DNA of 64,000 bases. It comes from an uncultured Candidatus Saccharibacteria bacterium. GTDB taxonomy: Bacteria; Patescibacteriota; Saccharimonadia; Saccharimonadales; JAGQNJ01. The notes under the pieces were generated by a model that made no database searches, had not been told where the DNA came from, and saw only the letters and a program-made list of their open reading frames with translations. The stretch covers positions 4,132 through 68,131 of the forward strand of contig CAZEED010000005.1 of assembly GCA_964510945.1 (NCBI GenBank), in the 5' to 3' direction. How positions within the stretch are numbered: position 1 is the stretch's first letter; the number at the start of each line of letters is the position of its first letter. Positions 1 through 64,000 of the stretch are shown here, in pieces. The position numbers were made by a program, and so were the translations under genes.

Positions 1-81
1 CTAGACTTGCGCCTCTAGTCTGGACAAGTATCAACACAATCATAATCACTGCACTAATTAGGGTTACATAATTTAATAGAC

Positions 82-450
82 TCATTCTTTCTCCTCTAAA
101 ATAGTTGTCACTAACCAGTTTACCAGACCGATGATGATTCCCGCCATTAATGCCGTACCAAAATTATCAACTTCAAGCTTTGAATAAAAGTGACTAGCCA
201 GCAAAATCATCACGGCATTTATGATAATCATGAAAAATCCTAGAGAATATAACAGCGCTGGAAGAGAAAACAACACCACTATCGGCTTAATGAGAGTATT
301 AATAAGTGCCAATACTAATCCAGCACCAATAATCACTGAAATATCGCCTTGATTGGTGATTCTACCATCGGCTAACACCTCTGAGGCAATCCACAAACCG
401 ATGCCACAGACAAACCATCTAACTAAAAATCTTCCGACAAGGCTATTCAT
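82..450 (-). CDS. Small 4-TM membrane protein, phage-holin-IV/DUF360-like
   Basis: 122-aa ORF. Four hydrophobic segments, and the layout (MNSLVGRFLVRW..GIGLWIA.. ..LVNWLV) is typical of YvlD/holin family 4. Assigned by eye. Confidence 0.6.
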   Translation of the reverse strand: MNSLVGRFLVRWFVCGIGLWIASEVLADGRITNQGDISVIIGAGLVLALINTLIKPIVVLFSLPALLYSLGFFMIIINAVMILLASHFYSKLEVDNFGTALMAGIIIGLVNWLVTTILEEKE

Positions 451-470
451 AAGTATTTTGCTATTGTAGT

Positions 471-1682
471 TTAGTTGAAGGTACTCGGCAAGTTTGCGCT
501 TAAGTTTTTTATCCCTGTTTTTGTGATTAAAACGTCGTCTTCAATCCTTACTCCAATTCCTTCCTCGGGTATTAAAATACTTGGCTCAACGGCAATTACC
601 ATATTAGGCTCAAAGACCGAACCATATCGATCACCGGTATCATGCGTATCAAGGCCCAAAAAATGCGAAGTCGCGTGCGGAAAATACTTACGAATTCTGT
701 CGCGAGATTCTGATGTAATCAACCCTAACCGCTTTAGAACTTTCCCCATTTTTGCCTCTACTGCCAGCTCGTAATCCCTAAAAAATACCCCAGACTTTAC
801 GCTATCAAAGGCAAACTCTTGCACTTCACAAACTGCCTCGATAACTTCCAACTGCCTAGCCGTAGGGCGGTTCAGCGAAAAAGTTCTAGCTATATCAGCG
901 GCATAATTCTCTACTTCTGCTCCAAAATCAACTAATACTAGATTGTCCTTTTTAAGTTTTGAATCATTTAGAAAATGATGGACAGTTACCGCATTTTTAC
1001 CCCCTGCCACAATTGGCGGAAAGGCATGGCAGGTAGCGCCCCGACTACGAATACCCTCGCTTATTGTCGCCTCGATCTGATACTCGAATTCGTACTGGTC
1101 GAGTTTTTTCATAACTTCATTCAACGATTCTATAGAGATATCAATCGCTTTTTGAATCATTTTTAGCTCCAGAGATTGCTTAATAACTCTAAGACCTGAA
1201 AAAATTGGCCTCAGATCCTCAAATTCAACTTTTTTTATATTTTGAATCTGTTCTTTCAGTACACGCCTTGCTGGATTCGTATAAAAGCCGTATGTCTCAA
1301 CGTAAGGCTCCGGAGGCTCCAAAATTGCTACTTCTCTATTTGCCATAATCTGTTTTTTTAATCTATCCCAACCTTGTTTATTATCAAGAGCTTCATTAAT
1401 TCCGGACCGTTTTAGCATTTTTTTAACGTCGATTGCCTCTTCCATTATCTCCTGAACATTACTTCGACTAGGTAATATCAAATATTCTTCACTGTCCATC
1501 ATAACTAGCAAGACATCCGGCTCTTCTACGCCAGTAGCGTACCAAAAGTTACTATCCGCTCTATATGGAAAAGTTACGTCAGAATTTCGTTGCATTAGGC
1601 CATTGCCAGTAATAACTAGCAGATGAGATTTGGATAATTCTCGGAGTTTCTTTCGATTATTTACAAAAAAGTCTGGTTTCAT
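471..1682 (-). CDS. pepP: Xaa-Pro aminopeptidase (M24 metallopeptidase)
   Basis: 403 aa. M24 metal-ligand motifs are present: DFGAEVENYAADIARTF, HATSHFLGLDTHD, VEPSI..GIGVRIEDDVLIT. Confidence 0.85.
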   Translation of the reverse strand: MKPDFFVNNRKKLRELSKSHLLVITGNGLMQRNSDVTFPYRADSNFWYATGVEEPDVLLVMMDSEEYLILPSRSNVQEIMEEAIDVKKMLKRSGINEALDNKQGWDRLKKQIMANREVAILEPPEPYVETYGFYTNPARRVLKEQIQNIKKVEFEDLRPIFSGLRVIKQSLELKMIQKAIDISIESLNEVMKKLDQYEFEYQIEATISEGIRSRGATCHAFPPIVAGGKNAVTVHHFLNDSKLKKDNLVLVDFGAEVENYAADIARTFSLNRPTARQLEVIEAVCEVQEFAFDSVKSGVFFRDYELAVEAKMGKVLKRLGLITSESRDRIRKYFPHATSHFLGLDTHDTGDRYGSVFEPNMVIAVEPSILIPEEGIGVRIEDDVLITKTGIKNLSANLPSTFN

Positions 1683-3181
1683 TTTAGTTGCCTAGAATTA
1701 GCGTTATTCTTTAGATATTTTGTCAGTATAACGGCTTTTGACTTACCTACCACCTTTTCTAAATCCTGCAGATCGGCATCGACTATTTGTTTGGTCGAGC
1801 CAAAATGTTTTAACAACTTTTTGCGAGTTGCTGGCCCAATACTAGGTATTCCATCCAAGATGCTAGTTGTCTGACGTTGACGCTTTAGTACGGTATGATA
1901 ACTGACGGCAAACCTATGAGATTCGTCGCGGATTCGCTGAAGCAACTTAACAGCGTTTGAGCTTTTATCAAGCTCTACTTTTGTAAAATCTTCAGTTTTT
2001 GTTATGTAAGCCGACTTTGACGGATTAAGTCCCAAGAATTCATTAGTTTCGAGCACTATCTCTTCTTCTCGTTTGGCTAGTCCAATCATTGGTATCGCAT
2101 TAAACCCTAAAGTATCACGTGCCAAACTGGCCGAGCTCAACTGGCCTTTCCCCCCATCGATTAAAAATAGATCTGGTTTTCCCCACTTTTTGATATTTTT
2201 TGGTGATAAACGGCGACTTATTACTTCGTTCATATGGGCAAAGTCATCATTTCCTGGCCGAATCATCTTGAACTTACGATACTCTGCTTTGTTTGGCATG
2301 CCATTGCTAAACACCACCATACTAGCCACCGTATCTGTCCCGCTCATATGGCTAATGTCATAGCCCTCGATGCGTTTGGGTACTTTTTTTAAGCCAAGTA
2401 GTGACGTGAGTTCGCTCAAACCTACATCCTTACTAATATCCATAAATTCTTGACGACTAAACACTATGCTTTTCTTAAGGCCCTTTAGTGCAAACAACTG
2501 ATTTCGCAGACGCGAGGCCAACTCGTAATCTTGGTTTTTGGCAGCTCGCTTCATATCCAGCTCTACCTCATTAACTATTGATACGCGATTCCCCTTGATA
2601 TAACTAATGAGTTGACGGAGGTTCTTTCGATAATCCTCTAGAGTGGTCTTCCCTTCTTCTAAACCCGGACAGAGCCCGATTTGATACATCAAACAAGCTC
2701 GTTTTGGTATCGCGCCAGTGTGAGTTGAGTACGGAAAAGCTTTGCGCAGTTGTTTTAAGGCAACGCGAATCAAAACCGAGTTAAAATATGGACCAAAATA
2801 CTCCGCCCCGTCATCCAATGGCCGACGAGTAATAGTAACTGTCGGGTGATCACTTTTAATATCTATTCTGATGTAGCTGGTACTCTTATCATCACGAAGC
2901 AGTATGTTATATCTAGGCTGATAGCGACGAACTAGTTCTGCTTCTAAAAACAATGCATCAATCTCTGTTTCGACAGTAATGTTGTCTAGATCTGCTATTT
3001 CTTTAACCAGCGCAGTTGTTTTAGGGTCATATGGCCGGCTTTTTTGAAAATATTGTCGTACTCGGTTTTTTAGTACTGCGGCTTTACCAACATAAATAAT
3101 CTGCCCCGAAATATCCTTATACAAATAAACACCCGGCTCTTTCGGCAATTTAGCTAATTTGCCTTTCAGTTGCGCATTCAT
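1679..3181 (-). CDS. uvrC: Excinuclease ABC subunit C (compact, 500 aa)
   Basis: N-terminal GIY-YIG (GVYLYKD..IIYVGKA..LKNRVRQY), UVR motif (DYELASRLRNQL) and C-terminal HhH2 (GIPSIGPATRKKLLKHFGS). 4-nt overlap with pepP. Confidence 0.9.
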   Translation of the reverse strand: MNAQLKGKLAKLPKEPGVYLYKDISGQIIYVGKAAVLKNRVRQYFQKSRPYDPKTTALVKEIADLDNITVETEIDALFLEAELVRRYQPRYNILLRDDKSTSYIRIDIKSDHPTVTITRRPLDDGAEYFGPYFNSVLIRVALKQLRKAFPYSTHTGAIPKRACLMYQIGLCPGLEEGKTTLEDYRKNLRQLISYIKGNRVSIVNEVELDMKRAAKNQDYELASRLRNQLFALKGLKKSIVFSRQEFMDISKDVGLSELTSLLGLKKVPKRIEGYDISHMSGTDTVASMVVFSNGMPNKAEYRKFKMIRPGNDDFAHMNEVISRRLSPKNIKKWGKPDLFLIDGGKGQLSSASLARDTLGFNAIPMIGLAKREEEIVLETNEFLGLNPSKSAYITKTEDFTKVELDKSSNAVKLLQRIRDESHRFAVSYHTVLKRQRQTTSILDGIPSIGPATRKKLLKHFGSTKQIVDADLQDLEKVVGKSKAVILTKYLKNNANSRQLK

Positions 3182-4074
3182 TTTTTGATTTTAGACATCT
3201 TAGGCGCAGACTTAACGCAATCGGCGCACAGGGTTTTCTTTTTGCAATTTTCGCACATTAGCACAAGTCGGTTGCATGATACTTTTGCGCAATTTTCATA
3301 ATTACTAGTTTTGTCCTGGCAATGCGTACACTTGCCAATATCAACAGACTTGTCTGAAAATCGATGCGTCATTCTATCGTCAAAAATATGTAGCGCACCC
3401 TCCCACAATCCTTCATCGCCGTATTTTTCACCGTATTTAACTATTCCTCCATCCATCTGATATACGTCAGTAAAACCCCTATTTTTCATGAGGGTTGTGA
3501 GGATTTCGCATCTCACTCCACCAGTACAGTAGGTTACTACTGGTTTATCCTTGATATCGTTATATTTATCGCTCGATATTTCCTTGACAAAGTCATGTGT
3601 AGTCTTGGTATCAGGAACCACCGCATTCTTAAACCGACCCACTGCCGCCTCATATGCATTACGGCCGTCAAAAAATACTACCTCATCGCCTCGTTCTTCA
3701 ATTAGTTTGTGTAGAGCTTCTGGCTTAAGATGCTTTCCGCCATTTTTGACCCCTTTTTCATCTACTTCGATCTCTTCTGGTGCACCAAAAGCCACTAATT
3801 CTGGTTTAACCTTAACGCTGAGACGCGGAAATTCTTCCCCGTTACCTTCGCTCCACTTGTAGGTAATTCCCTTAAATAATACCGAGCGATTCATCTCGCG
3901 TTTATATTCGCGCAAATTCTCGATATCGCCACCTAATGTGCCATTTATTCCCTGGTGGCTTACGATAATCCGCCCTTTCAGTCTTAACCGACTGCATAAC
4001 TCACGTTGCCAACGCATGGTAATGCTGGGGTCGCTAACAGGAACAAATTTGTAGTATAAAATCACCTTGTTCAT
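3178..4074 (-). CDS. trhO: Rhodanese-domain protein TrhO/YceA (UPF0176, tRNA U34 hydroxylase family)
   Basis: ILYYKF N-terminus, rhodanese active-site loop CTGGVRCE and a C-terminal Cys-rich tail. 4-nt overlap with uvrC. Confidence 0.8.
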   Translation of the reverse strand: MNKVILYYKFVPVSDPSITMRWQRELCSRLRLKGRIIVSHQGINGTLGGDIENLREYKREMNRSVLFKGITYKWSEGNGEEFPRLSVKVKPELVAFGAPEEIEVDEKGVKNGGKHLKPEALHKLIEERGDEVVFFDGRNAYEAAVGRFKNAVVPDTKTTHDFVKEISSDKYNDIKDKPVVTYCTGGVRCEILTTLMKNRGFTDVYQMDGGIVKYGEKYGDEGLWEGALHIFDDRMTHRFSDKSVDIGKCTHCQDKTSNYENCAKVSCNRLVLMCENCKKKTLCADCVKSAPKMSKIKK

Positions 4075-4180
4075 CCCTATATTTTACCAGATTATCCCTG
4101 TTAAGTATTCTTTTACTTAACAAATATTCATGTATTTTAGTATTGTTATTTTTAATATGTATGTTATAGTATATGCATAT

Positions 4181-5602
4181 ATGGAGAGAAGACACCTGAT
4201 TACAAATTTAGTTGCTGGGACTGCAGCTGCGACTGCTGCATTTCATATGGCTTATGATCCACCCCAAATCCACTGGGGACCAGAACGTGAAACACATACT
4301 GCCGAATACGACGAGACAAGTTACGGCTTTCCTTTAAGGATTGCACCAGACGGGATAGAGACAGACCTATTTGCATCATCTGAAGCGTCCCCAATACCAT
4401 ATGAGGCAATAACCAATATGGAGGCTAATCCAACTACTGGCGGCTTTGATCGATACGACATGCAATCACTTGCAGATACACTTCGATACTTAAGCAGAAG
4501 TAATTATAGCCAATATCGTATAGTAATTACGCCCCACATCTCCGCTGAAGACAATAGCGGTAGTGCTGACGGCGGTATATCAACGGAAAGTTTAAGTAAT
4601 CTCGCTATAGCCGAGCTAAAAGGTCAAGAAATGGCTGACTTTATCCGAACCACTGCCGGCGAACTTGATTTAGATCTCCCACTCATCCAAGTACAAGAGT
4701 CAGAAGAACAATTAATCTCTGATCAATCCACTATGTGGGACGGCGAAACAATTATTAAAGACCAACTTGACTATCTGGTAGGTGAATTTGGTTATGACAA
4801 CCCTAATGACATGATCCGTAGATGGCGCCAGGCCCCGGCCGATGCACCACCTGAAGTCCGCACTACGCTTCGCTCAATTTTTAACGGTCAATCATTTGTT
4901 GATGTAAAAATTCTGACCCCAGAAGAAGAAGTTTGCCAAATCACCATTACTCATCACAAAGATGTAGTTGAGAGAGAGCGGGATAATGAATATCCTCTAC
5001 CAGTCGCGATTCCTGGATATTTGCCAGTCGTTGGTGCAGCCGCGTTACTCAGTGCAGGATTGCGAAAAAGAACTTCAGATAACGGTACACCACGTGAACC
5101 GAGACCACCTAGAGAGAGTCGTACAGTACCGTATAGTGGAGTATCCGGACCTGGATTTGGTGGCTCTAGTAGATTCGGCAGACGAAGGCGAAGCCCATAT
5201 CGTAACCGATATTCAGGCAGAGCCCACAACAGAAGTGTCGATTATCGTCGTCACAACCAAGATAACTCCAGAAGGCTAAGAAAAATAGGTGCATGGGTAG
5301 CAGGTACGGCATTAGTGCTTGGACTTGGATATCTAGGGGCCGAAAAATGGAATGATACTACACTAACCAGCGATGGTACTTGCGTAGACATCCATAAACA
5401 GCCAAACACATGGGGTGTATCAATACACCCACATATTGGTGATCAAGAATGCTCCGGTACAACCGCAGCACCCGACTACACCCCACCTCGTCAAAACTCT
5501 GATCCTTGTAGATACCTACCACAAGAAACAGTTGATGGTGGGACTATAGTACGAAGATTTGAAGACGGCGAATTAAAAAGCACTCAAGTCGTAACCCCAT
5601 AA
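4181..5602 (+). CDS. Hypothetical multi-TM protein with an Arg-rich disordered loop and a Cys-containing C-terminal domain
   Basis: The ORF track begins at 4130, but ATG 4181 (MERRHLITNL) avoids an implausible hydrophobic leader. Three predicted TM segments. Loop sequence RKRTSDNGTPREPRPPRESR..GRRRRSPYRNRYSGRAHNRS. No recognisable domain. Confidence 0.55.
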   Translation: MERRHLITNLVAGTAAATAAFHMAYDPPQIHWGPERETHTAEYDETSYGFPLRIAPDGIETDLFASSEASPIPYEAITNMEANPTTGGFDRYDMQSLADTLRYLSRSNYSQYRIVITPHISAEDNSGSADGGISTESLSNLAIAELKGQEMADFIRTTAGELDLDLPLIQVQESEEQLISDQSTMWDGETIIKDQLDYLVGEFGYDNPNDMIRRWRQAPADAPPEVRTTLRSIFNGQSFVDVKILTPEEEVCQITITHHKDVVERERDNEYPLPVAIPGYLPVVGAAALLSAGLRKRTSDNGTPREPRPPRESRTVPYSGVSGPGFGGSSRFGRRRRSPYRNRYSGRAHNRSVDYRRHNQDNSRRLRKIGAWVAGTALVLGLGYLGAEKWNDTTLTSDGTCVDIHKQPNTWGVSIHPHIGDQECSGTTAAPDYTPPRQNSDPCRYLPQETVDGGTIVRRFEDGELKSTQVVTP

Positions 5603-5634
5603 GAACCTAAAAGATCATTTTTGCCCGATTATTT

Positions 5635-6756
5635 TCAGACGTAGCCTCCGCTACCGTGATTTACTTTTCTGTAAATTCGATCATATAGTCGATTAGCATC
5701 GCCTTTGGTTAAAGTTTTTTCTAAATGCCTGAGGGTAATCCTAACTAATACATTTTTCTGTTTAGGTAAAATACCTAATCTATCTTGAATCTTTTTTGGT
5801 AAATCCGCGTAAGCTGTTTCGTCGAGCACTTCTACGCTTTCCAGCACATCAACTTCATCGCCAAGAGCAATGCGAATATACTCATTTATGTCTTCTTCTA
5901 CATAGTTCTCTGGAACACTATATGACATATCTCGCCTTATAGCTGGTTGATTAGAAACCTCTCGATACGGCTTTAAATCTTTCATTTGACGGGCGATCTT
6001 TGGATTTGTCGATCTCAAATAACGTATATCTGGAATTGATTTTAGCGTCATTACTAACCTATCTAATCCAATACCTGATGCCCAGCCAGAATAAACTTTC
6101 GGATCCAGCCCAGCATTTGCTAGTATTTTTGGGTTAATCAGGCCACATTCCATGATCTCAATATCGCGGTCTTCTTTGACAGCGTTGACTTCCATCCCTT
6201 CGGTCGTATAGGGATGTGGCATGTCAACAATCCGCAGTTTCCAGCCAGGCGCAGCCACCTTTGCTATCCCTTCCACTACGCCTTTCAAATCCTGCCTCAC
6301 AATTTGTTTATTTTTGCACACGCGCCAAATACCTAGCATATGAATAGCAGACAAGTGTTTTTTGTCAGTCACATCGCGTCGATAGACAACTGCAGGCGTT
6401 AAAATTACCACGTCATCCCAATCATCTCGTTTCGCTAAATCCCGTAATATTCCTGGGATATGGGCCGTATCGTGCGTACGTAAAATGTGTGTCTCGTCGA
6501 CATAATGCGTGTAGGTAGACGAACGGCTGATATTATCCTTATCTATCAGCAAATTGTCGTAATTGTCCTCGACGCTAACTATTGGGCTACCCCGATATAC
6601 CATAATTTGACTGCTGGGGTGACTTGCTCGAATATAGTCCTCAATTTTTTGGTACAACAACTTTACCGCATGCGGTTCTTTCGAATCTGTTAAATCCGGT
6701 ACGGCTAGATACCTTTCTAGTACCTCTTTGTCGATTGGTTCTATATACATTTTCAT
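5635..6756 (-). CDS. Single-chain PheS-like class II aminoacyl-tRNA-synthetase homolog fused to a C-terminal FDX-ACB (anticodon-binding) domain
   Basis: - PheS-like core: RTHDTAHIP, motif-2-like VVYRRDVTDKKHLSAIHMLGIW, HPYTTEGMEV..IEIMECGLINPKILANAGLD, motif 3 SGWASGIGLDRLVMTLKSIPDIRYLRS.
- C-terminus matches the FDX-ACB pattern: DMSYSV..LESVEVLD..VLVRITLRHLEKTLTKGDANRLYDRI.
- Start taken at MKMYIEP (6756), 1 nt after the upstream stop. Confidence 0.75.
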   Translation of the reverse strand: MKMYIEPIDKEVLERYLAVPDLTDSKEPHAVKLLYQKIEDYIRASHPSSQIMVYRGSPIVSVEDNYDNLLIDKDNISRSSTYTHYVDETHILRTHDTAHIPGILRDLAKRDDWDDVVILTPAVVYRRDVTDKKHLSAIHMLGIWRVCKNKQIVRQDLKGVVEGIAKVAAPGWKLRIVDMPHPYTTEGMEVNAVKEDRDIEIMECGLINPKILANAGLDPKVYSGWASGIGLDRLVMTLKSIPDIRYLRSTNPKIARQMKDLKPYREVSNQPAIRRDMSYSVPENYVEEDINEYIRIALGDEVDVLESVEVLDETAYADLPKKIQDRLGILPKQKNVLVRITLRHLEKTLTKGDANRLYDRIYRKVNHGSGGYV

Positions 6757-6757
6757 T

Positions 6758-7000
6758 TTATTTCCACCAATCCCAAGGTCGGCCCACCATCTCATCTAGC
6801 GACCGTCCCTTGGCCCACGCATCATTAGCAGGTTCTGTGGCTATATCTATAGGCTCGTCGGGTGGGTTAACCAAAACTTCTGGCCCCTCCAGCATGGCTT
6901 TACCTAAATTTTGCGCCATCAGCGGCTGTACACATCTTAAGCCTCGCCCAGATTCGCCAATACACATATTTCTAACTCGTTCTCCGTTAATTTCACTCAT
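6758..7000 (-). CDS. Small hypothetical protein (80 aa) with C-terminal GRPWDWWK tail
   Basis: AAGGAG sits 6 nt upstream of the ATG at 7000. The stop TAA (6760-6758) is 1 nt from the ATG of the PheS-like gene, so the two are translationally coupled. No recognisable domain. Confidence 0.55.
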   Translation of the reverse strand: MSEINGERVRNMCIGESGRGLRCVQPLMAQNLGKAMLEGPEVLVNPPDEPIDIATEPANDAWAKGRSLDEMVGRPWDWWK

Positions 7001-7033
7001 AATTTTCTCCTTAGTCTAAATATTTTCAAATAC

Positions 7034-7079
7034 AAAAAAACCGCCCAGGAGTGATTCCCCTGGGCGGTTTTTGTTTTTT
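7034..7079 (-). terminator. Rho-independent terminator, structurally bidirectional
   Basis: Stem ccgcccagg (7041-7049) pairs with cctgggcgg (7059-7067) around a 9-nt loop. An A-run (7034-7040) and a T-run (7068-7079) flank it. It lies downstream of the 169-aa gene on the minus strand. Confidence 0.75.
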
Positions 7080-7120
7080 AGCAATACTTAAACCAGCCGA
7101 GAATCACTCCTGGGCTGCAT
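7041..7120 (-). promoter_or_regulatory. Attenuator-like element: terminator, competing 15-nt antiterminator and 10-codon uORF
   Basis: 7101-7115 (gaatcactcctgggc) is the perfect reverse complement of 7043-7057 (gcccaggagtgattc). That stretch covers most of one terminator arm (7043-7049) and most of the loop (7050-7057). The uORF ATG 7120 to TAA 7088 (MQPRSDSRLV) overlaps the upstream competing segment. Confidence 0.5.
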
Positions 7121-7253
7121 AAATGAAATTCCTGATTGGTTAGCGTGCTTTATCATAGCTACACCAAAATATCACAACACAATAAGTTTGTCAAACAATA
7201 TTTATGCTTACGTGTCAATTATTCTAGTACTAGCCAACCGTGTTATTACCTTA

Positions 7254-7763
7254 TTAGTATCGACGCACAGCCGCTTCTAGAGACTGTTCATAGAGTTCCC
7301 AGGCTCTGTCAAAGTCAAATCCCACTTCGATGGCATAATCGTCTCCTGCCACCCGCAAATAATGATTTGCGTCTGTTTCTGCAAGAATCCCCTGAGTGTC
7401 AAAGTATGCATCAAACAATGACCTAATTGTGACTTCATGATCTTGGCCAGCAACGCTACGCTCATATATACCCGTAGCTATGCCGATTTGATTGGCGATT
7501 GCGTCTTTTTGTTTGTCAGGCAACTCTTGGCCTACCTCAGGACTATCAACTAACCCGATTAATCTTGTTAACGTTCTCTCTACCGCCGACTGTTCTTCAA
7601 ACGGCTTCTCAATAATAATTCGGGCTCTCTTCGCAACGTCTATTCGCGCCTTGCCGTTTCCTGTCAATAATTCTGCAGGTGTAATGTGCCCGACATATAT
7701 GGCGCTGTCCGTACCTAATGCTTCTTTGATTTCTTCAACGCTTAGTCTTATTGATTCACTCAT
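7254..7763 (-). CDS. Hypothetical protein (169 aa)
   Basis: Intact ORF with coding-like composition, second gene after the riboswitch-like leader. No recognisable domain. Confidence 0.6.
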   Translation of the reverse strand: MSESIRLSVEEIKEALGTDSAIYVGHITPAELLTGNGKARIDVAKRARIIIEKPFEEQSAVERTLTRLIGLVDSPEVGQELPDKQKDAIANQIGIATGIYERSVAGQDHEVTIRSLFDAYFDTQGILAETDANHYLRVAGDDYAIEVGFDFDRAWELYEQSLEAAVRRY

Positions 7764-7787
7764 GTTTTAATCTCCTAATAAAAATTT

Positions 7788-8030
7788 TTAGTAATTTGAT
7801 AGATTGCGACGCCGATACTCGTCGCGAAGCGCAACCACGAAAGCTCCACGAGTACTAACCCAGCCTGGGTTACCGCGATCTTTTTCTCGTGTCTGGATTA
7901 ACTCCTCATCAGTCAAACACTGAAATCTCTCTGTAAACCGCTCGTATTTTTGCGCTAGAGTTTCTTGTACTTCTGAGTCCAATGGTGTCTCTATATGTTC
8001 CGGTGTTATCGGATATTCTTCTTGACTCAT
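7788..8030 (-). CDS. Hypothetical small acidic protein (80 aa)
   Basis: AAGGAG lies 8 nt upstream of ATG 8030. First gene after the SAM-I-like leader. No recognisable domain. Confidence 0.55.
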   Translation of the reverse strand: MSQEEYPITPEHIETPLDSEVQETLAQKYERFTERFQCLTDEELIQTREKDRGNPGWVSTRGAFVVALRDEYRRRNLSNY

Positions 8031-8062
8031 TTTTATGCTCCTTAGCTAAATTCATTTATACT

Positions 8063-8209
8063 AAAAACCAGCAGAAAATGCTGGCTATCAAGTAATTTTG
8101 TGCATCATATCTGTCCCCTTTCATAGGGCGAGAATTGGCACCGTGGCTATTAAAGCTCGGTTGCCGGCGGTATCATTGGGCTCGATCCCTACTCCGCACT
8201 CGCAATATT
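8063..8209 (-). promoter_or_regulatory. SAM-I (S-box)-like riboswitch with intrinsic terminator
   Basis: The minus-strand RNA reads AAUAUU-GCGAG-UGCGGAGUAGGGAUCGAGCCCAAUGAUACCGCC-GGCAACC-(P3 insert)-GGUGCCAAUUCU-CGCCCUAUGAAAGGGG-ACAGAUAU. This matches the conserved S-box core blocks GGAG.GGGA, GCCC.AUGA, GGCAACC, GGUGCCAAUUC and AGAU.
It is followed by the hairpin AGCCAGCA-UUUUC-UGCUGGUU (8068-8084), a U5 tract, then the RBS. Confidence 0.6.
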
Positions 8210-8244
8210 AGTTGTTAAGTAACCACATTATACCAAATAATTTA

Positions 8245-9291
8245 CTATTTGTTGGCACGCCTTGTTAGCGCAATTAAAGGTTTGCTCGTCCACTCAATTG
8301 CTTTTCTTCGTTTATCCAGCTGGGAGCCATATGTACCGTTAACAGGATCAGTAAGTTTTATACTGTAGCTATCACTCGTTCTAGGTTCTCTGCCACCGAT
8401 GAACTGATTTCCAAGAGCCTGGAGGGCGATATTGGCTTCTGCTGCCTTTCCCCTTAATGCAGCCTCCAAATTTTCACTATGAAATTCAAAGTCATCGATT
8501 ATTGCTTTAGATGAACGCAATGCATCTAACTCATCTCGCGCAATATTTAGAAGCTCTTCGTCCAATATCGAATCTAATGCTGGTAGATCTGCATACACAT
8601 CCTCGCCCCGAACAATTGATTGAACAATATCCATATACAAGTTATATACACTTTCGCCTGAAAATTCCGACCTAATCCACGGTACTATGTCAGAGCCAGC
8701 TACAATTACTTGTTCATAATGCAGATCAGCTCTTTTGTCGTAACCTGGTTCACCAACTTTAAGAGTTTGAGAGTTAAATGGTATTAATCCTCCGGTTTGA
8801 TCTGATAAATATTGAGATCTGTAATGTTGAGTTTCAACAGGACCTTCTAGGAAACCATGAATATTTGTATATACGTTGTTAACAGCGATACCTGCACTCT
8901 TTCGATTACGAGTGCTTTCAAACGGAACAACCAATCCCACAGGTTCTGGGATATCAAGAATCGTACCAATATAACCAGCTAGGTATACAAACTTAGCATC
9001 GTGCTCATAGCTCTCGTGTGCAACATCCAGCAAAGCGACAGGCTCGCCTTGTCTACCATCTAAATAGTCATGGATTTGTTCAACGCCTGCTAGCATGCTC
9101 ATATCAAGTCCTCCGTCATCTTCGATGCCGTGACTTTTCGCGACTGCTGTCTGCAAATCATCACCAAAGGCAACCCTGTCAAAAGCAAACGCAGAAGCAA
9201 CACTACCTTCTCTGTCTTTGTAACCTTCAGGCAATTGCTCTAAATCAAAAAATATTTTCTCTCTTTGTGCTACGACTGCTTCTATTCGCAT
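8245..9291 (-). CDS. Hypothetical protein (348 aa)
   Basis: Long intact ORF with AGGGG upstream of the ATG. No recognisable domain. Confidence 0.65.
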   Translation of the reverse strand: MRIEAVVAQREKIFFDLEQLPEGYKDREGSVASAFAFDRVAFGDDLQTAVAKSHGIEDDGGLDMSMLAGVEQIHDYLDGRQGEPVALLDVAHESYEHDAKFVYLAGYIGTILDIPEPVGLVVPFESTRNRKSAGIAVNNVYTNIHGFLEGPVETQHYRSQYLSDQTGGLIPFNSQTLKVGEPGYDKRADLHYEQVIVAGSDIVPWIRSEFSGESVYNLYMDIVQSIVRGEDVYADLPALDSILDEELLNIARDELDALRSSKAIIDDFEFHSENLEAALRGKAAEANIALQALGNQFIGGREPRTSDSYSIKLTDPVNGTYGSQLDKRRKAIEWTSKPLIALTRRANK

Positions 9292-9401
9292 GACTACCCC
9301 TATTGATATTTATAACTATATTGAGATAATCACGCCTATGCAAGCATATCCAGTATCAAAATTTATGATTATATAAAGAGTTAGTACTTAATTTATTATG
9401 T

Positions 9402-9983
9402 TTAGCGAGAATCTGTTGGCATCAAAACAAGATAATTCTCATCATTTACCGAACAGACAGTCTGACCAAGTTCTTCTGCAGGATCTATTTGATCCTCAGA
9501 AATGCCAAGTAACGATTCGCCGTTATTGACTACCGTTTCACATGCTGGCACCTCGTCAGTTTGTTCTGGCGAATCATGTATTGCTACAAAAGTAAGTAAA
9601 CCTACTAGCGCGGCTGCACCGATACCAAAAGCTACGGTTTTTATCCTACGAGCTATGCGTTCGACTCTTGTTGCGCGTCGCAAACCTCTCGCACTGTTTG
9701 CAATCAATAGATCATCAAAATCTATAGGACGAGAATATACTGCGTCATCCCAACGATCTCCGTGAAAAGTTTTCGATCCATCAGAGTAGGTTTTGGTTAC
9801 TTTTCTCTTATAAGGATACGCATCCATTGTGCGGGGACAATAGTTGGTTGTGTTTTTAATTTTTGTTATTTTTGATGGCCAAAAGTAAAATCCTCGAAAT
9901 ATGCTCCCAGATACTGAATCTGGCAACTTTACTTCGTCATCTCTAACTTTTAGTTTTTGTTCTAATGTTTTTCTTAAAAACAT
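9402..9983 (-). CDS. Hypothetical single-pass membrane protein (193 aa)
   Basis: One TM segment (VAFGIGAAALVGLLTFVAI). A strong AAGGAGG lies upstream of the ATG. Confidence 0.6.
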   Translation of the reverse strand: MFLRKTLEQKLKVRDDEVKLPDSVSGSIFRGFYFWPSKITKIKNTTNYCPRTMDAYPYKRKVTKTYSDGSKTFHGDRWDDAVYSRPIDFDDLLIANSARGLRRATRVERIARRIKTVAFGIGAAALVGLLTFVAIHDSPEQTDEVPACETVVNNGESLLGISEDQIDPAEELGQTVCSVNDENYLVLMPTDSR

Positions 9984-9990
9984 ATTAAAT

Positions 9991-10060
9991 AGCGCCTCCT
10001 TTGACGCTTGATTAAGTAATCGCCTTAGTGCGCAAATTGCTTAGTCAAGGTAGAGGCGCT
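9991..10060 (-). promoter_or_regulatory. SD-sequestering leader hairpin
   Basis: 9991-10005 (agcgcctcctttgac, which contains the complement of the SD AAGGAGG) is near-perfectly complementary to 10044-10060 (gtcaaggtagaggcgct). An alternative helix is possible: cttgattaag (10007-10016) with cttagtcaag (10040-10049). Confidence 0.45.
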
Positions 10061-10206
10061 AGGCACAATAGATGTGGACGCGTACTTTGATTTGGGACAA
10101 TGCTGTTTCGGTGGAAGCCATAGTCACTGTATGCTATTTTGCTCCCAGAGAATTATCTCCGTGAAAAAACATTATAGGGCATAGTTCAATATTTGTCAAT
10201 AGTTTT

Positions 10207-10494
10207 TTATCGTACAACCACGCCGTAAAAACTCTCCAGTAGTTTATAGACGATATAAGCTGGCCATACCATTGACTTTAATAAACCTGTCACGACAGCG
10301 CCAAAACCAACAGCAGCTTGCATCCAATAGACGACAGACCCGACAAATCCTACAAAATACAGCGCACCACTGGTTCCGTGAGTTGTGGCATTTGAATTCT
10401 TACCTTTTTCTTTACACCATTGTTTTAAATCATCAGCTCCGCTCAGTTTAGCTTTAAACTCTAGTTCTGGTTTTTGTGACTTTGTTTTTGGCAT
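10207..10494 (-). CDS. Small 2-TM membrane protein (95 aa)
   Basis: Lys-rich N-terminus followed by two hydrophobic helices. No recognisable domain. Confidence 0.55.
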   Translation of the reverse strand: MPKTKSQKPELEFKAKLSGADDLKQWCKEKGKNSNATTHGTSGALYFVGFVGSVVYWMQAAVGFGAVVTGLLKSMVWPAYIVYKLLESFYGVVVR

Positions 10495-10548
10495 TTGAAG
10501 TTCTCCTATTTAGTTTCTATAGGCATTATACCAAGTTGGTTAGGTATT

Positions 10549-10577
10549 TTGTGCACTATTGACATAAGTGGTATAAT
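10549..10577 (+). promoter_or_regulatory. Candidate sigma70 promoter with extended -10
   Basis: TTGTGC (10549-10554), 17-nt spacer, TGgTATAAT (-10 hexamer at 10572-10577). About 200 nt upstream of the ABC exporter ATG. Confidence 0.35.
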
Positions 10578-10773
10578 TGTTAGATTATCAATTTTAACGG
10601 AAAGGGCGACAATAGTATGAATAAACTAATCAGACAAATAGACTCGATACAATTTGTCGCTCTGATGCGATAAATTATCTCGATTCTCGACTTTTTCAAA
10701 CAAAAAACTTTATTTTCCAAATTTTTTACCAAACACAATCTAATAAATAAACAAGTAGCAGGAGGCTACTTAT

Positions 10774-12561
10774 ATGACAAAATTTAAATCACAATCTAAC
10801 GTCAAACAAACTATTAGTTTGTTCTGGCACCACGCGACTCAGTACAAGAGATTTCTTGTGCCTATGATTGTATTGGTTCCAATCGTAGTTATAATTGGCG
10901 AATTTATCGAACCGATAATCATATCGAATGTATTACAACAAATAAGTAGTAGTAATTATGATGTCAATAATTTATGGGCAAGCTTTGGCAGTTCTCTAAT
11001 CTATTACGCTATGGCGGTAATCGCCAGTGGGATCATAGGCTGGCGTCTAGTTATATACTGCTTGTGGAACCTTGAACTTAACGTAGTTAGAGATATTAGT
11101 AATAAAATATTCTCGCACTTAATGCGGCTAAGCCCTAGTTTTCATGCTAACAAATTTGCCGGCTCACTCGTCTCGCAATCAAATAAGTTGACTGGGGCAT
11201 ACGTAAGATTCACTGACTCCACTCTATTTAACCTATATACACTAATTATTTCGTTAATCGCTACTATCGTAATACTGGCACCTAGAGTGCCGTTGTACGC
11301 CGCTACAATGGTTATATTTTCAATATTGTACATTATTGGTACTTTTCACTTTGCAAGACCTGTTCGCGAAGCAAACACAAAAGAAGCCGAAGCTGAAAGT
11401 CGTCAGACTGGATACTTAGCTGACAGTGTATCTAATGTGATGGCGGTTAAAGGCTTTTCACGATCAAATTTTGAAATGAAAAGATACTGGGACATCACAT
11501 CTCACACTAGAAAAATGGGCCAAAATTCCATGCGTGCGACCATGATTAGAGAATCGTTTTCTAGTGTGATAACATCTTCAATTGCGATAGCCGCTTTGCT
11601 CATTGCAATACTAGGCGTTAAATATTTGTCAATTGATATTGCTACGCTGTTCCTAATGGTAAGTTTTACAGGTTCGCTCGGCCAAAGGTTGTGGGAATTT
11701 CAAAACGTATTACGTCAATATAACCGAGCTTTTGGTGATGCTAGCGATATGATCAAAATCCTTCAAATCAAGCCAGAAGTAGCCGACCCAGTCCGTCCAG
11801 AAACAGTAAAAATGAACCGTGGAGGAATCGAATTTAACTCCGTTACTTTTGCTCATGATGAGGACAAGGACACCTTGTTCCATAATCTCAATCTTTACAT
11901 TAAACCAGGCGAAAAAATTGGCCTAGTTGGCCATTCTGGATCTGGTAAAACGACACTGACAAAACTCTTGCTTCGGTTTATGGATATTGATGGTGGTGAA
12001 ATCACAATCGACGGTCAAGATATTACCGCAGTTACCCAAGATGATCTTAGGGACAAGATTACCTATGTTCCACAAGAACCTTTGATGTTTCATCGCAGTA
12101 TTGCTGAAAACATCTTGTATGGTAATCCCAAGGCCTCTGAACAACAGCTCAAAGCTGTAGCAAAAATGGCTCATGCCCACGACTTTGTCGAAAAACTTCC
12201 TAAGCAGTATGACACCCTAGTAGGAGAACGAGGTGTCAAATTATCTGGTGGACAACGACAGCGTATCGCAATTGCTCGAGCTATGATCAAAAATGCACCA
12301 ATATTAGTACTCGACGAAGCTACATCTGCACTTGATAGCGAAAGCGAAGTGCTAATTCAGGACGCCCTTTGGAAACTAATGGAAGGCCGAACAGCCATTG
12401 TTATAGCACACCGATTAAGCACGATTCAAAAAATGGATAGGATAATCGTTCTGGATGAGGGTAAAATCGTAGAAGAAGGCACGCACAAAGAACTGATTAG
12501 AGCCAAAGGTACCTACGCCGGTCTATGGAACCATCAAACCGGCGGCTTCTTAGAAGAATAG
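10774..12561 (+). CDS. ABC transporter, fused permease/ATPase exporter (MsbA/ABCB type)
   Basis: N-terminal six-TM domain, Walker A GHSGSGKTT, signature LSGGQRQR, Walker B ILVLDEATSALD. GGAGG RBS. Confidence 0.9.
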   Translation: MTKFKSQSNVKQTISLFWHHATQYKRFLVPMIVLVPIVVIIGEFIEPIIISNVLQQISSSNYDVNNLWASFGSSLIYYAMAVIASGIIGWRLVIYCLWNLELNVVRDISNKIFSHLMRLSPSFHANKFAGSLVSQSNKLTGAYVRFTDSTLFNLYTLIISLIATIVILAPRVPLYAATMVIFSILYIIGTFHFARPVREANTKEAEAESRQTGYLADSVSNVMAVKGFSRSNFEMKRYWDITSHTRKMGQNSMRATMIRESFSSVITSSIAIAALLIAILGVKYLSIDIATLFLMVSFTGSLGQRLWEFQNVLRQYNRAFGDASDMIKILQIKPEVADPVRPETVKMNRGGIEFNSVTFAHDEDKDTLFHNLNLYIKPGEKIGLVGHSGSGKTTLTKLLLRFMDIDGGEITIDGQDITAVTQDDLRDKITYVPQEPLMFHRSIAENILYGNPKASEQQLKAVAKMAHAHDFVEKLPKQYDTLVGERGVKLSGGQRQRIAIARAMIKNAPILVLDEATSALDSESEVLIQDALWKLMEGRTAIVIAHRLSTIQKMDRIIVLDEGKIVEEGTHKELIRAKGTYAGLWNHQTGGFLEE

Positions 12562-12568
12562 TCTATTT

Positions 12569-13399
12569 TTAGTTGTCGTTCTCGTTGTCGTTTTCGTTAT
12601 CTTGTTGGTCTTGGCTGTTTTTGTCGTTGTCTTCATTTTCTTCTTCATCATCATTGTCATCATTTGAATCTTGCTGATCTTCGTCTGAATCATCTTCAGA
12701 ATCATTAGATTGCCTAGATCCGCGCTTGTCGTCCTGTCCATCATCCTCAAATTCATCATCGTTTTTATCTGCATCGTCGTTGCTGTCGCTATCTTCAGAT
12801 TTATTAGAGTCATTCTTGGAATTCTTGGTTCTTGTCACGCCACCGTTTTCTGCATTTATATCCACTCTAAATCCATCAGTGAAACGAACGCTATAAACAA
12901 CAACACCGTCTTCTACTTCAAGTTCTATTTTTCTAACCTGACCATCATGTTGTTCTAGAGCCGTTTTTAATGCAGCGGCAAAATCTATCTTTAAATTCTG
13001 TATTTTCGAAACCTCTTCATCATCATTTTCGTCATCTTCAATCTTAGTTACGTAGGTACCATCAGTAGCGTTAATGACGATAACTGATCCGTCGCTAAGT
13101 TTTGCTTCGTAGACTAGCACGCCGTCCTCGTTCTTTAGTTCTAGATCAACGATAGTTAAGCCTGGAGCTTGTTCGTCAACTATAGTTTTAAGCCGATCAA
13201 CATCAATTATTCCACTCAAATCATTTGGCAGAGGCTCGATTTTTACTACTTCACCAGGATTAACTGCACTATTAGATACGTCTGTTCGCGCATCATAAAC
13301 CCGCCAACCAATAAAGCCAACAAGACCAACTATTACCGCAATCATTAATATTTCTACTGGGCCAACAACCCCTTGTTGATCTTTTATTAACTTATTCAT
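12569..13399 (-). CDS. Membrane-anchored tandem PepSY-domain protein with long D/E/N/S-rich tail
   Basis: N-terminal TM segment. Two PepSY-like repeats (LVYEAKLSDGSVIVINATDGTYV; VVYSVRFTDGFRVDINAENGGV). The C-terminal ~85 aa are low complexity. Confidence 0.75.
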   Translation of the reverse strand: MNKLIKDQQGVVGPVEILMIAVIVGLVGFIGWRVYDARTDVSNSAVNPGEVVKIEPLPNDLSGIIDVDRLKTIVDEQAPGLTIVDLELKNEDGVLVYEAKLSDGSVIVINATDGTYVTKIEDDENDDEEVSKIQNLKIDFAAALKTALEQHDGQVRKIELEVEDGVVVYSVRFTDGFRVDINAENGGVTRTKNSKNDSNKSEDSDSNDDADKNDDEFEDDGQDDKRGSRQSNDSEDDSDEDQQDSNDDNDDEEENEDNDKNSQDQQDNENDNENDN

Positions 13400-13670
13400 A
13401 GATGTGTTCTTCCTTTTTATATAATTTTTTGTAGCATAAGCATTTTATCATAATACTTTTGTACACGAAACATTAATCGATAATGATTTATTAAAAGGAT
13501 TAGAGTAAAAGATTTAGCAAAACTCTGGGCGTAACGCTATAGAACGTTGGAATAGTGTTTTATCTCCAAGTAAATCTAGTAAATCTGGGTCAGTAACATC
13601 CACCATTTGTTGTTTAGCCCATAAAAGTTCGCCCATCGCGCTGGTCGCGCTTTCGTCAATCAGAAAAAGG

Positions 13671-14357
13671 TTAGTCTGTTGTATCGGTATCTGGTTTTTG
13701 CTCAGATTCGCCTTCGGCTGGTGTTTCGCCCTCACCGCCCTCAGCACCTTCTTCGCCTTCAACTTCTTCTGCAGCAGCTTCTTCAATTGCCGCCCTAGGT
13801 GCTTCTACTGTAACAATCGTCTTGTCAGCTTCATCGAGTATTTCAACACCTTCAGGTAGATCGATGTCGCTAACGTGTAGCTTATCGCCCACTTCGGCTA
13901 GTTTTGAGCCGTCGACAGTTAGTTTTTCGACTAGTTTACTTGGGATAGCTTCAACTTCTAGATTATCAACCACCTTTATTACCAATAATCCATCGCGTTC
14001 GGCTGGGATTTGCTCATCACCATGCACAATCTCGATCTGGACTTCGGCTTTAACTTTTTGGTCTTTTTTAATCGCACCAAACACCACATGACGAAGCTGG
14101 TTCTTTTTTGGTTCAAAATCAACTTCTTTAATCATGGTCAGATAATCGGTATCGCCGACTTTAACATTAATCGGATTATGCTTACCGGCACTGTTATACG
14201 CCCTCACCATCTCTAAATAATTTCCGCTAACATTAATAGAATCATTGCCTGGATTATGGATCACAGCCGGTATAAGACCTTCACTCTTTAGCTTGTTCAA
14301 ACCTTTTCTAACAACTTCTCGTTTTTGAAGCGTTAAACTAATATCTTGATTACTCAC
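13671..14357 (-). CDS. rplY: 50S ribosomal protein L25 / general stress protein Ctc
   Basis: N-terminal L25 signature (REVVRKGLNKLKSEGLIPAVIHN), beta-barrel repeats and an acidic E/A-rich tail. Confidence 0.9.
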   Translation of the reverse strand: MSNQDISLTLQKREVVRKGLNKLKSEGLIPAVIHNPGNDSINVSGNYLEMVRAYNSAGKHNPINVKVGDTDYLTMIKEVDFEPKKNQLRHVVFGAIKKDQKVKAEVQIEIVHGDEQIPAERDGLLVIKVVDNLEVEAIPSKLVEKLTVDGSKLAEVGDKLHVSDIDLPEGVEILDEADKTIVTVEAPRAAIEEAAAEEVEGEEGAEGGEGETPAEGESEQKPDTDTTD

Positions 14358-14451
14358 GTGGTCTTCCTTTCATCACAACTTACTTTTTACACAGTTATAT
14401 ATTGTATTATAGCAAATTTTCATCTGTTTGTTGCTATAATCTAATGTATTA

Positions 14452-15105
14452 ATGTTAGACGTTGAACATTTGATCCAAAGTGGCGGAATCCTGCTTGTCG
14501 CCTTTATCGTATTTGCCGAGTCTGGATTGCTTGTCGGCTTCTTTTTACCAGGCGATACTTTGTTATTTACAGCTGGCTTTTTTGCTTCTCAAGGCGCACT
14601 TAATCTCCCCGTATTAATAGTGGCTGTGGTTCTGGCGGCAATCATTGGCGATAACGTTGGCTACAGTATTGGTCGAAGAACAGGTCACCGTATTTTTAAA
14701 AAAGAAGATGGGATATTCTTCCATAAAGATAACATCAAGCGAGCCGAAGTATTTTATGAAGCCCACGGTGGCAAAACCATCGTTCTAGCAAGGTTTGTCC
14801 CTGTTGTTAGAACTTTCGTACCAGTTATCGCTGGGGTCGGCAAAATGCCAAGAAAAACTTTTTTCTTATACAACATCATTGGCGGGATAATCTGGGGTGC
14901 CGGTGTTACGCTACTAGGTTATTGGCTAGGGAGCAAAGTCGACAATATCGAGAAATACATCTTGCCAGTGTTCTTGCTTGCCACCCTCGCAACTTTTGGC
15001 CCAGCTCTTTATCACCTCTTAAAAGACAAAGAAAACCGAGTCCGAATTGCTAAAAGATTTAAATTTTGGCTTAGTAACATTTTCTTGAACAAACGAGTTA
15101 AATAA
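14452..15105 (+). CDS. DedA/SNARE-associated family membrane protein
   Basis: Characteristic [18 protein letters not shown] and [16 protein letters not shown] motifs. Confidence 0.85.
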
Positions 15106-17908
15106 TCCCAGCAAGATAATTGCCAGTGTAGGATTTCTTATTTTTACTTACTTGTTCGGGCGTGCCCTCAGCGACGATATAACCACCGCCCGACCCACCT
15201 TCGGGACCCATATCTATGATGTGGTCAGCCGATTTTATGACATCCAGGTTATGCTCGATGATTATCATGCTGTTACCGGTATCCACCAGCGCATGTAGTA
15301 CTTGTAACAGTTTTTTGACGTCATCCATATGCAGTCCTGTTGTTGGTTCATCTAATATATAAAGCGTACGACCAGTTGGGCGTTTCGAGAGTTCTGTTGC
15401 TAGTTTTACGCGTTGTGCCTCACCACCACTCAGGGTCGTTGCTGGCTGACCTAATGCGATATAGCCTAAGCCCACGTCAACGAGAGTTTGAAGCTTACGG
15501 GCAATCGACGGGATATTAGAAAAGAAGTCTAGCGCTGTTTCGCAGGTCATCTCTAGAACATCACTAATCGTCTTACCCTTGTAGTGTATCTCTAAGGCTT
15601 CTTTGTTATACCTCTTGCCATGGCAAACTTCGCAGGCCACATAAACATCTGGCAAAAAGTGCATCTCAATTTTAATAATTCCATCGCCTGAGCAATTCTC
15701 ACACCTTCCACCTTTTACGTTAAAGCTAAACCTTCCGGGGTTGTAACCGCGAACTTTTGCCTCTGGTACGCTAGCAAATAGCTCCCTAATAGGCGTAAAC
15801 AGTCCAGTATAGGTCGCCGGATTAGAACGTGGAGTACGACCAATTGGCGATTGATCGATGATTATGGCTTTATCTAGGTGTTCTATACCGGTAATGTCAT
15901 CGTGTTTACCCGGTACTGTATTAGCCCGATGCAATCTTGCAGACAATTCTTTAGCTAAAATATCATTGATCAGACTTGATTTCCCCGATCCGGATACACC
16001 ACTGACTACCACCATTTTGCCCAAAGGTATCACGGCGTCAATATTTTGCAAATTATGTTCTTTTGCGCCAATAACAGAGATAAAATTACCATTTCCGGAT
16101 CGTCGTTTTTTTGGTGCATCGACTGATTTTTCACCACGAAGATACTGACCAGTGATACTATTTTTTACTTTCGACACTGCCTCAGGCGTGCCCTCGGCAA
16201 CCACATGACCACCGTGGATCCCAGCACCAGGGCCAATATCTAACAAATAATCTGCAGTCTTTATCGTTTCTTCGTCGTGTTCAACCACGATTACTGAATT
16301 TCCAAGATCACGCAAAGTTTTTAATGTAGTAATCAGTCGATTATTGTCTCTTTGGTGTAGTCCTATTGAGGGCTCATCCAACACATATAAAACACCCATT
16401 AATCCAGAGCCTATCTGAGTAGCTAGGCGAATCCGTTGCGCTTCGCCGCCACTTAATGTTGTAGCGCTACGTGCCAATGTCAGATAGTTAAGCCCGACGT
16501 CTTGTAAGAATTTTAAGCGAGCTTTAATTTCTTTTAATATTTGTTTGGCGATGGTCTGCTCTTTTTCGTCCAAATCAAGATTGTCAAAAAATTTTACACT
16601 ATCATCAATAGAGTTCTCGCAAACATCAATAATAGAAGTGTCGTTAACTGTTATCGCCAAAACCTCGGGCTTCAATCGCTTGCCTTTGCAGGCATGACAA
16701 GGTCGTTCTTGCATAAAACGTTCAATATCACGACGCATAAAATCACTCTCTGTTTCTTTGTGACGCCGTTCTAGATTAGGGATTACTCCTTCATAAGTCG
16801 TATCAAAAGATCGCCCACCGCCTAGAGGTACGGTATATTTTTTATCACCTGTTCCGTATAGCAGTAGGTCTAGATTTTTCTTTGACAACTCTGACGTGGG
16901 GACTTGCAGACTAAAATGATTGTCATCGGCCACGGCTTGCATTTTTTTCATATACCAAGCGTCGGTGCTCACTCGGTTGTACGGCCTTATCGCCCCCTCA
17001 GAAATTGTCAAACGACCATTTGGGATAACTAATTCTGGGTCAACTTCCATGCGTGTACCCAGACCCGTGCAGACCGGACAAGCACCAAATGGCGAGTTAA
17101 AGCTAAAAGTTCTGGGTTCAAGTTCAGGAATCGAAACTTCAGGATGGTCAACACAGGCGTACATCAAGCTATATGAAAAATCCTTGTCGCTATCGGCATC
17201 ATAAATTGTCAATCGGCCATCCGACAAATCCAGCGCTTGCTCTACAGACTGAACTAATCTACCACTGTTATCTTTATTATTGGTAACCCTATCTACCACC
17301 ACTTCAATAGTATGTTTTTTTGCCTTATCCAACTCTGGGAATTCGTCTAAAGCGTACACCACCCCATCAACCCTAACACGCGCAAATCCACCTCGCATGT
17401 ATTGCTCTGGGATATGTTCAAAAGCACCTTTTTTATCAATTACCACTGGCGAGAGGATTATGATTCTAGCATCGCGAGTTTGATTAATAACTTGGTCAAC
17501 AACGCCTTGCGCCGTTTGCCGTGTTACTGGTTTATTGCACACCGGACAATGAGGTATGCCGATTCTAGCATATAGTAATCTCAAGTAATCAAAGATTTCT
17601 GTTACTGTAGCAACTGTTGAGCGTGGGTTGCGACTCGTAGATTTTTGATCAATGCTAATTGCAGGGCTAAGACCGTCAATTTGGTCAACATCAGGTTTTT
17701 CCATCAAACCCAAAAACTGACGAGCGTACGAGCTTAGACTCTCTACATATCGTCTTTGCCCTTCAGCATAAATAGTATCAAAGGCAAGGCTAGACTTCCC
17801 CGAACCTGATAAGCCAGTTATGACTACCAGCTTTTCGCGTGGAATAGTCACACTAATATTTTTTAGATTGTGTTCTCGAGCCCCTTTTACTTCAATATAT
17901 TCACTCAT
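15098..17908 (-). CDS. uvrA: Excinuclease ABC subunit A
   Basis: 936 aa. Two ABC modules ([18 protein letters not shown]; LSGGEAQR twice) and zinc-finger Cys clusters. Confidence 0.95.
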
Positions 17909-18012
17909 TTATTCCAACTTCAACTTCTTAGTCCCCTATTGTATGTCGACGCTGGATTGTATCAGAAAATGAGCATATTTTCCACCCCTATGTGCTAATA
18001 TACAAAGCTGTA

Positions 18013-18834
18013 ATGAAAGTCGCTATTCAGGGGCAAGAAGCCTCATACCATCATCTTGCCGCCAAACAATTCTTTGGCAATGATATCGAAATATTGCCAT
18101 GCGATACTTTTAAGCTTGCTTTTAAAGCGATAGAAGAAAATACCGCCGAAAATGCCGTAATTGCTATAGAAAATTCCCTATACGGTGCCATTAGCCCAGT
18201 CTATGATCTACTACTAAAAAAACGTCTATGGATTAGCGGAGAGGTGTATCTGCGAGTACAACATTGCTTAATAGGAATCGCCGGTTCTGATATTAATAAG
18301 CTTCAAGAAATATATTCTCAAATCATGGCTCTTGCTCAGTGTGAAAATTATCTAGAGAATAACTTCGCTAACGCCAAACATATTGAATACCATGATACGG
18401 TTGCGAGCGTAGAACTAGTCAAAAAATCAGGTGACAAAACAAAAGCCGCGATTGCCAGTGAGGGTGCCGCCAAACTCCATAAAATGGAAATCCTTGATAA
18501 AGGGATAGAAGACAATAAACAAAACTTCACCAGATTCTTAGTTCTTAAAAAAAAGCCAACTAAAGTAGCTAATGCGAACAAAACATCCCTCATTCTGATT
18601 ACTTCGCACCAGCCCGGTTCTTTGTACCGAGCTCTAGGAGTCTTTGATAAATACAAAATCAATCTATCAAAACTTCAATCTAGGCCAATTAAAGATAAAG
18701 CGTGGCAATACATGTTTTATATAGACGTAGAATGCGGGTTGGAAAATACTGAGCTAACTAGTGCGTTGTCAGCTTTAGAAGCCCAGGACTGTGAGACAAT
18801 AGTCCTTGGTAGTTATAAATCAGCCAAAGGTTAA
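18013..18834 (+). CDS. pheA: Prephenate dehydratase
   Basis: PDT domain (MKVAIQG..SYHHLAA, TRFLVL) plus an ACT domain (GSLYRALGVF.., QSRPIK..WQYMFYIDVE). Start moved to ATG 18013. Confidence 0.85.
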   Translation: MKVAIQGQEASYHHLAAKQFFGNDIEILPCDTFKLAFKAIEENTAENAVIAIENSLYGAISPVYDLLLKKRLWISGEVYLRVQHCLIGIAGSDINKLQEIYSQIMALAQCENYLENNFANAKHIEYHDTVASVELVKKSGDKTKAAIASEGAAKLHKMEILDKGIEDNKQNFTRFLVLKKKPTKVANANKTSLILITSHQPGSLYRALGVFDKYKINLSKLQSRPIKDKAWQYMFYIDVECGLENTELTSALSALEAQDCETIVLGSYKSAKG

Positions 18835-18845
18835 ATCTACAATAT

Positions 18846-19118
18846 ATGGACAAAATAAATCGATTCTGGAAAAAGATCCCAAAAGCAATTCGTAAAACGC
18901 TGGTACTAATTTTAGGCTCGAGCATAATCATTACCGGACTAATTATGTTAATTTTCCCAGGGCCGGGGTGGGCAGCAATTTTTATTGGTTTTGCGGTACT
19001 GGCTAGCGAATTTGCATTTGCCGAACGTGCCAGAGACTGGATGATCGCCCAAATACAAAAGCTAATCGACTACTCTAAAACCAAATTAAAAAGACTTTTT
19101 CGAAAAAATAAGCATTAG
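18846..19118 (+). CDS. PGPGW-motif small membrane protein
   Basis: Contains the literal IFPGPGWAAIFIGFAVLASEF motif of the PGPGW transmembrane family. Confidence 0.7.
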   Translation: MDKINRFWKKIPKAIRKTLVLILGSSIIITGLIMLIFPGPGWAAIFIGFAVLASEFAFAERARDWMIAQIQKLIDYSKTKLKRLFRKNKH

Positions 19119-19192
19119 TTTATTACCATTTCTTTGACTAATTGACAATTAGGTGTATAATAACCTCTGAAAATCAAATCTTTGAGGTTAAA

Positions 19193-19372
19193 ATGTTAGA
19201 ATTCATAGTCTTAGGCAAAATTCCCGGTACAAATATTCAAGTTACACTTGCTTGGTTTGTGCTTATTGTCTTTGGGCTATTAATCTACGCCGACCTTAAA
19301 CTACACAATCGCAATTACCTAGTCACTGATAAATCAAAACCTAGTGATTCAACCAAAAAAACCTTTGTTTAG
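19193..19372 (+). CDS. Small membrane protein (59 aa)
   Basis: The ORF track starts at TTG 19142, but ATG 19193 has a GAGG RBS 6 nt upstream. One TM segment. Confidence 0.45.
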   Translation: MLEFIVLGKIPGTNIQVTLAWFVLIVFGLLIYADLKLHNRNYLVTDKSKPSDSTKKTFV

Positions 19373-20790
19373 GGCAGAATACTTTCGGCGTATAATTTAA
19401 GCTCCTCTAGAATATAGAGTTTTTCTTTATCTTTTTGACACATAAGCGCAAGTTCATCTAATCTATTAAAAAATGCCGTTACATTGAACTTTGCAGTTGA
19501 TAATTTTTTAGCCCGATATTCTTCCCACTGCTCAAATTGACTAGAATCTAATTTTTTGTAGAAGTTCCTAGCTAGAAACGGCAAAATTAAATTCTTTAAT
19601 CTTTCGTCGCTTAACTGGTCTTTAATATCTTCGAGTTGTTCAGGAGCGGTCTGAAGCTGTGCTTGAGCAATTTTTTTATCATTGTCACTGACAAACTTTT
19701 CGTAAAGCTGTTCTTCTGAAAAATCAGTATTTTCAAGTAGTTTAGTCTGTTGTCTTTTATCCATTATCTCTAAGGCTTTAATTAGACTAGCCAACAACTT
19801 ATCTTTGTTTGATTCTAGCTTATTACGATTACTTTCTATGACTTTCATATCCAGCTTTAGGCGTTTTTTGCTAGCATCATCAAGCACTGCCAACGGAGCA
19901 ATGGCTGGACATCTGTTAAATAGTAACGTCTTTACTGGCAGACCCGGTCCTTCGCGCGTTTTATCATATTGCCATAAGCTAACTAGTTTTTCCGGACTAA
20001 GATTAAGATATTGTTCAGGATCAAAGCGCAAATCGTAGACCAAGCTACCCTGTTTTTTAGGGTGATCTCCAATCTTGATAGCTATCGTCGTTTTCTCAAA
20101 CTCTGCTTGATATTTACCGCTTACATATACAAAAGGCTCATTGGTATTAACTAAATCCGATACTTTCTTTTTTTCGCGAATTTGCAGTAACCAATCAAAT
20201 AATTTTGGCTGTTTTGACTTTATTAATTTTGCAAGGGCAATACTTGCTTGCACGTCACTCAAGGCGTCGTGCGCACTACTATGTTCTAATTTATTGTAGC
20301 TAGCTAACAGTTCTAGTCGATTAACAGACTTACCATCAATATCAACCGGCCATTTTATCCCTTCTGGTCGAAGCGCGCGGGTCATCCGCACTAAATCAAG
20401 TAGATCCCAACGTCCTCGGCCTTCTTTCCACTGCCACTCATATGCATCAAAAAAGTTTCGCCAATTTAAAAATCTCATAAATTCATCGTCAAAACGAATA
20501 GAATTAAAGCCTACAAAGATTGTATCTGGTGTGGCAATCTCTTTATGAAAAATCTGTAAGAATTCCAGCTCGGTTAGACCTTCTTGCTGGACTTTTTGGG
20601 GCGTAATACCAGTTATTAAAATCGCATCGGGGCTAGGCAACAAATCGTCGCTAAGTTTTATCAAATAATTATGTGGATCTTTGATAGGATTTAAATCCAT
20701 ATCTGTTCGTTGCCCACCAAATTGCATAATTCGATCAGATCTTGCGCTAAAACCACTAGTTTCTAGATCATAAAAATACAAACTCTTCAT
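19369..20790 (-). CDS. sbcB: Exodeoxyribonuclease I
   Basis: DEDDh exonuclease motifs (FYDLETSG; FNSIRFDDEF; HDALSDV) and ExoI-type C-terminal domains. 473 aa. Confidence 0.85.
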   Translation of the reverse strand: MKSLYFYDLETSGFSARSDRIMQFGGQRTDMDLNPIKDPHNYLIKLSDDLLPSPDAILITGITPQKVQQEGLTELEFLQIFHKEIATPDTIFVGFNSIRFDDEFMRFLNWRNFFDAYEWQWKEGRGRWDLLDLVRMTRALRPEGIKWPVDIDGKSVNRLELLASYNKLEHSSAHDALSDVQASIALAKLIKSKQPKLFDWLLQIREKKKVSDLVNTNEPFVYVSGKYQAEFEKTTIAIKIGDHPKKQGSLVYDLRFDPEQYLNLSPEKLVSLWQYDKTREGPGLPVKTLLFNRCPAIAPLAVLDDASKKRLKLDMKVIESNRNKLESNKDKLLASLIKALEIMDKRQQTKLLENTDFSEEQLYEKFVSDNDKKIAQAQLQTAPEQLEDIKDQLSDERLKNLILPFLARNFYKKLDSSQFEQWEEYRAKKLSTAKFNVTAFFNRLDELALMCQKDKEKLYILEELKLYAESILP

Positions 20791-20796
20791 AGACTT

Positions 20797-22083
<1,287 letters not shown>

Positions 22084-22213
22084 TCATCAATTACCTCTGT
22101 TGTCCACCGTAAAGACTATGTAGCAGAGAAGAACTGCCTATACAAGAAGCGCACTCTAATGTCATCGGATCTATGAAAAAATTTTAGGTTTGGCTTAACG
22201 GGATCTTTAGATA

Positions 22214-23374
22214 TTAATAAATATAGCTGTACTGAGCAGCTTGAGCTTTTGTTAGAGTCTTTTTACTAACAACACCCCAACCCATAACATTCATTTCTGA
22301 AACCAAGACACTGCCGTCAGGATTAACCTTTTCAACAAAACCTACATGTCCATAGTAATCATGGGGCGGAGTCCAAATCACAGCCCCACTGGCTGGAGAA
22401 TTACCTACGCCAAAACCTGCTTGTTGAGCAAGAGCCGTCCAAGTACTGGCGTTACCGAGGTTACTAGGAATTGGTTTACCTGTTTGAGACCTACGTAATG
22501 CTGCCCACCAGGTGCAATATCCGTAGTCGTAACCATTGCCACTATACACAGCTGATCCACCACCCCACGCAAACCCCGTGTTAGTGCCAAAAGTACTGTT
22601 TGGTGCTGCAGCTGGGGCAACTGCCTGACTAGGCGGACGTCCATCAGGTATAACAATATAACTACCATATGGAATACCGCTTACTTCGAAATCGTTAAAT
22701 ATGGCAATTTTATTCTTATCAGAGCTATACTTTGAAGCTAAACTAGCTGCAGTATCCCCAGATTTTACTTTATAAACAATCCCGTTAATCGGCGAAATCA
22801 ATATTTGTAGGCCCGGCTTAATATCTTCATCTGATATATCGTTAGACCACCGAATTGTATCAGTAGAAATATCGAATTGTTTTGCAATACTTTTAATGGT
22901 ATCGCCTTTTGCTACAACATAAGTTTGAATATCAAAACGTGATTTTAGTGACGAAGCAATGACCTGTGGCTGTGCCGCCACAATATCATCAGACGGAGCC
23001 GTACTGAGCTGAGCATTAACGGTGTCAGCTTTATTGGCTACACTGGTAGCCTCTTCTATCCTAGTAACTCTAGCTACATTGACCGCAATATCGGCCGAAG
23101 ATAAAACATCTAATGGATTAGCGACGGCATCCTTATCGGCCTGTGTAGATAAAATAGCAGAGCTACTCTGAACCGATTTATTGGAAGGCTGTAATACAAT
23201 CGCAACCACACCAACTAGCAATAGTACGTTAGCGGCAACGATTGAATATTTGATTAGTCTACCTCTGTTTTTCTTTGCAAAGGTACGTTTTATAAACCGT
23301 TGATTAACAACAGAGTTTGGGATCGAGTTCAGTTTTTGCGAAAATTCTTGGTTAACGGTCTCGGTGATTTTCAA
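22214..23374 (-). CDS. Secreted peptidoglycan hydrolase: 2x LysM + C-terminal CHAP domain
   Basis: TM/signal anchor. LysM repeats (YVVAKGDTIKSIAKQF; YKVKSGDTAASLASKY). CHAP catalytic region (YGYCTWWAA .. GHVGFVE). TTG start with AAGGAG 8 nt upstream. Confidence 0.85.
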   Translation of the reverse strand: MKITETVNQEFSQKLNSIPNSVVNQRFIKRTFAKKNRGRLIKYSIVAANVLLLVGVVAIVLQPSNKSVQSSSAILSTQADKDAVANPLDVLSSADIAVNVARVTRIEEATSVANKADTVNAQLSTAPSDDIVAAQPQVIASSLKSRFDIQTYVVAKGDTIKSIAKQFDISTDTIRWSNDISDEDIKPGLQILISPINGIVYKVKSGDTAASLASKYSSDKNKIAIFNDFEVSGIPYGSYIVIPDGRPPSQAVAPAAAPNSTFGTNTGFAWGGGSAVYSGNGYDYGYCTWWAALRRSQTGKPIPSNLGNASTWTALAQQAGFGVGNSPASGAVIWTPPHDYYGHVGFVEKVNPDGSVLVSEMNVMGWGVVSKKTLTKAQAAQYSYIY

Positions 23375-23544
23375 GTACCGGGCTCCTTAGGCATTGATGC
23401 CTATATCCGCTCAACAGGGGTTAATTGTTATTAAACATTGCAAGAGGATCGACATTTTAAGCTTTTTACCTCTTGATTTCCTGATTGACGGGCAACTCTC
23501 ACCTCAGTTATATCGATAACATCCGGTATCGAATTGCATCAAAA

Positions 23545-23573
23545 AGTATAGCATTTATGAGTGACCAGCGCAA
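23545..23573 (-). promoter_or_regulatory. Candidate promoter for the LysM-CHAP gene (gives a ~165-nt leader)
   Basis: On the minus strand: TTGCGC (23573-23568), 17-nt spacer, TGcTATACT (-10 at 23550-23545). Confidence 0.4.
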
Positions 23574-23617
23574 TGAGTAAAAACTTATGTTTATATCTGT
23601 TTATGATGACTCAAATA

Positions 23618-24661
23618 TTACTGGCAAAGTCTCTTGCAATGCTCAGCCACAGCCTGTTCGTGTTGCTCAAGGGTTTTTGAAAAATACGTCTTGCCATCAT
23701 CACCTGCTACAAAGAAAAAGTAATCTGTATTTTTTGGATTGGCAACAGCAGTTAACGACTCCTTTGAGACATTGCTAATTGGCCCCACCGGAAGACCTCT
23801 ATTTGTAAAAGTATTATATTTTGAATCATAAGTTAGGCTCGGCTCCTTACCGTCATTAATGGCACCATACAAAACCGTCACGTCTGACTCTAATCTTTTA
23901 CCATTATTTAACCGATTATAAAAAACACTGGCTACCACCGGCTTATCATTGATATTAGAGACCTCTTGTTCAACTATTGATGCTAATATTATTCCTTCGT
24001 AGACACTCAGTCCTCGCTTGGCAATCGCACGTCGAATACTTGGAGTTAAACGTGACTGCATCTCATCAAGTGAAGCCCTGACAATATCACCAGCTTTGGT
24101 AGAGGCGTTCTTTTCGAATGTCTCAGGGTACAAATACCCTTCTAGACTCGCGCCTTTTGGCTTGTCTACTAACGCTGGATGATTAGGATAGCTATCTGGA
24201 TCAAGGGCTTTATCGACAGATTCTGGGCTAAAACCACTGTTAATCAATGCTGAACGGACTTGGTCAATCCTCTGACCCGGCAAGATGGTTACTAAATCTG
24301 TCGCGACCTCACCTCCCGCAATTGTATCTGCTACTTCAGCTACGTTCTGACTTGGTCGTAGCGCATATGTACCTGCCTTTAGGCCTTCTATAAGTCCATT
24401 GGAACGTACATACCAATTAAATGCCCAAGATTGCTTGATAACACCTTTATTCTCTAACAAGTCGCCAATTTGCTGAGCACTATATCCACTCGGAATCTCA
24501 ACAATTATAATCTCTTGAGAACTACTTAACGGCTTTAGATTAGACGTATAAATTTGTCGTATAACAACCGCTGAGACAGTGACTAAAATAAGGGCGACTA
24601 TTAGTCCAATAATTGTCCGTTTTATCCACTTTTCGCGTTTTTCTTGATTTACATCTTTCAT
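23618..24661 (-). CDS. mltG: Endolytic murein transglycosylase MltG (YceG-like)
   Basis: N-terminal TM segment. YceG motifs LEGYLYPETF and ILASIVEQE. Confidence 0.9.
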   Translation of the reverse strand: MKDVNQEKREKWIKRTIIGLIVALILVTVSAVVIRQIYTSNLKPLSSSQEIIIVEIPSGYSAQQIGDLLENKGVIKQSWAFNWYVRSNGLIEGLKAGTYALRPSQNVAEVADTIAGGEVATDLVTILPGQRIDQVRSALINSGFSPESVDKALDPDSYPNHPALVDKPKGASLEGYLYPETFEKNASTKAGDIVRASLDEMQSRLTPSIRRAIAKRGLSVYEGIILASIVEQEVSNINDKPVVASVFYNRLNNGKRLESDVTVLYGAINDGKEPSLTYDSKYNTFTNRGLPVGPISNVSKESLTAVANPKNTDYFFFVAGDDGKTYFSKTLEQHEQAVAEHCKRLCQ

Positions 24662-25086
24662 GCTAACTGCTTAATCCTGTCCATGTTAGATTCTATAAAA
24701 GTCTCAAGTATAACCGCTGCTGCCGTGGAGTCAACCTCTGATTTATCATGTTTCCGATTATCTCTAGCCAACCTATCTTTGGCAACGACTGAAGATAAAG
24801 CCTCATTTTGAAACAAAATAGGGACCTTTGTTGTCTCGGCAATCTTTTTCGCAAAATCATGAGTATACCGTGTTTGCTCTGTTGGATTGTCGTTCAGGTT
24901 TCTTGGACTTCCAATAATTAGTAGCGACACCTTATGCTCGTCGATTAGATCACTTAATTTGTCAAAAAACTCATCATTATTAGTTAGCGTAATTAAAGGT
25001 TCAGCAATCAAAGCTATCGAGTTTGCGCGGGCAACGCCGATTCTTTTTTCACCAATATCCAAAGCCAATATCGTACTGTCGGCCAT
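24658..25086 (-). CDS. ruvX: Holliday junction resolvase-like RuvX/YqgF
   Basis: ILALDIGEKRIGVARA motif. Start taken at ATG 25086, 1 nt after the upstream stop. ATGA overlap with mltG. Confidence 0.85.
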   Translation of the reverse strand: MADSTILALDIGEKRIGVARANSIALIAEPLITLTNNDEFFDKLSDLIDEHKVSLLIIGSPRNLNDNPTEQTRYTHDFAKKIAETTKVPILFQNEALSSVVAKDRLARDNRKHDKSEVDSTAAAVILETFIESNMDRIKQLA

Positions 25087-25087
25087 A

Positions 25088-26743
25088 TTAATTTTGCTGA
25101 GTAGCACTAAATTCAATTTTTATCTTTGAGACATTCTTCGGTGTTTTATTAACCCAGAACGGGCTATATTTAATATTTACGTCCACGACACTCGGCAAAT
25201 CTCTAATGATATTCTCGGTATCGCCCTTCTTTTGACCAGCTACTGCTGTCTTTAGCTCATCAACATTGATATCGGGGCCGACCTCGACTTGCCCGTCATA
25301 GCTAATCGTTACCTTGTCACTACTAGGATCGCTCAAAACTTCGTAAGTGGCGGAATCAATTCCATCGTTTTGTATAGCTTGCTTGTCAGTGTCCACTTGA
25401 TCTTTAATATTATCTTCAATAATTTTTCTTAGATCATCTTTCTTTACACCTAACATTGTAAAAGTCGCGCTATAACTAACTTTTACTTCAGACCCTTCTT
25501 GGCCAACCTCAGGACTTATGGTAGTCTTTTCGTTGCTTTTATTGTAAGTAGACTGCAAGGGATAATAGCCTTTATCCTCTAAAGATTTTGCCAGATCAGC
25601 TTTAATAGTATCGTCTTTGGTATCTAGCTTTTCTTTGGCACTATTGGCATCTGATGCAGTTACGACCGTGATAGTCTTGCTCGATCCCCCAGTCATGGCT
25701 GTTCCAGTGCCAGCAACCGACGAGTTAAACCCAGCCACCGAATAGCTTGATCCGCTTGCAAGATTATAATCGTCGCCATTTTCTCCAGCAATCACCTGAA
25801 CTGCGCCGACATGACTACCGCTACTCTTACAATTACTGCCACTGTCAAAATTTCCTGACCCCAGTGCTAAGGCGCTTTGTGTAATAAATGTTTTATTATT
25901 GCTACTTACCCCGGTGCCAGACTTTATTGTGACAGGTGCATCTGTACAGTTACGGATAGTAACCGTGCCTTTGGCTTTTGTTCCGACATCTTTTGTCCCC
26001 GTCGCTGGTGACGACTGACTATCTTGCTTATCTACGTTAGCCAATTCTGCTGGTACTGACTTATCGCCAACGCTAACACTACTAGAATTAGTATCCGCCG
26101 TAAATTCAAAGGTGCTGGCTACATTTTCATTATCCGTATCTATTACAATCGTCGCAGTAGGCATAACGAATACTGCAAAATACCACGCAACGATGAGCAG
26201 GATAACAACGCCGATTATAATAAAGGTTTTTTTGCGAAACTTGTCAAAATTCGGGATTTTTGTGGTGCTCGATTTTGGCTTTTTGGCTTTTTTAACAGCC
26301 TTTTCGGGGACAGAAGACGCCGATGCCTTATCAGACATCACCGCTCCAGCCGTGGCGCCAATCGCCTCCGCACCAGCCAGTTTACCCACATTATTATCCG
26401 GATCTTCGTCAGCCATATCTGTTATTTCTTCATCCTCGTCACTCATCGGTCCATCTGGTGCCTCGGGAATCTCCGGTTTTGATTGCAAGTTTTTCGCAAC
26501 ATACATACCCGTGGCGCCCGCCAGAGGCAGTAGGCCGACTTCTGATGTTATTAATACTGCTTTTTTACCAGCCTCATCAGCTGCTCGCTTCAACAGCTTC
26601 ATATTAATAATGCTCTGCAAGACCGTCGCACGTTTTGGTAATACTAGAGCGACGATATTCGAGTCACTAGCCTGAAGCTTATCAACAATTGCTGTGATTT
26701 CGTCATCTATATCTATATAAATCGTGTCTTTTGTTGCAGCCAT
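25088..26743 (-). CDS. Hypothetical bitopic membrane protein (551 aa) encoded immediately after ftsA
   Basis: Soluble N-domain (IYIDIDDEITAIVDKL..VALVLPKRA), acidic linker, one TM segment, then a large S/T/G-rich extracytoplasmic domain. No domain recognised by eye. Confidence 0.65.
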   Translation of the reverse strand: MAATKDTIYIDIDDEITAIVDKLQASDSNIVALVLPKRATVLQSIINMKLLKRAADEAGKKAVLITSEVGLLPLAGATGMYVAKNLQSKPEIPEAPDGPMSDEDEEITDMADEDPDNNVGKLAGAEAIGATAGAVMSDKASASSVPEKAVKKAKKPKSSTTKIPNFDKFRKKTFIIIGVVILLIVAWYFAVFVMPTATIVIDTDNENVASTFEFTADTNSSSVSVGDKSVPAELANVDKQDSQSSPATGTKDVGTKAKGTVTIRNCTDAPVTIKSGTGVSSNNKTFITQSALALGSGNFDSGSNCKSSGSHVGAVQVIAGENGDDYNLASGSSYSVAGFNSSVAGTGTAMTGGSSKTITVVTASDANSAKEKLDTKDDTIKADLAKSLEDKGYYPLQSTYNKSNEKTTISPEVGQEGSEVKVSYSATFTMLGVKKDDLRKIIEDNIKDQVDTDKQAIQNDGIDSATYEVLSDPSSDKVTISYDGQVEVGPDINVDELKTAVAGQKKGDTENIIRDLPSVVDVNIKYSPFWVNKTPKNVSKIKIEFSATQQN

Positions 26744-26744
26744 T

Positions 26745-28037
26745 TTATACCTTTAATATCTTATCAAATCTGTCTTTTATCGAGCCTGATGGTTTATCCA
26801 ATTCTTGGGCAAGAGTGTCTATTCCTACTCTCAGCAAGCCCATTGCGGTAATGTAAGTATGATCATTTACACGACCAGTTTTGTCAACAATACCTACAAC
26901 TTGCTCGGGTTTTATCAACTGCACCACTGGTTTTTTTGTAAATGGCAAATTATGATACCAATCAGTCGAGCTTAGCTCGTGTTTTAGCATATCTAGACTA
27001 GAGCCACCGCCACAGAGTAGTAATTTTGAAGGCATTTGATCGAGTTTTGTAAAATCGGCTAGTGCCAAATCTACACCTTTTACCCACACATCTAGTGTTT
27101 TTTCGAGAGCCGCAACCACATCCTTATTTTTGTTCTCTGGATTCTCGTTATTCGATAGCGCTAATTTCATTTGTTCAGCCTCATCGTAACTGACATCCAG
27201 CTCTTTTTCGACAGATCGTGTATAGGCGCGACCGCCAATCCCAAACATCTTGGTGCCCTGTACTCCGCCATCGTTAATCACAGCAATATCGGTCGTTCCA
27301 CCGCCCACATCCATAAGTATGGCGCTCATATTTGCACTGGCATCATCGCCAATTACTGACCTAGACACCGCAAAAGGCTCAGCCGCAACCGCGAGCAAAT
27401 CTAGATCTAATTCTTGGGCGGTACGTTCTAGTGCCCCGATGTGGATTAATGGCGCGAAAGCGGTATAGAGCTGTACGACAACATCTTGTCCCTGAAAGCC
27501 GAGTGGGTTGGTAACTTTATAGCCATCAATTTCAATCCCGACAAGCGCACTATTTACCAGCCTAATCTCAACTTTTTTACCACCTAGTTCCCACGCCAGT
27601 TGGCGTTTGGCGATTTCCTCAGCCCGTTTTTGCACCAGCGCAATGATTTCTTCAATTTCGGCAATATCCATTGATTTTGTGCCATCGCGTCGTTTTACGC
27701 GCACATTGGTGGTCGCACCCTTGACTAATTCGCCGGCTATTCCGATCATGGCTGTTCTGGCGCTAACTCCAGCCATCCGCTCAGCCTCAGTTAGGGCTTT
27801 ATCACAATTTGCCACTACCGCCCCAATATCTGATATTGCACCAGCCTGCATGTCACCTAGTCCTTGATGTGCTCTACCTACCCCTATTATTTCAGCCTTA
27901 TTGCCTTCAACTTGGGCTATTAATGCCTTAACAAATTCGGTACCAATGTCCAGCGCCACCACAAAACGATCAGAGTTCTTTTTGCCTTTTGTTTTAGCGT
28001 GCGCCGACGGTTTTAGTTTTTTAAATTTATCAAGCAT
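26745..28037 (-). CDS. ftsA: Actin-like cell division ATPase FtsA
   Basis: VVALDIGTEFVKA phosphate-1 motif, DVGGGTTDIAV phosphate-2 motif and FtsA-type subdomain order. Start moved to ATG 28037, because ATG 28067 overlaps the predicted -10. Confidence 0.8.
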   Translation of the reverse strand: MLDKFKKLKPSAHAKTKGKKNSDRFVVALDIGTEFVKALIAQVEGNKAEIIGVGRAHQGLGDMQAGAISDIGAVVANCDKALTEAERMAGVSARTAMIGIAGELVKGATTNVRVKRRDGTKSMDIAEIEEIIALVQKRAEEIAKRQLAWELGGKKVEIRLVNSALVGIEIDGYKVTNPLGFQGQDVVVQLYTAFAPLIHIGALERTAQELDLDLLAVAAEPFAVSRSVIGDDASANMSAILMDVGGGTTDIAVINDGGVQGTKMFGIGGRAYTRSVEKELDVSYDEAEQMKLALSNNENPENKNKDVVAALEKTLDVWVKGVDLALADFTKLDQMPSKLLLCGGGSSLDMLKHELSSTDWYHNLPFTKKPVVQLIKPEQVVGIVDKTGRVNDHTYITAMGLLRVGIDTLAQELDKPSGSIKDRFDKILKV

Positions 28038-28049
28038 AACTTCTATAGA

Positions 28050-28058
28050 ATTATACCA
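28050..28058 (-). promoter_or_regulatory. Extended -10 promoter element for ftsA (short leader)
   Basis: The minus strand reads TGGTATAAT. The ATG is 12 nt downstream of the hexamer. Confidence 0.4.
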
Positions 28059-28155
28059 TGCACACAAAAGATAAATTGCTTTTCTTAAGTTTTTTACAGA
28101 TGCAGACTATTGACGCAGTGATTGACTTTTTTAAATTTACTGATATAAAAGAGCC

Positions 28156-28518
28156 ATGGATGATTGGCCGTGGTACGAAAAACTGATGTCTGATGTTGAA
28201 GCGGAGGTGGTTGAATACGCAAATACACCTCAGTGCTTGCAACGACATGCAAATAAGTACGGTGGTGCACATGAAAGCTCAGAGGGTGTCGAAGGATCTA
28301 GACGTTTAGCTACTCGTTTCGTCGGAAGAGAAAATAGACCCGCCTCACAGCAAGTCGAGCCATATGGTGTCTACAGTGACTATGAAACCTGTAACGTAGA
28401 AAGGCGAGTTTGTGGAATAAAAGACTGTGCGTTCAGCTTGGAGATAGCCCTTAGTGGTATCCGTAGAAACATGGTTGAACCGGCTACACAGCTCGGCGAT
28501 TGCTCGTTAGGCAATTAG
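28156..28518 (+). CDS. Hypothetical Cys-containing protein (120 aa), uncertain
   Basis: This is the only long ORF in a 480-bp region between minus-strand genes. It shows G-rich first codon positions (GAT, GAA, GTT, GCG...). The RBS is weak and no domain is recognisable. Confidence 0.4.
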   Translation: MDDWPWYEKLMSDVEAEVVEYANTPQCLQRHANKYGGAHESSEGVEGSRRLATRFVGRENRPASQQVEPYGVYSDYETCNVERRVCGIKDCAFSLEIALSGIRRNMVEPATQLGDCSLGN

Positions 28519-28548
28519 ACAAGCAAATGAATCGTACACCATAGTGAC

Positions 28549-28830
28549 TCAAGAAGACTCTTCAGAAAAACCAAACCTATGCACTAAGGCCGCTGAACCG
28601 CCTGCAGATAATCCCGTCAGCCCAACAACATCAGAGGCCAAAAACGCTACGTCAGCGACAGTATTTACTCCATCTTCAAGATTTATCCCTGTAAAAATAT
28701 CCAATAAAACTACGCCAGCCATGCCAACTCCGAATGCTATCCCACCTATATTTCGAATCCTTCGCCAGTCGTCTCGATCTAATCCATCTACTCTTTCTGG
28801 TTGATCGTTCACCACTTCATTCATAATCAC
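28549..28830 (-). CDS. Small 2-TM protein (93 aa), paralog of 38518-38763
   Basis: Charged N-terminus, then RRIRNIGGIAFGVGMAGVVLLDIF and a second hydrophobic segment. It aligns by eye with the 81-aa protein at 38518-38763. Confidence 0.55.
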   Translation of the reverse strand: MIMNEVVNDQPERVDGLDRDDWRRIRNIGGIAFGVGMAGVVLLDIFTGINLEDGVNTVADVAFLASDVVGLTGLSAGGSAALVHRFGFSEESS

Positions 28831-28874
28831 GTATTATACAACGTTATACATAGGTCCGCAAAACTTCCCAAGAT

Positions 28875-30767
28875 CTATACTAGTACGGCTTTGATGCGGC
28901 GTATGCCGGCACTCGAGGATTCTTCTTTGATGATTTTGAATTTCTTGCCGTCTTCGATTAGCTGCAGAGTGTGATCGACATGTGGGCCACCGCAGATTTC
29001 AAAGCTAAATGGTTTTTTGGCTCCGTCTGCAATCATTTTGTAGACTTTGACTGTATCGCCATAACGGTCGCCAAATTGGCCGAGTGCACCCATATCTTCT
29101 CGGGCGACTTTAGTTGGGTATTCATGCCAAGTAACCTTTAGGTCTTTTTTAATCTGTTCGTTAACGATTTTTTCTACCTCATCCAGTTGTTCTCTTGTGA
29201 CTTTCTCTGGATGGCTAAAGTCAAATCTTAGTCGTTCTTCAGTAATGTTAGAGCCTCTCTGCACAACATGATCTCCCAGTACATCACGCAAAGCCTGATA
29301 CATCAAATGCGTTGCAGTGTGGTACTTCTTGTGTTGCAAAGTCTGTCCACCAAGCCCACCCTTAAAAGTCCCCTTGGTAGCTGTTTGGCTCCGTTCCCGC
29401 TGCTCTTTCATTTTTGCATCAAATTCTTTTCTCCAGTTTTTTGACACTTCAAAACCTTGCATAGTAGCCTCTTCAATACTTAGTTCAACTGGGAAGCCAA
29501 AAGTATCATAAAGAGAAAATACATTCTCACCAGAAATTTTGCCGTTTTTCGACATTTTTTCGAGTTCTCGTACTCCTTTTCTTAATGTTTGTCGAAAAAC
29601 TTTCTCTTCCCTAACCAAAGTATCAATAACTTTTTGTTTACTATTAGCTATTTCTGGAAAATCTTTTTCGTATAGCCCTACTATTACCGGAACAATTTCT
29701 TGAACAAAATTTTGCTCTATCCCTAATTCAAATGCAAAACGGATTGCTCTCCGCATTAATCTACGAGCCACATAGCCTTGTTCTTTATTACTTGGGGCTA
29801 CGTCATCTACCGCCAACCACACAGCACCTCGCAAATGGTCGGCAATTACTCTCATGGCGTTGGTATGCTGTTCATATTTTTTGCCGCTGAGCTTTTCGAG
29901 TGATTCTATTATCGGCAATAAGATGCTGATTCTAAACACATCAGGGCTATTGATTTTTGCGGCTGCAATTCGCTCCAAGCCTCCCCCAAAATCTACGTTT
30001 TGGCTTGGTAATTTATCGAAGCCGGTTTTAGTCCTGATGTATTCCATGAAAACAGAGTTTCCTATTTCCATAAAACGACCACAATCACAATTTGGATGAC
30101 AGTTTTTGCCCCATTTCTCATCATGCTCGACATTTTCGAAAAGATAAAATACTTCACTATCTGGACCGCCTGGTTGGCCTTCGCTCATCTCCGATGGCTT
30201 GCCTTCTGGTGCCCACCAGTTTTTGCTAGCGTCATAATAAAAAACACGCTCATTAGCTTTTATTCCACGCTTATACCCATCATGCTCTGAACCAATATCT
30301 GCGATATCAGCTTTTAATCCCTTTTTAATAAATAAATCTTGCCAATACTTTGCGCTTACTTCATCTTTTGGTAAATCAAATTGCTTGTCGCCGGCAAAAA
30401 CCGTTACGTATAATTTTTCTGGATCTAGACCTACTTTATCTGTTAAAAACTCAAAAAACCAAGGTAATTGTTCTTTTTTAAAATAGTCACCCAATGACCA
30501 GTTACCAAGCATTTCAAAAAAAGTAGTGTGTCTATTGTCGCCAACTTCTTCGATATCCTGTGCGCGTAAGCAAGTCTGACTGTCGACTAATCGATTTCCT
30601 TTTGGGTGCACTTCTCCTAATAAATAAGGAATAAGCGGTTGCATACCCGAGCCAGTAAACAAAACACCTGATTCACCTTGCGGGACCAAAAGTGCGCGAG
30701 GAATCACTTTGTGTCCACGTTTTTCAAAAAACTTTAAATAGGCCGCTCTAATCTCTTGTGCATTCAT
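28875..30767 (-). CDS. alaS: Alanine--tRNA ligase, compact form (630 aa, no C-Ala domain)
   Basis: N-terminus MNAQEIRAAYLKFFEKRGH. Class II core. Editing-domain Zn motifs HTATHL and ICGGPHV. The protein ends shortly after the editing domain. Confidence 0.9.
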   Translation of the reverse strand: MNAQEIRAAYLKFFEKRGHKVIPRALLVPQGESGVLFTGSGMQPLIPYLLGEVHPKGNRLVDSQTCLRAQDIEEVGDNRHTTFFEMLGNWSLGDYFKKEQLPWFFEFLTDKVGLDPEKLYVTVFAGDKQFDLPKDEVSAKYWQDLFIKKGLKADIADIGSEHDGYKRGIKANERVFYYDASKNWWAPEGKPSEMSEGQPGGPDSEVFYLFENVEHDEKWGKNCHPNCDCGRFMEIGNSVFMEYIRTKTGFDKLPSQNVDFGGGLERIAAAKINSPDVFRISILLPIIESLEKLSGKKYEQHTNAMRVIADHLRGAVWLAVDDVAPSNKEQGYVARRLMRRAIRFAFELGIEQNFVQEIVPVIVGLYEKDFPEIANSKQKVIDTLVREEKVFRQTLRKGVRELEKMSKNGKISGENVFSLYDTFGFPVELSIEEATMQGFEVSKNWRKEFDAKMKEQRERSQTATKGTFKGGLGGQTLQHKKYHTATHLMYQALRDVLGDHVVQRGSNITEERLRFDFSHPEKVTREQLDEVEKIVNEQIKKDLKVTWHEYPTKVAREDMGALGQFGDRYGDTVKVYKMIADGAKKPFSFEICGGPHVDHTLQLIEDGKKFKIIKEESSSAGIRRIKAVLV

Positions 30768-30800
30768 CCAATTAATTATAACAGATGGGCTATACTGTTT

Positions 30801-31652
30801 ATGATGTTGGTTTTACTTAGTTATTTATTTTATTTTGCGGCCGCCAGTGCCTCACCGCTTCAACGTCGTTGGCTTTCTACAAATAAAGAAGGTGGTGGTC
30901 AAATACAATTCGCGTTCAGAGTTATGCTCTTTGTCGCAATCTGCGGATTTCTTTTGCCACTTTTCTCTCAACCTCAGTTAAACGGCGGTTTTTGGCAAAT
31001 AGTGCTACTCGGCTTAATTACCGGGTTGTCTGGTGCTCTTTTTTTTATTGGCAACTATTCTGCCCAGAAACACGTTGATGCGGGCGTAACCAGCTTGATA
31101 AGCAATATCTACACACCCGTTACCATCATTATTGCAAGTCTATTTCTAAGTGAGTCACTAAAACCAATGCAACTTGTGGGCACACTAATACTGCTTTTTG
31201 CTATGGTCCTGGTTTCAAAAAAACATAGAGTAGGTAGATTTAATTTCGATAAGTACTTCTGGCTAATGATTTTGAGCGGTGTCAGTCTGGGTATTTGTTT
31301 AAGCGCAGAAAGAGCGCTTATGAAAACGACGGGTTTCAGCGCTGGAACACTAATTAGTTGGTGGTCACAGGTGCTTGCTCTGGGTCTAGCAACACTAATT
31401 TTTAAAAAAAACCGCACTTCGTACGGCCTGAAAGATACCTTGATTACTGGTAGCTTGCGGTTTCTTCAGGCACTTTCTTGGGTAGTTTTGCTACAGGTAG
31501 TAGGGAATCTGAGTATTGTTTCAGCAGTTACAACTTTTAAGGTAGTGGTCATATTCTTATTCGCAGCAATTTTACTCAAAGAACGAGAGGATCTACCGAG
31601 GAAAATAGTCGGTAGTCTGATTGCTATATTTGGCCTTCTTTTAATAAAGTAA
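30801..31652 (+). CDS. DMT/EamA-family transporter
   Basis: Multi-TM protein with an EamA-like segment (TSLISNIYTPVTIIIASLFLSESLKPMQLVGTLILLFAMVLVS). Start moved to ATG 30801 to remove the overlap with the alaS start. Confidence 0.7.
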   Translation: MMLVLLSYLFYFAAASASPLQRRWLSTNKEGGGQIQFAFRVMLFVAICGFLLPLFSQPQLNGGFWQIVLLGLITGLSGALFFIGNYSAQKHVDAGVTSLISNIYTPVTIIIASLFLSESLKPMQLVGTLILLFAMVLVSKKHRVGRFNFDKYFWLMILSGVSLGICLSAERALMKTTGFSAGTLISWWSQVLALGLATLIFKKNRTSYGLKDTLITGSLRFLQALSWVVLLQVVGNLSIVSAVTTFKVVVIFLFAAILLKEREDLPRKIVGSLIAIFGLLLIK

Positions 31653-31656
31653 AGCA

Positions 31657-32703
31657 CTATTTGGCTATTATCCCGCCGCCAATAACTAAATCACCTTCAT
31701 ACAGAGCTGCAGATTGGCCGGGGGTTGCGGCGCGAATTTCGTCATTTAACTTCACTTTAAGTTCACTACCAGACACTAGCTGTAGCGTAGCGTCGATTAG
31801 TGGGGCTCTATGTCTAGTGCGCACCTGGACCATGGCACCATCTTTAGACACCTGATTAATCCAGTGCACATCTGTTAAATTTAGCTCCTTGTACCAAAGA
31901 TTTTCATCATCCAAGTTGGTCGTGACGTAGACTTCGTTCTGCTTCATGTCCTTGCCAGTTACGTAATATGGCAAACCACCACCAACACCTAGGCCCGAAC
32001 GTTGGCCAATTGTGTAGAATATTGCCCCGTCGTGTTCGCCTACTACCTGATTATTCTCGTCTATTATCTTGCCGGGTTTTGTTTTAACGTACTGACTTAA
32101 AAACTCTTTAATGCCGACTTTTCCGACAAAGCAAATTCCCATGCTTTCTTTTTTTTCAGCCGTCACCAATCCAAATTTCTTGGCAAGTTTCCGCACCTCT
32201 GGCTTGGTGTATTCACCGAGAGGAAATATTGTTTTTGACAATGCCTCCTCTGTTATTCGGTACAAAAAATAAGTTTGATCTTTGTTGGCGTCCTTGGCTT
32301 TGTACATTTTGCAATCTTTAACCACTGCATAGTGGCCAGTTGCTATTAGGTCAGCGCCCTCCTCGAGACAAGTATCCAAAAACAGCTTAAACTTAACTTC
32401 TTGATTGCACATGATATCAGGGTTTGGCGTTCGCCCAGCTTTGAACTCGTCGATCATATAATCAACAACTTTGTGTTTGTACTGTTTTTCAAAATCGAAA
32501 ACTTTGAAATCAATACCCAGTTGCACCGCAACCCGCTTAGCGTCAGCAAAATCTTCCTTCCATGGGCAGTCAAAACCAGGCAAACTCTTGGTCCAGTTTT
32601 TCATATAAACGCCCACAACGTTGTAACCCTGCTCTTTTAGTAATGTTGCCGAAACAGAGCTATCAACCCCACCACTCATCCCTACAAAAACTGTCTTAGC
32701 CAT
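31657..32703 (-). CDS. mnmA: tRNA-specific 2-thiouridylase MnmA
   Basis: PP-loop VGMSGGVDSSV. Catalytic Cys context (GICF, CNQ). Confidence 0.95.
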   Translation of the reverse strand: MAKTVFVGMSGGVDSSVSATLLKEQGYNVVGVYMKNWTKSLPGFDCPWKEDFADAKRVAVQLGIDFKVFDFEKQYKHKVVDYMIDEFKAGRTPNPDIMCNQEVKFKLFLDTCLEEGADLIATGHYAVVKDCKMYKAKDANKDQTYFLYRITEEALSKTIFPLGEYTKPEVRKLAKKFGLVTAEKKESMGICFVGKVGIKEFLSQYVKTKPGKIIDENNQVVGEHDGAIFYTIGQRSGLGVGGGLPYYVTGKDMKQNEVYVTTNLDDENLWYKELNLTDVHWINQVSKDGAMVQVRTRHRAPLIDATLQLVSGSELKVKLNDEIRAATPGQSAALYEGDLVIGGGIIAK

Positions 32704-33847
32704 TGAGAACTTCTTTTAATAATTGAATTACTTTATTTAAATCATCCTGAGTTGTTTGACGTCCTAGCGTAAAACGCAGAGTCGACTGTGCTTGCCCATC
32801 AGATAGGCCAATAGCTTTTAGGACATGAGAAGGTTCGACGTTACTAGCGCTGCAGGCCGATCCCACCGCACACATTACACCCGCCTCATCCAGTTGCATC
32901 ATTAACCGCTCGTTATCAACGCCAGGGAAAGTAACGCTAATATTATTGGGCAAACGTTTTTTTAACGACCCATTAATTATTGCTTTAGGCAAGTTTTTTT
33001 GTAGCATTTTTATAAATTCATCACGTAGCTCACTAACCCGCTGAGCTTCTTCGACTCGCATAGATTGCGCAATGTCCAGTGCGCGTCCAAAGCCGACACA
33101 ACTTGCTACATTTTCGGTACCGCTACGTAACCCTTGTTCTTGACCGCCACCTCTTATAAGCGGGTTTAGTTCTAGCCCAGCCCGCACGTAAAGAGCACCA
33201 GATTGCTTTGGACCATAGATTTTACCGCCGTTAAGCGTCATAAAGTCTACACCGAGCCTTGCAACATGCAAATCCAAATAATTGCCCGCCTGACAAGCAT
33301 CGGTATGTAGATATAGCGGTCGCTTATTGCCCTTTTCTAATCGGTCTTTTCTAATTTTTTCTAAGATTGTATAAATCTCGCGAAGTGGCTGAATGGTACC
33401 GATTTCGTTATTAGCATAGACAACACTGATTAGTGCAGTCTTATCGGTAATCAGCTTTTCTAATTTCGGGATGTCGATAATTCCGGTTTTATCAACTGGC
33501 GCTTCACTACTCTTATATTGATTTGCTGGTTCTTTTACGGATTCGTGTTCGATAGAGCTAATAATAATTTCTGAACCAGAATATTTACTCATCACGCCGT
33601 TAATAATCAAGTTATTGGCTTCTGTCCCTCCGGCGGTAAAGATAATTTCGCTAGGCTTTACCCCTAACCAGTGCGCTACAAAGCGTCTTGACTCGTTAAT
33701 AGCCCCGCGCACTCTTTTTGCCGATTGATAACTGGCCGATGGATTATAAAACTCGTCTTTCAGATACGGCATCATTGCCTCAAGGACAGCCGGGTCTAAC
33801 GGTGTAGCGGCCGCGTAATCAAGATAAATTGGTGGCAAATCGCTCAT
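32696..33847 (-). CDS. Cysteine desulfurase (NifS/IscS class V aminotransferase)
   Basis: PLP-Lys region LNGGKIYGPKQSGALY, GTENV, active-site loop GSACSAS. 8-nt overlap with mnmA. Confidence 0.9.
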   Translation of the reverse strand: MSDLPPIYLDYAAATPLDPAVLEAMMPYLKDEFYNPSASYQSAKRVRGAINESRRFVAHWLGVKPSEIIFTAGGTEANNLIINGVMSKYSGSEIIISSIEHESVKEPANQYKSSEAPVDKTGIIDIPKLEKLITDKTALISVVYANNEIGTIQPLREIYTILEKIRKDRLEKGNKRPLYLHTDACQAGNYLDLHVARLGVDFMTLNGGKIYGPKQSGALYVRAGLELNPLIRGGGQEQGLRSGTENVASCVGFGRALDIAQSMRVEEAQRVSELRDEFIKMLQKNLPKAIINGSLKKRLPNNISVTFPGVDNERLMMQLDEAGVMCAVGSACSASNVEPSHVLKAIGLSDGQAQSTLRFTLGRQTTQDDLNKVIQLLKEVLNG

Positions 33848-33862
33848 ATATCTATTGTACCC

Positions 33863-34186
33863 CTACGCTGCTAACACAAACTGCGAGTTATCAGAATCTG
33901 TGATCTGACGGATAGGGACCACTTCAGCCAAAACATCGGGCAAATCTCTATGGGCTTCTTTAACTAAAGCACGCGCAAAATCTTCAGGGCTTTCAGACAC
34001 GCCAATCTCTCGTATACCTTCACCGCTAATAATATCCGGTGTAATTACCTTAGGTACTATACTTAGCTCTCGCCTAACTTCGTCAATAGCAGGATGTTGC
34101 TCGACAACCGACTGAAGGGCTAAAGCTACTAGGCTTCTTGCCGATTCTACGGTTAGTTCTGGTGATTTTTCGTTATTATTTGTCAT
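33863..34186 (-). CDS. Hypothetical protein (107 aa)
   Basis: Intact ORF, 4-nt overlap with tatD. No recognisable domain. Confidence 0.5.
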   Translation of the reverse strand: MTNNNEKSPELTVESARSLVALALQSVVEQHPAIDEVRRELSIVPKVITPDIISGEGIREIGVSESPEDFARALVKEAHRDLPDVLAEVVPIRQITDSDNSQFVLAA

Positions 34187-35031
34187 ATTTTGAATAATTT
34201 TCGTGCGTTATCGGTGGTAAACTTAGCTAAATCGTCGAGTTTTTCGCCTCTCAAATCCGCTAAAAACACCGCCGTCTCCCGAAGATACATTGGTTCACAT
34301 ATTTTACCACGATGGGGATTTGGTGTCAAATACGGGGCGTCTGTTTCTAGTACAAGTTTGCCTGCCGGAACTTGTTTTGCTACCTCTAATTGCGACTGGT
34401 CTTTAGTGAAGGTCATAATGCCGTTTAAGCCAATATAAAGCCCTAGAGCAAGTATTTTGTCAAGAGTTCGTATATCTGCCGTATAGCTATGTATCACCCC
34501 TCTAATGCCCTCAAAATCGCTCAGAATAGCAAATAAATCATTAAATGCATCCGTCGGGACATCTTTACTGCCCCTAACATGAAAAATTACTGGCAAATCG
34601 TGGTTTTTGGCCACTTTGAGCTGTTTTACCAATATCTGTTTTTGCGCCGATTTTGAAGAGTGCGCATTGTAATAATCAAGGCCAATCTCGCCTACCGCCA
34701 CAACTTTCGATCGCTTTGCGAGCTCAGCAAACTTATCAAAATCATATTCCAGATGTTCCTCGGCCTCATGCGGATGAATCCCAATAGACCCAAAACATTC
34801 GGGCTTGTCAGCCACAAACCTAACCGCAAGCTCGCTATCACTAGCAGTTGTGCCCACGCAGATCAGCTTGGTAACACCAACGTTTTTAGCCCTAATGATA
34901 ATGTCCTCTGGCTTTGGGCTGCCCGCCTTTATCCATTTCGATCTAGTCATTTCGGCGTCTTTACTTAAGGTCGTTCCGCCTTCCAATGTAGCCTCATGGA
35001 TATGGCAATGCGTGTCAACGAGTGTCATCAT
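34183..35031 (-). CDS. tatD: TatD-family metal-dependent hydrolase
   Basis: DTHCHI motif, GEIGLDY, conserved His/Asp ligands. Confidence 0.9.
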   Translation of the reverse strand: MMTLVDTHCHIHEATLEGGTTLSKDAEMTRSKWIKAGSPKPEDIIIRAKNVGVTKLICVGTTASDSELAVRFVADKPECFGSIGIHPHEAEEHLEYDFDKFAELAKRSKVVAVGEIGLDYYNAHSSKSAQKQILVKQLKVAKNHDLPVIFHVRGSKDVPTDAFNDLFAILSDFEGIRGVIHSYTADIRTLDKILALGLYIGLNGIMTFTKDQSQLEVAKQVPAGKLVLETDAPYLTPNPHRGKICEPMYLRETAVFLADLRGEKLDDLAKFTTDNARKLFKI

Positions 35032-36494
35032 TAGCTCTTTAGTTTTTGAGTAAGCGGCTTTTTCTGATCGTTGCGAGGAAAGAGTGTGCCCTCGAGTGGT
35101 TGCACTACACCGGATGCAAAGATATGCTTTATTTTATCAGCCGTCTCAGGCATAAAAGGAGTAATCAGTTCAGCAATCTGGATCAAAGCACCTACTTGAT
35201 ACGCCAGTACATCACGAAGATGTCCAGCATCGTCGTGCTTGGCGATCTCCCAAGGTTTTTCTTCTTCAATATATTGATTAAGCCCCCTCACTTGCTCCCA
35301 TACTTCATCAAGTGCCCGATCAAATTTGCAGGCTTCTAAAGCTTTCTTATAACCGTCGACGTCATGACCTGGCTCTGGAATATCGCCGATTACTCCACTC
35401 TGATGTTTTTGTATTAATACCACTGTTCGTTGCACAGCATTACCGAGCTCGTTCGCAAGTTCGTTATTATAGGCCTCATCTAATTTTTCCCAACTAAAAT
35501 CGCCGTCATCGTAACTAGGCAGGTGACGCAAGAAAAAGTAACGGAAAACATCGGCTGGATATTTTTCTAGAATTTGTGCGGGCACAATATAATTATCTAG
35601 ACTCTTACTCATTTTTTTGCCGTCAATTGTTATAAAGCCGTGAACGAACAAAATTTTTGGCAAAGGCAAACCTAGGCCAAGTAGCATTGCTGGCCAAATT
35701 GCCGCATGGAATCGCAAGATATCCTTACCGATAACCTGGACCTGCGCCGGCCAAAACTTTTTAAAATCATCGTGTTCTGGATAGCCAAGCACCGTAATAT
35801 AATTCATTAACGCCTCAAACCAGACATACATAACCTGATTATCATCAGCCGGTACCGGGATACCCCAACTAATCTTGTCTTTAGGCCTAGAGATACTAAT
35901 ATCCTCTAATCCTTTGCCTATAATGTTTAGGATCTCTTGTTTTCTAGTCGATGGGATAATTTTAAAGCTGTCAGTACTGATCGCCTCTTTAATCTGATCA
36001 GAGAATAGTGATACTTTAAAAAAGTAGTTGTCTTCTTTTAGTTTTTCATAAGGTCGGTTGTGGTCAGGACAGGTTCCACCGCGCTCTTTGACGACATTGT
36101 CGGGTACAAAAGTCTCGCAACCAGTACAATACCAACCCTCATAGTTACCTTTGTAAATATACTTTTCGAGATTTTTCCAGATTATTTGGGCTCGTTGTTC
36201 GTGACCTTCATCAGTAGTACGGATAAATCGATCATTGCTAATATTTAGCGCTTTGGCTAAGTCACGGAATTTTTGGCTAATCTGATCTGTAAAATATTTT
36301 GGCTCCATGCCATTCTCTTTAGCCTTTTCGGCAATTTTGCCACCGTGCTCGTCTGTCCCAATACTAAAAATAGTCGGTGTCTTAGCCTGCCGAGCGGCAC
36401 GAGCCAAAACGTCAGCCATAATAAATTCTAGCGCATGTCCTAGATGTGCTTCGTTATTAACATATGGTATCGATGTCGTTATAAAATAATTCAT
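35031..36494 (-). CDS. metG: Methionine--tRNA ligase (short form)
   Basis: HLGHA (HIGH) and KMSKS motifs. Zn knuckle CTGCETF..CPDH. Confidence 0.95.
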   Translation of the reverse strand: MNYFITTSIPYVNNEAHLGHALEFIMADVLARAARQAKTPTIFSIGTDEHGGKIAEKAKENGMEPKYFTDQISQKFRDLAKALNISNDRFIRTTDEGHEQRAQIIWKNLEKYIYKGNYEGWYCTGCETFVPDNVVKERGGTCPDHNRPYEKLKEDNYFFKVSLFSDQIKEAISTDSFKIIPSTRKQEILNIIGKGLEDISISRPKDKISWGIPVPADDNQVMYVWFEALMNYITVLGYPEHDDFKKFWPAQVQVIGKDILRFHAAIWPAMLLGLGLPLPKILFVHGFITIDGKKMSKSLDNYIVPAQILEKYPADVFRYFFLRHLPSYDDGDFSWEKLDEAYNNELANELGNAVQRTVVLIQKHQSGVIGDIPEPGHDVDGYKKALEACKFDRALDEVWEQVRGLNQYIEEEKPWEIAKHDDAGHLRDVLAYQVGALIQIAELITPFMPETADKIKHIFASGVVQPLEGTLFPRNDQKKPLTQKLKS

Positions 36495-36539
36495 ACCTTA
36501 TCATCCTATCTCAAACAGAGGAGAAATGAAAATTATCTC

Positions 36540-37187
36540 CTATAAACCTATCGGGGTAATTAACCCTGTGTCTTCGCTAAATTCAAACAAGGCATGGACG
36601 TGCACACCATATGCAGCAACAGCTTCACTACCAACTCCATGGCTTCTATCAACTACCACAAAAGCATGCTCAACAACACCTTGTTGACCCTCGATAACAA
36701 ATTCCCCATCCCCCTCCACATTTTTTCGTATACCTCTAGACATTTTTATAGACGTTATAACGGAATCACCACTGGTAAGCGTGTCGTCAACAACAACTAT
36801 CCGATCACCAGTAGAGACGGGTGGGTGTAAGCCGTATGGGTAATTATCGTCAGCCAATGTCCTCTCTTTTTCATTGTCGTTTATCTCGGCAATTCGTGAA
36901 CGGCTTGCCCATCTAGCCCCAAACATGGGTGGCTTACCGCCAATACCTGATGCAGCCAAGACGTCCCACTCAATACCTAAAAATTCTGCCTTCGCAACGA
37001 TTAATTCACCAACAAACAATGATGCTCCAATCAGCCCCAACGGCATCCTTACATCAAGATACCAGTTAGACTCTCCGCCCGCCCTTAATTTAAATGGATC
37101 ATCCCTGTAATTAACAGCTTTTTCTGTCAAGTACTCAGCAAACCCGTACAAGGCTTGTGGTGGTACATCAGTAAATTTACGTTGCAT
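36540..37187 (-). CDS. Type I phosphoribosyltransferase, OPRT(PyrE)-like
   Basis: PRPP loop RIVVVDDTLTSGDS. The N-terminal FKLRAGGESNWYLD resembles the PyrE FxLxSGxxSxxYxD motif. Confidence 0.7.
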   Translation of the reverse strand: MQRKFTDVPPQALYGFAEYLTEKAVNYRDDPFKLRAGGESNWYLDVRMPLGLIGASLFVGELIVAKAEFLGIEWDVLAASGIGGKPPMFGARWASRSRIAEINDNEKERTLADDNYPYGLHPPVSTGDRIVVVDDTLTSGDSVITSIKMSRGIRKNVEGDGEFVIEGQQGVVEHAFVVVDRSHGVGSEAVAAYGVHVHALFEFSEDTGLITPIGL

Positions 37188-37214
37188 TACATAAGATTAT
37201 ATACAAGATGTAAA

Positions 37215-38480
37215 TTATTTATCAATATAGTCTTGGCAGAGGCGTTCAAAGACTGCATTCGTCCAACCGAAGCCAGTCTGCGACGGGTAAACACCTTTTA
37301 GCGGTGGTTTATCTGGGTTGACTACATTGTACTTTTCTAAAAACACGCCGTTCTTGTTAAACCACTGCAGGTTAGTATTAAGCCATTTCATGGCTATACG
37401 CCGTGCATCCTCATGGTATCCATACCGTTCAAGACCTTTAATTATCAGATACTGTAAGGGCGCCCAACCATTAGGATAAGCCCACTGCGTCGGGAAAGAA
37501 TTAGGCACAATAACTTGGTTAATCGGTTGCATATCAGTCGTGGACAACCCGCCCCTATTTTCAAATCGTCTTAATTGATTGACGATCGTTTTGGCGCGTT
37601 TATCATCAACCATGCCGGCCCAAAGCGGGAAAAATCCAGCCAAAGACGAGACATTACCGCGCTTTTTCTTTACAAAGTTATAATCATAGTACAAATTACG
37701 CGTATTACTCCACATCAACTCATCCATAGTTTGTTTTCGCGTTCGAGCGCGCTCTAACCATACTTTAGCTCCATGTTCGTCGCCTAGAATGGTATCAGCT
37801 CTAGCAAAGTCTGTCTCGTATTTATAAAGTAGTGAATTAAGGTCGACTGGCAAATAATTAAGCGCGTGACGATTAAACCTAGTCGTGTAATCCCAGCCAC
37901 TCTCGGCCTCGGCTAGATCATGTGTCATATTGATATCGTAATACCGACTTAGTCCCATATAGACGTTGCGCCAGTTTGGCTTGCCAGTACCTAGCCACAC
38001 CCGACTATATTCTTGATGGGCACAGGCAATGCGCTCTTTCAACCACGCAGAACTCATGTCGTATGCGTCATAAACTTCAAAAATAAAACTAGTTAGAAAT
38101 GGAGGTTGAGATCGTCCCATCAGATAAGTCCTAGAAGCGTTCGGGATTATTTTGTAACGTTTTTGCATTGATATCAGGTTATCTAATATCCCAACCACTA
38201 GATCTTTGTGTTCACGGTTCATCATACCCTGAACCATAAAATAACTATCCCAATAATACATCTCGTTAAAGTCAAAAGGATGTCCTTCCTCGTATGCCGG
38301 GACAAGATACAGATTTGGCAGACCGATTAGAGTTTCGTCATCTCTTGGATGATAGCGTTTGAGTTTTTCCCAGTACACATCAATATAACGTCGAGCTACT
38401 TGGACTTCTTGAGGGTTTAGGGTATGGATTTTGTGCCCTGGCAAAATTTTACTGGCAAAATTCTTTGTTTTATCAAGCAT
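37215..38480 (-). CDS. Alpha,alpha-trehalase (GH37)
   Basis: GH37 signatures MYYWDSYF and QWAYPNGWAPLQ. QPPF and GWDYTTRF segments. Confidence 0.85.
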   Translation of the reverse strand: MLDKTKNFASKILPGHKIHTLNPQEVQVARRYIDVYWEKLKRYHPRDDETLIGLPNLYLVPAYEEGHPFDFNEMYYWDSYFMVQGMMNREHKDLVVGILDNLISMQKRYKIIPNASRTYLMGRSQPPFLTSFIFEVYDAYDMSSAWLKERIACAHQEYSRVWLGTGKPNWRNVYMGLSRYYDINMTHDLAEAESGWDYTTRFNRHALNYLPVDLNSLLYKYETDFARADTILGDEHGAKVWLERARTRKQTMDELMWSNTRNLYYDYNFVKKKRGNVSSLAGFFPLWAGMVDDKRAKTIVNQLRRFENRGGLSTTDMQPINQVIVPNSFPTQWAYPNGWAPLQYLIIKGLERYGYHEDARRIAMKWLNTNLQWFNKNGVFLEKYNVVNPDKPPLKGVYPSQTGFGWTNAVFERLCQDYIDK

Positions 38481-38517
38481 TAGTACTATCCAGTGTAGTG
38501 CTCTGTCACCATATCGG

Positions 38518-38763
38518 TCAATGGTTATTCACTTTACCGAGCCCTATACGCATTAATGAGGTACCAGCCAAAGTAACTACAGTGGATGCAATCGCAATTG
38601 GATTATAAATAGCGTCTAGATCAGCCAAGCCCAACATATCGGGCGCTACCAAAAATGCGTCATTAACAGCTAAAGTACCCAAACCAATAATCGACAATGC
38701 CAAACCAGCCTTTCGTAAATTTTCAGACCAACCTGAACGAGGGATTTCTGCGTTTTCTTCCAT
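38518..38763 (-). CDS. Small 2-TM protein (81 aa), paralog of 28549-28830
   Basis: ENLRKAGLALSIIGLGTLAVNDAF aligns with RRIRNIGGIAFGVGMAGVVLLDIF. The second helix is also similar. Confidence 0.5.
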   Translation of the reverse strand: MEENAEIPRSGWSENLRKAGLALSIIGLGTLAVNDAFLVAPDMLGLADLDAIYNPIAIASTVVTLAGTSLMRIGLGKVNNH

Positions 38764-38809
38764 ACGGATAACTACTTAAACATATCTTCTCAGCTAACTC
38801 AACCCAATT

Positions 38810-38840
38810 AAAAAGATCCCGGATAAATCCAGGACCTTTT
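38810..38840 (-). terminator. Rho-independent terminator after the RRM gene (structurally bidirectional)
   Basis: Hairpin gatcccgga/tccaggacc (38815-38836, two mismatches), flanked by A5 and T4. Confidence 0.55.
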
Positions 38841-38868
38841 ATTGCGCTTCTTTCAGATAAATCTGAAA

Positions 38869-39120
38869 TTAGTCGCGAGGGCGGGCTTCGCTAACGTTGA
38901 TTGGTCGGCCGTCAAGCTCTTTACCATTCAACTGGTCGACTGCAGCTTTGGCTTCATCATCTGAACCCATTTCTACAAACCCAAAACCTTTTGATCGATT
39001 AGTGTCTCGGTCAGTTATAACTTTTGCAGATACAACCTTACCAACTGTTTCGAACAACTCTTTAAGCTGATCGTCAGTCACGTTCCAAGACAATGAACCT
39101 ACAAATAGATTAGTTGCCAT
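38869..39120 (-). CDS. RNA-binding protein, single RRM (RNP-1/RNP-2)
   Basis: RNP-2 LFVGSL and RNP-1 KGFGFVEM. AAGGAG RBS. Confidence 0.9.
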   Translation of the reverse strand: MATNLFVGSLSWNVTDDQLKELFETVGKVVSAKVITDRDTNRSKGFGFVEMGSDDEAKAAVDQLNGKELDGRPINVSEARPRD

Positions 39121-39355
39121 TTGAACTCCTTATTAATTTCTAGAGGTAACTTTGGCAACGCCGAGTTAGCTGCTCCTACTAAAAACACATTGTTAATATT
39201 ATTGAACCTAGAACCGAACTAACTCGTTACATTAGCAGCTTTATCTAGTCAGGGTAACTATAACACAGAAATGATTAAAAATAGCAAACTTTTTTCTCTG
39301 TTGAGATCGTTTAATCACGTGGTTTTAAATCGCTTTTGTTTTTGTGACTTAGAAT

Positions 39356-41194
39356 TTAGGTATTTGCCTTAGCGCGACGACGTTTGTTTGGATCTAGTTC
39401 GCTTTTTCTCAGTCGCAAACTTTCTGGTGTGACCTCTAGCAACTCGTCTTTTTCTAAGAAATCAATGCACTGTTCGAGGCTGAGAATTGTTGGCGGTGAT
39501 AGCTGGACTACCCCGTCGCTACTAGAACTTCGCATATTTGTTAAATGCTTGGCCTTACATACATTAATTTCTAAATCATCACTTCTTTTATTGAGACCAA
39601 TTATCTGACCAGCGTAGACTTTTACTGCTCCACCAACAAATAACTCCCCTCGATCTTCAGCATTTTGCAATGAATATGGCGTTGTTACACCAGTCTCAAA
39701 AGCAATTAACACGCCATTTCGCAGTTGCTCGAGTGGTGCGCCTAAAGGTTGATAGCCTGTCACGAGGCTGTTCATGATGATTGTTCCTTTGGTATTCGTC
39801 ATAAGAATGTTGCGGAGTCCAATCAATGCCCGAGTCGGTAGTTCATAAATTAGCTTTGTGACGCCGTTGTTGGTTGCAAACTGCTCCTTTAGTACACTTT
39901 TACGCTTGCCTAGTTCCATTTGTACCGCACCGACATAATCAGCAGGCACCTCGATGATTAACTCTTCTACAGGCTCCTCTGTGACTCCATCGTTATCCCG
40001 AGTAACTACCTGCGGTCGACCAACTTCAAATTCAAAACCTTCTCGGCGCATTGTCTCGATCAGCACGCTCAAGTGTAGCTCTCCGCGCCCTGATATCAAG
40101 AATCCAATGCCTTCTTCTTCAACTCGCAGTCCTACGTTTGTTTCTAGCTCTTTTTTAAGCCGTTCGGCAATTTGTCGATTAGTAGAGAATTTGCTCTCTT
40201 GGCCTTTAAACGGGCTAGTGTTTGGACCCAGATAAATCTTTAACGTCGGCGCTTCAACCTCCAAGACAGGCAATGCCTCAGGTTCCTCAGCATCAGCCAC
40301 AGTTTCGCCAATCTGTGCATCGCCTACCCCAGTTAACTGCACAATATCACCAGCTACACCACCGTCAACCTCAAATTTGCTAACACCGTGACTCATATAG
40401 ACCGTATCAATTTTTGCCCTAACTTGCTTTCCGTCTTTTTTGCAAAGGGTAATTGGATCGCCAGCCTTAACTTTGCCTCTAGTTATACGCCCGATAGCGT
40501 ACTTTCCCTTAAAACTGTCCCAAGATAATGCCGTAACTAACATCTGGAAAGGCTTGTCCGGTTCAGCATGAGGCGCTGGAATATCGTTAATAATCGCTTG
40601 GAAGATTACTTCTAGATCACCCTCGTCTTCAAAATGCGTCGGAGGCTTTGCCCATGCTTTGCCCTCACGGCCAACAGCGTAATAGACTGGATAATGTAGC
40701 TGATCTTCGTGTACGGCCAGTTCTAAAAATAAATCAGCTAATTCGTCCTCAACCTCTTTTAATCTCGATCCAGGTTTATCGATTTTGTTAATAATCACAA
40801 TCGGCTTAAGCTCATTGGCCAGTGCTTTTGATAATACAAACTTAGTCTGGGGCATCGGGCCTTCCTGAGCGTCAACGATCAAAATACAGCCATCGGCCAT
40901 ATTAAGCGTACGTTCTACCTCACCAGAAAAATCGGCGTGTCCAGGGGTATCAATGATATTTATTCGATAATCACCGTGTTGCACAGCTGTCACTTTGGCA
41001 GTAATAGTTATTCCGCGCTCTTTTTCTTGGTCACCACTGTCCATAATCAAATCTTGGCCCATTTCAGCCTGATTATCACGAAAGGTTTGCGATTGCTTTA
41101 AAAGCCCGTCAACAAGGGTAGTTTTGCCATGATCAACATGGGCAATAATGGCGATATTTCGTATTTTAGTAGGGTCTTGTATCTTTGATGTCAT
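39356..41194 (-). CDS. typA: Translational GTPase TypA/BipA
   Basis: AHVDHGKTT, DTPGH, NKID motifs and BipA-type C-terminal domains. Start moved to ATG 41194. Confidence 0.95.
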   Translation of the reverse strand: MTSKIQDPTKIRNIAIIAHVDHGKTTLVDGLLKQSQTFRDNQAEMGQDLIMDSGDQEKERGITITAKVTAVQHGDYRINIIDTPGHADFSGEVERTLNMADGCILIVDAQEGPMPQTKFVLSKALANELKPIVIINKIDKPGSRLKEVEDELADLFLELAVHEDQLHYPVYYAVGREGKAWAKPPTHFEDEGDLEVIFQAIINDIPAPHAEPDKPFQMLVTALSWDSFKGKYAIGRITRGKVKAGDPITLCKKDGKQVRAKIDTVYMSHGVSKFEVDGGVAGDIVQLTGVGDAQIGETVADAEEPEALPVLEVEAPTLKIYLGPNTSPFKGQESKFSTNRQIAERLKKELETNVGLRVEEEGIGFLISGRGELHLSVLIETMRREGFEFEVGRPQVVTRDNDGVTEEPVEELIIEVPADYVGAVQMELGKRKSVLKEQFATNNGVTKLIYELPTRALIGLRNILMTNTKGTIIMNSLVTGYQPLGAPLEQLRNGVLIAFETGVTTPYSLQNAEDRGELFVGGAVKVYAGQIIGLNKRSDDLEINVCKAKHLTNMRSSSSDGVVQLSPPTILSLEQCIDFLEKDELLEVTPESLRLRKSELDPNKRRRAKANT

Positions 41195-41284
41195 AAAAAT
41201 TAAAAAGCACCCTTGTACGGGCACTCCCTTACCCCATAATTATAACATAAACTTTTTACTGTGTATACACTGTAATTATGGATA

Positions 41285-43333
41285 CTACTCTCCGAAAATC
41301 ACGTTCTGTATTGTCGGGTCTTCGTTAAAATGGTTTGCATCATGTGGGACTCGAAAATGATTGGCAATTGGGATAGAATCGTTAACAACTGACCAGTCTC
41401 GTACATAATTGCCAGCCCAATAAGCTGTACCGTCAGTCGTACGCGTACCTGTCCATTGATTGTTATAAAACCGCAGATCCTGTATCCAGTTTTTTTCATT
41501 GCCAACAATAATCGCTAACTCACCTTTTTCAACGCCTAAATCAATTTTATTATTGGCAATTACATAATTTTCTGTGGCAAAGTCAGATTTTGATGGATCT
41601 GGGGTGCCGGCTGAATTATAGTTACCGCGAAATTCAAAAATCTGCTGATTCCCGCCCCCATCAATCGATAAATCAGAGTTAATAAAGCTAATATCCTGAG
41701 CATCGCCAATACCAATTAATCTAGCCGGCAAAGTTGCGTTATCACCAACAGTTAGTTTTACTTTATCAAAGATAATATCCACTGACCGTTCCCCGACAGC
41801 AATTGCAGGAGAACCAACTAATGGACAATCCCGTGGGTCTGGATAAGTTACTGCAGAACAGTGTACCGGCCTTCTAGTTGAAGGCTCTGGCGGAGGACAT
41901 TTCAGCGGATCAGGCTGAGCGTTGTAAGAACAGCTAAGCGGGCGATAAGTAAAATCAAGGTTACTATAAATGTTTTGAGTAGACGCCATCGCTACTTCGA
42001 TCGCTTCAGTACTGTAATCTCCTTTGATATTAGTAAAGATACTTTTTACCACATTATTGAGTACGATTGGTTGATCAACTCCGATAAAATTAACATCGTG
42101 CACTAAGCAACCATAACAAAATCCTGCGCCAAGCCCCCCTCGACCACCTTCAAAATCTATGCCGTAAATCTCGGCCCACTTAACCGCGTACCATCGTGTT
42201 TCGCGACCCATAATGTAGCTTAGCCACGAATTAACACCAGCTATCTTACATACTTGAGGTGGACCTCCCTGAGAATTACCGATAGTGTTTATGGCTTTAT
42301 CAGCCAATATCAATTTATTGCCTTCTATGCTGGCTATTCGATTAAATTGAACAAAATCAGGTTGAGTGTAACCATTGTCATTATCAAAGGTTTTTGTAGA
42401 TCTAACACAAACAATTTCACCACGGCTTAGTTTCTTGACATCATCGGATGATTTAAGCGAGATAGAGCTAGAGCCCTTTTCCCACGATGATTCTACCGTT
42501 TCAAAATTTTTAAATCTCTCACGTTCTGGTTTGCGAGAATCAAAAACTAACGGGAATGAATCGCCAAGCACCATAGCGAAAGGCGACTCCTCATCTGTCC
42601 CAGTCTGCACAATTACACTCTTACCCGGTATGCCGCGCAGTCGAACAGATGACTTCATAAAGAGCGGTTTAGTAATGTTATAACGGCCTTCAGGAACTTG
42701 TAAAATACCCTTAGTGGAATCTATAGCCCGCTGGAAGGCGACTGTATCGTCTGCTTCACCATCTCCTTTTACGCCAAAATCCTTTACAGAAGCAATTTCG
42801 GCATTTTCTGAGAATGCGCGAACCCTAAAATTCATAGTCCTACTACCATTTGTATATCTCACATAAAAACGTTTTCCTTTTGAATCAGTCGCCCGAATTT
42901 TAATATTATGCGTCTCTTCATTACAGCAAGCTTTAACCTTCATAATTGCTTTATAACCCCTAGTGTTAATCTTTGTAACACTAGGTTTTTGATACACTCC
43001 ATCAAAAGCGATTTTAATGTCCCTAAGCTTTTTTCCCGTTTTTGCGTGTATTACAATGCTTAGATTAGTCCCTTCAGCAGCCTCAGTAACGGACTTTGAA
43101 CGTTTTGTAACCTTAAAACTATAATCCTTTAACGTTACGGATTTTTTTACATCAGCATTGGCGCTGTCTACATTTACTCTGTTTTTCAGCAATCTACTTC
43201 CTATGACAGCAATTATTAGCACCAAAAAAATCAAGACAACCTTCAGCCAATCAGAACGACTGATAATTGAATGTTTTTTCTTTTTATCTAGATGAATATT
43301 ATCTGAATCCTTGTCTTGCACGCCGACTCCCAA
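41285..43333 (-). CDS. Membrane-anchored surface protein with Ig-like N-region and right-handed beta-helix (pectate-lyase-3-like) domain
   Basis: N-terminal TM segment. VKDFGVKGDGEADDTVAFQRAID..VPEGRY is the typical entry motif of pectate_lyase_3 / tailspike-like beta-helices. TTG start in the ORF track, so the true start is uncertain. Confidence 0.7.
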   Translation of the reverse strand: MGVGVQDKDSDNIHLDKKKKHSIISRSDWLKVVLIFLVLIIAVIGSRLLKNRVNVDSANADVKKSVTLKDYSFKVTKRSKSVTEAAEGTNLSIVIHAKTGKKLRDIKIAFDGVYQKPSVTKINTRGYKAIMKVKACCNEETHNIKIRATDSKGKRFYVRYTNGSRTMNFRVRAFSENAEIASVKDFGVKGDGEADDTVAFQRAIDSTKGILQVPEGRYNITKPLFMKSSVRLRGIPGKSVIVQTGTDEESPFAMVLGDSFPLVFDSRKPERERFKNFETVESSWEKGSSSISLKSSDDVKKLSRGEIVCVRSTKTFDNDNGYTQPDFVQFNRIASIEGNKLILADKAINTIGNSQGGPPQVCKIAGVNSWLSYIMGRETRWYAVKWAEIYGIDFEGGRGGLGAGFCYGCLVHDVNFIGVDQPIVLNNVVKSIFTNIKGDYSTEAIEVAMASTQNIYSNLDFTYRPLSCSYNAQPDPLKCPPPEPSTRRPVHCSAVTYPDPRDCPLVGSPAIAVGERSVDIIFDKVKLTVGDNATLPARLIGIGDAQDISFINSDLSIDGGGNQQIFEFRGNYNSAGTPDPSKSDFATENYVIANNKIDLGVEKGELAIIVGNEKNWIQDLRFYNNQWTGTRTTDGTAYWAGNYVRDWSVVNDSIPIANHFRVPHDANHFNEDPTIQNVIFGE

Positions 43334-43390
43334 ACCTTATACCATAAGCTTAACACAAATGATCTTATTCAATCAGTAGTTAGGTGATGC

Positions 43391-44245
43391 TTAGTTTAGA
43401 GATTTCTTAACATAGGTCGTTGAGTCACTCTTGGTGGCTGTCAGGCTATAGGCGGTGCATTGTTTGGTATTATTATCACAACCTTCAGGCGTTACTTCGT
43501 ACGAATATGCATTCATTTGAGGTTTTGCGACGATTATTGTCGAGGAATTATCTGGATCAGAAAATACAGATACAGAAGCAGAAGACATATTGTTTTTGCG
43601 CCACGACTTATCGTTTAGTTGCTTAAGTGAGGGATAATAACCCTCGCTTCCAAAAAAATATTCAAGCTGAGCATGAATTGCATTAATATCCGCTTCTCTG
43701 GCACGATCATTAGCATTTGTTTTTACATCTTCTGCGTAAGGACTATCGGCATCATCTGGAAGGTTATAGTTATAAGATGGAGGTTGATAAGAATTACTGA
43801 AATAAGGTTTTACTTTTTGACAGTTTTCGCCTGCCTTATGATACTGATCTACATACAGACTCTCGGGTATGTATTGACTATCATAATAACTTGGGTCGTC
43901 ATAAACGGATGCTCCACCAGTCAATGCCGTACTGACAAGTGACTGGCCTAGACCGTAATCATTATAGCCACTAGCCGCTTTATAAGTTACGCAAAACGAA
44001 TATTCTTTCTCGGAATCCTTTGTATATTTAATGGTCGGCGGAACGTCTTGTACGCCAGCCTCACTTAACGATTCAGGTATCTTTTGATTGTTTTGAACGT
44101 AAGTATTAAGTTTTGAGGCAATATCTTGTGCAGACTTTAGGGTCTGAACATCCTGTTTACTACCTATGCCAACAGATATCACGTACCCAGCAAAACCTAG
44201 TGTCAACAAGCAGATTATTGCGATACCGATATAATATTTCTTCAT
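43391..44245 (-). CDS. Membrane-anchored hypothetical protein with internal pilin-like motif
   Basis: N-terminal TM segment. The internal NDRAREADINAIHAQLEYFFGSEGYYP resembles the post-helix segment of type IV pilins/pseudopilins. Confidence 0.6.
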   Translation of the reverse strand: MKKYYIGIAIICLLTLGFAGYVISVGIGSKQDVQTLKSAQDIASKLNTYVQNNQKIPESLSEAGVQDVPPTIKYTKDSEKEYSFCVTYKAASGYNDYGLGQSLVSTALTGGASVYDDPSYYDSQYIPESLYVDQYHKAGENCQKVKPYFSNSYQPPSYNYNLPDDADSPYAEDVKTNANDRAREADINAIHAQLEYFFGSEGYYPSLKQLNDKSWRKNNMSSASVSVFSDPDNSSTIIVAKPQMNAYSYEVTPEGCDNNTKQCTAYSLTATKSDSTTYVKKSLN

Positions 44246-44255
44246 ATTATATGTC

Positions 44256-44876
44256 TTACCTCTGGACCCGATGTTCGTTTACCCAATAATATCCTAGTAT
44301 CCCTCCCGCAATTACCGTTACGACTAACAGATTAATCGCCGCTTTGCCTATCGAGACCGATGATTTACCTCCTAGATTGGCAAATACCAGATATACAAAT
44401 GTTATTAAATTGAAGAAAAGTACTAAAAATGCAAAAATTTGAGTTGTCTGTGAAGATCTTCGCTTTGAGGCGTCAAGGCGAAGGTTAGGATCTTTTAACT
44501 CTGCCTTTTTAAGCCTGATAAAAAATCCAGCAAATACTAAAACCCCGACAAGCGCCAACGAAGCAGGCAAGGCCAAAATAGCAAATGAGGTACCGCCATT
44601 AATTGCAGTCAAAACTCCCCAAAGCAATCCGCCGGCGCCAAACCATAGGCTAATTGACATCATTAAATACTCCAGGCCTCGTACGCTCAATACCTTTACT
44701 ACTGGTGTAGAAACCGTTTGGTCTGAACTTACTAATGACTCTTTTAAAACTGGATTTTCTTTTGTTACTTCTTCGACACGAGAGAATCTATCTGACGATT
44801 CTGGCTGAGGTGAATGCGGAGGTGGAATAATATTATCTACTACAGCATTATTGTTCCAACGATTCTGATTATCCAT
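44256..44876 (-). CDS. Hypothetical 4-TM membrane protein
   Basis: Soluble Pro/Ser-rich N-terminus followed by four hydrophobic helices. Confidence 0.6.
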   Translation of the reverse strand: MDNQNRWNNNAVVDNIIPPPHSPQPESSDRFSRVEEVTKENPVLKESLVSSDQTVSTPVVKVLSVRGLEYLMMSISLWFGAGGLLWGVLTAINGGTSFAILALPASLALVGVLVFAGFFIRLKKAELKDPNLRLDASKRRSSQTTQIFAFLVLFFNLITFVYLVFANLGGKSSVSIGKAAINLLVVTVIAGGILGYYWVNEHRVQR

Positions 44877-45024
44877 TCTGTCCCCACTATTAATTTAATG
44901 CCATTATACACCCCGAAGTAGCATAATCACAATGATATATACGATTCTTTCTCGTGCATTATTCCAATATGAAATGCAACTAAACATTTGTTTTATTTTA
45001 ATATTTGTGTTATAGTTGTCTATC

Positions 45025-45678
45025 ATGTTCGAGCGCGTGGTTTTACCATCAGCAGTTATAAAGCACACTATTTCTCCAGAAGTTTTTTCCCTATTAGATC
45101 CCCTGAATGAACAATATGGATTCTGTCGCCGAGAAAGCGTTCAAACCTCACTTGTAGTAAAAAATAAGGCTCCTTTAACAGCAATTACTGCTGGTGGAAT
45201 TGTAGAAACCGTTGACGATCAGCACAGCCTCGAACTAGTTCACGAAGCAATTATCGCTGTATCAGGTTCCGACGAATACCTACCAAAAACCGCGCAAGAT
45301 TACACTAACTTATACTATGCAAAAGGATGGGTCGCTCCCGGTTTAAGACAACTTTCTACAAGATGGCATCTAGATACAAATTATGCCGAAAATGTACGGA
45401 CCTCTGTTGTTTCGGATGTTTTGCCAACCGAAATAGTTAGCGGAATATTAAAAGGGTCTTGGGCTAGAACTTTTTTGAGAGAATCCAGAAAGACACCATC
45501 AAATGAATATGTTGTCATAGATGAAGCTTTAGAAAATGGTTTACTCGCAATCAATCAGCCCCCAGAACTAGCTGTAGCCACTATCGATAACAATGTTTGG
45601 CATAGATCGTGCGAAAACCTTGGCAAAGAACCAGTTTTAAGACATTTTATTGCTGTTGTGGCCATAAATCCTCAATAA
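45025..45678 (+). CDS. Hypothetical protein (possible HxD...H metal site)
   Basis: The ORF track starts at TTG 45016, which overlaps the predicted -10, so ATG 45025 is preferred. It contains WHLDT and a distal WHRS. No confident domain. Confidence 0.55.
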   Translation: MFERVVLPSAVIKHTISPEVFSLLDPLNEQYGFCRRESVQTSLVVKNKAPLTAITAGGIVETVDDQHSLELVHEAIIAVSGSDEYLPKTAQDYTNLYYAKGWVAPGLRQLSTRWHLDTNYAENVRTSVVSDVLPTEIVSGILKGSWARTFLRESRKTPSNEYVVIDEALENGLLAINQPPELAVATIDNNVWHRSCENLGKEPVLRHFIAVVAINPQ

Positions 45679-45718
45679 CAACCATACTTCATTTTTATTG
45701 AACAAATAATTATTCAAC

Positions 45719-45752
45719 AAAAAAGACCTTTCTAATGTCGAAAAGTCCCTTT
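45719..45752. terminator. Bidirectional terminator shared by the 217-aa gene (45025-45678) and ssrA
   Basis: Hairpin gacctttc (45725-45732) with gaaaagtc (45740-45747, 1 mismatch). A6 upstream and T-run downstream. Confidence 0.55.
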
Positions 45753-46140
45753 TGGTGGAGCTGCGGAGAATTGCACTCCGGTCCGCTGGATTATCTTTGT
45801 TAGTCTTCTACAGGCTTAGTCTATTTAAATTTATCTTAGAAGAGTTATATATAAAAAGACAAAACAACAACTCCTCGCATATCTTATGGTTTCTTTGTAA
45901 AACTACAGATAAAAAGTTTTACGCAACCAGATGATATGACACGCTAGCAATGCTATCTGACGTCACTTTGCGCGTGGCTTTAGTTAAACTAAAGCTGGTG
46001 CTAGCTTAGGCATTTGGAAATTTCCAAAAGCTGCAACTAGCTGTTTTTTAACATTTGCAGTTAAAATTGTTGTCTATACGCTGACAAGCGACCTGCTGAT
46101 CTAACTGATAAAGTCCTACGTCGAGCATAATTTCAGCCCC
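45753..46140 (-). ncRNA. ssrA: tmRNA (SsrA)
   Basis: - 5' end GGGGCUGAAAUUAUGCUCGACG.
- 3' end CGGAG-UGCAAUU-CUCCG-CAGCUCC-ACCA.
- Acceptor stem carries a G3:U pair.
- Candidate tag ORF resumes at GCA 46058. Its stop UAA (45986-45984) sits in the loop of hairpin GCUUUAG-UUUAA-CUAAAGC. Confidence 0.93.
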
Positions 46141-46150
46141 ATCAATAATT

Positions 46151-46159
46151 ATTATAACA
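46151..46159 (-). promoter_or_regulatory. Extended -10 promoter element for ssrA
   Basis: The minus strand reads TGtTATAAT. The hexamer ends 10 nt before the mature 5' GGGG, consistent with a short RNase P-processed leader. Confidence 0.4.
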
Positions 46160-46299
46160 AAATCTGTAAACATTAGCAATATTAAGACAGGGAAGTCGTG
46201 CTTTTGCAAATACCTGAAGTGCCAAAAAGTACTGTATCGAAGTCCCAAGAACAACAAAAGCAGGTGTTTTATTTTTACAACAGCTAGGGTAGGGGACTT

Positions 46300-47082
46300 T
46301 TAAGATTTTTTCTGTAATAGTGAGAACATTCGTAACCACTGTTCAATTGATAATTCTTGCGCACGGGCACTCGAATCAATCCCCAACTCCTCAAAAGCCT
46401 GATTTAGTACCTGCTTATCGTATTTTACTTCTCTCAACAGATTAGAAATAAGCTTTTTTCGCGGTTGATCAAAGGCAGCCTTTACAAGTGTTAAAAAATC
46501 CTCTATTTTATCAACTTCAATTTGTGGGGTTTCCCTCCGTTGTAACACCAAAATTTGCGAGTCAACTTTTGGTGGTGGCTCAAACAAATGCGCCGGCACC
46601 ACCTCCCCTGCCCAGGTCACATAAAAAACCTGCAGGACCACAGCTACAAACGACATTTTGCCCGCCTCAGCACTAGCCCGCTCGGCCACTTCTTTTTGCA
46701 CTAACAGTGAAGCTAAGTCTGGTTTCTTATCAGAATCAATTAATTTTCTGAACAAATTCGCCGTCAGATAATACGGGATATTGGCAACAATCTTAAAGCG
46801 CGGGGCAAGACTGCCAAAATCAAACTTTCTAATATCGCCTTCAATTACCTGCACATTCTTATTACTGGCATATTTAAATAGCAACTGCTGGGCCAAAGTA
46901 TGATCATACTCGAGGGCGGTGATATTCGCCCCAATCGCCACTAACTCATCTGTTAAAAGCCCTGTGCCAGGCCCAATCTCGAGTACATCATCCCCTGCCT
47001 TCACCTCGGCACTCTCAATCATCGCTTGCAAAGAATATTTATCCTTCAGCCAATGCTGCCCTAACTCTTTTCGTTGATTCAT
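46300..47082 (-). CDS. rsmA: 16S rRNA (adenine1518/1519-N6)-dimethyltransferase RsmA/KsgA
   Basis: LGQHWL, SAM motif VLEIGPGTGLLT, NIPY motif. Confidence 0.95.
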   Translation of the reverse strand: MNQRKELGQHWLKDKYSLQAMIESAEVKAGDDVLEIGPGTGLLTDELVAIGANITALEYDHTLAQQLLFKYASNKNVQVIEGDIRKFDFGSLAPRFKIVANIPYYLTANLFRKLIDSDKKPDLASLLVQKEVAERASAEAGKMSFVAVVLQVFYVTWAGEVVPAHLFEPPPKVDSQILVLQRRETPQIEVDKIEDFLTLVKAAFDQPRKKLISNLLREVKYDKQVLNQAFEELGIDSSARAQELSIEQWLRMFSLLQKKS

Positions 47083-47191
47083 TAACTAAATTGTATCAGA
47101 GAATTCATGAGCGAGGTTCTGGGTCTTGCACTCGAGTGCAGTCCTTTGTGCTAGTGTTTCCTCCCCCTCTCAAACACTGAGTGGATTTAAA

Positions 47192-47287
47192 TAGTTTTTG
47201 GTGAATGGATGCCGAGGACTAATCTGATTCCATACTTTAGAATTAATGAATCAGATCGCTTGCGTTCCGCAGGCACACAAAAAACTA
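47192..47287. repeat. 96-nt imperfect-palindromic structured repeat, copy 1
   Basis: 84/96 positions identical to 53797-53892 by hand alignment. It folds into a long hairpin with a conserved 6-nt bulge and a conserved asymmetric internal loop (cgcttgcgt). Confidence 0.7.
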
Positions 47288-47369
47288 TATAAATCTACTT
47301 CATGTGGCTTGAGTTGGGGCGGTACTTTTGCCATACTTTTCTTGCCGGGGAGAAAACTATGAAAAGGGT

Positions 47370-48614
47370 TTACCACCAGCCCTGGGCTTGCCAAGCACTA
47401 TAAGCCCCCTGCCAACTCCCATACCGACCATTAGCATAGCCACTAAAGTGATTTAGCTGACAAACGGGATCAGATTGCCAATTAGGACAAGCCGATATTA
47501 AGCTACCAGCGTCACACTTTTGCCCTAGACCTATGCATCGGTTAGCGCTAACGCTGGCTGGATTCCAGCCGGATTCACGACCGATGATATAGTCAACATA
47601 CTGATACTGTGATGGATCGATACCGGCAGCCTTCATCCAATCTAATTTGCTACCAGTGACTGTACCCCCAGGCAAAGCTAAATCAGTGGCCGAACCTGTG
47701 CCAACTGCAATGATTTTATCAACTGGCTTTTTAGCAACCACGGTCTTTAGCGCCTTTTTCTTTTTTGGATTAGACTTGTCGACTTCGTAAATAACAACTT
47801 TTTTGCCTTTTTCGCCCTCACGCCTAACGGCTGTTTCGCCGGCATCTAGATCAGGATCTTCAACACGCTTTTCTTTAAACGGAATACTCTCTGATTTTGT
47901 AATAATCTTTTTGCCAGGGTACGTTACATACACAACAGTGTTTGGCTTGAGCTTAGTCTTGGCTGGCGGGAATACCGTTATATCATCGCTGTTAAGACCT
48001 TTTTCGGCTATCAGCTCACCAACTGTCTTTGATAGTGTCCGCACGCTATATGTCTGACCGTACAAAACTAAACTAACTGGAATCGAACGCTTTATCACTA
48101 CTTTTTCGGCGATTACGCCTTCTTTAAGTAAATCGTCAGGTACCTTTAAGCGCACATCATCCTCCGGATAAACTTTGACCCCAACTTCTTCGGCAACCGC
48201 TCTGGCAGATTGCTGAGCACTAAGCACAGTTGTAATTTTTTTGCCGTCAATTACGGTCACCGGTCTGGCCCGATAAACATTAACCGTAAAATCATCTTCT
48301 AAAATTTGAGTACTGGCTTTTGGCTCGACCTCGTCGCCTTCGTTTAACGTTACGTTCATTCGCTTTAGCAAGTCACCGACAGTACGTGCTCTAGTAGGCA
48401 AAGTTTGCTTTTGATCATCAACGTAAACATTCACAATACGCTGGTCACCTGGCGCCACAGTGGTAGAGTTAAAACTTATAAATACGCCAATGGTCACAAA
48501 AAACAACACCATAAAGGTAATAACCGGTATCACGAGCGGATGCTTATGGATACGCATGATTTTTCGTCGCTTTTGCTTGGAAATTATCGGTTTTTTGGAA
48601 TTTTTTCTCAACAT
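47370..48614 (-). CDS. RpfB/YabE-architecture cell-wall protein: TM + 3x DUF348 + G5 + C-terminal lytic-transglycosylase-like domain
   Basis: Repeated DUF348-like ~45-aa units. G5 region (ETAVRREGEKGKKVVIYEV). C-terminal IIGRESGWNP..IGLGQ..RYGSW..GWW. Conserved synteny directly upstream of ksgA. Confidence 0.8.
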   Translation of the reverse strand: MLRKNSKKPIISKQKRRKIMRIHKHPLVIPVITFMVLFFVTIGVFISFNSTTVAPGDQRIVNVYVDDQKQTLPTRARTVGDLLKRMNVTLNEGDEVEPKASTQILEDDFTVNVYRARPVTVIDGKKITTVLSAQQSARAVAEEVGVKVYPEDDVRLKVPDDLLKEGVIAEKVVIKRSIPVSLVLYGQTYSVRTLSKTVGELIAEKGLNSDDITVFPPAKTKLKPNTVVYVTYPGKKIITKSESIPFKEKRVEDPDLDAGETAVRREGEKGKKVVIYEVDKSNPKKKKALKTVVAKKPVDKIIAVGTGSATDLALPGGTVTGSKLDWMKAAGIDPSQYQYVDYIIGRESGWNPASVSANRCIGLGQKCDAGSLISACPNWQSDPVCQLNHFSGYANGRYGSWQGAYSAWQAQGWW

Positions 48615-48726
48615 AATCTAAGGCTATGAATTGATCTAGTTTCGTTAATCTGTCTCTGTTGATAGTCAACAATAGCTAAGCGTTATTGTACCACCTTATT
48701 GGTACTGTTATAAGTAGCTAGTATAT

Positions 48727-51700
48727 TTATGATTCGATTTTTTGCAGTGGCGCCAAGCTAATATCGAGTTGTTTTGTGCCCCGCGACCCAAAACTAATCG
48801 TGGCAATATCGCCATCCATATGCACCACAGTGCCCTTACCAAATACCGAATGATTAATCCCATCGCCAATCTCTAGATCGGGAACATAACGAGGCTCAGT
48901 TGATACTGCCAAAGCTTCTTTTGGCCGAGGGGCATACTCACTAGCAAACGATCCACCAAAAACTGTTGGTTGATGGGTGTCTGCTAGACGCGAATCAACA
49001 TCAGCCAAGAATCTACTAGGAGGATTATGAAGCGTTCCGCCATAAAGCATGCGACTTGAAGCATACAGCAGATACAGTTCTTGCTTGGCCCGCGTCATGC
49101 CTACATAGCAAAGCCGACGTTCTTCCTCCATCTCGCTTGCATCATATAAAGCACGGGAATGAGGAAAAACTGTTTCTTCCATACCGCTCATAAAAACTAC
49201 TGGAAACTCAAGTCCTTTAGCACCGTGCAAAGTCATCAAGGTTACGCTATCCTTATGGGTATCATTATTATCACTACTCGTCAGCAGTGATACTTCCTCC
49301 AGGAAACCTTCTAGCCCAAGCTCTTCATACTCTGAAGCAACCGATAATAGCTCTTTGACGTTTTCTTGTCTTGCTTCTGACTGCATAGTGCCGTCATCTA
49401 GATAGGTAAGGTAATCTAGTCGCCTAACTAGCGAATCAACAAGACCAGACACATTACTATCGCCCATAACCTCTCGCATTGAACGTACAATATCTGCTAG
49501 TTCTAGCAAACCTTTACGGGCTTTTGGGGTGATATCGTTACATCGATCAGCATTTTGAAGAGCTTCGTCGAGGGTTATAGCATTCTCCGTTCGCCAAGCG
49601 TTAAAGTTAATTAACGACTTGGCGCCAACGCTCCGCGCCGGCACATTCACAATCCTCTCAAAACTCATCACATCCTCTGGCTGATAGATTAATCTTAAAT
49701 ATGCCATAATGTCCTTAATTTCTTTACGATCGTAAAACCTAACACCACCAACTATCCGATACGGAATGCCATAATGAACAAAAACTTCCTCCAGCGACCG
49801 ACTTTGGGCATTCGTCCGATAAAGTACGGCAAAATCTTTGTAAGTTCTTAGCCCACCATCTACTTGATTACGAATAGTCCTAACAATTGCCTCGCCTTCA
49901 TTGCGTTCAGAACCAACCGGAATAATCTGCACCGGCAGTCCATCGCCAAGATCAGTCCATAGTTTTTTAGTAGAACGATGAGCATTTTTTGAGATAACGC
50001 TATGTGCCGCATCCAAGATATGTTTTGTGCTTCGGTAGTTTTGCTCAAGTTTTATAACTTGGCAATTTTTATAATCTTTTTCGAAGTTCAAAATATTCTT
50101 AAAATCCGCCCCACGCCACGAATAAATCGAATTATGAACTACTATCCCTGATGCTATATAGTTATGGACTTTCTCGACATCAATATCATAAACATAACCT
50201 TTATAATCTTCTTTAACTACAGATAAAACCTGCTCTTCCGTAACTGCTTGATTTTCTAGCACTGGGACCAACATACCAGGATGTATCTGCCCAGCTGGTA
50301 GGTAAATAAACTTATTGCCGGTTAAAAATGCATACTTGCTAACCTGCAATTCGAAATTATTAGATTCTTGAATTCTTTCTACGATTTTTTCTATCTTACC
50401 GTAGTCAAGATTGTGAATCTCAACCCTAAAAGTTCCTGACTTACCATTTCTAACTTTGTAGCCTAGCTCTTCAAATAACTTTAAATCCTGCTTATCGGTT
50501 GTGTTTACAGAGATTCTACTAGCTGACCAAGGGCTTTGATTTGATATTCTTTTGTCGCCAAAAAGTACCACATTAACATTAATCCGTTTGCTACCGTTCC
50601 TAGTTGTTGCTTGTGGAAAAAAATGCGGATAATCAAAATTAATTCCCTGCTTTGCCATCAATTCTGAGGCTCTTTGTTCAGTATCTATCTCTGCGTATAA
50701 GGCATCGATGTACTTTTGATCAAACTGCATAAAGCGGTTTTTATAAGCATGAAATACTAACATTGGTATCCCAAACTTATAAGAATATAGGGCTTCTTTG
50801 TACATAGCCTCTTGCCGGTTTTTGCATACCTCTAGAATCCACATTCTGTCTGCGCGTTCTTGATTTGCCCTAATCCTTAGGCCAATATCGTATTTTTTAC
50901 CATCAAATCGCGTACCTTTAGCAACTCCGATTCTATATCCTTTGCCCTGCGCGTACATCAAATATACAAAATAAGAATCTGTTTTATCCCACCTAGAAAA
51001 TAGTATATGGTTGGGTGTACATGTCAGTTCTTTGCCTGAAATAGTTTTTATACGAACAACCTCGCCTTCGTAAGCAAACTTTTTAGTCCTCGTGACTTTA
51101 AAAAACTCAGTTTTTCCATAGCCGCTAGCTGACTTTACTAGTGCTGTATTAGTCATGTTTTCTATTTTTTGAATACCATTAGCTGTTTCAATATGAGTAC
51201 CCTCAACCAGACATTGCCAATCGTCCCCGACAACTGCAATATTATTATTTTCGTTGGTTAATAGCTTGATCAGTTTGTATTGGGCGGCATTGGTATCCTG
51301 ATACTCATCGATCATCACATAGCGAAACTGTTGTTGCCATTTTGTACGGATTTGTTCATTACCCGATAACATTTGCACAGTTCTTGAAATCAAATCATCA
51401 AAGTCCAAGGCCATGGCATCCTTTAGGGTTTTTTGATATAACGGATAGATGCGCGCCGCTTCTTTTTGGGTTGGACTACTAGCAGTAGAGGTTAGCTCAT
51501 CCGGCGAGATTAACTCGTTTTTTGCACTCGAGATAATACTCGATAATTTGCGGGCCGGAAAGCTTTTTTCGTCTATAGATAGTTCTTTAGATATCTTTTT
51601 TACGCAGGCCGTTCTATCAAGTTCGTCAAAGATTACAAAGTTCTTGGGGATGCCAATTTGATCACCGTCTTGACGCAATAAACGCACACAAATACTATGA

Positions 51701-51978
51701 AAAGTTCCCATAAATGGCATAAATGATCTGTCGTCAGATCGATGACCCAATAACTGCGCTACCCGTTCGCGCATCTCGCCGGCAGCTTTATTAGTAAAAG
51801 TAACGGCTAAGATGTTGTAGGGGGTTGCCAAGTTTTTATCGATAATATAGGCGATACGATGGGTCAAAGTTTTTGTTTTGCCACTTCCAGCGCCAGCAAG
51901 AATTAACAGTGGACCCTCGGTTGACTCTACCGCCCGCTGCTGTTCGCTATTTAGATCTTTTAAAAATTCCTCAACCAC
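48727..51978 (-). CDS. pcrA: ATP-dependent DNA helicase PcrA/UvrD, interrupted by an in-frame intein
   Basis: Motif I AGAGSGKT, motif II DEYQDTN. Motif III is split as VVGDDWQ / SIYSWRGAD. Motifs IV-VI and the C-terminal Tudor-like tail are present. The exteins sum to 722 aa. Confidence 0.95.
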   Translation of the reverse strand: MVEEFLKDLNSEQQRAVESTEGPLLILAGAGSGKTKTLTHRIAYIIDKNLATPYNILAVTFTNKAAGEMRERVAQLLGHRSDDRSFMPFMGTFHSICVRLLRQDGDQIGIPKNFVIFDELDRTACVKKISKELSIDEKSFPARKLSSIISSAKNELISPDELTSTASSPTQKEAARIYPLYQKTLKDAMALDFDDLISRTVQMLSGNEQIRTKWQQQFRYVMIDEYQDTNAAQYKLIKLLTNENNNIAVVGDDWQCLVEGTHIETANGIQKIENMTNTALVKSASGYGKTEFFKVTRTKKFAYEGEVVRIKTISGKELTCTPNHILFSRWDKTDSYFVYLMYAQGKGYRIGVAKGTRFDGKKYDIGLRIRANQERADRMWILEVCKNRQEAMYKEALYSYKFGIPMLVFHAYKNRFMQFDQKYIDALYAEIDTEQRASELMAKQGINFDYPHFFPQATTRNGSKRINVNVVLFGDKRISNQSPWSASRISVNTTDKQDLKLFEELGYKVRNGKSGTFRVEIHNLDYGKIEKIVERIQESNNFELQVSKYAFLTGNKFIYLPAGQIHPGMLVPVLENQAVTEEQVLSVVKEDYKGYVYDIDVEKVHNYIASGIVVHNSIYSWRGADFKNILNFEKDYKNCQVIKLEQNYRSTKHILDAAHSVISKNAHRSTKKLWTDLGDGLPVQIIPVGSERNEGEAIVRTIRNQVDGGLRTYKDFAVLYRTNAQSRSLEEVFVHYGIPYRIVGGVRFYDRKEIKDIMAYLRLIYQPEDVMSFERIVNVPARSVGAKSLINFNAWRTENAITLDEALQNADRCNDITPKARKGLLELADIVRSMREVMGDSNVSGLVDSLVRRLDYLTYLDDGTMQSEARQENVKELLSVASEYEELGLEGFLEEVSLLTSSDNNDTHKDSVTLMTLHGAKGLEFPVVFMSGMEETVFPHSRALYDASEMEEERRLCYVGMTRAKQELYLLYASSRMLYGGTLHNPPSRFLADVDSRLADTHQPTVFGGSFASEYAPRPKEALAVSTEPRYVPDLEIGDGINHSVFGKGTVVHMDGDIATISFGSRGTKQLDISLAPLQKIES
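50131..51213 (-). mobile_element. Class 1 intein (361 aa) in helicase motif III
   Basis: - Cys1 (TGT, 51213-51211) follows GDDWQ.
- Block A CLVEGTHIET, block B TPNHILF, blocks F/G YVYDIDVEKVHNYIASGIVVHN.
- Terminal HN (50136-50131) is followed by the Ser+1 extein residue.
- A ~230-aa central insert has no intact LAGLIDADG or HNH motif visible. Confidence 0.9.
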
Positions 51979-52023
51979 GACTAACTATTGTAACCCAAAC
52001 TATAAGCTTATAGCTGTTGTCAT

Positions 52024-52845
52024 TTAGTTTGAGATAACGTCAGTTAGAGGCTCGACACCAATATCCACCATGCCGGCATCGACAGCAAAATTTAGCGCTA
52101 CTAATCCCCCAACGATCAACACTACTAATAAGACAATCAATATCCTTATGTTGCGTTTACGACTTAACTGACCAATTGGAACATTATAAGTCTTGGCTTC
52201 AATCAATTCTTCGACATGCTTCGATCTAACTTCAAATTCTTTTTCTTCTTGTTTTTGTTTCTTACTTTCCGCTGCCTGCTCGGCCATTTCATTAACTATA
52301 CCGCCATCATCATATTCTTCTTTTGGTTCTTCTTTGATAGATTCTTTTTCTGCAGGTTGTTCGTCAGTATGCTTGGTTTCGGGTTCAGTTGACTTTATTT
52401 TTTCTTCAACTTTGTCGCTATCGCTTGGTTTTTCTGTATCTTTATTTTCTTTTGTGCTCTCATCTACTTTTTCGTCAGTATCATCAGAAATATTATCAAT
52501 AAACTTGCTGTCTGTGACGCGTTCAGCATCATTAGTCAAATCGTCCGCCTCAGGCTCATCTTTTTCGCCTTCATCTGGATTGGTTTCAGACGGAATGATC
52601 TTTATATGACTTTCGCTCGGTGGCTTGAGATTAGAGGCTAGCTTGTCGGTCATTTCTATTTTCGATATATTAGTCAAGTTGTCTTCGTCTGTACTTTGGC
52701 TTGGACTGATATCTTTTATCATTCCTGAAGGCCTAACTATCTCTGGTTTTTCTATTTTTAATTCGGGCATTTTACTTTTTTCAGTTGTGGTAATATCCAT
52801 GGATTTGTTTGAGCTGACATTTAAATTATTTGCTTTTGGGCTCAT
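52024..52845 (-). CDS. Hypothetical acidic/Lys-rich protein with C-terminal TM anchor
   Basis: 273 aa. Long E/K/D/S-rich low-complexity region, then ILIVLLVVLIVGGLVALNFAV. Abuts the tpiA stop. Confidence 0.6.
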   Translation of the reverse strand: MSPKANNLNVSSNKSMDITTTEKSKMPELKIEKPEIVRPSGMIKDISPSQSTDEDNLTNISKIEMTDKLASNLKPPSESHIKIIPSETNPDEGEKDEPEADDLTNDAERVTDSKFIDNISDDTDEKVDESTKENKDTEKPSDSDKVEEKIKSTEPETKHTDEQPAEKESIKEEPKEEYDDGGIVNEMAEQAAESKKQKQEEKEFEVRSKHVEELIEAKTYNVPIGQLSRKRNIRILIVLLVVLIVGGLVALNFAVDAGMVDIGVEPLTDVISN

Positions 52846-53633
52846 TATTTTTCCTCGACAATTTCTGTTAATGATCGATAGGCAGATTCTACTATTTCTG
52901 AGAACTTATGATAATTAAGGCTGGCTCCGCCTACTAATACTCCATCGCAACCATCAATATCCAAATACCCACGAGCTGTATGTTCATCTACGCTCCCACC
53001 AAATAACACTCTAACTCTATCGGCAGTTCGTTTGCCATACAAATCCCCGACTTGCTTACGAATATAGTCAAAGGCTTTTTTGATATCAAATGGCTTGGCT
53101 AGTTGACCTTCAAATGTACTAATTGCCCAAACTGGTTCATAAGCAATTACTATCTCTGATACTTCTTTAGCTGTCAGGTTGGCTAACGCTGTCGATAACT
53201 GATCGTGTAATACCTGATGCGTTTCGCCAGCCCGTCTTTCGGTCTTACTTTCACCCACACAAAGAATTGGTGTAATGTTGTTGCGGACGCTAGCGGCAAC
53301 TTTGTCTCTAATTAAATCCAGATTCTCACCAAAATGAATTCGACGCTCACTATGACCAATTATTACGTAATGAACAAGCTCTTGTATCTGAGTAAAAGAT
53401 ACTTCACCCGTAAATGCTCCCTCGTCTTTAGGATGGGCATTTTGGGCAGCTAGTCTAAACTTTCGTCGATCAATCTGTAGACTTAGCGGTTGAAGAACAA
53501 GCATAGTCGGGGCCAAGACAACCTCGATATCACGATATATCTTAATTCGTTCATGTAAACGATGCAGTAGCAAACTAGACTGACTTGTATTCAGATTCAT
53601 CTTCCAGTTACCGACAATTAATTTACGTTTCAT
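52845..53633 (-). CDS. tpiA: Triose-phosphate isomerase
   Basis: VGNWKMN, GHSERR, YEPVWAI, GGS motifs. Confidence 0.95.
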   Translation of the reverse strand: MKRKLIVGNWKMNLNTSQSSLLLHRLHERIKIYRDIEVVLAPTMLVLQPLSLQIDRRKFRLAAQNAHPKDEGAFTGEVSFTQIQELVHYVIIGHSERRIHFGENLDLIRDKVAASVRNNITPILCVGESKTERRAGETHQVLHDQLSTALANLTAKEVSEIVIAYEPVWAISTFEGQLAKPFDIKKAFDYIRKQVGDLYGKRTADRVRVLFGGSVDEHTARGYLDIDGCDGVLVGGASLNYHKFSEIVESAYRSLTEIVEEK

Positions 53634-53796
53634 TTGTGCTTATGTTTACCTTTGTTACAGTTTAACATATTGGAGCTTCTGCTTATACGATTTGTTATCC
53701 TACGGACGTCTAACGGCATCCGGCTTGTCCTTAGTAACTTTTTCGGTGTTGTTGTGGTTTTTAGTCCAAGCTCTGAAAAACAGAGGGTTTTTTTAT

Positions 53797-53892
53797 TAGT
53801 TTTTATCGAATGAATGCCGAGGACTAATCTGATTCCTTACTCTTAAATTAATAAATCAGATCGCTTGCGTTCCGCAGGCACGATAAAAACTA
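53797..53892. repeat. 96-nt imperfect-palindromic structured repeat, copy 2
   Basis: Outer stem tagtttttatcg/cgataaaaacta is a perfect 12 bp. The core is identical to copy 1. Located between pgk and tpiA. Confidence 0.7.
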
Positions 53893-54020
53893 ATCATAAT
53901 ACCCATATTGTTTTTCATCTGCTTGGTGGATTTTACTCAACTTTTACCACTAAAAGTTGATAGTACGCGAACATTTGTTACTCCACTGGCCAGCGGATAG
54001 CCGGCGCAAAAGTAAAAGAT

Positions 54021-55310
54021 CTACTTATCTTGTAGAACTTCAATACCTGGCAATTTTTTACCGGCAAGTAAATCTAGTGTTGCCCCACCACCCGTCGACA
54101 CATAATTAAAGCATCTAACTAGATTGCGTTCTTCAATATATGCCGAAGTGTCACCACCGCCAATCAGACTATATGGCCGATTACCAAATTGTCCAGAGAG
54201 CGCATCTAGGATTAGCTCTGTGCCGTGCGCAAACGGACCAATTGGACCGTTAACTGATGGCGTTTCGGTCACCCCCATAAGTCCATTCCATATAACCGTT
54301 TTGGCGTATTGGATACTACCAGCTATAAAAGCCCCAGAGAATGGCCCAATGTCTAAGATCAACTCATCAGCACGAATCTTTCTGGTACTGCTACGAGGCT
54401 GCCTTGGGTAACTCTCTATATCAGCGATAACATGCGCATCAAAATCTACGATCCTAGTCTTTGCGTGTTTGTCCACACTGTCAGCGACAACAAAGTCTTG
54501 TGGTAGATAAAAGACAAAGGGACGTTTTTTAGCCTCTGCTTCGGCTAGGTCTAATATATCTTTCGCAGTATCAATTTCGGCTTCATCAACTAAACTCTTA
54601 CCAACTTCAACACCCTTAGCTTTCAACAATGTATTAGCCATCGCTCCACCAATAGCCAGTAAATCAGCGGTTTTTATAAATACTTTTAAGACATCAATCT
54701 TATCGGCAATCTTTGCCCCGCCAACTATTGCGGTTAACGGTCTGACTGGATTCAAGACAACATCTGTAATCGCCTTATATTCTTTTTCAATTAACAGTCC
54801 GGCAACACTAGGCACAAAACTTGTTATCGCAACCGTTGAAGCATGTGAGCGATGAGCATTACCAAAGGCATCTTGCACAAAATAATCAACTCCACTCGCT
54901 AACTGTTTAGCAAAAGTTTTGTCGTTCGCTTCTTCTTGTGAGTAAAAACGTGTGTTCTCGAGTAGTAAAATTTGTTTGTTGTGTAGTAATTTTTTGGCAT
55001 CCTCAACTTTTGGGCCCACGCAATCATCAACAAACACAACATCTCGTTTAATGAGTTTTTCTAGAGATTCGGCTACTTTTTTTAAACTTAGATTAGGGAC
55101 AGCCTTCACATCCGGCCGACCACGATGGCTAATCAAGATAATCTTGCAGTTTTGATCTATTAGGTATTGCAAAGTAGGGAGCGACATTCGAATACGATAA
55201 TCATCTAGTACTTCGCCGTGCTCACCAGCCGGAACATTATAATCGACGCTCACCATCACCGTCTTATTATGAATGGGTACATCTTTAACAGTTTTTTTAG
55301 CTAAGATCAT
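54021..55310 (-). CDS. pgk: Phosphoglycerate kinase
   Basis: SHRGRP and GGGDT/STGGGA motifs. 429 aa. Confidence 0.95.
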   Translation of the reverse strand: MILAKKTVKDVPIHNKTVMVSVDYNVPAGEHGEVLDDYRIRMSLPTLQYLIDQNCKIILISHRGRPDVKAVPNLSLKKVAESLEKLIKRDVVFVDDCVGPKVEDAKKLLHNKQILLLENTRFYSQEEANDKTFAKQLASGVDYFVQDAFGNAHRSHASTVAITSFVPSVAGLLIEKEYKAITDVVLNPVRPLTAIVGGAKIADKIDVLKVFIKTADLLAIGGAMANTLLKAKGVEVGKSLVDEAEIDTAKDILDLAEAEAKKRPFVFYLPQDFVVADSVDKHAKTRIVDFDAHVIADIESYPRQPRSSTRKIRADELILDIGPFSGAFIAGSIQYAKTVIWNGLMGVTETPSVNGPIGPFAHGTELILDALSGQFGNRPYSLIGGGDTSAYIEERNLVRCFNYVSTGGGATLDLLAGKKLPGIEVLQDK

Positions 55311-56746
55311 ATTACTCGAACCTTAATTGTATCGGTGGTGCCAACTACTCCGGGGTGATTGCCTGATGCAGTAATTATTACATCGCCTTTTTCTAATACT
55401 TTTTCTTTAACCAGCCAATTTGTGAGTTTTGTTGCAGCAAATTTATCAACTGGTCTATCGTAACTCGTTACTCCGTAGACAATAGCCAGCTGATTAGCGA
55501 CAGATTTTTCTGACGCAACAGCGATAATCGTAGAATCAGGTCGTTGAGATGCAATATTGATTGCTGTTCCGCCCGATTTGGTCTCCGCTACAATTGCACT
55601 GGCATCGATTGTTTTTGCCAAACTAATAATTGCTCGAGAGATCGCATATTGACGATCTTTATCCTTTGGCGTTGAAGTAAATGTAGCCCTGACATCCGAA
55701 TTATTTTGCGTATAGTTAATAACCCTTTTCATGACTTTGACCGCTTCAACAGGGTATTGGCCAATGGCAGTTTCTTCAGAAAGCATAACCGAATCTGCGC
55801 CGACAATTACGGCAGTTGCAACGTCAGAAACTTCTGCCCGCGTGGGCTCCGATGCTTCAGTCATACTGGCTAGCATCTGTGTCGCCACAATTGTTGGTTT
55901 TTTATATTGTAGGCCCAGACCAATAATATGTCTTTGAGTTACCGGCACTGATTCAGGCGTGGTTTCTATTGCCAAGTCACCTCTAGCAACCATAATAACG
56001 TCAGCTTCTTGAAAGATCTCAACTATGTTTTCAACCGCTGCTTTTGTTTCTATCTTCGCAATAACTCGAGCTTTACTGCCAAGTGCCTTTAATTTACGCT
56101 TTAACTTCTCGACGTCACTAGCGCGTTGCACAAAACTAAGGGCCACGTAATCAATATCTTGCGTCGAGCCGAAAGCAATATCTTTACTGTCCTTTAAGGT
56201 GATTATGTCGCCTCCAAAATCTGTATCTGGAAGATTAATGCCTTTACGTTTGATTAACAAACCGTCATTTTTTGCTTCCGCCTGTATCAGACCATTCTCA
56301 TGCACTGCAGTAATAACAGTCTTAATTTTGCCATCGAACAAATACATCTGTTGACCACGTTTCACTTTTTTGCTCAGATCGTATTGCAGAGGGATAATGC
56401 CCGAACGCTCATAATCCGCTTTATACTTAAATTGAAGTTCTTGGTGTTTCTCGACATTGATAATTCCATCAAAGTCACCAAGCCGAATCTTTGGACCCTG
56501 TAGATCTTGAATAATCGCCACTGGTTTATCGCATTCATCAGAGGCCTTTCTGATCAGCCTAATAATCCTCTCCCACTCTTCATTATTGCCACCATGACTA
56601 AAATTAAGTCTTAGGCCATTTGCCCCAGCCTCTATTAGTCCAAGAATTGTCTCATAATCTTTGGTCGCAGGACCAACCGTGGCGATGATCTTTGTCCTTC
56701 GATATTTAGAGGCGTGCGTTTTACTGAATTGTTTAGTTTGTTCCAT
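55307..56746 (-). CDS. pyk: Pyruvate kinase
   Basis: TKIIATVGPA, NFSHG, MVARGDL and EET-type motifs. 4-nt overlap with pgk. Confidence 0.95.
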   Translation of the reverse strand: MEQTKQFSKTHASKYRRTKIIATVGPATKDYETILGLIEAGANGLRLNFSHGGNNEEWERIIRLIRKASDECDKPVAIIQDLQGPKIRLGDFDGIINVEKHQELQFKYKADYERSGIIPLQYDLSKKVKRGQQMYLFDGKIKTVITAVHENGLIQAEAKNDGLLIKRKGINLPDTDFGGDIITLKDSKDIAFGSTQDIDYVALSFVQRASDVEKLKRKLKALGSKARVIAKIETKAAVENIVEIFQEADVIMVARGDLAIETTPESVPVTQRHIIGLGLQYKKPTIVATQMLASMTEASEPTRAEVSDVATAVIVGADSVMLSEETAIGQYPVEAVKVMKRVINYTQNNSDVRATFTSTPKDKDRQYAISRAIISLAKTIDASAIVAETKSGGTAINIASQRPDSTIIAVASEKSVANQLAIVYGVTSYDRPVDKFAATKLTNWLVKEKVLEKGDVIITASGNHPGVVGTTDTIKVRVI

Positions 56747-56823
56747 TGCTTTTTAGTCTACATTTTTAAGATAATAATCTCTAGTGGTTATTAACTGATT
56801 TTAGTAATTTATTTGCTACTGCT

Positions 56824-59184
56824 CTATGAAATCTTTTTTTCTAATTTATTAATATCCAGCGTGGTTTTAACCACTGTATCTGGCGCCAGCGAAATACTAT
56901 CAATCCCAGCTTCCACCAGAAAACGAGCAAATTGAGGGTAATCCGACGGGGCTTGCCCGCATAAACCTATTTTTGTTTTGGTACGTTTGGCAACTTTTAT
57001 TACCTGTGTAATGAGCGCCTTAACAGCATCGTTATTCTCATCATAGATATGAGCAACCGTGCTATTATCCCTGTCAACTCCAAGAGTTAACTGCGTAAGA
57101 TCGTTACTACCAATCGAAAAGCCATCAAACAACTCTGCAAACTGCTCGGCCAAGATGACATTAGACGGTATCTCGACCATCACATATAACTCAAAACCAT
57201 TGTCTCCTTGTTTTAACCCTGTACTTTCCATGACTTTAATCACATTTTTTGCCTCAGTAATATCTCGACAAAATGGCACCATAGCTTTTACATTGGTTAA
57301 GCCAAGCTCATTTCTAACTTTTAAGAATGCTAGACATTCTAGTTTAAAGGCCTCTCGATATGCATCGCTGTAATATCGGCTTGCCCCACGCCAACCTATC
57401 ATAGGATTATTCTCTTGAGGCTCAAAATTCTTACCGCCTATTAAATTAGCATACTCATTAGTCTTAAAATCGCTAAACCTGATGATTACATCATTTGGAT
57501 AAAATGCCGCACCAATCACAGCAATACCCTCGGCTAATTTATCGATAAAATATTGAGCTTTATTTTTATAACCTTTGGTAAGCTTCTCAATTTCGTTTTT
57601 TGCATGTTCGTCCTCTAGTTGATCAAACTTGAGTAACGCCATTGGGTGAATCTTGATATGAGAATCGATAATAAACTCTTCTCTTGCTAGACCCACTCCG
57701 TCGTTAGGAATCAAAGAATAGGCAAAGGCGTGGTCTGGCGAGCCGATATTCATCATTATCTTGGTCTTTGGTCGAGCCAAATTCTTGATATCAGTCTTAT
57801 TGACTTTATACTCTAGCTCTCCTTCATAAATATAGCCCTCATCGCCCTCAGCACAACTAACCGTGACACTAGATTTGTCGGCAATTTTACGGGTAGCATC
57901 CGCTGTACCAACTACACATGGGATTCCCAGTTCTCGGGACACAATAGCGGCGTGGCAAGTTCGGCCACCCTTATCAGTCACGATGGCGCTAGCTTTTTTC
58001 ATTATCGCCACCCAATCAGGATCTGTCATCTCTGTCACCAAGACATCGCCTTCTTTAAATGACGCAATATCCTTAAGGTTCATTATCTTGCTGGCTTTAC
58101 CAACACCAATCTTACTACCAACACTAGAGCCTTTTGATAAAATCTTTCCTTTTTCAACCAACTGATATTCTTCGATTATATTATTATCTTTTTGAGATTG
58201 AACCGTCTCTCCACGTGCTTGGACAACATATAATTTATTGTCGTCTTCGTCCAATGCCCACTCGATATCCATATGATGACCATAATGTTGTTCTATTGCC
58301 ATGCCCCAATTGGCTAGTGTAATAGCTTCGTCGTCAGTTATAGAATATCGCTCTTGGTCTTCTTTAGAGACTGGGGTATTTTTTGTTTTGCTGCCAAAAG
58401 CTGGTACCATCTTTTCTTTTTTTGTGCCCACCTTCTTTTTTATTATCTTCATAGTGGGTTTAAAAATAGTAAACTCATCTGGACTAACTCGCCCCTGAAC
58501 AATATTTTCACCAATGCCATATATCGAACTAATAACAATAGCGTTTTCAAAACCAGACTCAGTATCAACGGTAAACATAATGCCGGCAGCCCTAGAGCGA
58601 ACAGCAACCATCTGCTGAACACCAACAGACAATGCTACTTTCATATGTTCGAAATTATTTTCTACTCGGTAAACAATTGCACGATCATTAAAAAGCGATG
58701 CGATACATTTTTTAGTAGCTTTTAGCACGTTACGCTCGCCTTTAATGTTCAGGTAAGTCTCTTGTTGACCAGCAAAGGACGCGTTAGGCAAATCTTCAGC
58801 AGTGGCTGATGATCTGATAGCAACTACTAGATTTTTTTTGCCACATTTTTGACTGAGTTCTTTATAACCACGCCTAATTTCGTCTTCAAAATCTTTAGGG
58901 AACTTGGACTTTATTATTAAATTCCTGATTTTTGATCCTCTAGCTTTTAAATCATTAATGTTCTTAACATCAAGACCAGCTAAAATATCTTCGACTTGCT
59001 GACGTATCCCCACAGAATCCAAAAAATAATAATAACTTTCGGCGGTCGTAGCTAACCCATTAGGCAGATTTACTCCCTTCGGAGCGAGGTGACTATGCAT
59101 TTCGCCAAGCGAGGCGTTTTTTCCACCAACTTGCGGTATATCATCTATAGAAATGTCTTCAAAAAATTTTACGTATTTATACAT
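56824..59184 (-). CDS. ppsA: Phosphoenolpyruvate synthase (pyruvate, water dikinase)
   Basis: N-terminus VGGKNASLGEM. Phosphohistidine region GGRTCHAAIVSRELGIP. C-terminal PEP-utilising TIM domain. Confidence 0.95.
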   Translation of the reverse strand: MYKYVKFFEDISIDDIPQVGGKNASLGEMHSHLAPKGVNLPNGLATTAESYYYFLDSVGIRQQVEDILAGLDVKNINDLKARGSKIRNLIIKSKFPKDFEDEIRRGYKELSQKCGKKNLVVAIRSSATAEDLPNASFAGQQETYLNIKGERNVLKATKKCIASLFNDRAIVYRVENNFEHMKVALSVGVQQMVAVRSRAAGIMFTVDTESGFENAIVISSIYGIGENIVQGRVSPDEFTIFKPTMKIIKKKVGTKKEKMVPAFGSKTKNTPVSKEDQERYSITDDEAITLANWGMAIEQHYGHHMDIEWALDEDDNKLYVVQARGETVQSQKDNNIIEEYQLVEKGKILSKGSSVGSKIGVGKASKIMNLKDIASFKEGDVLVTEMTDPDWVAIMKKASAIVTDKGGRTCHAAIVSRELGIPCVVGTADATRKIADKSSVTVSCAEGDEGYIYEGELEYKVNKTDIKNLARPKTKIMMNIGSPDHAFAYSLIPNDGVGLAREEFIIDSHIKIHPMALLKFDQLEDEHAKNEIEKLTKGYKNKAQYFIDKLAEGIAVIGAAFYPNDVIIRFSDFKTNEYANLIGGKNFEPQENNPMIGWRGASRYYSDAYREAFKLECLAFLKVRNELGLTNVKAMVPFCRDITEAKNVIKVMESTGLKQGDNGFELYVMVEIPSNVILAEQFAELFDGFSIGSNDLTQLTLGVDRDNSTVAHIYDENNDAVKALITQVIKVAKRTKTKIGLCGQAPSDYPQFARFLVEAGIDSISLAPDTVVKTTLDINKLEKKIS

Positions 59185-59336
59185 TAATCGACACCTTGTT
59201 TATGCTTATAATAATATCATGCTTCAACAATATTGTCGGTATGCCAATGTGTTAGATACATTTGTTAGCATTATTTTACATTCTGATTAAAAAAGGCATA
59301 TAATCATAACCATTAATAAATAAGTAGGAAATATAA

Positions 59337-59696
59337 ATGGCAAAAACAAAAAAACAAAAATCAATGTTCACACCGTTTCGTATATCAGTAGGTCTAAACA
59401 TCCTACTATCAATTATCGTGATTGCAGGTGTCGGCGGATACTTGTATCTAAAAAATGCCTATAATAACGGCGAACAATTTGTCGCTGAATGGGGCACGGT
59501 GGCTACGCAAAATTATTGTTCTAACGCAGATCAAATACAAAAGAACAAATCAGAATTTGTAGGCTATCCTACTGACCAAGATAAGAAAAGAGCATTCCTG
59601 GCACTAAATACACTTTGTGACAGCGATGGCACATGGGGCCCATACTACCAAAAAGCCCTAACCGATTACTACAAAGACAACGGCGTCGATTACTGA
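59337..59696 (+). CDS. Hypothetical membrane-anchored protein (119 aa)
   Basis: Lys-rich N-terminus, one TM segment, small Cys-containing ectodomain. AGGAAA upstream. Confidence 0.55.
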   Translation: MAKTKKQKSMFTPFRISVGLNILLSIIVIAGVGGYLYLKNAYNNGEQFVAEWGTVATQNYCSNADQIQKNKSEFVGYPTDQDKKRAFLALNTLCDSDGTWGPYYQKALTDYYKDNGVDY

Positions 59697-59759
59697 AATA
59701 TTAGTCTATTTGGATATAAAAGTCTTAAAAATCGCTAAGGTAATACTTTTAGCGTCTAT

Positions 59760-60389
59760 TTAAACCAATAATCCTAGATCTAAAAATGGCCGCCTTAATG
59801 ATTCTGTTTTAAAATCATTGTATTTTCCTTGACTGATTTCACCCATAAGGTTAGTTCCAGAGGCTACATCAGCAACGGTTGACGTAACCCAGTATGATGA
59901 TGTATTAAAATTTGCATATGCCGTTTGTATGCAACCAACACCAGAAGACCCATAATATTGTTCGTATTTATCACTCTCAACTAAATCTAACACACCACAT
60001 CTCGGTCCAAAATATCCAGGATAGGTGGAGTCCAACCCAACAACATCGATTGAATGCGTAACTCTATCTGTGTCTACAAATTGCCCCCAAGTTAAGCACA
60101 TGATTAGATCTGTCTCTTGAGGCTCTGGCTCGGGTGGAGTAAATACAGTTACAACATGATCTAAGTGAATTTCTCTTCCAGCAAATATACCTAACCCTTG
60201 CGCAACTTTAACTGCGATCTCCGAGAGCTCACCACACAATGATTGTTCTACTAATAATCGGGGAGTCGACCCCTTATTTTGATCTATTGGATTAGCTAAT
60301 GGGGTCTTTGGCAACCTATCAAATGACTCAACCATAATTCCGTTTAAAACATCGGTGTCATCAAGACCAATCACTTCAAACTTATTCAT
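59760..60389 (-). CDS. Hypothetical protein (209 aa), probably leaderless mRNA
   Basis: Intact ORF. The promoter is positioned so the predicted TSS coincides with the A of the ATG. No recognisable domain. Confidence 0.6.
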   Translation of the reverse strand: MNKFEVIGLDDTDVLNGIMVESFDRLPKTPLANPIDQNKGSTPRLLVEQSLCGELSEIAVKVAQGLGIFAGREIHLDHVVTVFTPPEPEPQETDLIMCLTWGQFVDTDRVTHSIDVVGLDSTYPGYFGPRCGVLDLVESDKYEQYYGSSGVGCIQTAYANFNTSSYWVTSTVADVASGTNLMGEISQGKYNDFKTESLRRPFLDLGLLV

Positions 60390-60395
60390 AATTAT

Positions 60396-60424
60396 ATTAT
60401 ACTATTTTTTCTATGTATTTACAA
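60396..60424 (-). promoter_or_regulatory. Sigma70-type promoter (TTGTAA-17-TATAAT) giving a leaderless transcript
   Basis: On the minus strand: -35 at 60424-60419, -10 at 60401-60396. There are 6 nt between the hexamer and ATG 60389. Confidence 0.45.
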
Positions 60425-60708
60425 CTGCCATATAGACAGGTTAGCCTTTAGTTAGAGTAAGGCTAACGGCAGTAAACTCAATTCTATATATCATATTTTA
60501 CGCTAGCGAGCTTTCGTCCATGCTCGATGCAATCATCTGCGTGTGGCTTTGCTTTTCGAACTCTAGAAAAAGGGCCCTTCGACTATACTCAGAGTCATTC
60601 GACAAGAAAATAACTCATGGCGTTTGCGTACCGTGAGCTTGTCGAATGGTGATTCCTGTCGTCCTTATCTGACAGACAGGCGGGCCAAGGATAATCTATA
60701 GTTATTTC

Positions 60709-61593
60709 TTATTTCAAAAGAGGATTGGAAGCGTATTTTTTTATTGAGTCAGCAATGCTGGAAGATATGGACTCTCTAAACAAAGTACCGCGGGGGTTGG
60801 CAATCTCAATTACATAATCAGCCCCATGTTCCGCTAATCGAATTATCATTGTCTTGTCATGATATACCATTTTTGACTCTGGCATAGGGCCTTTATATGT
60901 TAGTTTTTTTGGAGCTTCCAACATACTTGGATTAACGTCGTTCTTGATTACCAAATCTGCCGTTAACTTCATAGGCAGACACAGATCTAAATATGCCTTG
61001 GCCACATGCGTAAAATACTGATTAACGACAGTTTCAAAATCTGCTACCTTTTTTTCTGTAATATTTCTATTCAGGCGAAGCACAAAACTATGGAAAAAGT
61101 TTGCCTGCATAAAGATCTTCTCGTTTACTAATTTCTCAAAGCCCTGTGCCCAAGCAAATAACCCTTCAATAATTAGCACCTTTTTCTGAGATGCTAGTCC
61201 TTCGAAGCCAATTTGTGTAGATTGAGTTGGCATATGACTACCCAGTGTATAGGCCAAGAAAGAAGCCTTATGACCTTGGAGTACGGACTCGGCAACTGAA
61301 TAGGCTTCATCTAAACGAAAATTTGCGGGATCATCCCATTTATAGAGCGAGATATGTTTGTCCTTAAATCCCTTACCAATAGCAAAATCATCTTGGTGCA
61401 AAATTACACAGTCAAAATCACAATTACGCAGTTCTTTGCAAAGTAAATCACTAAACCAGCTTTTACCACTAGCCGAACCACCTGCAATACCAATCACATA
61501 TGTTTTTTTATCCGATTCTTTAACCTTATTAATAATCTGTGTGATGTGTGTATTCATGATAGTATCTATTTTCGTCCATACCGACTGGTCCAT
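60709..61593 (-). CDS. P-loop kinase of the uridine kinase / phosphoribulokinase (PRK) family
   Basis: VIGIAGGSASGKSW Walker A, ILHQDDF, WDDPANF, VLIIEGLFAW. The spacing matches Udk/PRK-family kinases. Confidence 0.75.
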   Translation of the reverse strand: MDQSVWTKIDTIMNTHITQIINKVKESDKKTYVIGIAGGSASGKSWFSDLLCKELRNCDFDCVILHQDDFAIGKGFKDKHISLYKWDDPANFRLDEAYSVAESVLQGHKASFLAYTLGSHMPTQSTQIGFEGLASQKKVLIIEGLFAWAQGFEKLVNEKIFMQANFFHSFVLRLNRNITEKKVADFETVVNQYFTHVAKAYLDLCLPMKLTADLVIKNDVNPSMLEAPKKLTYKGPMPESKMVYHDKTMIIRLAEHGADYVIEIANPRGTLFRESISSSIADSIKKYASNPLLK

Positions 61594-62539
61594 ACATATC
61601 GTGACCAGTCCTTATTAGTAACTGCTTAATAACCTCTGGGGCTTCTCTAAATAACTGGGCATTAGCAAAAAACTGGCTGCCTTTTGATGTTACTAAAATG
61701 TGAGCAAAACCCTTATGTGCATACAAGCGCCTTGCTCGCGCAAAATCCTTACGGTCATATACTGAATCACTTATTATGATTATATACTGACGATCCTGCA
61801 ATACTGCTGTATCGGGACCATAATACCCATGTGCATAATTCTCGATATCCTTGATTGAAGCATTTATACCTGCGCCTTCGCGAAGCATAATTGTCCATAA
61901 CTCGGCAGCAAATGACACATCAGCCGAATAAAGAACAATAGTTTGTTTGCGGGGATCCAAGGCTTTAGCCACGTTTTTAGCCATTTTTAAATCAGGAATC
62001 TTAGTTGGTATCTTTGCTGGACCATCGCTACATAGCGACTCAACGGCTAACAATGATGTTAATGGACTAATTGGTCGACAAAAGATTTTTTCTTTCAATG
62101 GCGGGACAATAATTGCCAAGTCCGCCTGACTGACTGCATCTGGATTACCACTAATAACTATTGTTTTACAGCTCTTCTTTTTAGCTTTGTCGCGAATAAT
62201 AAGTGCGTCAGCTCGATTAAAACCATGGCTCACTATTATCACTAAATCTTCATAATCATAATTTTGGTCAATAGTACGGATTGCTTTCGCTGTCGGCATA
62301 TAGTAAATGGGTTTTTTTGTATAATTGCCCTGTAGTCTACTGGCAAAATATTGAGCCACAGGTAACGAAGTGCCGGTACCTGTCACTAAAATCCTGTTTG
62401 CCTTGTAAATAATATCCTTGAATTTCTGACGATCAGTATCGGACACGCTGACTTGCTTCGTGTAATCGTCAATCTTGGATAACAAGTCGATAAATAATTG
62501 TGTTGAATCGTTATACGTCATCAGTTGTCGCAACTCCAT
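61529..62539 (-). CDS. Double SIS-domain phosphosugar isomerase/binding protein
   Basis: ILVTGTGTSLPVAQY and LVIIVSHGFN..TIVISG (SIS 1), followed by a second SIS-like half. The ORF overlaps both neighbours. Confidence 0.8.
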   Translation of the reverse strand: MELRQLMTYNDSTQLFIDLLSKIDDYTKQVSVSDTDRQKFKDIIYKANRILVTGTGTSLPVAQYFASRLQGNYTKKPIYYMPTAKAIRTIDQNYDYEDLVIIVSHGFNRADALIIRDKAKKKSCKTIVISGNPDAVSQADLAIIVPPLKEKIFCRPISPLTSLLAVESLCSDGPAKIPTKIPDLKMAKNVAKALDPRKQTIVLYSADVSFAAELWTIMLREGAGINASIKDIENYAHGYYGPDTAVLQDRQYIIIISDSVYDRKDFARARRLYAHKGFAHILVTSKGSQFFANAQLFREAPEVIKQLLIRTGHDMYGPVGMDENRYYHEYTHHTDY

Positions 62540-63983
62540 TATATCGGTTAGCAGTGTCCATAGCTATAACTTTAGTAAAACTTTGATCTTGAGGGAGAAT
62601 GTGAACAACACCAACTGCACCCGTAAAGTCAGGGTGAAAATAATTTGCTACCGGTCGAGCTTGCTCGGCAGCTTGACCAATATTATGCTTTACGCCGGCC
62701 TTTTGTTGAACATGATGCATAATCACTCGGGTAGGATCAATCTCAACCACTGCAAAGTTAACCATATCGGCACCAAGTTCACGAACCCGATTCACAACTC
62801 GTTGCAGTGTCTGTCCGCTATTGGAATTATCTTCACAAATAACTACTTTCTCGTCTTGGACAGCAGGCAACCCCACGGCCTCATCGATAGTCGCTTGATT
62901 TACTGGCGCAACGCGATCTTTTGACCACATCGATAATCCATTATGAACCGATATTGGATAGTTTATGACACGGGTATCATGATTATGGAGTTGACGATAA
63001 AACAACTGGCTAACCTTAGCCAACTCGACCCCGCCGCTAGTTAGACCAACAAGCACGGTTGTTTCAGGGTATTGAACGCAAAGATAGTTAGCCCGGGCTG
63101 CAATTAGCAAAGCGTTGTCGTCTTCGGGTGACTTGAAGGTTGGGACAATATTCCTCATCTGACAAAAATCACTATAATCATCAATAATATCCAGACCTTC
63201 TCTTATCTCGGTTAGCAAACTCTCTCGATCATATTCTAGTCCCAGCATATGTGAATATTGAAGGACGACCGCCCGTTCATATACACCTTCAAGTTTTTCA
63301 GTAATAAATTTATAGGTTGCATTATCATCACCCTCTAGGACAGTAGCACCTTCTTCGCGCCATCGATTAATAGCCGATAAATACAAGGCTTGCAAATTAC
63401 CTCGCAAGTTATCTTCCACACCTAAAAGTGCAAGGTGTTCATTTTGATTAGTTGCTGATACTTGTTCTATGGTTGATAGAGCGGTTTCGGCTTCATGCTT
63501 ACTGAAGACTAATTGTCTCACACCATCACCCTTTAGCTCGTGAATATACTGACGATAATATAGTGGTCCACGAGATGATACATGCCCATTTTCATCACGA
63601 GTTCGATTTTGAGTAAAGTATGATCGAAGCTGAGCACCATTATCAGTATCGGAATCTAATTCTGGCAATATTATGGCGCCACTCGCCTCATTAAATATAT
63701 GGTGATAGTCGGGTAATGTGGTCACGGAAAACTCTGATGCTGGTTGAGCGAAGCGGTCAGAAAAGTTATGCCAAATAGCCGGGACATAAGACATTACCTG
63801 ATCGGCCCCCGCATGAACAACCTGGTAAACCGCGTCGTCACAGGGATCTAAACAGATTGTTTCTTGGTCAGGATTGCATTCGTGAGCTGAAGGTGGCTTA
63901 TCAACCATAAAACTAATATGCCTACGATACTGTGGTCGGTTTAATTCTAGGTGATTCTTTAAGGCATCAAAGCCATCTATCAC
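62511..63983 (-). CDS. Hypothetical protein with unknown N-terminal half and C-terminal type I PRTase-like domain
   Basis: C-terminal TTVLVGLTSGGVELAKV and the PRPP-loop-like KVVICEDNSNSGQTLQRV. The N-terminal ~300 aa are unrecognised. Confidence 0.6.
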   Translation of the reverse strand: MIDGFDALKNHLELNRPQYRRHISFMVDKPPSAHECNPDQETICLDPCDDAVYQVVHAGADQVMSYVPAIWHNFSDRFAQPASEFSVTTLPDYHHIFNEASGAIILPELDSDTDNGAQLRSYFTQNRTRDENGHVSSRGPLYYRQYIHELKGDGVRQLVFSKHEAETALSTIEQVSATNQNEHLALLGVEDNLRGNLQALYLSAINRWREEGATVLEGDDNATYKFITEKLEGVYERAVVLQYSHMLGLEYDRESLLTEIREGLDIIDDYSDFCQMRNIVPTFKSPEDDNALLIAARANYLCVQYPETTVLVGLTSGGVELAKVSQLFYRQLHNHDTRVINYPISVHNGLSMWSKDRVAPVNQATIDEAVGLPAVQDEKVVICEDNSNSGQTLQRVVNRVRELGADMVNFAVVEIDPTRVIMHHVQQKAGVKHNIGQAAEQARPVANYFHPDFTGAVGVVHILPQDQSFTKVIAMDTANRYNGVATTDDV

Positions 63984-64000
63984 TACGCTATCGCCTATTA

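Follow-up and report, generated by a model that had tools for sequence, protein, structure and literature searches.

Does a single-chain relative of phenylalanyl-tRNA synthetase (PheRS), encoded on a contig of an uncultured Candidatus Saccharibacteria bacterium (CAZEED010000005.1, assembly GCA_964510945.1), charge tRNA with phenylalanine, and if so, why would it be kept alongside the canonical enzyme? We addressed this question within a 64,000-nucleotide stretch of the contig (hereafter the window). An earlier note, based on the sequence alone, had described an open reading frame that joins a PheS catalytic core to an FDX-ACB domain, as in monomeric mitochondrial PheRS, without the bacterial PheS coiled coil and with a diverged motif 2, and had inferred that its substrate or activity may differ from Phe-tRNA charging. 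The observation was confirmed. The interpretation was only partly supported, since the architecture and the separation from ordinary PheS held, whereas a change of activity is not what the new evidence points to.

We first verified the gene. The open reading frame, on the minus strand, is listed as 5635..6795 (386 aa), but homologs are 371-378 aa and begin MKMYIEPI, such that the start at 6756 (Met14 of the long frame), as given in the earlier note, is the right one. The strings picked out in that note (HLSAIHMLGIW, GWASGIGLDRLVM, IEIMECG and RITLRHLEKTLT) are all in the translation. A Pfam search, one of the checks the note had proposed, returned tRNA-synt_2d and FDX-ACB on one chain and no hit to the PheS N-terminal coiled-coil family (PF02912). 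Among NCBIfam models, the bacterial PheS model TIGR00468 scored 89.9 bits (cutoff 237.45) and the mitochondrial model TIGR00469 pheS_mito 161.5 bits (cutoff 258.35), while NF051887, "PheS-related mystery ligase SrmL", scored 412.9 bits (cutoff 300; E = 1e-123) over profile positions 2-348 of 349. Distant members from other phyla also pass this model, at 341-396 bits. The protein has the complete sequence signature seen in diverse members, namely LRT(H/Q)TS, YRRDxxDxxH...H(Q)xDxW, HPYT, ExECG and G(L/W)AxGxGLDRLxM followed by an FDX-ACB tail, with M140 and G142 in motif 2 being specific to its lineage. The model only names the family, with no function attached, and we found no paper on SrmL or on a Phe-free PheRS in the literature searched.

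The predicted fold agrees with this assignment. The AlphaFold2 model (pLDDT 94, pTM 0.90) superposes on human mitochondrial PheRS in the closed state (3CMQ; TMq 0.79, rmsd 3.3 Å), whereas bacterial PheS chains cover only the catalytic half (TMq about 0.55). Human mitochondrial PheRS (FARS2; PDB 3CMQ, 3TUP) is the best fold match over the whole chain and also the best sequence match in the PDB (1e-27), though at only 24% identity, and likewise has no editing module and no coiled coil. Differences in motif 2 and the pocket remained after alignment to 3CMQ: F155 is I138, Q157 is M140, E159 is G142, F232 is H181 and F234 is Y183. Phe232, Phe234, Gln157 and Glu159 are canonical Phe-binding residues (PMC5521548). 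FARS2-like proteins keep FHQxE and FPFT and have 5.7% Phe, while SrmL has (I/P)H(Q/M)x(D/E/G)xW, HPYT and ExECG. The residues that read G34 in human mitochondrial PheRS (Asp364, Phe366 and Ser375; PMC7540514) are not conserved, as the window protein has Asp312 (Ser in 99 of 121 homologs), Thr314 and Asn335, and most Saccharibacteria have Ser and Thr at the first two positions.

We then assessed amino acid composition and found that the protein contains no phenylalanine in 373 residues, against 3.65% Phe across 44 window ORFs, of which none of the other 43 has zero (P about 9e-7). Of 120 Saccharibacteria homologs, 106 have no Phe and 14 have one, and 34 high-GC members have 6 Phe codons in total. 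Members in 29%-GC and 70%-GC genomes are also Phe-free, and members in 29-37% GC genomes have no Phe while their neighbours have 1.5-12.6%. Phe is the only strongly depleted residue (ratio 0.01, the next lowest being Cys at 0.52), although some SrmL subfamilies are not Phe-depleted. Much of what looked like motif divergence is Phe replacement (FPF to HPY, GWAFG to GWASG, motif-2 F to I), but this does not account for Q157 to M or E159 to G.

The region upstream of the gene has the layout of a leader-peptide attenuator, with each element listed in Table 1. Homologous SrmL loci are denoted here by L numbers. The uORF is conserved in close relatives (L003-6, MIMRSKQSAISFMQPRSDSRLV; L001, ..SNSFMQPRSDSRLV), and more distant Saccharibacteria carry analogous uORFs with 2-6 Phe codons (3-6 codons, in runs of 2-4, in four more distant loci), including FF, FFNF, FFFGNF and FFFFGFF. 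The same TTGACA...TAnnnT arrangement precedes the uORF in L004, L001, L098 and L094, although the number of promoter-like sites in the region is no higher than in shuffled sequences. Thirty-two high-GC leaders show the same F-x-x-P-(P/R) pattern, with a rare TTT that is invariant in 32 of 32 and preceded by the rare codon CGA in 24 of 32, and their start codon is always in frame with spacing that varies by whole codons. Translation of the leader is inferred from these patterns.

Table 1 Predicted features of the SrmL locus in window coordinates.
Position	Strand	Feature	Basis
7166..7194	-	Sigma-70-like promoter: TTGACA, 17-nt spacer, TATTTT with an upstream TG	Consensus scan, 10 of 12 matches with TG extension
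7088..7156	-	Near-leaderless leader-peptide uORF, MIKHANQSGISFMQPRSDSRLV* (22 codons)	Read from the sequence and found by a uORF scan
7121..7123	-	Single putative regulatory Phe codon (TTT, codon 12), followed by M-Q-P-R	uORF scan and comparison of leaders
7090..7116	-	Antiterminator strand (3' half of the uORF), pairing with the terminator 5' arm, loop and 3' arm	RNA folding
7029..7072	-	Intrinsic terminator: 16-bp GC-rich stem and 5-nt loop (7072-7036) plus a U7 tract	Terminator scan; hairpin energy -27.5 kcal/mol
6758..7000	-	Small ORF (80 aa) with its own RBS, no Phe and a Trp-rich C-terminus (..GRPWDWWK); stop codon 1 nt before the SrmL ATG	ORF list and sequence; no Pfam or NCBIfam hit
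5635..6756	-	SrmL coding sequence (373 aa plus stop), a Phe-free, single-chain PheRS paralog	NF051887 and Phe content
5986..6654	-	Class II PheS-type catalytic core (tRNA-synt_2d)	PF01409, 6e-30; Foldseek matches to PheS and mitochondrial PheRS chains
6319..6384	-	Motif 2, YRRDVTDKKHLSAIHMLGIWRV	Aligned to 3CMQ residues 142-162; Arg126 corresponds to the motif-2 arginine (Arg143) and is invariant in the family
6205..6216	-	HPYT, replacing the FPFT substrate-recognition strand	Alignment to 3CMQ; H181, Y183 and T184 invariant across the family
6049..6093	-	Motif 3, YSGWASGIGLDRLVM	Alignment; G228, G230, R233 and M236 invariant
5659..5955	-	FDX-ACB (ferredoxin-fold anticodon-binding) domain	PF03147, 35.8 bits (GA 31.1); superposes on the anticodon-binding domain of 3CMQ in the whole-chain match

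Folding in silico indicated that the terminator and antiterminator are alternatives. The minimum free energy of the naked leader was -45.2 kcal/mol (z = -3.9, 0 of 200 shuffles as good), and this fold contains the antiterminator helix rather than the terminator, with the duplex alone at -35.8 kcal/mol. With a ribosome stalled at the Phe codon, the terminator 5' arm is fully paired to the antiterminator strand before the 3' arm is made (-16.6), while with a ribosome at the stop codon the arm is free. At full length, however, the terminator is thermodynamically favoured even with a ribosome stalled at Phe (-31.4 vs. -17.0 kcal/mol), so antitermination would have to be kinetic. Five of the independent Saccharibacteria leaders were folded, and in each the uORF segment downstream of the Phe codons pairs with the terminator 5' arm when the ribosome is placed at Phe, but not when it is at the stop codon. 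Among high-GC leaders only about 8 of 33 have a clean U-tract terminator, masked folding was inconsistent, and duplex energies were no better than those of shuffled controls (median z = 0.1), in sequence so GC-rich that it pairs too easily for the test to discriminate. No T-box motif was found upstream of SrmL, no Rfam family was found at E ≤ 1 in 11 high-GC loci, and only sub-threshold leader-like hits fell on the window leader, with the Phe_leader model at 16.6 bits (GA 55).

Taken together, we favour, with moderate confidence, the hypothesis that SrmL is an auxiliary, monomeric, editing-free PheRS of the mitochondrial (PheRS-M) architecture that can be made and used when Phe-tRNAPhe is scarce. 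In this view, transcription starts about 400 nt upstream of the gene and the uORF is translated; when charged tRNAPhe is plentiful, the ribosome would run to the uORF stop codon and cover the antiterminator strand, allowing the terminator to form, whereas a ribosome stalled at the Phe codon would let the 3' half of the uORF pair with the terminator 5' arm, such that RNA polymerase reads through into the small ORF and srmL. Since neither downstream protein contains phenylalanine, both could be translated with no Phe-tRNAPhe at all, and SrmL would then restore or boost charging of tRNAPhe. At 373 residues it compares with roughly 1000 for canonical alpha+beta, which carry about 36 Phe. The sequence itself establishes the architecture, the family membership, the Phe-free composition, the leader ORF with its Phe codons and the terminator/antiterminator alternatives, while the direction of regulation, the response to limiting charged tRNA, the Phe-tRNAPhe ligase activity and the identity of Phe and tRNAPhe as substrates are inferred.

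Conservation of the active site is consistent with adenylate formation. Across 40-43 diverse members, the motif-2 Arg126-Arg127-Asp128, motif-3 Arg233, Glu189 and Glu200 are invariant, the two glutamates aligning by motif pattern, in our own comparison with residue numbers in PMC8136816, with the acidic residues contacting Mg2+ in M. tuberculosis PheRS. Ala226 is also invariant and by motif pattern sits where canonical PheS has the specificity alanine (E. coli Ala294 / T. thermophilus Ala314; PMC3275996), and His95 and Thr/Ser97, corresponding to human His119/Ser121 that anchor the substrate amino group (PMC5521548), are kept. On the other hand, the two Phe side chains that recognise the substrate ring in bacterial and mitochondrial PheRS are His and Tyr in SrmL, and a pocket Gly is an invariant Glu (Glu203). 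This does not exclude Phe as substrate, as human cytosolic PheRS has Asn/Tyr/Asn at these positions (PMC8136816). The motif-2 Phe at the position of human F155 is Ile/Val/Leu in Saccharibacteria and mostly Pro elsewhere in the family, and in the lineage of the window protein Gln157 to Met and Glu159 to Gly remove two water-mediated contacts to the alpha-amino group, such that substrate identity remains an inference.

That canonical PheRS is present in this genome is inferred from relatives. Canonical pheT-pheS lies directly beside SrmL on one contig in L032, and looks quite different from it, and canonical pheS and pheT are present and essential by Tn-seq in a cultured Saccharibacterium (PMC10633639 supplement). 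The cultured Saccharibacterium ML1 appears to lack SrmL, which is thus dispensable there. In L091, six tRNA-Phe genes lie immediately upstream of SrmL.

Related regulation and composition have precedents. The pheST operon of E. coli, encoding an (alpha-beta)2 enzyme of the same superfamily, is controlled by the pheM leader peptide with Phe codons and alternative antiterminator and terminator hairpins; SrmL is a separate paralog of monomeric type that lacks the beta subunit's editing and tRNA-binding modules and is itself free of Phe. Auxiliary synthetases that are kept silent and switched on when charging of the cognate tRNA falls include S. coelicolor trpRS1 (ribosome-mediated attenuation through a leader peptide with cognate codons; indolmycin resistance), B. 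subtilis thrZ (T-box) and Anabaena ThrRS T2 (zinc limitation) (PMC4787780). Those paralogs have the architecture of the housekeeping enzyme and are not described in the sources we read as lacking their cognate amino acid, while SrmL has a different, reduced architecture and a near-absolute exclusion of the cognate residue. Depletion of an amino acid in proteins needed during starvation for it has been described as a statistical bias in biosynthetic enzymes and in the "Down-Trp" persistence proteins of Chlamydia (PMC4209129, PMC3937554), whereas here exclusion is total (0 of 373) in a tRNA synthetase paralog and is repeated across phyla. Neither the Phe-free composition nor the Phe-codon attenuator appears in the name of the NCBIfam model or in any paper retrieved.

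Among alternatives, the one we rate highest, although we consider it unlikely, is that SrmL responds to Phe-tRNAPhe shortage with altered specificity, loading tRNAPhe or a dedicated tRNA with a different, near-cognate or non-canonical amino acid to relieve stalling at Phe codons or to feed a tRNA-dependent side reaction. The family-invariant changes to His, Tyr and Glu203 make the pocket polar, the lineage of the window protein also has Gln157 to Met and Glu159 to Gly, there is no editing domain, L091 carries two sequence types of tRNA-Phe(GAA) beside SrmL, and L021 has two divergent SrmL paralogs side by side. Against this, Ala226 is invariant, the human cytosolic enzyme is Phe-specific despite its Asn/Tyr/Asn pocket, the His/Tyr substitutions are what a ban on Phe residues would produce anyway, and the 64-kb window holds no tRNA genes. 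A more specific version, which is doubtful but not excluded, is that loading of tRNAPhe, or of a tRNAPhe-like species such as the odd copies in L091, with a substitute amino acid lets translation continue through Phe codons during Phe famine, which would be a programmed, starvation-specific recoding system found across several bacterial phyla.

It is similarly unlikely that SrmL is a non-translational ligase that modifies a peptide, a small molecule or a tRNA base, with the FDX-ACB domain re-used for another partner, by analogy with GluQRS, PoxA and amino acid:carrier-protein ligases. In favour of this reading are the "mystery ligase" name, the non-conserved G34-reading residues, the small Phe-free protein predicted to be translationally coupled to SrmL in the window, a Patescibacteria subgroup (L007-L013) in which SrmL sits next to radical SAM/SPASM, GNAT and amidohydrolase genes and a small upstream ORF, and a weak PP-loop (TilS-like) neighbour in L017 and L021. 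However, clustering of neighbours in 80 or more loci, together with a separate check of Pfam contexts, revealed no neighbour conserved across the family, and TrhO adjacency holds only in close relatives. A single-protein scan of genome contigs returned only 3 loci. Homologs of the small ORF occupy the same position in L001, L003-6 and L098, all Phe-free, but it is absent in L002, L094 and L096 and the 81-aa ORF of L007/L018 is unrelated, which rules it out as a universal partner. A Phe-consuming side reaction would also make little sense behind an attenuator that turns on when Phe-tRNAPhe is short, Phe-free composition is the signature expected of a protein needed to relieve Phe-tRNA starvation, and the whole PheRS-M fold, including the closed domain arrangement, is kept in the predicted structure. 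That SrmL is simply the housekeeping PheRS, a bacterial monomeric enzyme that has replaced PheS/PheT, is very unlikely, since, although no other PheS/PheT homolog lies in the window and the protein is 66-89% identical across Saccharibacteria, canonical pheST adjoins SrmL in L032, the cultured Saccharibacterium with essential pheS and pheT carries no second PF01409 or PF03147 gene, and a housekeeping enzyme would not be kept off by an attenuator whenever Phe-tRNAPhe is plentiful.

If the favoured reading is right, a large and widespread family, with at least 4,298 proteins matching at E ≤ 1e-20 from Patescibacteria, AT-rich genomes and many high-GC soil bacteria, and at present annotated only as a mystery ligase or mis-annotated as PheS alpha chain, would gain a concrete, testable function. 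Making PheRS needs Phe-tRNAPhe, which is an autocatalytic trap, and a synthetase stripped of its own cognate amino acid and switched on by hungry codons for it would escape that trap. In practical terms, a second PF01409 gene can inflate contamination estimates for Saccharibacteria genome bins, and an editing-free, structurally distinct PheRS could blunt PheRS-targeting antibiotics. It would also show that the one-chain "mitochondrial" architecture is common in bacteria, which bears on where mitochondrial PheRS came from. Bit scores suggest that the catalytic core of SrmL is about equally far from bacterial PheS (67-72 bits) and from FARS2 (35.8 plus part of 61 bits).

The minus-strand open reading frame encodes a 373-aa protein if started at Met14 (position 6756), and this start is supported by homologs of 371-378 aa that begin MKMYIEPI. 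Pfam searches identified a PheS-type class II core (PF01409, 6e-30) and an FDX-ACB domain (PF03147, 35.8 bits, GA 31.1) on the one chain, with no coiled-coil N-terminal domain. An AlphaFold2 model built on 43 homologs was confident (pLDDT 94, pTM 0.90) and superposed over its whole length on human mitochondrial PheRS in the closed state (3CMQ, TMq 0.79), while bacterial PheS chains matched only the catalytic half. The earlier note's observation, a PheS core and FDX-ACB joined in one chain of mitochondrial type with a diverged motif 2 and no bacterial coiled coil, was therefore correct in every particular.

We next assessed family membership using curated profiles. NCBIfam holds a dedicated equivalog model, NF051887 'PheS-related mystery ligase SrmL', which the protein exceeds (412.9 bits, cutoff 300), while it falls below those for TIGR00469 pheS_mito (161 bits, cutoff 258) and TIGR00468 pheS (90 bits, cutoff 237). 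The family is large. We found 744 hits around the query, the top 120 all at 66-99% identity, and the organism names attached to a few of them are all Candidatus Saccharibacteria/Saccharimonadales or unclassified 'bacterium' MAGs. There were 126 clusters at 50% identity with E < 1e-30, and at least 4,298 proteins at E < 1e-20 with a family profile, including other Patescibacteria, AT-rich genomes on 0.4-2 Mb contigs and many high-GC soil contigs. Distant members still pass the SrmL cutoff, and our literature searches found no paper on the family. Among representatives from the cluster search, the metagenomic single-chain proteins P0203, P0221 and P0252 keep a largely canonical PheRS active site (FHQxDG, FP(Y/F)T, mostly GWAFG), with P0203 scoring 214 bits to human FARS2 over the whole chain, and are true PheRS-M-type enzymes of possibly non-mitochondrial origin.

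SrmL is a paralog and probably not the housekeeping enzyme. Although the window holds no other PheS/PheT-like ORF, a metagenomic contig (locus L032) carries SrmL directly beside a canonical pheT-pheS pair, and the cultured Saccharibacterium Southlakia epibionticum has canonical pheS and pheT, both Tn-seq-essential, with no second PF01409 or PF03147 gene (PMC10633639). One contig (L021) has two divergent SrmL paralogs lying convergently side by side, one with 6 Phe and the other with 14.

Coordinates of features in the window and at loci carrying SrmL homologs
Sequence	Feature	Coordinates	Strand
Window	ORF encoding SrmL	5635-6795	-
Window	Promoter-like site, TTGACA-17-TATTTT with an upstream TG	7194-7166	
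Window	22-codon uORF	7156-7088	
Window	16-bp terminator with a U7 tract	7072-7029	
Window	Phe-free 80-aa ORF, preceded by an RBS	7000-6758	-
Window	SAM riboswitch (RF00162)	8104-8211	-
Window	Hypothetical gene (80 aa)	7788-8030	-
Window	Hypothetical gene (169 aa)	7254-7763	-
Window	490-aa ORF convergent with srmL	4130-5602	+
Window	TrhO (tRNA U34 hydroxylase)	3178-4074	-
Window	tmRNA gene	45753-46140	-
L091	tRNA arrays flanking SrmL	6779-7708 and 10781-14202	
L021	SrmL paralog	1190-2314	+
L021	SrmL paralog	2371-3606	-
L007	Neighbourhood of SrmL	2000-4640	
L026-L086 (34 loci)	Conserved leader	124-209 nt upstream of SrmL	

The active site was compared with that of human mitochondrial PheRS by alignment, with residue roles taken from PMC5521548 and PMC8136816. 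The adenylate-forming machinery is intact and family-invariant, comprising Arg126-Arg127-Asp128 in motif 2, Arg233 in motif 3, and Glu189 and Glu200, which in our own comparison with the residue numbers in PMC8136816 align by motif pattern with the acidic residues that contact Mg2+ in M. tuberculosis PheRS. Also kept are His95 and Thr/Ser97, which contact the alpha-amino group in the human enzyme, and an invariant Ala226 at the position where, by motif pattern, canonical PheS has its specificity alanine (PMC3275996). The differences are F155->Ile, F232->His, F234->Tyr, a pocket Gly->Glu203 and, in this lineage, Q157->Met and E159->Gly, whereas most Saccharibacteria have Met/Glu at the last two positions and the wider family has Gln/Asp. 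Human cytosolic PheRS also has Asn/Tyr/Asn at the three pocket positions, such that these changes do not by themselves exclude Phe as substrate.

We found that the window SrmL has no phenylalanine in 373 residues, while the 44 window ORFs of at least 150 aa average 3.65% Phe and none of the other 43 has zero (P about 9e-7). Of 120 Saccharibacteria homologs, 106 have none and 14 have one; 34 high-GC members have six Phe codons among them; and members in 29-37% GC genomes have zero while their neighbours have 1.5-12.6%. Phe is the only strongly depleted residue (ratio 0.01), while Tyr and His are enriched. The trait is not shown by every subfamily, as some have up to 24 Phe. Phe replacement accounts for much of the 'motif divergence' (FPFT->HPYT, GWAFG->GWASG, RFLKQF->KIARQM and motif-2 F->I). 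The earlier note's interpretation was only partly supported, in that the architecture holds but the new evidence does not point to its suggestion that the substrate or activity may differ from Phe-tRNA charging.

The window itself also carries a predicted Phe-codon attenuator. Downstream of the preceding gene, a promoter-like site is followed after about 10 nt by the uORF, which encodes MIKHANQSGISFMQPRSDSRLV and has one TTT codon, and then by the terminator, the small ORF and, one base later, srmL. The uORF's 3' half is complementary to the terminator, and in the naked leader the antiterminator helix wins (MFE -45.2 kcal/mol, z = -3.9, 0 of 200 shuffles as good), with a duplex energy of -35.8 kcal/mol against -27.5 for the hairpin. 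In folding with a ribosome placed at the uORF stop codon the terminator's 5' arm is free, while with a ribosome stalled at the Phe codon the 5' arm is already fully paired to the uORF (-16.6 kcal/mol) before the 3' arm is transcribed. At full length the terminator is still the more stable state in the stalled case (-31.4 vs -17.0), which indicates that antitermination would be kinetic, as in the E. coli trp attenuator. The small co-transcribed protein has an acidic middle and a Trp-rich tail (RPWDWWK), with homologs only in some Saccharibacteria (L001, L003-6, L098) and no family hit.

The predicted attenuator recurs with unrelated sequences at other SrmL loci. Each leader is followed by a terminator-like hairpin with a T-rich tail, and most are preceded by a recognisable promoter-like -10/-35. 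In the five leaders that were folded (L004, L001, L094, L098 and L002), the segment downstream of the Phe codons pairs with the terminator's 5' arm when the ribosome is placed at Phe, and not when it is placed at the stop codon.

Leader peptides at other SrmL loci, with SrmL identity to the window protein
Locus	Identity	Leader peptide
L003-6	89%	...ISFMQPRSDSRLV
L001	85%	...NSFMQPRSDSRLV
L094	69%	MKAISSQAQNFFMTSSLGGLAGFTK
L098	75%	..AVFFFGNFIQAASPRT
L002	68%	MKTCSHNLFFNFILNPSRG
L096	66%	..SQSFFFFGFFAA

Among high-GC soil members, 34 of 56 loci with enough upstream DNA carry a uORF, and in 19 of them a strict -10-like hexamer lies 5-8 nt upstream of the start, so the uORF looks leaderless. This conserved leader has a CGA-TTT-A..CCC core and GC hairpins, and no Rfam family matches it at E <= 1 in 11 high-GC loci. 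The peptide consensus is ..R-R-F-x-x-P-(P/R)-x-P-x-G, and the start codon is in frame in 33 of 33, with spacing of 21, 24, 27 or 30 nt. The Phe codon is TTT in 32 of 32, while all six Phe codons in the SrmL ORFs of these loci are TTC, and it is preceded by CGA in 24 of 32, although CGA makes up only 5% of Arg codons in the same loci. Only about 8 of these leaders have a clean U-tract terminator, and pairing statistics were not significant there. The same F-x-x-P-(P/R) peptide motif occurs in the window's AT-rich leader, which hints that the nascent peptide itself may matter.

Other evidence is circumstantial. In L091, a 29%-GC contig, SrmL sits immediately downstream of an array of six tRNA-Phe(GAA) and six tRNA-Gln genes, and further downstream are Asp, Arg, Met and His tRNAs, the tRNA-His array flanking a 201-aa HisRS N-terminal fragment. 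The tRNA-Phe copies fall into two sequence types, three bacterial-like and three AT-rich with an unusual D-arm. No tRNA gene lies anywhere in the 64-kb window.

These observations fit one picture, in which a PheRS-type enzyme with an intact catalytic core and an anticodon-binding domain would be kept off while Phe-tRNAPhe is plentiful, would be switched on by ribosome stalling at Phe codons, and is itself translatable without any Phe-tRNAPhe, at one third the size of canonical alpha+beta, which carry 14 + 22 Phe in L032. This is what one would design as an emergency or restart PheRS. Auxiliary synthetases switched on by poor charging of their cognate tRNA are known, such as S. coelicolor trpRS1 and B. 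subtilis thrZ (cited in PMC4787780), and depletion of the cognate amino acid in starvation-response proteins is also a described bias (PMC4209129, PMC3937554). We favor this reading with moderate confidence, as the domain architecture, family assignment, residue composition and leader elements come from the sequence analysis, while the enzymatic step and the direction of regulation are inferred. Altered amino-acid specificity is an unlikely but possible alternative, a non-translational ligase slightly less likely still, and a role as the sole housekeeping PheRS is very doubtful given the canonical pheS and pheT found beside SrmL in L032 and the essential pheS and pheT of S. epibionticum. The finding is more interesting than the earlier note could see, but for a different reason. 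Since the family is already catalogued it is not categorically new, but total exclusion of the cognate residue combined with a predicted cognate-codon attenuator on a mitochondrial-type bacterial PheRS paralog appears to be undescribed, and it is directly testable.

The surroundings of SrmL differ between lineages. In the window, a SAM riboswitch (49.3 bits against GA 44.4) lies upstream of two hypothetical genes, neither with a Pfam or NCBIfam hit, both conserved next to SrmL in close relatives (L001, L004), which suggests a SAM-controlled operon in a Saccharibacterium. TrhO lies two genes from SrmL, here and in close relatives only. The convergent 490-aa ORF has no family hit and contains a very Arg/Ser/Pro-rich stretch (..GFGGSSRFGRRRRSPYRNRYSGRAHNRS..) followed by a predicted hydrophobic segment, while in close relatives a different 300-308-aa gene occupies this position. 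In one low-GC Patescibacteria-like subgroup (L007-L013), SrmL is next to radical SAM/SPASM, GNAT and amidohydrolase genes, with a class I LysRS also nearby in L012 and L013, and in L007 and L008 of this subgroup, as well as in L018 and L019, an 81-89-aa ORF sits directly upstream of SrmL.

Follow-up and report, generated by a model that had tools for sequence, protein, structure and literature searches.

The window analysed here, a 64-kb stretch of Saccharibacteria DNA, contains an 80-codon open reading frame (ORF) directly upstream of a gene for a PheS-related ligase on the minus strand, and a preliminary description of the locus had proposed that such tight coupling suggests fixed-ratio co-expression, which would fit a complex partner, a substrate peptide or a chaperone. 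The question raised by this arrangement is whether the ORF encodes a protein and, if so, what such a protein does beside an enzyme related to phenylalanyl-tRNA synthetase (PheRS).

A small ORF upstream of srmL encodes a conserved protein

The small ORF (6758..7000, minus strand) extends from an ATG at 7000-6998 to a TAA at 6760-6758. On re-reading, its translation matched exactly the one given in the preliminary description, including the C-terminal end ...NDAWAKGRSLDEMVGRPWDWWK (...PWDWWK), and the resulting 80-aa product contains four Trp, no Phe and no Tyr. The strong AAGGAG Shine-Dalgarno (SD) site claimed for the ORF is present at 7012-7007 (minus strand), 6 nt 5' of the ATG, and AGGAGAAA-type SD sites also precede the first cistron in relatives. 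The first 16 kb of the window contain 79 ORFs of at least 40 aa, and a length of 80 codons is thus in itself no proof of a gene. The search for homologs beside PheS-like genes that the preliminary description had suggested, however, yielded 16 protein clusters of a family that we call fam1. These clusters, every one of them on Saccharibacteria-type contigs, were reached with a profile built from loci-derived homologs; an exhaustive HMMER search with the small protein found two relatives only, a word-indexed search with its single sequence returned no match beyond itself, and a metagenome scan with a narrower fam1 alignment recovered one locus, L070.

Members of the family share a layout consisting of an N-terminal motif (RNMWIGETGRE), a variable acidic linker and a C-terminal motif (LSLDELVPRTWKKW-stop). 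In the window's protein, the family alignment places the former at residues 10-19 (6944..6973, minus strand; RNMCIGESGR for a consensus of RNMWIGETGR) and the latter at residues 67-79 (6764..6802, minus strand; SLDEMVGRPWDWW for a consensus of SLDELVPRTWKKW). The N-terminal motif, in which synonymous variation between homologs is visible directly in the DNA, is conserved as strongly as the C-terminal motif, which in most members stops 0-1 residue before the stop codon. The dN/dS ratio relative to the nearest homolog, L059, is ~0.18, and pN is lower than pS in 44 of 45 pairwise comparisons within fam1, synonymous sites being saturated across clusters. Given its place directly behind a terminator and its strong SD, the conservation of its protein over 16 clusters and the excess of pS over pN, the region 6758-7000 on the minus strand is a genuine, conserved protein-coding gene. 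A chance ORF or a decaying, functionless remnant would be consistent with the fast evolution of the small protein (45% identical where the ligase is 89% identical), with its lineage-restricted distribution and with the loss of the C-terminal motif in some copies (L010, P0136), but the retention of two motifs despite synonymous saturation, the low dN/dS, the strong SD and the complete absence of Phe make this explanation extremely improbable.

The AF2 model of the small protein (pLDDT 63, pTM 0.18) contains no domain, with the C-terminal motif forming short helical turns only (pLDDT about 70-76), and the acidic protein is predicted to be intrinsically disordered. Profile searches against Pfam, NCBIfam, PADLOC and PDB returned no match to it, and on sequence comparison fam1 is a new family without similarity to any known one. 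Two class assignments were considered and rejected. Acyl and peptidyl carrier proteins fold into a four-helix bundle in which helix 2 begins with a (D)SL motif whose Ser never varies; the small protein has no Pfam or NCBIfam match, its AF2 model is disordered, its motif sits at the very C-terminal end and the Ser varies among fam1 members. A type II toxin-antitoxin pair, which would call for both genes always to occur together and for a DNA-binding fold in the small upstream antitoxin, is contradicted by the fact that srmL mostly occurs alone, by the occurrence of fam1 without srmL and by the lack of any fold or family match, including in PADLOC.

SrmL resembles a monomeric PheRS

The downstream gene, srmL (5635..6756, minus strand), encodes a 373-aa PheS-related ligase with no Phe residue that combines a catalytic core and an FDX-ACB anticodon-binding domain (PF01409 and PF03147) in one chain and matches the NCBIfam model NF051887, 'PheS-related mystery ligase SrmL', over residues 20-367 (413 bits, cut-off 300, E = 9e-124). 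Some gene callers start it at an ATG at 6795, overlapping the small ORF and yielding a 386-aa product; we rejected this start because the alignment of homologs places it at MKMYI, 6756. The AF2 model of SrmL (pLDDT 84) has FARS2 structures as its best Foldseek matches (E ~1e-24, TM 0.71-0.74 over the full length). SrmL is thus similar to human mitochondrial monomeric PheRS (FARS2; PDB 3CMQ, 3TUP) in its class II core plus FDX-ACB domain and in superposing along its full length, and differs from it in being essentially devoid of Phe and in carrying HPYT for FPFT and GWA(L/S)G for GWAFG; FARS2 is not known to have a small partner protein.

Across 121 SrmL sequences, motif 2 (YRRDV.DKKH) and motif 3 (SGWA.G.GLDRL) are invariant, which preserves the motif 2 Arg/His and the motif 3 G-x-G-x-G-x-x-R expected of a functional PheRS. 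The FHQLE of PheRS corresponds to (V/I/L)H(M/Q)L(E/G/D), with the Gln position occupied by M in 106 sequences and Q in 15, and the Glu position by E in 76, G in 26 (as in the window's SrmL) and D in 19; in PheRS, this Gln and Glu hold the amino group of the substrate. A co-variation test determined that SrmL position 142 (G/E/D) follows clade, not the presence of a small ORF. The Ala governing pocket size (E. coli A294, T. thermophilus A314), the role of which in PheRS is taken from previous work (PMC3275996), is invariant in the 121 sequences. The FPFT segment, whose two aromatic residues (T. thermophilus Phe258/Phe260) recognise the phenyl ring, is replaced by an invariant HPYT; human cytosolic PheRS also has Tyr at the second position of the pair (PMC3275996). 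This replacement cannot be read as an outcome of Phe avoidance, since distant Phe-containing homologs have HPYT already. Neither a canonical pheS nor an AlaXM gene was found within the window, and a literature search on SrmL, Saccharibacteria PheRS and monomeric bacterial PheRS returned nothing relevant.

The junction between the two genes (6754..6768, minus strand) reads TGG TGG AAA TAA A ATG, with the single base 6757 separating the TAA from the srmL ATG (6756-6754), as previously claimed, and is identical in the closest relatives, L048 and L059. The GGTGGA put forward as the ligase ribosome-binding site is suitably placed (6768-6763, 7-12 nt before the ATG) but constitutes a partial SD only; in relatives without the small ORF, srmL is preceded by GGAG-type sites (AAGGAG, CGGAG, CAGGAG). 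Because srmL starts 1 nt after the stop codon with a weak SD, coupling by termination-reinitiation is probable in this genome. The claim of tight coupling is hence plausible for the window and for L048 and L059, which share the 1-nt gap and the lack of a good SD for the ligase, but it does not carry over to relatives at large, in which the gap to srmL ranges from -4 to +21 nt and srmL in some cases has an independent strong SD.

The operon is preceded by a leader-ORF attenuator

The best promoter-like site revealed by a promoter scan within 5400-8400 is a sigma-70-like promoter at 7194-7166 (minus strand), composed of TTGACA, 17 nt and TG-TATTTT (10/12 matches plus TG). The predicted transcript start lies 2-5 nt 5' of the ATG of a 22-codon leader ORF (7088..7156, minus strand; MIKHANQSGISFMQPRSDSRLV), so that translation of the leader would probably be leaderless. 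The 3' part of the leader ORF provides an antiterminator strand (7096..7117, minus strand) that pairs with 7042-7067, and this pairing is the minimum free energy structure of the whole leader (-48.1 kcal/mol, z = -4.9, equalled in 0 of 200 shuffles). A terminator scan identified an intrinsic terminator at 7034..7072 (minus strand), with a 16-pair CCGCCCAGG / CCTGGGCGG stem and a U7 tract, which has a folding energy of -27.6 kcal/mol when folded alone. With a ribosome footprint over the 3' end of the leader ORF, the antiterminator is lost and the fold switches to the terminator. The locus therefore presents the anatomy of an attenuator, in which a short ORF overlaps an antiterminator strand competing with an intrinsic terminator; a search of the leader against Rfam returned only sub-threshold matches, to the trpB motif and His_leader. 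The small ORF is the first gene after this terminator and shares one transcript with the gene of the PheS-like ligase.

In attenuation, a leader ORF with cognate codons and alternative hairpins raise expression when the charged tRNA is scarce. The arrangement described here resembles E. coli pheST (pheM leader), trp, his and pheA in having a leader ORF and alternative hairpins, in this case before a PheRS-type gene, and the leaders of relatives share with the pheST attenuator a run of cognate codons. Their leader peptides contain 3-6 Phe within the last ~15 codons (e.g., NFFFGNFIQAASPRT), and by rule 33 of 44 loci have a Phe-rich leader plus terminator ahead of the first cistron, a count that rises to ~37 when four identified by eye are added. 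Unlike the pheST attenuator, the one in the window is of unrelated sequence, belongs to no Rfam family and is probably subject to leaderless translation, a protein-coding small ORF lies between terminator and enzyme gene, and the leader has a single Phe codon (TTT, 7123-7121). Its homology to the Phe-rich leaders of relatives shows in its position and, in part, in its sequence, and leaders with one Phe codon are also found in the clade relatives L048 and L059, and in L008 when read from its downstream ATG. Simple footprint modelling of a ribosome stalled at the window's only Phe codon still gives the terminator. For both of these reasons we infer Phe sensing at this locus from its relatives, and such sensing may be weakened or changed in the window's clade. 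A leader-ORF plus terminator attenuator precedes fam1 in every context for which upstream sequence was read, a constancy that none of the downstream genes matches.

Phenylalanine is absent from both products

Of 45,108 residues in SrmL homologs, 14 are Phe, whereas Phe makes up 3.64% of the other ORFs of the window, and SrmL is the sole ORF without Phe among window ORFs of at least 120 aa. None of the 1,212 residues of the fam1 proteins is Phe, although each protein has 1-5 Trp (2-5 in all but one); the Phe statistic is weaker than the raw numbers, since acidic disordered proteins are aromatic-poor anyway and the sequences are related. Other cistrons in the slot occupied by fam1 are Phe-free or nearly so; the Phe content of the AlaXM-like protein and of canonical PheS is normal, and distant SrmL-like proteins (42-48% identity) contain 1.6-4% Phe. 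Both the small protein and SrmL are therefore products without Phe, and as such both could be made under a shortage of charged tRNA-Phe.

The 'catch-22' in which a starving cell needs the very amino acid that it lacks is solved elsewhere by low cognate bias (PMC4209129), with amino-acid biosynthetic enzymes depleted in their own cognate amino acid (Fasani & Savageau 2014, PMC4209129). The depletion in SrmL and fam1 differs from such cases in being total, about 100-fold under background, and in affecting a paralog of a tRNA synthetase together with the small protein of its operon, with no biosynthetic pathway involved. The attenuator context and the near-complete purge of Phe would fit an emergency PheRS that can be made without Phe-tRNA and that, if the reading is true, would represent an extreme and clean solution to the cognate-amino-acid catch-22. 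SrmL, so far annotated only as a 'mystery ligase', is now placed behind Phe-codon leader attenuators.

The association between fam1 and srmL is not obligatory

Among srmL loci of GTDB species with upstream sequence, the interval between terminator and srmL is empty in ~27 and is occupied by fam1 in six, by a second type of small ORF (fam2) in five and by other Phe-poor ORFs in three. Of the 16 fam1 contexts examined, the gene located 3' is srmL in 10, an AlaXM-like gene plus canonical pheS in two (L068 and L070, which lack srmL, have both motifs intact and present a similar attenuator) and an AlaXM-like gene in two more. In L060-66, fam1 stands alone behind the attenuator, and 155 nt containing a promoter-like box separate it from the next gene; in L063, it precedes a LigT-like gene (LigT-like/HIT/HAD) by 46 nt, with no obvious link to PheRS. 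The divergent lineages P0129 and P0130, in which srmL is absent from the operon, both retain the fam1 motifs. The pairing of fam1 and srmL is thus non-obligatory in either direction, and whatever fam1 does must be dispensable, since most srmL genes lack any small ORF.

A proposed role in the PheRS system and its alternatives

Together, these results point to the fam1-srmL operon as an emergency module for phenylalanyl-tRNA shortage. Transcription would proceed from the promoter at 7194-7166 through the leader-ORF attenuator, with its alternative terminator and antiterminator, and the Phe-codon run in the leaders of relatives suggests that the operon would be switched on when charged tRNA-Phe is scarce. 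The small ORF would be translated as the first cistron, followed by srmL, coupled to it in this genome by termination-reinitiation. The small protein would then act in trans, its end motifs making it a flexible two-point binder or regulator, with SrmL, canonical PheRS, the AlaXM-like factor or tRNA-Phe as candidate partners during Phe-tRNA shortage. We assign a probability of about one half to this reading, in which a disordered, Phe-free small protein is co-made with SrmL under the attenuator and acts in trans in the PheRS system. Trans action is favoured over SrmL as the only partner because the fam1 motifs remain intact behind an attenuator without srmL (L060-66, L063, L068 and L070). The link to the PheRS system is drawn from the srmL, AlaXM-like and canonical pheS genes downstream of fam1. 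A Phe-free adaptor in a self-contained translation 'restart kit' for cells that have exhausted their Phe-tRNA, co-produced with a Phe-free PheRS, the end motifs of which adaptor would tether SrmL (or canonical PheRS or AlaXM) to tRNA-Phe or to ribosomes stalled at Phe codons, as a Phe-free substitute for PheS coiled-coil or PheT functions, is quite unlikely. Small proteins of this general kind are exemplified by anti-TRAP (RtpA) of Bacillus subtilis, which is induced by charged-tRNA shortage, binds another protein in trans and is a Zn-binding, Cys-rich oligomer under T-box and leader peptide control. The likeness would lie in small size, synthesis at shortage of one charged tRNA and trans action; unlike anti-TRAP, the fam1 protein is acidic, predicted to be disordered and Phe-free, and shows no sequence or structural similarity to it.

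A dedicated stoichiometric partner of SrmL (a subunit, chaperone or inhibitor), kept at a fixed ratio by translational coupling, would accord with the 1-nt junction and weak srmL SD in the window, L048 and L059, with the prevalence of srmL immediately downstream of fam1 and with the filling of the same slot by fam2 in five lineages. The slot, however, is without an ORF at most species-level srmL loci, the motifs persist in operons without srmL, those of the divergent P0129 and P0130 included, fam1 is also first cistron before AlaXM-like and canonical pheS genes, and the spacing and SD of srmL differ among relatives. Because fam1 and srmL each occur without the other, the fixed-ratio subunit, dedicated chaperone or substrate envisaged in the preliminary description is not the best reading of so loose a pairing; a fixed subunit or substrate is less likely than trans action in the PheRS system, and a dedicated partner is, on balance, unlikely. 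The constancy of the attenuator 5' of fam1, steadier than that of the genes downstream, the solitary fam1 of L060-66 with its spacer and promoter-like box, and the LigT-like/HIT/HAD genes of L063 could instead suggest, by analogy with anti-TRAP, a trans-acting starvation signal directed at targets beyond the PheRS system. Such a signal has no candidate target, the genes downstream of fam1 are overwhelmingly PheRS-related, and the protein neither has a DNA- or RNA-binding domain nor resembles anti-TRAP or any known family, which renders this proposal improbable.

The small ORF might also act in cis, its translation alone or arrest by its C-terminal nascent peptide setting downstream translation while the free peptide has no role. 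Like TnaC, SecM and MifM, it is a short ORF just 5' of the gene that it would regulate, with Trp and Pro near the stop in its conserved C-terminal peptide; this peptide runs up to the stop codon, from which the next start is in most cases no more than ~20 nt away, the spacer here is 1 nt with a weak SD, and unrelated ORFs fill the slot across lineages, as expected if translation alone matters. Unlike in those systems, the N-terminal motif is equally conserved and, at termination, lies too far from the peptidyl-transferase centre for a part in arrest, and the ORF persists far from the downstream start (155 nt in L060-66, 46 nt in L063). Several relatives have an independent strong srmL SD and most srmL genes manage without such an ORF, making a purely cis-acting function rather improbable. 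Finally, the small protein might be a substrate or precursor peptide, with SrmL attaching an amino acid to its Trp-rich tail or to another residue, or modifying these in some other way, by analogy with amino acid:carrier-protein ligases, EpmA/EF-P or RiPP-like systems. The non-canonical SrmL residues at the amino-group site (Q to M; E to E/G/D) would be compatible with this, and the SLDE-V motif of fam1 loosely resembles DSLD-V, the phosphopantetheine site of carrier proteins, a likeness that serves as a lead only. The protein, however, has no carrier-protein fold or Pfam match and is predicted to be disordered, the Ser of the motif is replaced by Ala in L014 and by Pro in P0135/L063 and L070 and is missing from L010, no modifying enzymes are encoded nearby, SrmL retains its anticodon-binding domain and in most cases has no such peptide beside it, and the peptide is found without srmL; a substrate role is thus very unlikely.

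As a new, Phe-free family that tracks the attenuator, fam1 is a candidate component of the response of the amino-acid-auxotrophic, host-dependent Saccharibacteria to Phe shortage or PheRS inhibition. The small protein constitutes a second Phe-free product of the SrmL regulatory unit and follows the attenuator more faithfully than the ligase does. Comparison of fam1 with fam2 by hhalign detected no similarity. The small ORF of L010, on the other hand, combines the fam1 N-terminal motif with a middle region matching the fam2 HMM (E = 5e-6), and a distant relationship between the two families, or a recombinant in L010, is possible on this sequence match.

A conserved small gene ends one nucleotide upstream of srmL

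The small open reading frame (ORF) on the minus strand extends over 80 codons from an ATG at 7000 to a TAA at 6760-6758, and its translation is identical to that quoted in the preliminary description. The strong AAGGAG ribosome-binding site reported there lies 6 nt 5' of the ATG, and the reported 1-nt separation from the ligase gene also holds, with one base between the TAA and the ATG (6756) of srmL, which encodes the 373-aa PheS-like ligase SrmL (5635-6756, minus strand). The GGTGGA proposed as the srmL ribosome-binding site is located 7-12 nt before this ATG, but constitutes merely a partial Shine-Dalgarno sequence; in relatives without the small ORF, srmL is preceded by GGAG-type sites (AAGGAG, CGGAG, CAGGAG). 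Gene callers in some public assemblies start srmL at an ATG at 6795, in another frame and inside the small ORF, yielding a 386-aa product. We rejected this start because M1, M3, Y4 and I5 are invariant in the homolog alignment, which identifies MKMYI at 6756 as the true start.

The small ORF is a genuine gene, and it is conserved. As a lone query it returned almost no matches. The preliminary description had suggested a search for homologs next to PheS-like genes, and tblastn against srmL loci revealed weak, correctly placed matches directly 5' of the ligase gene in five relatives (L048, L008, L014, L010 and L047). A profile built from these matches retrieved 16 protein clusters of 60-85 aa, here termed fam1. 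Their alignment contains an N motif (M-R-E-R-N-M-W-I-G-E-T-G-R-E) and a C motif (L-S-L-D-E-L-V-P-R-T-W-K-K-W-stop), joined by an acidic, Pro-rich and barely alignable linker of 35-55 residues; the window copy is slightly deviant, with RNMCIGESGR in the N motif and SLDEMVGRPWDWWK. Synonymous sites are saturated and the motif amino acids are kept, with pN < pS in 44 of 45 pairs and a dN/dS of 0.18 between the window copy and its closest homolog (L059). AlphaFold, run with the family alignment, predicted no fold (pLDDT 63, pTM 0.18) apart from a pair of short helical turns within the C motif, and no relatives were found in Pfam, NCBIfam, PADLOC or the PDB. The fam1 product is a Phe-free, predicted disordered protein with two conserved end motifs.

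A leader-ORF attenuator precedes the small gene

Three elements, unseen in the first reading of the sequence, are located upstream of the small ORF: the top-ranking promoter-like site in a scan of the region (7194-7166, minus strand), a 22-codon leader ORF (7156-7088, minus strand) and a strong intrinsic terminator identified by a terminator scan (7072-7034, minus strand). The 3' portion of the leader ORF can pair with the terminator loop and 3' arm. With the leader free, this antiterminator is the fold of lowest energy (-48 kcal/mol, z = -4.9); when a ribosome footprint is imposed over the end of the leader ORF in a constrained fold, the terminator forms instead. Rfam assigned no family to the window leader, yielding only sub-threshold matches to the trpB motif and His_leader, and returned nothing for the attenuator in 15 related loci.

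The homologous leader ORFs of relatives plainly encode Phe leader peptides (...NFFFGNFIQAASPRT*, ...DFFFADFMPAATPRTY*, ...SFFFFGFFAA*, ...NFFMTSSLGGLAGFTK*), each with a terminator behind it at 22-65 nt from the first cistron. This is the same design as in the pheST, pheA, trp and his operons of E. coli, which are classical leader-peptide attenuators. An automatic rule detected a Phe leader with terminator in 33 of 44 loci, and four more recognized by eye bring the count to about 37. The leaders of the window clade (L048, L059 and, from a downstream ATG, L008) read ...(I/N/A)SF(M/T)QPRSDSRLV*. Since they contain a single Phe codon, and a ribosome paused at that codon in the window leader still allows termination in the footprint model, what they sense is uncertain. 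Across the window (7034-7194, minus strand) and loci L009-L070 (5' of the first cistron), the leader-peptide attenuators form a family in which Phe-rich leader ORFs with a terminator come in no fewer than three or four sequence types; the leader ORFs probably start on leaderless transcripts.

SrmL is a mitochondrial-type PheRS paralog of Saccharibacteria

SrmL comprises a PheRS class II core and an FDX-ACB anticodon-binding domain, and matches NCBIfam NF051887, "PheS-related mystery ligase SrmL", at 413 bits (cut-off 300); a literature search found no paper on SrmL. Homologs number 913 at E <= 1e-20. The best 120 of these are 66-99% identical, and their named sources are Candidatus Saccharibacteria or Saccharimonadales, as are those of the 51 genomic srmL loci in GTDB species representatives. 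The AlphaFold model (pLDDT 84, pTM 0.81) can be superposed along its entire length on human mitochondrial PheRS (TM 0.71-0.74, E about 1e-24). No variation occurs in motif 2 (YRRDV.DKKH) or in motif 3 (GWA.G.GLDRL, which contains the pocket-size Ala), whereas the positions that bind the amino group of the substrate in canonical PheRS vary, the Gln site being M or Q and the Glu site E, G or D (G in the window). Convergent with srmL, a 490-aa ORF without family match (4130-5602, plus strand) appears to contain hydrophobic segments and an extended low-complexity region rich in Arg, Ser and Pro.

Phenylalanine is avoided across the operon

The window SrmL contains no Phe in 373 residues and is the sole Phe-free ORF among those of 120 aa or more in the window, which have a median of 3.6% Phe, the next lowest having 1.1%. 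The gene located 1 nt after fam1 encodes this Phe-free mitochondrial-type PheRS paralog and has a weak Shine-Dalgarno sequence of its own. Among the best 120 of the 913 homologs (P0002-P0121), 14 Phe occur in 45,108 residues (0.03%, against a 3.6% background). In more distant SrmL-like proteins (42-48% identity), which come from other Patescibacteria, Phe makes up 1.6-4.0%, and this confines the purge to the SrmL clade of Saccharibacteria; these Phe-containing homologs already carry HPYT instead of FPFT, so this substitution is older than the purge.

The fam1 proteins have no Phe in 1,212 residues, yet 1-5 Trp each (2-5 in all but one), and Phe never replaces Trp at these positions. All other cistrons that were seen to occupy the slot from attenuator to srmL are likewise Phe-free or nearly so: the fam2 proteins, a second small-ORF type, have 0 Phe in 437 residues, and the remaining 99-, 184- and 336-aa ORFs contain 0, 1 and 1. 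Neighboring genes have more, with 6-9 Phe in the AlaXM-like editing-protein homologs 3' of srmL and 20 in canonical PheS. The small-protein statistics are illustrative rather than formal, because the sequences share ancestry and aromatic residues are scarce in acidic disordered proteins. The pattern is nevertheless consistent, and it agrees with the "catch-22" reasoning published for low cognate bias (PMC4209129). The three remaining ORFs (L043 2994-4004, 336 aa; L039 3450-4004, 184 aa; L044 3705-4004, 99 aa) have no family match and share 4 nt with the beginning of srmL; possibly they also belong to a Phe-starvation set.

The small gene is more constantly associated with the attenuator than with srmL

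In the window, fam1 is the first cistron behind the leader-ORF attenuator, followed at 1 nt by srmL. The tight pairing with the ligase that had been proposed does not hold throughout the relatives, where srmL loci without fam1 and fam1 loci without srmL both occur. Among species-level srmL loci with upstream sequence, the slot holds fam1 in six, fam2 in five and other Phe-poor ORFs in three, and is empty in about 27. Close relatives differ, the slot being empty in L011 (ligase 79% identical), occupied by fam2 in L009 (82%) and by fam1 in L008 (85%). The fam2 ORFs (L009 2181-2423, L013 132-386, L036 2762-2998, L040 1092-1349, L056 3664-3996) encode helical proteins of about 80 aa, unrelated-looking to fam1, with the consensus ...IG..LH.AETAI.LGRR...EPVDEAAIEA...W. 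Comparison by hhalign detected no similarity between the two families. The small ORF of L010 combines a fam1 N motif with a middle matching the fam2 profile (E = 5e-6), so that the families may be remotely related or this ORF may be a recombinant.

Contexts of fam1 were taken from the protein-search clusters rather than chosen via srmL. In ten, srmL lies downstream (P0001, P0122-P0126, P0128, P0132, P0133, P0136). In L059 (4245-4406), the contig of the closest homolog (63% identity), just 53 codons of srmL are left and the genes behind them are unrelated, which reflects either a genuine deletion or a chimeric assembly. Four clusters and one metagenome locus lack srmL. Here, attenuator and fam1 are followed by a 155-nt spacer and an AlaXM-like gene (L060-66, two divergent lineages with motifs intact in both), by AlaXM-like and canonical pheS genes in one operon (two lineages, L068 256-1527 and L070 293-2334), or by LigT-like/HIT/HAD genes (L063). 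The L070 PheS is full length, with motifs FPFTEPS, FYQLEG and GFAWG, and that of L068 is a fragment (PF02912, 30.7 bits). Canonical PheS is thereby documented in this group, and SrmL is an extra paralog at least there. AlaXM-like genes also directly follow srmL in L010, L014, L039 and L071, and these neighborhoods suggest a PheRS-linked trans-editing factor in Saccharibacteria. The 155-nt spacer (L060 1381-1534, also L064) contains a TATAAT-like box and a mini-ORF, MYMTMTFKGF*, which may be another small leader. In every context with upstream sequence read, fam1 stands behind a leader ORF and terminator, making the attenuator its more constant companion than any downstream gene.

Proposed mode of action

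Scarcity of Phe-tRNA would induce the operon, a reading that is strong for the relatives and uncertain for the one-Phe leader of the window clade. Translation of srmL in the window would depend on termination-reinitiation, and the fam1 protein would act in trans, with its two motifs engaging a component of the PheRS system. We prefer this trans action to a role as dedicated SrmL subunit because fam1 occurs in contexts without srmL and many srmL genes lack fam1. A cis-acting upstream ORF or arrest peptide is likewise less favored than trans action, since conservation is equal in the N and C motifs and the ORF is kept far from any downstream start. Least supported is a substrate peptide of SrmL: fam1 has no carrier fold, the Ser of its C motif is not invariant, SrmL retains its anticodon-binding domain and modifying enzymes are absent nearby.

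Leader-peptide attenuation and low cognate bias are both known principles; that Saccharibacteria combine them around a PheRS paralog wholly devoid of Phe is new, as are the attenuator family, absent from Rfam, and the fam1 family, which matched no known family.

An adjacent unit comprises a SAM riboswitch (8104-8211, minus strand, 49.3 bits), its terminator (8066-8086, minus strand) and two ORFs without family match (7788-8030, minus strand, 80 aa; 7254-7763, minus strand, 169 aa). In both ORFs, and in those of close relatives L048, L003, L008 and L004, the initiator is the sole Met, and these Met-poor ORFs may represent a "cognate-free" parallel to the neighboring Phe-free operon.

Follow-up and report, generated by a model that had tools for sequence, protein, structure and literature searches.

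A candidate ribosome-mediated transcription attenuator ahead of the SrmL operon in Candidatus Saccharibacteria

The window, by which we mean the whole 64-kb stretch of DNA analyzed here, has its nearest genomes among MAGs of Candidatus Saccharibacteria (TM7/CPR). On its minus strand lie, in order, a SAM-I riboswitch, an 80-aa ORF, a 169-aa ORF, the putative attenuator element described here, a second 80-aa ORF, and SrmL (Table 1). In the Rfam search, the SAM-I aptamer is the sole riboswitch in the window. The second 80-aa protein (7000..6758) has no match in Pfam or NCBIfam, and the stop codon of its gene abuts the start of SrmL (TAAAATG). Small ORFs homologous to this gene are present at some SrmL loci and absent from others. 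An earlier, sequence-only reading of this DNA had placed a regulatory element in front of small-protein and ligase genes, and the 80-aa gene and SrmL are indeed what lies downstream.

Table 1. Coordinates of the genes and regulatory features at the SrmL locus (window positions).
Feature	Position	Strand	Remarks
SAM-I riboswitch	8211..8104	-	RF00162, 49.3 bits; own terminator 8086..8066; separate element
Upstream 80-aa ORF	8030..7788	-	SAM-riboswitch operon side
Upstream 169-aa ORF	7763..7254	-	Stop at 7254
Promoter	7166..7194	-	-35 TTGACA (7194..7189), 17-nt spacer with TG, -10 TATTTT (7171..7166)
Leader ORF	7088..7156	-	22 codons plus stop, MIKHANQSGISFMQPRSDSRLV; ATG 7156..7154, TAA 7088
Possible weak "protector" (1:2) hairpin	7104..7126	-	UCAUUU (7126..7121) with GAGUGA (7109..7104)
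Proposed control codon UUU (codon 12)	7121..7123	-	Sole Phe codon of the window leader; invariant in 5/5 with the preceding UCA
Internal AUG	7118..7120	-	uORF start in the sequence-only reading; ACA (Thr) in L083
Antiterminator 5' strand (region 2)	7090..7115	-	GCCCAGGAGUGAUUCUC (7115..7099) plus GGC-U-GGUUU (7098..7090)
Antiterminator 3' strand	7043..7070	-	AAACC-GCC (7070..7063) plus GGGGAAUCACUCCUGGGC (7060..7043; pairing from 7059)
Intrinsic terminator	7034..7067	-	CCGCCCAGGGG / loop AAUCA / CUCCUGGGCGG plus U7; terminator scan and repeat search
80-aa protein, first gene under the proposed control	6758..7000	-	SD AAGGAG at 7012..7007
SrmL	5635..6756	-	373 aa from ATG 6756; 386-aa ORF from 6795

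SrmL matches the NCBIfam model NF051887, "PheS-related mystery ligase," with 412.9 bits against a cutoff of 300 (E = 1e-123), over profile positions 2-348 of 349, and it contains the Pfam domains tRNA-synt_2d and FDX-ACB. Its closest solved relatives are the monomeric mitochondrial PheRS (5mgh, 3cmq; E about 1e-27). An invariant HPY in SrmL aligns to the FPF motif of the mitochondrial enzyme. Both Phe residues of that motif touch the substrate ring in PheRS, and with HPY in place of FPF, SrmL's own amino acid substrate may not be Phe. We placed the start of the protein at ATG 6756 because homologues begin at MKMYI; the 386-aa ORF is probably too long.

Ahead of the second 80-aa gene stands a GC-rich intrinsic terminator. 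Its stem was at first described as 9 bp and in fact comprises 11 bp, including one G.U (CCGCCCAGGGG, 7067..7057, with CUCCUGGGCGG, 7051..7041). It is preceded by an A5 tract and followed by the U7 tract (7040..7034), which gives an A5/U5 extension of the stem, and the structure is bidirectional in form, reading as a terminator on either strand. A consensus scan picks up the same terminator, with a stem running from 7072 to 7036 ahead of a T run. The sequence-only reading had also reported an exact 15-nt complement upstream of the terminator, and here direct reading and a repeat search agree: read on the minus strand, GCCCAGGAGTGATTC (7115..7101) matches without exception the reverse complement of GAATCACTCCTGGGC (7057..7043), which belongs to the loop and 3' arm of the terminator, the two arms (7043-7057 and 7101-7115) being 100% complementary over 15 nt and lying 43 nt apart. 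Nowhere else in the 64-kb window is there a perfect inverted repeat of 15 nt or more with 3-80 nt between its arms, and 40 block shuffles yielded none.

The alternative helix extends beyond these 15 bp. Two additional pairs, U7100.G7058 and C7099-G7059, bring it to 17 contiguous pairs (7115..7099 with 7059..7043), and it then continues for 8 more bp between GGC-U-GGUUU (7098..7090) and AAACC-GCC (7070..7063). The 3' strand of this antiterminator is thus made up of the 5' arm, loop, and 3' arm of the terminator; because the continuation takes in the 5' arm, the competitor sequesters the whole terminator.

The top promoter match within positions 5000-9500 lies upstream of these helices (7194..7166; 10/12, TG present), with an ATG 9 nt past its -10 box. 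That spacing leaves room for a 5' UTR of about 2-3 nt, and the ATG is not preceded by a conserved Shine-Dalgarno (SD) sequence. A conserved ATG close to a -10 box, with a tiny 5' UTR and no conserved SD, points to a leader ORF of the leaderless type; it would comprise 22 codons, its transcription start being placed from promoter geometry and its translation presumed. Counting from the A of ATG 7156, the UUU codon occupies nt 34-36, the antiterminator strand nt 42-67, the stop codon nt 67-69, the terminator nt 90-116, and the U7 tract nt 117-123. The 5' strand of the antiterminator therefore falls within leader codons 14-22 and ends on the stop codon's first base. The earlier suggestion that a short ORF overlies this strand holds, with the difference that the frame has 22 codons and only its tail, codons 14-22, covers the strand.

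We assigned to class W the window and its close relatives L002, L001 (= L082), L080 (= L081), and L083, making five distinct sequences, with SrmL 84-88% identical in the four relatives; their leaders are described by the pattern CAGCCYAGGAGTGATTCTCGGCTGG. One more locus, L087, has a contig end inside the terminator and adds no information. Conservation in relatives was the test that the sequence-only reading had set for itself, and both the switch and the ORF are kept. All four relatives retain TTGACA, a 17-nt spacer with TG, the -10 box, and an ATG 9 nt later; TTGACA, TG, and the T/A/T of the -10 box are invariant in all five sequences, and the spacer is variable. The open frame is likewise kept in all four, at 22 codons (21 in L083), ending at the same stop codon. 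The leader peptides are MIKHANQSGISFMQPRSDSRLV in the window, MIMRSKQSAISFMQPRSDSRLV in L002, MIIQIRQLSNSFMQPRSDSRLV in L001, MKKQTIILVNSFMQPRSDSRLA in L080, and MKRYINSTVSFTQPRSDSRLA in L083. Their N-terminal half changes freely at the protein level, with the frame held and one in-frame 3-nt deletion, and the 41-nt segment upstream of the helix is variable except for UCAUUU. From UCA UUU on, the DNA is nearly invariant (UCA UUU A[UC][GA] CAG CCY AGG AGU GAU UCU CGG CUG G), and the remaining intergenic region diverges among the four relatives. The antiterminator 5' strand forms part of a 45-nt core that is identical in the window, L001, and L002. Changes in the peptide sit where the RNA permits them (M13T, and V22A with a GGUUU-to-GGCUU base change), which suggests that the constraint is mainly on the RNA, plus the UCA-UUU codons.

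Pairing in the 17-bp antiterminator is preserved throughout class W. In the five-sequence alignment, 100% of cells are paired in 5/5 sequences, against 43-54% in controls slid by 1-3 columns, and every substitution keeps pairing. One pair is altered on both sides, from C-G to U-A (window 7112/7046), and four further changes affect a single side, giving G.U or A-U. With only five sequences this covariation is statistically weak, the observed score being reached in 109 of 500 shuffles. In L083, a C to U change in the 3' arm (alignment column 151) produces a G.U in the antiterminator and is compensated in the terminator by a G to A change in the 5' arm (column 139), converting G-C to A-U. As read from the alignment, this double accommodation is the behavior expected of a strand that would serve two partners. 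The L002 terminator carries a wobble and a bulge. Two exclusive helices, conserved with pair-preserving changes, bear out the terminator/antiterminator switch that had been proposed from the window by itself.

The region 7165..7025 folds with -51.8 kcal/mol (z = -5.85 against shuffles). When the window RNA is free, its two states are close to equal in energy, with UCAUUU:GAGUGA plus the terminator at -44.7 kcal/mol; given this near equality and a terminator of 11 bp, the original argument that a 15-bp helix should outcompete one of 9 bp is too simple. In the other four of the five W-class sequences, the free RNA adopts the antiterminator by default. The UCAUUU:GAGUGA pairing, 6 bp of which two are G.U, appears in the free-RNA minimum free energy (MFE) structure of the window only, and both of its strands are invariant; in these models, it is a possible 1:2 protector hairpin.

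A ribosome keeps mRNA single-stranded to about P+11. We modeled its presence with folding masks that set its 3' edge at P+11 or P+14 or placed it at the stop codon, the MFE outcome being a thermodynamic one only. With UUU occupying the A site, nt 31 is the first base of the P site, and P+11 corresponds to nt 42 (that base counted as 0) or 41 (counted as +1). With the edge at nt 41-42, UUU is the last codon whose waiting ribosome frees essentially the entire antiterminator strand. For a ribosome waiting at UUU with its edge at P+11, the antiterminator is the MFE structure in 5/5 W-class sequences; at P+14 this is so in 3/5, and the window and L080 still favor the terminator. Moving the ribosome to the stop codon makes the terminator the MFE structure in 5/5. 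Stepwise folding with the ribosome at UUU has GGC-U-GGUUU capture AAACC-GCC once the 5' arm of the terminator emerges, after which the helix zips through the loop and the 3' arm before the terminator closes. With the ribosome at the stop codon, 9 distal antiterminator pairs are still possible transiently.

A short ORF stands at the 5' end of the predicted transcript, an intrinsic terminator follows, and an antiterminator that excludes this terminator has one of its strands in the ORF; we think it likely that the element works as a ribosome-mediated transcription attenuator governing the small-protein/SrmL operon of a Candidatus Saccharibacteria genome. In this scheme, the sigma-70-type promoter (7194..7166) would start the mRNA 2-3 nt ahead of AUG 7156 of the 22-codon leader, and codons 14-22 would supply the 5' strand of the antiterminator, able to pair with the 5' arm, loop, and 3' arm of the terminator. 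A ribosome held at or before UUU codon 12 (7123..7121) would leave the strand from 7115 onward exposed. The exposed strand would then capture the nascent 5' arm of the terminator and zip up, resulting in read-through into the 80-aa gene and SrmL. Alternatively, a ribosome on codons 13-22 or at the stop codon (7090..7088) would cover the strand, allowing the 11-bp terminator to form and transcription to stop at U7. The sequence-only reading had suggested that ribosome occupancy could decide the outcome; that the position of the ribosome selects the fold stands, and what it lacked is that in the proposed scheme it is a stall before the helix that leads to read-through.

To place the window leader in its family, we gathered 87 SrmL loci by a protein-guided metagenome scan and contig look-ups, 60 of them with distinct upstream regions of at least 300 nt. 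In 50 of these 60 regions, a short ORF starting 6-9 nt past a -10 box stands ahead of a hairpin and a U-run, and this arrangement precedes SrmL directly or a small protein and SrmL. Among the remaining 10, three have the RNA with a damaged ORF, two are cut by contig ends, and five have an abutting gene or a replaced upstream region. In 30 of the 48 distinct leaders, the ATG lies 6-7 nt from the -10 box; in class W, the spacing is 9 nt. The leaders fall into five classes (A, B, C, D, and W) of 19-43 codons that are mutually unalignable, in which the position of the ATG, the frame, and the stop survive indels; an nhmmer search with the window core against all loci matched only L001 and L002. None of the leader peptides matches a Pfam or NCBIfam model.

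What classes A-D share is Phe. Class A leaders end in ...FFFFGFFAA-stop, and a covarying hairpin carries their stop codon in its loop; class B leaders read MKAIS..NFFMTSSLGGLAGFTK-stop, class C leaders MKTCS.NLFF.FILNP.RG-stop, and class D leaders ...FFF..F[IM].AA.PR..-stop. Runs of 2-4 consecutive Phe codons are found in all four, and Phe makes up 11-16% of residues, compared to a background of 4.5% in 2826 short ORFs from the same DNA. FF or longer is present in 40 of the 48 distinct leader peptides versus 8.7% of background ORFs, and these leaders account for 17 of the 19 background ORFs in which a stretch of 9 residues includes at least 5 Phe. The possibility that the small ORF encodes a peptide for the ligase, whether functional or a precursor, was considered and appears unlikely: the peptides of the five classes share Phe runs only, and their C-terminal residues covary with RNA hairpins (GCUGCC-UAG-CAGC, GCCGCU-UAA-GCGGC, and GCCCUC-UAG-GGC).

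Constraint folds of class C give a clean switch, with the antiterminator when the ribosome is at the Phe codons and the terminator when it is at the stop codon. In classes B and D, the MFE constraint folds hold the terminator in all states, and no switch is seen by thermodynamic folding alone. Class B has a region 2 within the ORF (GGGGGU or GGAGGC) that can be set against the 5' arm of the terminator (GCCCCC or GCCUCC) and its 3' arm, and there is three-way covariation at one position, GGGGG/CCCCC/GGGGG versus GGAGG/CCUCC/GGAGG. Despite the MFE result, this covariation between sequences does show the alternative pairing in class B.

A run of codons for one amino acid, a leaderless mini-ORF, a terminator, and a cognate synthetase paralogue are together the signature of classical attenuation, and we read the mechanism as belonging to this well-known kind, in its leaderless form. 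New features would be the lineage, a "mystery" PheRS paralogue as the target, the existence of five interchangeable implementations, and a one-codon version in which the antiterminator engulfs the entire terminator. The Phe codons upstream of the antiterminator in relatives and the PheRS-paralogue target had escaped the sequence-only reading, whose interpretation is partly supported, right in kind and wrong in detail.

Class W itself has a single Phe codon, and its Phe content of 4.6% equals the background. One explanation is that this leader gave up Phe-run sensing and that its invariant segment would now act as a module for arrest by the nascent peptide or by rare codons (AGG, CGG), or as a general sensor of translation capacity coupled with the upstream SAM riboswitch, SrmL then answering to something other than tRNA-Phe charging. 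We consider this unlikely. Class B SrmL proteins, 79-82% identical to that of the window, are its nearest relatives outside class W, and an N-[F/S]-F-[M/T] center is common to both leaders, with UUU codon 12 aligning to the FF of class B (N-F-F-M versus x-S-F-M). This homology, together with the invariance and position of UUU, suggests that charged tRNA-Phe may be the signal in class W as well, and the direction of regulation would be induction when Phe-tRNA is scarce. By theory, a one-codon sensor is expected to be insensitive (PMC1183508).

Another possibility is that the sensor is the 10-codon, SD-led uORF picked out by the sequence-only reading (AUG 7120 to UAA 7088, with AGGA 9 nt upstream), in which case any ribosome would cause termination and lack of translation would cause read-through, giving a general sensor of translation status with no specific amino acid. 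Both the ORF and its AGGA do exist in the window. The absence of Phe enrichment in the class W leader would fit such a sensor, as would the folding results, in which the free RNA of 4/5 sequences defaults to the antiterminator and a ribosome over codons 14-22 gives the terminator. As a conserved unit, however, the uORF does not hold up: its AUG is ACA in L083, and AGGA (7133..7130) is missing from L001, L002, L080, and L083. The in-frame extension to the ATG 9 nt past the -10 box is instead conserved in 5/5, with the same leaderless geometry in 48 leader ORFs of the SrmL family. Judging from these alignments, AUG 7120 is probably merely Met codon 13 of the longer ORF, and we find a role as the sensor quite improbable.

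The attenuator reading also has to be weighed against a switch that is read by a metabolite, by a protein such as SrmL or the small protein, or by a tRNA, with the ORF being incidental. The core is conserved as nucleotides rather than as a peptide, with M to T and V to A tolerated, and in class A relatives a conserved, covarying RNA structure occupies the 5' half of the "ORF"; both observations would suit a switch of this type. Set against it are the ATG position, frame, and stop that are kept through indels across five classes, the runs of Phe codons that would have no role, and a variable region upstream of the helix that, at 41 nt, is too short to house a conserved aptamer. Neither the region of the element nor 20 related loci gave a match above threshold to any Rfam family. 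The GAA that the terminator loop contains (GGGGAAUCAC) was examined as a possible anticodon mimic of tRNA-Phe and rejected, since it is not conserved in L083, which has GAGGAUCGC. We would give a switch without the ribosome little credence.

That the hairpin does no more than end the upstream SAM-riboswitch operon or a small RNA gene, with a complement that plays no role downstream, is highly improbable: no other terminator lies between the stop of the 169-aa gene (7254) and 7067, the hairpin is bidirectional in form, and promoter, about 125 nt, and terminator would make an sRNA-sized transcript, but leader and terminator travel with SrmL and not with the upstream genes, which vary among loci (MFS, RND pump, SMODS, PGK, peptidase S8, EamA, tRNA genes), L080 and L083 lack the SAM-riboswitch operon, and the complement is maintained by compensatory change.

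The Rfam scan at gathering thresholds found nothing over the element in the window and nothing in the 20 related loci, in agreement with the earlier statement that the element is not a T-box; for T-box RF00230 there is no match in 6950..7300 even at E <= 10, and the leader before the helix is only 41 nt. At E <= 10, the matches in that interval that fall below gathering are Phe_leader RF01859 (16.6 versus 55 bits), His_leader RF00514 (32.9 versus 49), and the trpB motif RF04312 (35.3 versus 59). These sub-threshold matches are driven by the terminator and have a generic hairpin-plus-terminator layout in common. In the papers searched, as in Rfam, NCBIfam, and Pfam, we found no description of SrmL regulation or of leader-peptide attenuation in Saccharibacteria/Patescibacteria.

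Classical attenuators have been described before aminoacyl-tRNA synthetase genes, including pheST in gamma-proteobacteria and trpS and leuS in Streptomyces (PMC1262725). Similar to the E. coli pheS-pheT attenuator (pheM), the element described here places a PheRS-family gene after a short ORF, a terminator, and an exclusive antiterminator, and the relatives of SrmL also have runs of Phe codons. In contrast to pheS-pheT, the SrmL leader has no sequence or Rfam relationship to that system, belongs to another phylum (Saccharibacteria/CPR), and has a leaderless ORF; its target is a monomeric mitochondrial-type paralogue with an altered substrate motif and not the housekeeping PheST, and the window class has one Phe codon and no run. 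With the E. coli trp attenuator (trpL), it shares a control codon just upstream of region 2, pairing between region 2 and the terminator, the masking of region 2 when a ribosome sits at the stop codon, and possibly a weak 1:2 protector. Unlike in trp, region 2 pairs with the entire terminator (about 25 bp) and not with region 3 alone, the 1:2 helix is marginal, its conservation stopping at 6 bp, and in most relatives untranslated RNA would by default give read-through instead of super-attenuation.

Saccharibacteria live as ultrasmall episymbionts and have very few recognizable regulators, and a ribosome-read attenuator would extend this mechanism to the Candidate Phyla Radiation, where it would be the first documented system of leader-peptide attenuation. 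It would also be a first physiological handle on SrmL, tying its expression to tRNA-Phe or to translation status. In most lineages, SrmL transcription appears to be gated by the translation of Phe codons, making a backup or specialized Phe-tRNA-related activity, for example, a testable idea. The five leader classes may represent an evolutionary series in which one regulatory logic is carried by unrelated helices, the window class being an extreme case with a single control codon and an engulfed terminator.

Leaderless leader mRNAs are known in Corynebacterium, e.g., for C. glutamicum ilvBNC (PMC11857589). The element described here shares with these leaderless attenuators of Actinobacteria an mRNA start at or next to the leader AUG, which in our case is deduced from promoter geometry, and it differs from ilvBNC in lineage, amino acid, and target gene. 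Transcripts entering from the upstream SAM-riboswitch operon would hold the leader AUG internally, without an SD.

We identified a SAM-I riboswitch operon upstream of the proposed ribosome-mediated attenuator in the window. In it, a conserved 80-aa protein is under the control of the riboswitch and the riboswitch's own terminator, with a 169-aa ORF coming next. Because there is no terminator between this operon and the attenuator in the window, its transcripts must enter the attenuator. The same riboswitch and 80-aa ORF also lie immediately 5' of the leader in two close relatives, L001 and L002. The attenuator's terminator (7024-7084) is symmetric, carrying an A-run and a T-run at either side of its stem, so transcription along the plus strand would also terminate there; the genes on either side of it are both on the minus strand. 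Elsewhere, the window carries a tmRNA gene (45753-46140, minus strand; RF00023, 96.6 bits).

Features around the attenuator and SrmL in the window
Feature	Position	Strand	Remarks
SAM-I riboswitch	8104-8211	-	RF00162, 49.3 bits
Riboswitch's own terminator	8086-8066	-	
Conserved 80-aa ORF under the SAM-I riboswitch	8030-7788	-	protein contains MSQEEYPITPEHIETP...GNPGWVSTRGAFVVALRDEY...
Small-protein ORF between leader and SrmL	6758-7000	-	counterparts in L001, L002, L077, L078, L083
SrmL ORF as listed, 386 aa	5635-6795	-	alignment A1

The small protein encoded between the leader and SrmL, the PheRS paralogue, is present in some lineages only, is fast-evolving and ranges from 60 to 113 aa. At several loci it combines an N-terminal (R)NMWI(G/S)E(T/S)GR motif with a C terminus rich in Trp, and its stop codon adjoins or overlaps the SrmL start (TAAAATG). 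It matched no family in Pfam or NCBIfam. For SrmL itself, the listed start at 6795 is probably 13 codons too early, since homologues begin with MKMYI (ATG 6756). SrmL carries an invariant H-P-Y-T motif, with which the F-P-F-T of mitochondrial PheRS aligns; this replacement hints at a changed amino-acid pocket. The genes neighbouring SrmL are recurrently tRNA-related, which suggests that its substrate is a tRNA or an aminoacyl-tRNA: a 241-aa AlaX-like tRNA-synt_2c protein lies 3' of it in three loci (L072, L078 and L086), and single loci have a YbaK-type tRNA_edit protein (L083), a 2'-5' RNA ligase (L076) or a SAM synthetase (L074).

In class A, the largest leader class (loci L009-L064; for example, L010:2822-3003), the leader ORF is itself, over its 5' half, a conserved structured RNA with an outer CAACAC/GUGUUG helix and covarying inner hairpins. 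The stop codon sits in a hairpin loop, UGCNGC-NUAR-GCNGCA, whose stem shows covariation from U-A to C-G (9:8). Within the Phe run, CUUUGGU is complementary to ACCAAAG some 35 nt further 3', and a CUCC...GGAG hairpin contains the SrmL SD. Control by class A leaders may be both transcriptional and translational, or these leaders may include an additional sensor.

Three class-A-like leaders 5' of SrmL have damaged ORFs, and all three keep the RNA elements. In L022 the stop codon has been lost (loop UGAU), and the frame runs on in the direction of the SrmL start; L019 lacks an ATG in the leaderless position; and L067 has an early in-frame stop. Where L049 has AACTTTTTT, L052 and L066 have a T8 run, in the region about 190-60 nt 5' of SrmL, and the leaderless frame therefore reads ...MENFFLDHLFWRTLRARIKRP*, leaving the conserved tail ...FFGSFILADAPRTY* in another frame. 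One of two explanations applies: the homopolymer was misread in sequencing, or decoding is prone to frameshifting on the U run, as has been discussed for pheL (PMC3082878).

Follow-up and report, generated by a model that had tools for sequence, protein, structure and literature searches.

In a 64,000-nt stretch of DNA from an uncultured Candidatus Saccharibacteria bacterium (hereafter, the window), two intergenic sequences of 96 nt resemble each other closely and are predicted to fold into the same hairpin. The question raised by this locus is whether they represent a functional RNA, a signal in the transcripts of the neighbouring genes or a repeat that is spreading in these genomes. Saccharibacteria and other CPR bacteria have genomes of ~1 Mb with little spare DNA, and we know of almost no non-coding RNA biology in CPR bacteria. 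The first copy lies between ksgA (46300-47082) and a G5/DUF348 gene (47370-48614) and the second between tpiA (52845-53633) and pgk (54021-55310). These gene identities were obtained from a Pfam scan of 10 ORFs of the window; all four genes are encoded on the minus strand, and TpiA shares 92-93% identity with proteins from MAGs of Candidatus Saccharibacteria.

The sequences at 47192-47287 (copy 1) and 53797-53892 (copy 2) were realigned, and the equal length of 96 nt and the identity at 84 of the 96 positions given in a preliminary description of this DNA were reproduced. The 12 differences are located at core positions 9-11 and 86-88 of the outer stem, position 17 of the bulge, positions 41, 46, 48 and 49 of the loop, and position 57. 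The pair changes listed in that description hold base by base: pair 10:87 is G-C in copy 1 and T-A in copy 2, pair 11:86 is T-A in copy 1 and C-G in copy 2, and pair 39:57 is C-G in copy 1 and C.A in copy 2. At pair 9:88, copy 1 has G.A and copy 2 has A-T. Core strings of 22 and 28 nt are present window-wide at the two copy sites alone, with a match in 0 of 100 shuffles, and the 100-nt cores fold with z-scores of -4.75 and -4.99. The identity of the cores, the uniqueness of the strings and the folding scores together confirm that the window holds two copies that are not a product of chance.

Outside the cores, the ungapped identity between the copies is only ~30%, yet the pairing extends outward. 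The 96-nt stretches are the conserved cores of longer hairpin elements of ~220-250 nt each, so that of the 96-nt element originally proposed, the structured core stands and the boundaries do not. Copy 1 occupies about 47148-47366 on the plus strand and fills the gap between ksgA and the G5/DUF348 gene, its flanks being set by alignment with L013 (one of our numbered homologous loci) and other homologues; the region 47143-47366 folds at -72.1 kcal/mol (z = -5.25). Copy 2, delimited by alignment with orthologous loci, occupies about 53766-54010 on the plus strand between tpiA and pgk; the region 53760-54020 folds at -75.4 kcal/mol (z = -5.44), and its 3' hairpins end ~10 nt from the pgk stop codon. 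Directly 5' of copy 2, the alignments of the pgk-tpi spacers and of a short subtype (alignment A6) reveal a plus-strand remnant of a short-subtype left arm (GGCAUCCGGCUUGUCC...; 53715-53757), and an intact short-subtype copy is found at the site of this remnant in L198 and L201.

Read on the plus strand, copy 1 begins its long hairpin with a 5' arm at 47160-47203 (P1, CCUCCCC, followed by P2) that pairs in the predicted fold with the 3' arm at 47276-47321. The 5' arm is followed by a one-sided bulge, AAUGGA (47204-47209), for which the homologue alignments give the family consensus RAAUCAW, and by UGCC-GA-GGAC (47210-47219), which comprises helix P2a, the internal loop GA and helix P2b. Covariation pairs the UGCC of P2a with GGCA at 47272-47275 and the GGA of P2b with UCC at 47266-47268. 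It also supports the P3 hairpin at 47222-47256 (AUCUGAUUC / GAAUCAGAU, with a 17-nt AU-rich loop), after which the CGCUUGCG junction mini-hairpin and UUCC-GCA-GGCA, the 3' strands of P2b and P2a, take up 47257-47275. A 3' module (47322-47360) contains a U-tract at 47326-47329 within GGUACUUUUGCC and a hairpin with a conserved, covarying stem (AUACUUUUC...GAAAACUAU; 47333-47360). The corresponding plus-strand parts of copy 2 are the bulge (53809-53814), UGCC-GA-GGAC (53815-53824), P3 (53827-53861), CGCUUGCG (53862-53869), UUCC-GCA-GGCA (53870-53880) and a 3' module (53931-53958) made up of a U-tract at 53931-53934 and the hairpin AACUUUUACCACUAAAAGUU at 53939-53958.

A model-based search for further copies in relatives, suggested in the preliminary description, was carried out. 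Scanning one genome per species for the exact 19-mer CGCTTGCGTTCCGCAGGCA, which is invariant among type A copies, returned 19 stretches, namely 7 true homologues and 12 unrelated chance matches in high-GC sequence. All 7 true homologues come from Saccharibacteria/Saccharimonadales or from unclassified 'bacterium' (CPR) MAGs and also carry the left core GCCGAGGAC, and their inner hairpin and outer stem sequences differ yet stay complementary. A covariance model (R1) was built from the 19-mer homologues and a second (R2) from the shorter subtype, and additional Saccharibacteria DNA was drawn from the loci around tpiA and nrdR homologues. Together with a pattern for the 3' module, R1 and R2 located ~35-40 copies in ~14 Saccharibacteria MAGs or contigs, the E-values of these home-made models being rough; the best match of R1 is the 96-nt core of copy 2 (107.9 bits). 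The copies fall into at least five subtypes (A, B, C, the short subtype S and a variant common to L106:1039 and L211) which differ in the junction or the right half, and different subtypes adjoin one another within one genome.

In a metagenome scan with a degenerate GC-rich pattern, L106 and L122 alone were real among the matches listed, the others being chance matches in high-GC contigs. A search of IMG/VR gave 0 matches for the 19-mer and 58 for a gapped core pattern, all of them chance; as a whole, the element is absent from IMG/VR, and blastn of the element against phage and plasmid collections gave no match. Hairpins related to the UUUUG-UACUUUUG...CAAAAGUA part of the 3' module do occur in phage contigs. 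Both copies (at the gathering threshold and at E <= 10) and the full-length L209 homologues were compared with Rfam 15 without assignment to any family or ribozyme class, in line with the first reading of the motif as unrecognised, and no description of the element turned up in our survey of the literature on structured RNAs or repeats in Saccharibacteria/Patescibacteria.

Across the family, the element measures ~150-300 nt. The plus-strand consensus of its 5' half is UGYAGCY-N-CCAGCMUAAAG-(A-rich)CCGAUG-[P2 arm]-RAAUCAW bulge-[P2a]-GA-[P2b GGAC]-YA-[P3 hairpin]-CGCUUGCG, continuing as [P2b' UUCC]-RCA-[P2a']-[P2 arm']-CAUCG-U-rich-[P1']-GGGGYUUUUGS-UACUUUUG..CAAAAGUA-SGCUGGGU-GGGCAGGCAUCGCCC. 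P1 and P2 form a long imperfect hairpin of 40-60 bp, P2a/P2b is a short helix usually interrupted by a GA/RCA internal loop, and a three-way junction bears the P3 hairpin of 9-10 bp and the CGCUUGCG mini-hairpin. On the plus strand, the region 3' of the big hairpin consists of the U-tract and the hairpin UACUUUUG...CAAAAGUA, to which a third hairpin, rich in GC, is often added. The 5' UGYAGCY and 3' GGCUGC-GGCUGG segments may possibly form a pseudoknot or a switch.

This architecture is supported by extensive covariation. In an alignment of 27 sequences (A7), 87.9% of cells are paired, compared with 36-44% in slid controls offset by 1-3 columns, and 26 of 33 pairs have changed on both sides. 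Cells with a double change number 234, where shuffling gives 78 on average; neither the pairing nor the covariation score was equalled in any of 500 shuffles. Such CM-derived alignments lean towards the modelled structure, but an 11-sequence MAFFT-based alignment (83% of cells paired versus 37-42% in slid controls) and RNAalifold concur. For individual helices, 15 of the 16 P2 pairs covary among the 27 homologues, while P3 has changes on both sides in 7 of 8 pairs and 96% of its cells paired. The decisive helix is P2a, with the variants UGCC/GGCA, UUCC/GGAA (in three copies), GCC/GGC, GGC/GCC and AAU/AUU, and in subtype B P2a/P2b becomes a continuous 8-bp helix (GCGGAAAG/CUUUCCGC, GCGGUAAG/CUUACCGC, GCAAUGAG/CUUAUUGC and GCAGUGAG/CUCAUUGC); RNAalifold, run independently on the short subtype, returned the same P2a/P2b helix. 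At L209:9698, the CGCUUGCG mini-hairpin is expanded to CGCUC-UUUA-GAGCG. The most conserved stretch of the family is UUUUG-N-UACUUUU...AAAAGUA in the 3' module (21 copies, all subtypes), and its stem covaries as UAC/GUA, UCC/GGA and AAC/GUU. As the helices keep pairing through many double changes, the single-stranded fold is under selection.

An alternative pairing of the core was also considered. The three-hairpin fold drawn by RNAfold includes a hairpin GCUUGCG-UUC-CGCAGGC (P4) that is invariant in type A. The UUCC/GGAA copies break this hairpin, and subtypes B, C and S lack it and support P2a/P2b instead. The P2a variants and the subtype B helix therefore favour the UGCC/GGCA stem with an asymmetric loop over P4, which is possibly an alternative conformer. 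The hairpin as first drawn (outer stem, bulge, UGCC/GGCA, asymmetric loop and inner stem) was thus essentially right, and the homologue covariation agrees with it.

Which strand is functional is less readily settled by folding, as the reverse complements of the full elements fold equally well (z about -5.3 on either strand) and a thermodynamic choice of strand was discarded. The initial proposal of a minus-strand RNA co-transcribed with the flanking operons was based on a single C.A/G.U pair, and the wider set of wobbles, the U-tract and the mixed orientations of the copies point otherwise. Read on the plus strand, G.U pairs outnumber A.C pairs by 34:19 in the 27-sequence alignment, 13:5 in the short-subtype alignment and 45:28 in independent arm alignments, a modest bias (p ~0.05 for the largest single set) that was partly measured on alignments fitted to the plus strand. 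The core helices of several subtypes hold U.G pairs, which the opposite strand would read as A.C, and on the plus strand each aligned copy has a tract of U4-5 after its closing stem, the hairpin being far larger than canonical terminators. The minus strand has a U-rich run of its own after P2, for instance ...CCCUCUGUUUUUCAG in copy 2. Because of this run and the modest size of the bias, the plus strand, which in the window runs antisense to both gene pairs (pgk/tpiA and G5 gene/ksgA), is favoured and no more than that.

The orientation of the copies also bears on a cis-acting role, in which the element would be part of the minus-strand mRNA of pgk-tpiA and of the G5 gene-ksgA and signal its processing or stability, for instance as a site for RNase III. 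RNase III cuts long perfect hairpins, the minus strand is equal to the plus strand in folding and carries its U-rich run behind the long hairpin, and 14 of the 19 copies between co-directional genes have the fitting orientation. The full tally of 34 copies, in which some orthologous copies are counted separately, comprises 14 antisense to both neighbours, 5 sense to both, 8 in divergent spacers and 6 in convergent spacers; 13 of the 34 have a downstream gene on the element's own strand, and the 5 sense copies between co-directional genes run against the orientation expected of such a signal. Set beside the wobble bias and the core U.G pairs, which indicate the other strand, the functionally unrelated neighbours and the ancestral pgk-tpi and G5-ksgA junctions that are devoid of the element, these orientations make a minus-strand processing signal unlikely. 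A riboswitch or other cis leader was rejected on the same count of 13 co-oriented downstream genes in 34 copies and the unrelated neighbours.

The window holds 2 copies in 64 kb, L198 has 3 in 21 kb, L013 has 4 in 8 kb, and L209 and L210 have 5 each in 20 kb, while 0 copies were found in ~80 kb in total from four other Saccharibacteria (L203, L205, L206 and L208). True copy numbers are extrapolations, since these counts come from genome fragments. The neighbouring genes differ at each locus and include RNR/IleRS, hsdM, helicases, VanY, nrdR, TspO and others.

Presence/absence polymorphism was observed at three orthologous sites, pgk-tpi, G5-ksgA and downstream of nrdR. The pgk-tpi spacer of the window is 387 nt long and holds a type A copy; in relatives with TpiA identities of 92% and 87%, spacers of 259 and 231 nt hold an S-type copy in the same orientation, and in relatives with 77% TpiA identity the spacer is 21-25 nt. 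Between the G5 gene and ksgA, the spacer in L205 is 3 nt. Downstream of nrdR, two copies abut 5'-to-5' with no spacer in L209 and L210, and the spacer in L212 is 63 nt. With sites that are empty in distant relatives and occupied by another subtype in close ones, copies have been gained and exchanged, and on this comparison of spacers they are not ancestral cis-elements of the pgk-tpi and G5-ksgA operons. We describe the element as mobile because of presence/absence and subtype replacement only, no mobilising enzyme, terminal inverted repeat or target duplication having been found in the loci covered.

The boundaries of the element are sharp at both 5' and 3' ends, with unrelated sequence beyond. 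At the true ends, neither terminal inverted repeats nor a target-site duplication was detected, UGYAGCY and GGGCAGGCAUCGCCC not being inverted copies of each other. Pfam labelling of the loci L198-L213 (~205 kb, with copies carried by L198/L199, L201, L209, L210 and L212) gave no transposase (TnpA, Y1_Tnp, DDE), TnpB, IscB, IS110 or integrase domain. The earlier alternative of a REP/MITE-like element thus stands as regards multiple, dispersed, intergenic copies with site polymorphism, and fails as regards the IS630/mariner type. An IS630/Tc1-mariner-type MITE with a TA duplication would share the imperfect palindrome and the several intergenic copies. However, the TA first read on both sides of each copy is not borne out; the bases directly flanking the two cores read AA/TA and AT/AT, the supposed TA sits inside the P2 stem and the true ends are 40-120 nt farther out. 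The ends (UGYAGCY ... terminal hairpin) are not mutual inverted repeats and show no duplication, conservation is highest at the centre rather than at the termini, the arms differ between copies, and the proposed check for an IS630/Tc1-like transposase with matching ends found none, nor any other DDE transposase, in the ~205 kb of Pfam-labelled loci. We reject this type of MITE as highly improbable. Integron attC sites were likewise dismissed, since there are no R''/R' boxes (RYYYAAC...GTTRRRY) at the ends, the neighbours are housekeeping genes (pgk, tpiA) and no integrase was seen in the Pfam-labelled loci.

The copies could also be the non-autonomous RNA component or an end of an RNA-guided or hairpin-dependent mobile element, be it IS200/IS605 (omega RNA or PATE), IS110 (bridge RNA) or a retroelement. 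The multiple copies, the absence of terminal inverted repeats and target-site duplications, the strand-specific single-stranded structure and the sharp boundaries would fit, defence genes or variable regions surround several copies, and one L209 copy is 543 nt from a reverse-transcriptase gene. Like HEARO/omega RNAs and other large multi-copy structured RNAs known from comparative genomics, the element approaches 300 nt, covaries strongly, occurs in several copies per genome and behaves as a mobile unit, often without a protein gene. In contrast to them, it has no match to HEARO in Rfam (nor to a group II intron) and no IscB, TnpB or HNH gene adjoining the copies examined; the reverse transcriptase is found at a single locus, and the enzyme domains named above are missing from the Pfam-labelled loci. 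A component of this kind is doubtful indeed.

The conserved core and 3' end raise another alternative, that the copies are independently transcribed small RNA genes acting as a trans regulator, a protein-sequestering RNA or an RNP scaffold, with the bulge, helix and junction as a binding platform and the U-tract and hairpins as their own 3' end. Conservation of the asymmetric core and of the 3' module extends over genus-level divergence while the stems covary, the wobble pairs favour the plus strand, and 21 of the 34 copies have their 3' end facing a neighbour's 3' end, as expected for a separate convergent unit. The U-tract flanked by hairpins presumably also resembles an Sm/Hfq-type site. 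On the other hand, no conserved promoter is present upstream of the 5' boundary UGYAGCY and copies can abut 5'-to-5'; the density of up to one copy per 4 kb is far above that of known families of sibling sRNAs; the four Saccharibacteria mentioned above have 0 copies in ~80 kb; and one subtype is replaced by another at the same site in close relatives. A family of sRNA genes is accordingly rather unlikely in our estimation. Comparison with SRP, 6S and RNase P RNAs, T-boxes, hammerheads and k-turns gave no sequence or structure match or an inconsistent context.

Our preferred reading, held with moderate confidence, is that both copies are members of a family of structured repeats, apparently undescribed and REP/ERIC/BOX-like, that is interspersed between genes in some Saccharibacteria and possibly has terminator or insulator activity. 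The element is of the broad ERIC/BOX/Correia-like kind in its size, intergenic position, dispersed copies, occurrence in both orientations and site polymorphism. As with ERIC/IRU, Correia (CREE) and pneumococcal BOX/RUP repeats, it is an imperfect palindrome in the range of 100-300 bp that inserts in either orientation; ERIC, Correia and BOX repeats occur in tens to hundreds of copies, form long hairpins in transcripts and are polymorphic in insertion between relatives, and the element shares a modular make-up with BOX (A, B and C boxes). Repeats of the ERIC/Correia/BOX type have been reported to influence termination, processing and stability. The element departs from them in that its termini are not the conserved part and have no terminal inverted repeat or TA duplication, whereas its centre, composed of bulge, helix and junction, is asymmetric and deeply conserved; within a single genome its arms vary from copy to copy yet remain complementary, it bears a non-palindromic 3' module of U-tract and hairpins, and its host is a CPR lineage.

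The likeness to REP/BIME and REPIN sequences consists of hairpin-forming extragenic repeats with strand-specific structure, found singly or as abutting inverted pairs, with neither terminal inverted repeats nor target-site duplications. REPs, however, are GC-rich palindromes of 20-40 nt that are uniform within a genome, whereas the element is 5-10 times longer, with a three-way junction and varying arms, and no RAYT (Y1) gene of the REP/REPIN-RAYT kind was seen in the Pfam-labelled loci. Bidirectional intrinsic terminators similarly have an A-tract upstream and a U-tract downstream of the hairpin base and lie between gene ends. The element differs from intrinsic terminators (5-15 bp) in having a hairpin of 100-200 nt with a conserved irregular core, and ordinary terminators also occur in the genome, a canonical short one being located at 7036-7073 of the window.

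Under the interpretation as a dispersed repeat, the element would spread as a non-autonomous unit, with a trans-acting factor that may recognise the conserved bulge and helix core, as in REP/REPIN, ERIC, BOX and Correia sequences. At its landing site, it could act as transcriptional punctuation in the form of a very long hairpin with an A-tract on one side and a U-tract on the other; judging from this geometry, the punctuation may be that of a terminator or insulator combined with an RNA-stabilising structure. Most insertions in sense within operons would then be lost to selection, and we propose that it is because of this role that antisense copies outnumber sense copies by 14 to 5 within co-directional gene pairs.

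An asymmetric core that is deeply conserved and joined to modular 5' and 3' domains is met more typically in functional RNAs than in selfish palindromes. We also entertain, tentatively, the idea that the element represents a new class of functional RNA in Saccharibacteria (CPR), large and multi-copy, for example a ribozyme, a guide or scaffold RNA of an unrecognised mobile or defence system, or an RNP platform. If so, the RAAUCAW bulge, the helix interrupted by GA/RCA, the junction and the UUUUG-UACUUUUG module could be functional sites instead of relics of a palindrome.

In some lineages the element fills whole intergenic spacers, up to once per 4 kb, and splits gene pairs that were once tightly spaced, such as pgk-tpiA. 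With its selected fold, it must consequently affect operon structure and genome evolution. Taken as a mobile structured repeat, it would offer a new means of typing strains and of studying the tolerance of reduced genomes to selfish DNA; taken as a functional RNA, it would join a small number of large RNA classes that are specific to CPR bacteria. Either way, many MAGs would be better annotated with the help of a covariance model of the element.

Possible promoter signals were also inspected. A sigma-70 promoter scan upstream of the element gave one 9/12 match 5' of copy 2, and shuffles give as many. The idea that UACUUUUG is a Bacteroidetes-type -7 promoter was rejected for this organism, as TAnnTTTG is not enriched in the intergenic DNA (11 observed versus 8.7 expected). 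TATAAT is enriched in the same intergenic DNA, with 16 occurrences observed and 5.3 expected.

In full-length copies of the element from Saccharibacteria or unclassified CPR MAGs (loci L209, L210 and L006; e.g. L209 14250-14560), the two 5' segments GCAGCC and CCAGCC each have a perfect complement of their own on the 3' side, GGCUGC and GGCUGG, respectively. Because these two pairings cross one another, the sequences suggest a candidate pseudoknot or alternative pairings in the full-length element. Directly adjoining pairs of elements in opposite orientation were found at L209 10397-10908, L015 6408-6722 and L198 15262-15664, the L209 pair abutting 5'-to-5' with zero spacer. A further L209 copy (16265-16370, minus strand) lies 543 nt from a reverse-transcriptase (RVT_1) gene of 439 aa (16913-18232, plus strand); Rfam gave no hit to a group II intron RNA.

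Approximately 110 nt upstream of tpiA are near-identical across the window (53634-53760) and the close relatives L198 (9920-10000) and L201, with conservation far above that of the rest of the spacer. This stretch may serve as promoter or leader of tpiA; alternatively, it may belong to the 5' flank of the element.

The signature of the 3' module (the U-tract and hairpin located 3' of the long hairpin), UUUUG-N1-4-UACUUUUG..CAAAAGUA, was found in 46 viral stretches from IMG/VR (L214-L259), representing about 10 independent groups with a GC content of 0.27-0.66. None of these 46 stretches carried the element core as modelled by R1, the covariance model built from the homologues found with the 19-mer, and no Rfam family covered them. 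In one example, L237, the signature is situated between the terminase and portal genes.

At 7036-7073, within a 459-nt gap, AAAAAAACCGCCCAGG...CCUGGGCGGUUUUUGUUUUUU forms a bidirectional intrinsic terminator of the canonical type, so the organism makes use of ordinary short terminators as well. Both R1 and R2, the latter modelling the short subtype, scored weakly here, only because the terminator is a hairpin.

Among known structured RNAs, Rfam matched a full-length tmRNA (45753-46140, minus strand; 96.6 bits); ARAGORN returned zero tmRNAs and zero tRNAs over the whole 64-kb window. The tmRNA lies about 1 kb from copy 1 of the element. A SAM (S-box) riboswitch at 8104-8211 (minus strand) reached the gathering score with 49.3 bits. 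The 828 nt at 38528-39356 contained no ORF of at least 90 aa and no Rfam match better than E = 0.13. A weak, below-threshold match to n00280 ("C. difficile sRNA included into helicase gene"; 49056-49155, minus strand; 33 bits, E = 0.023) falls within the pcrA coding sequence, and therefore probably reflects conserved helicase codons. This PcrA/UvrD helicase gene (48727-51978, minus strand) encodes 1083 aa including an intein (Intein_splicing domain); its counterparts in L198 and L201 are intein-free at 722 aa, and that of L206, with 1087 aa, contains the intein.
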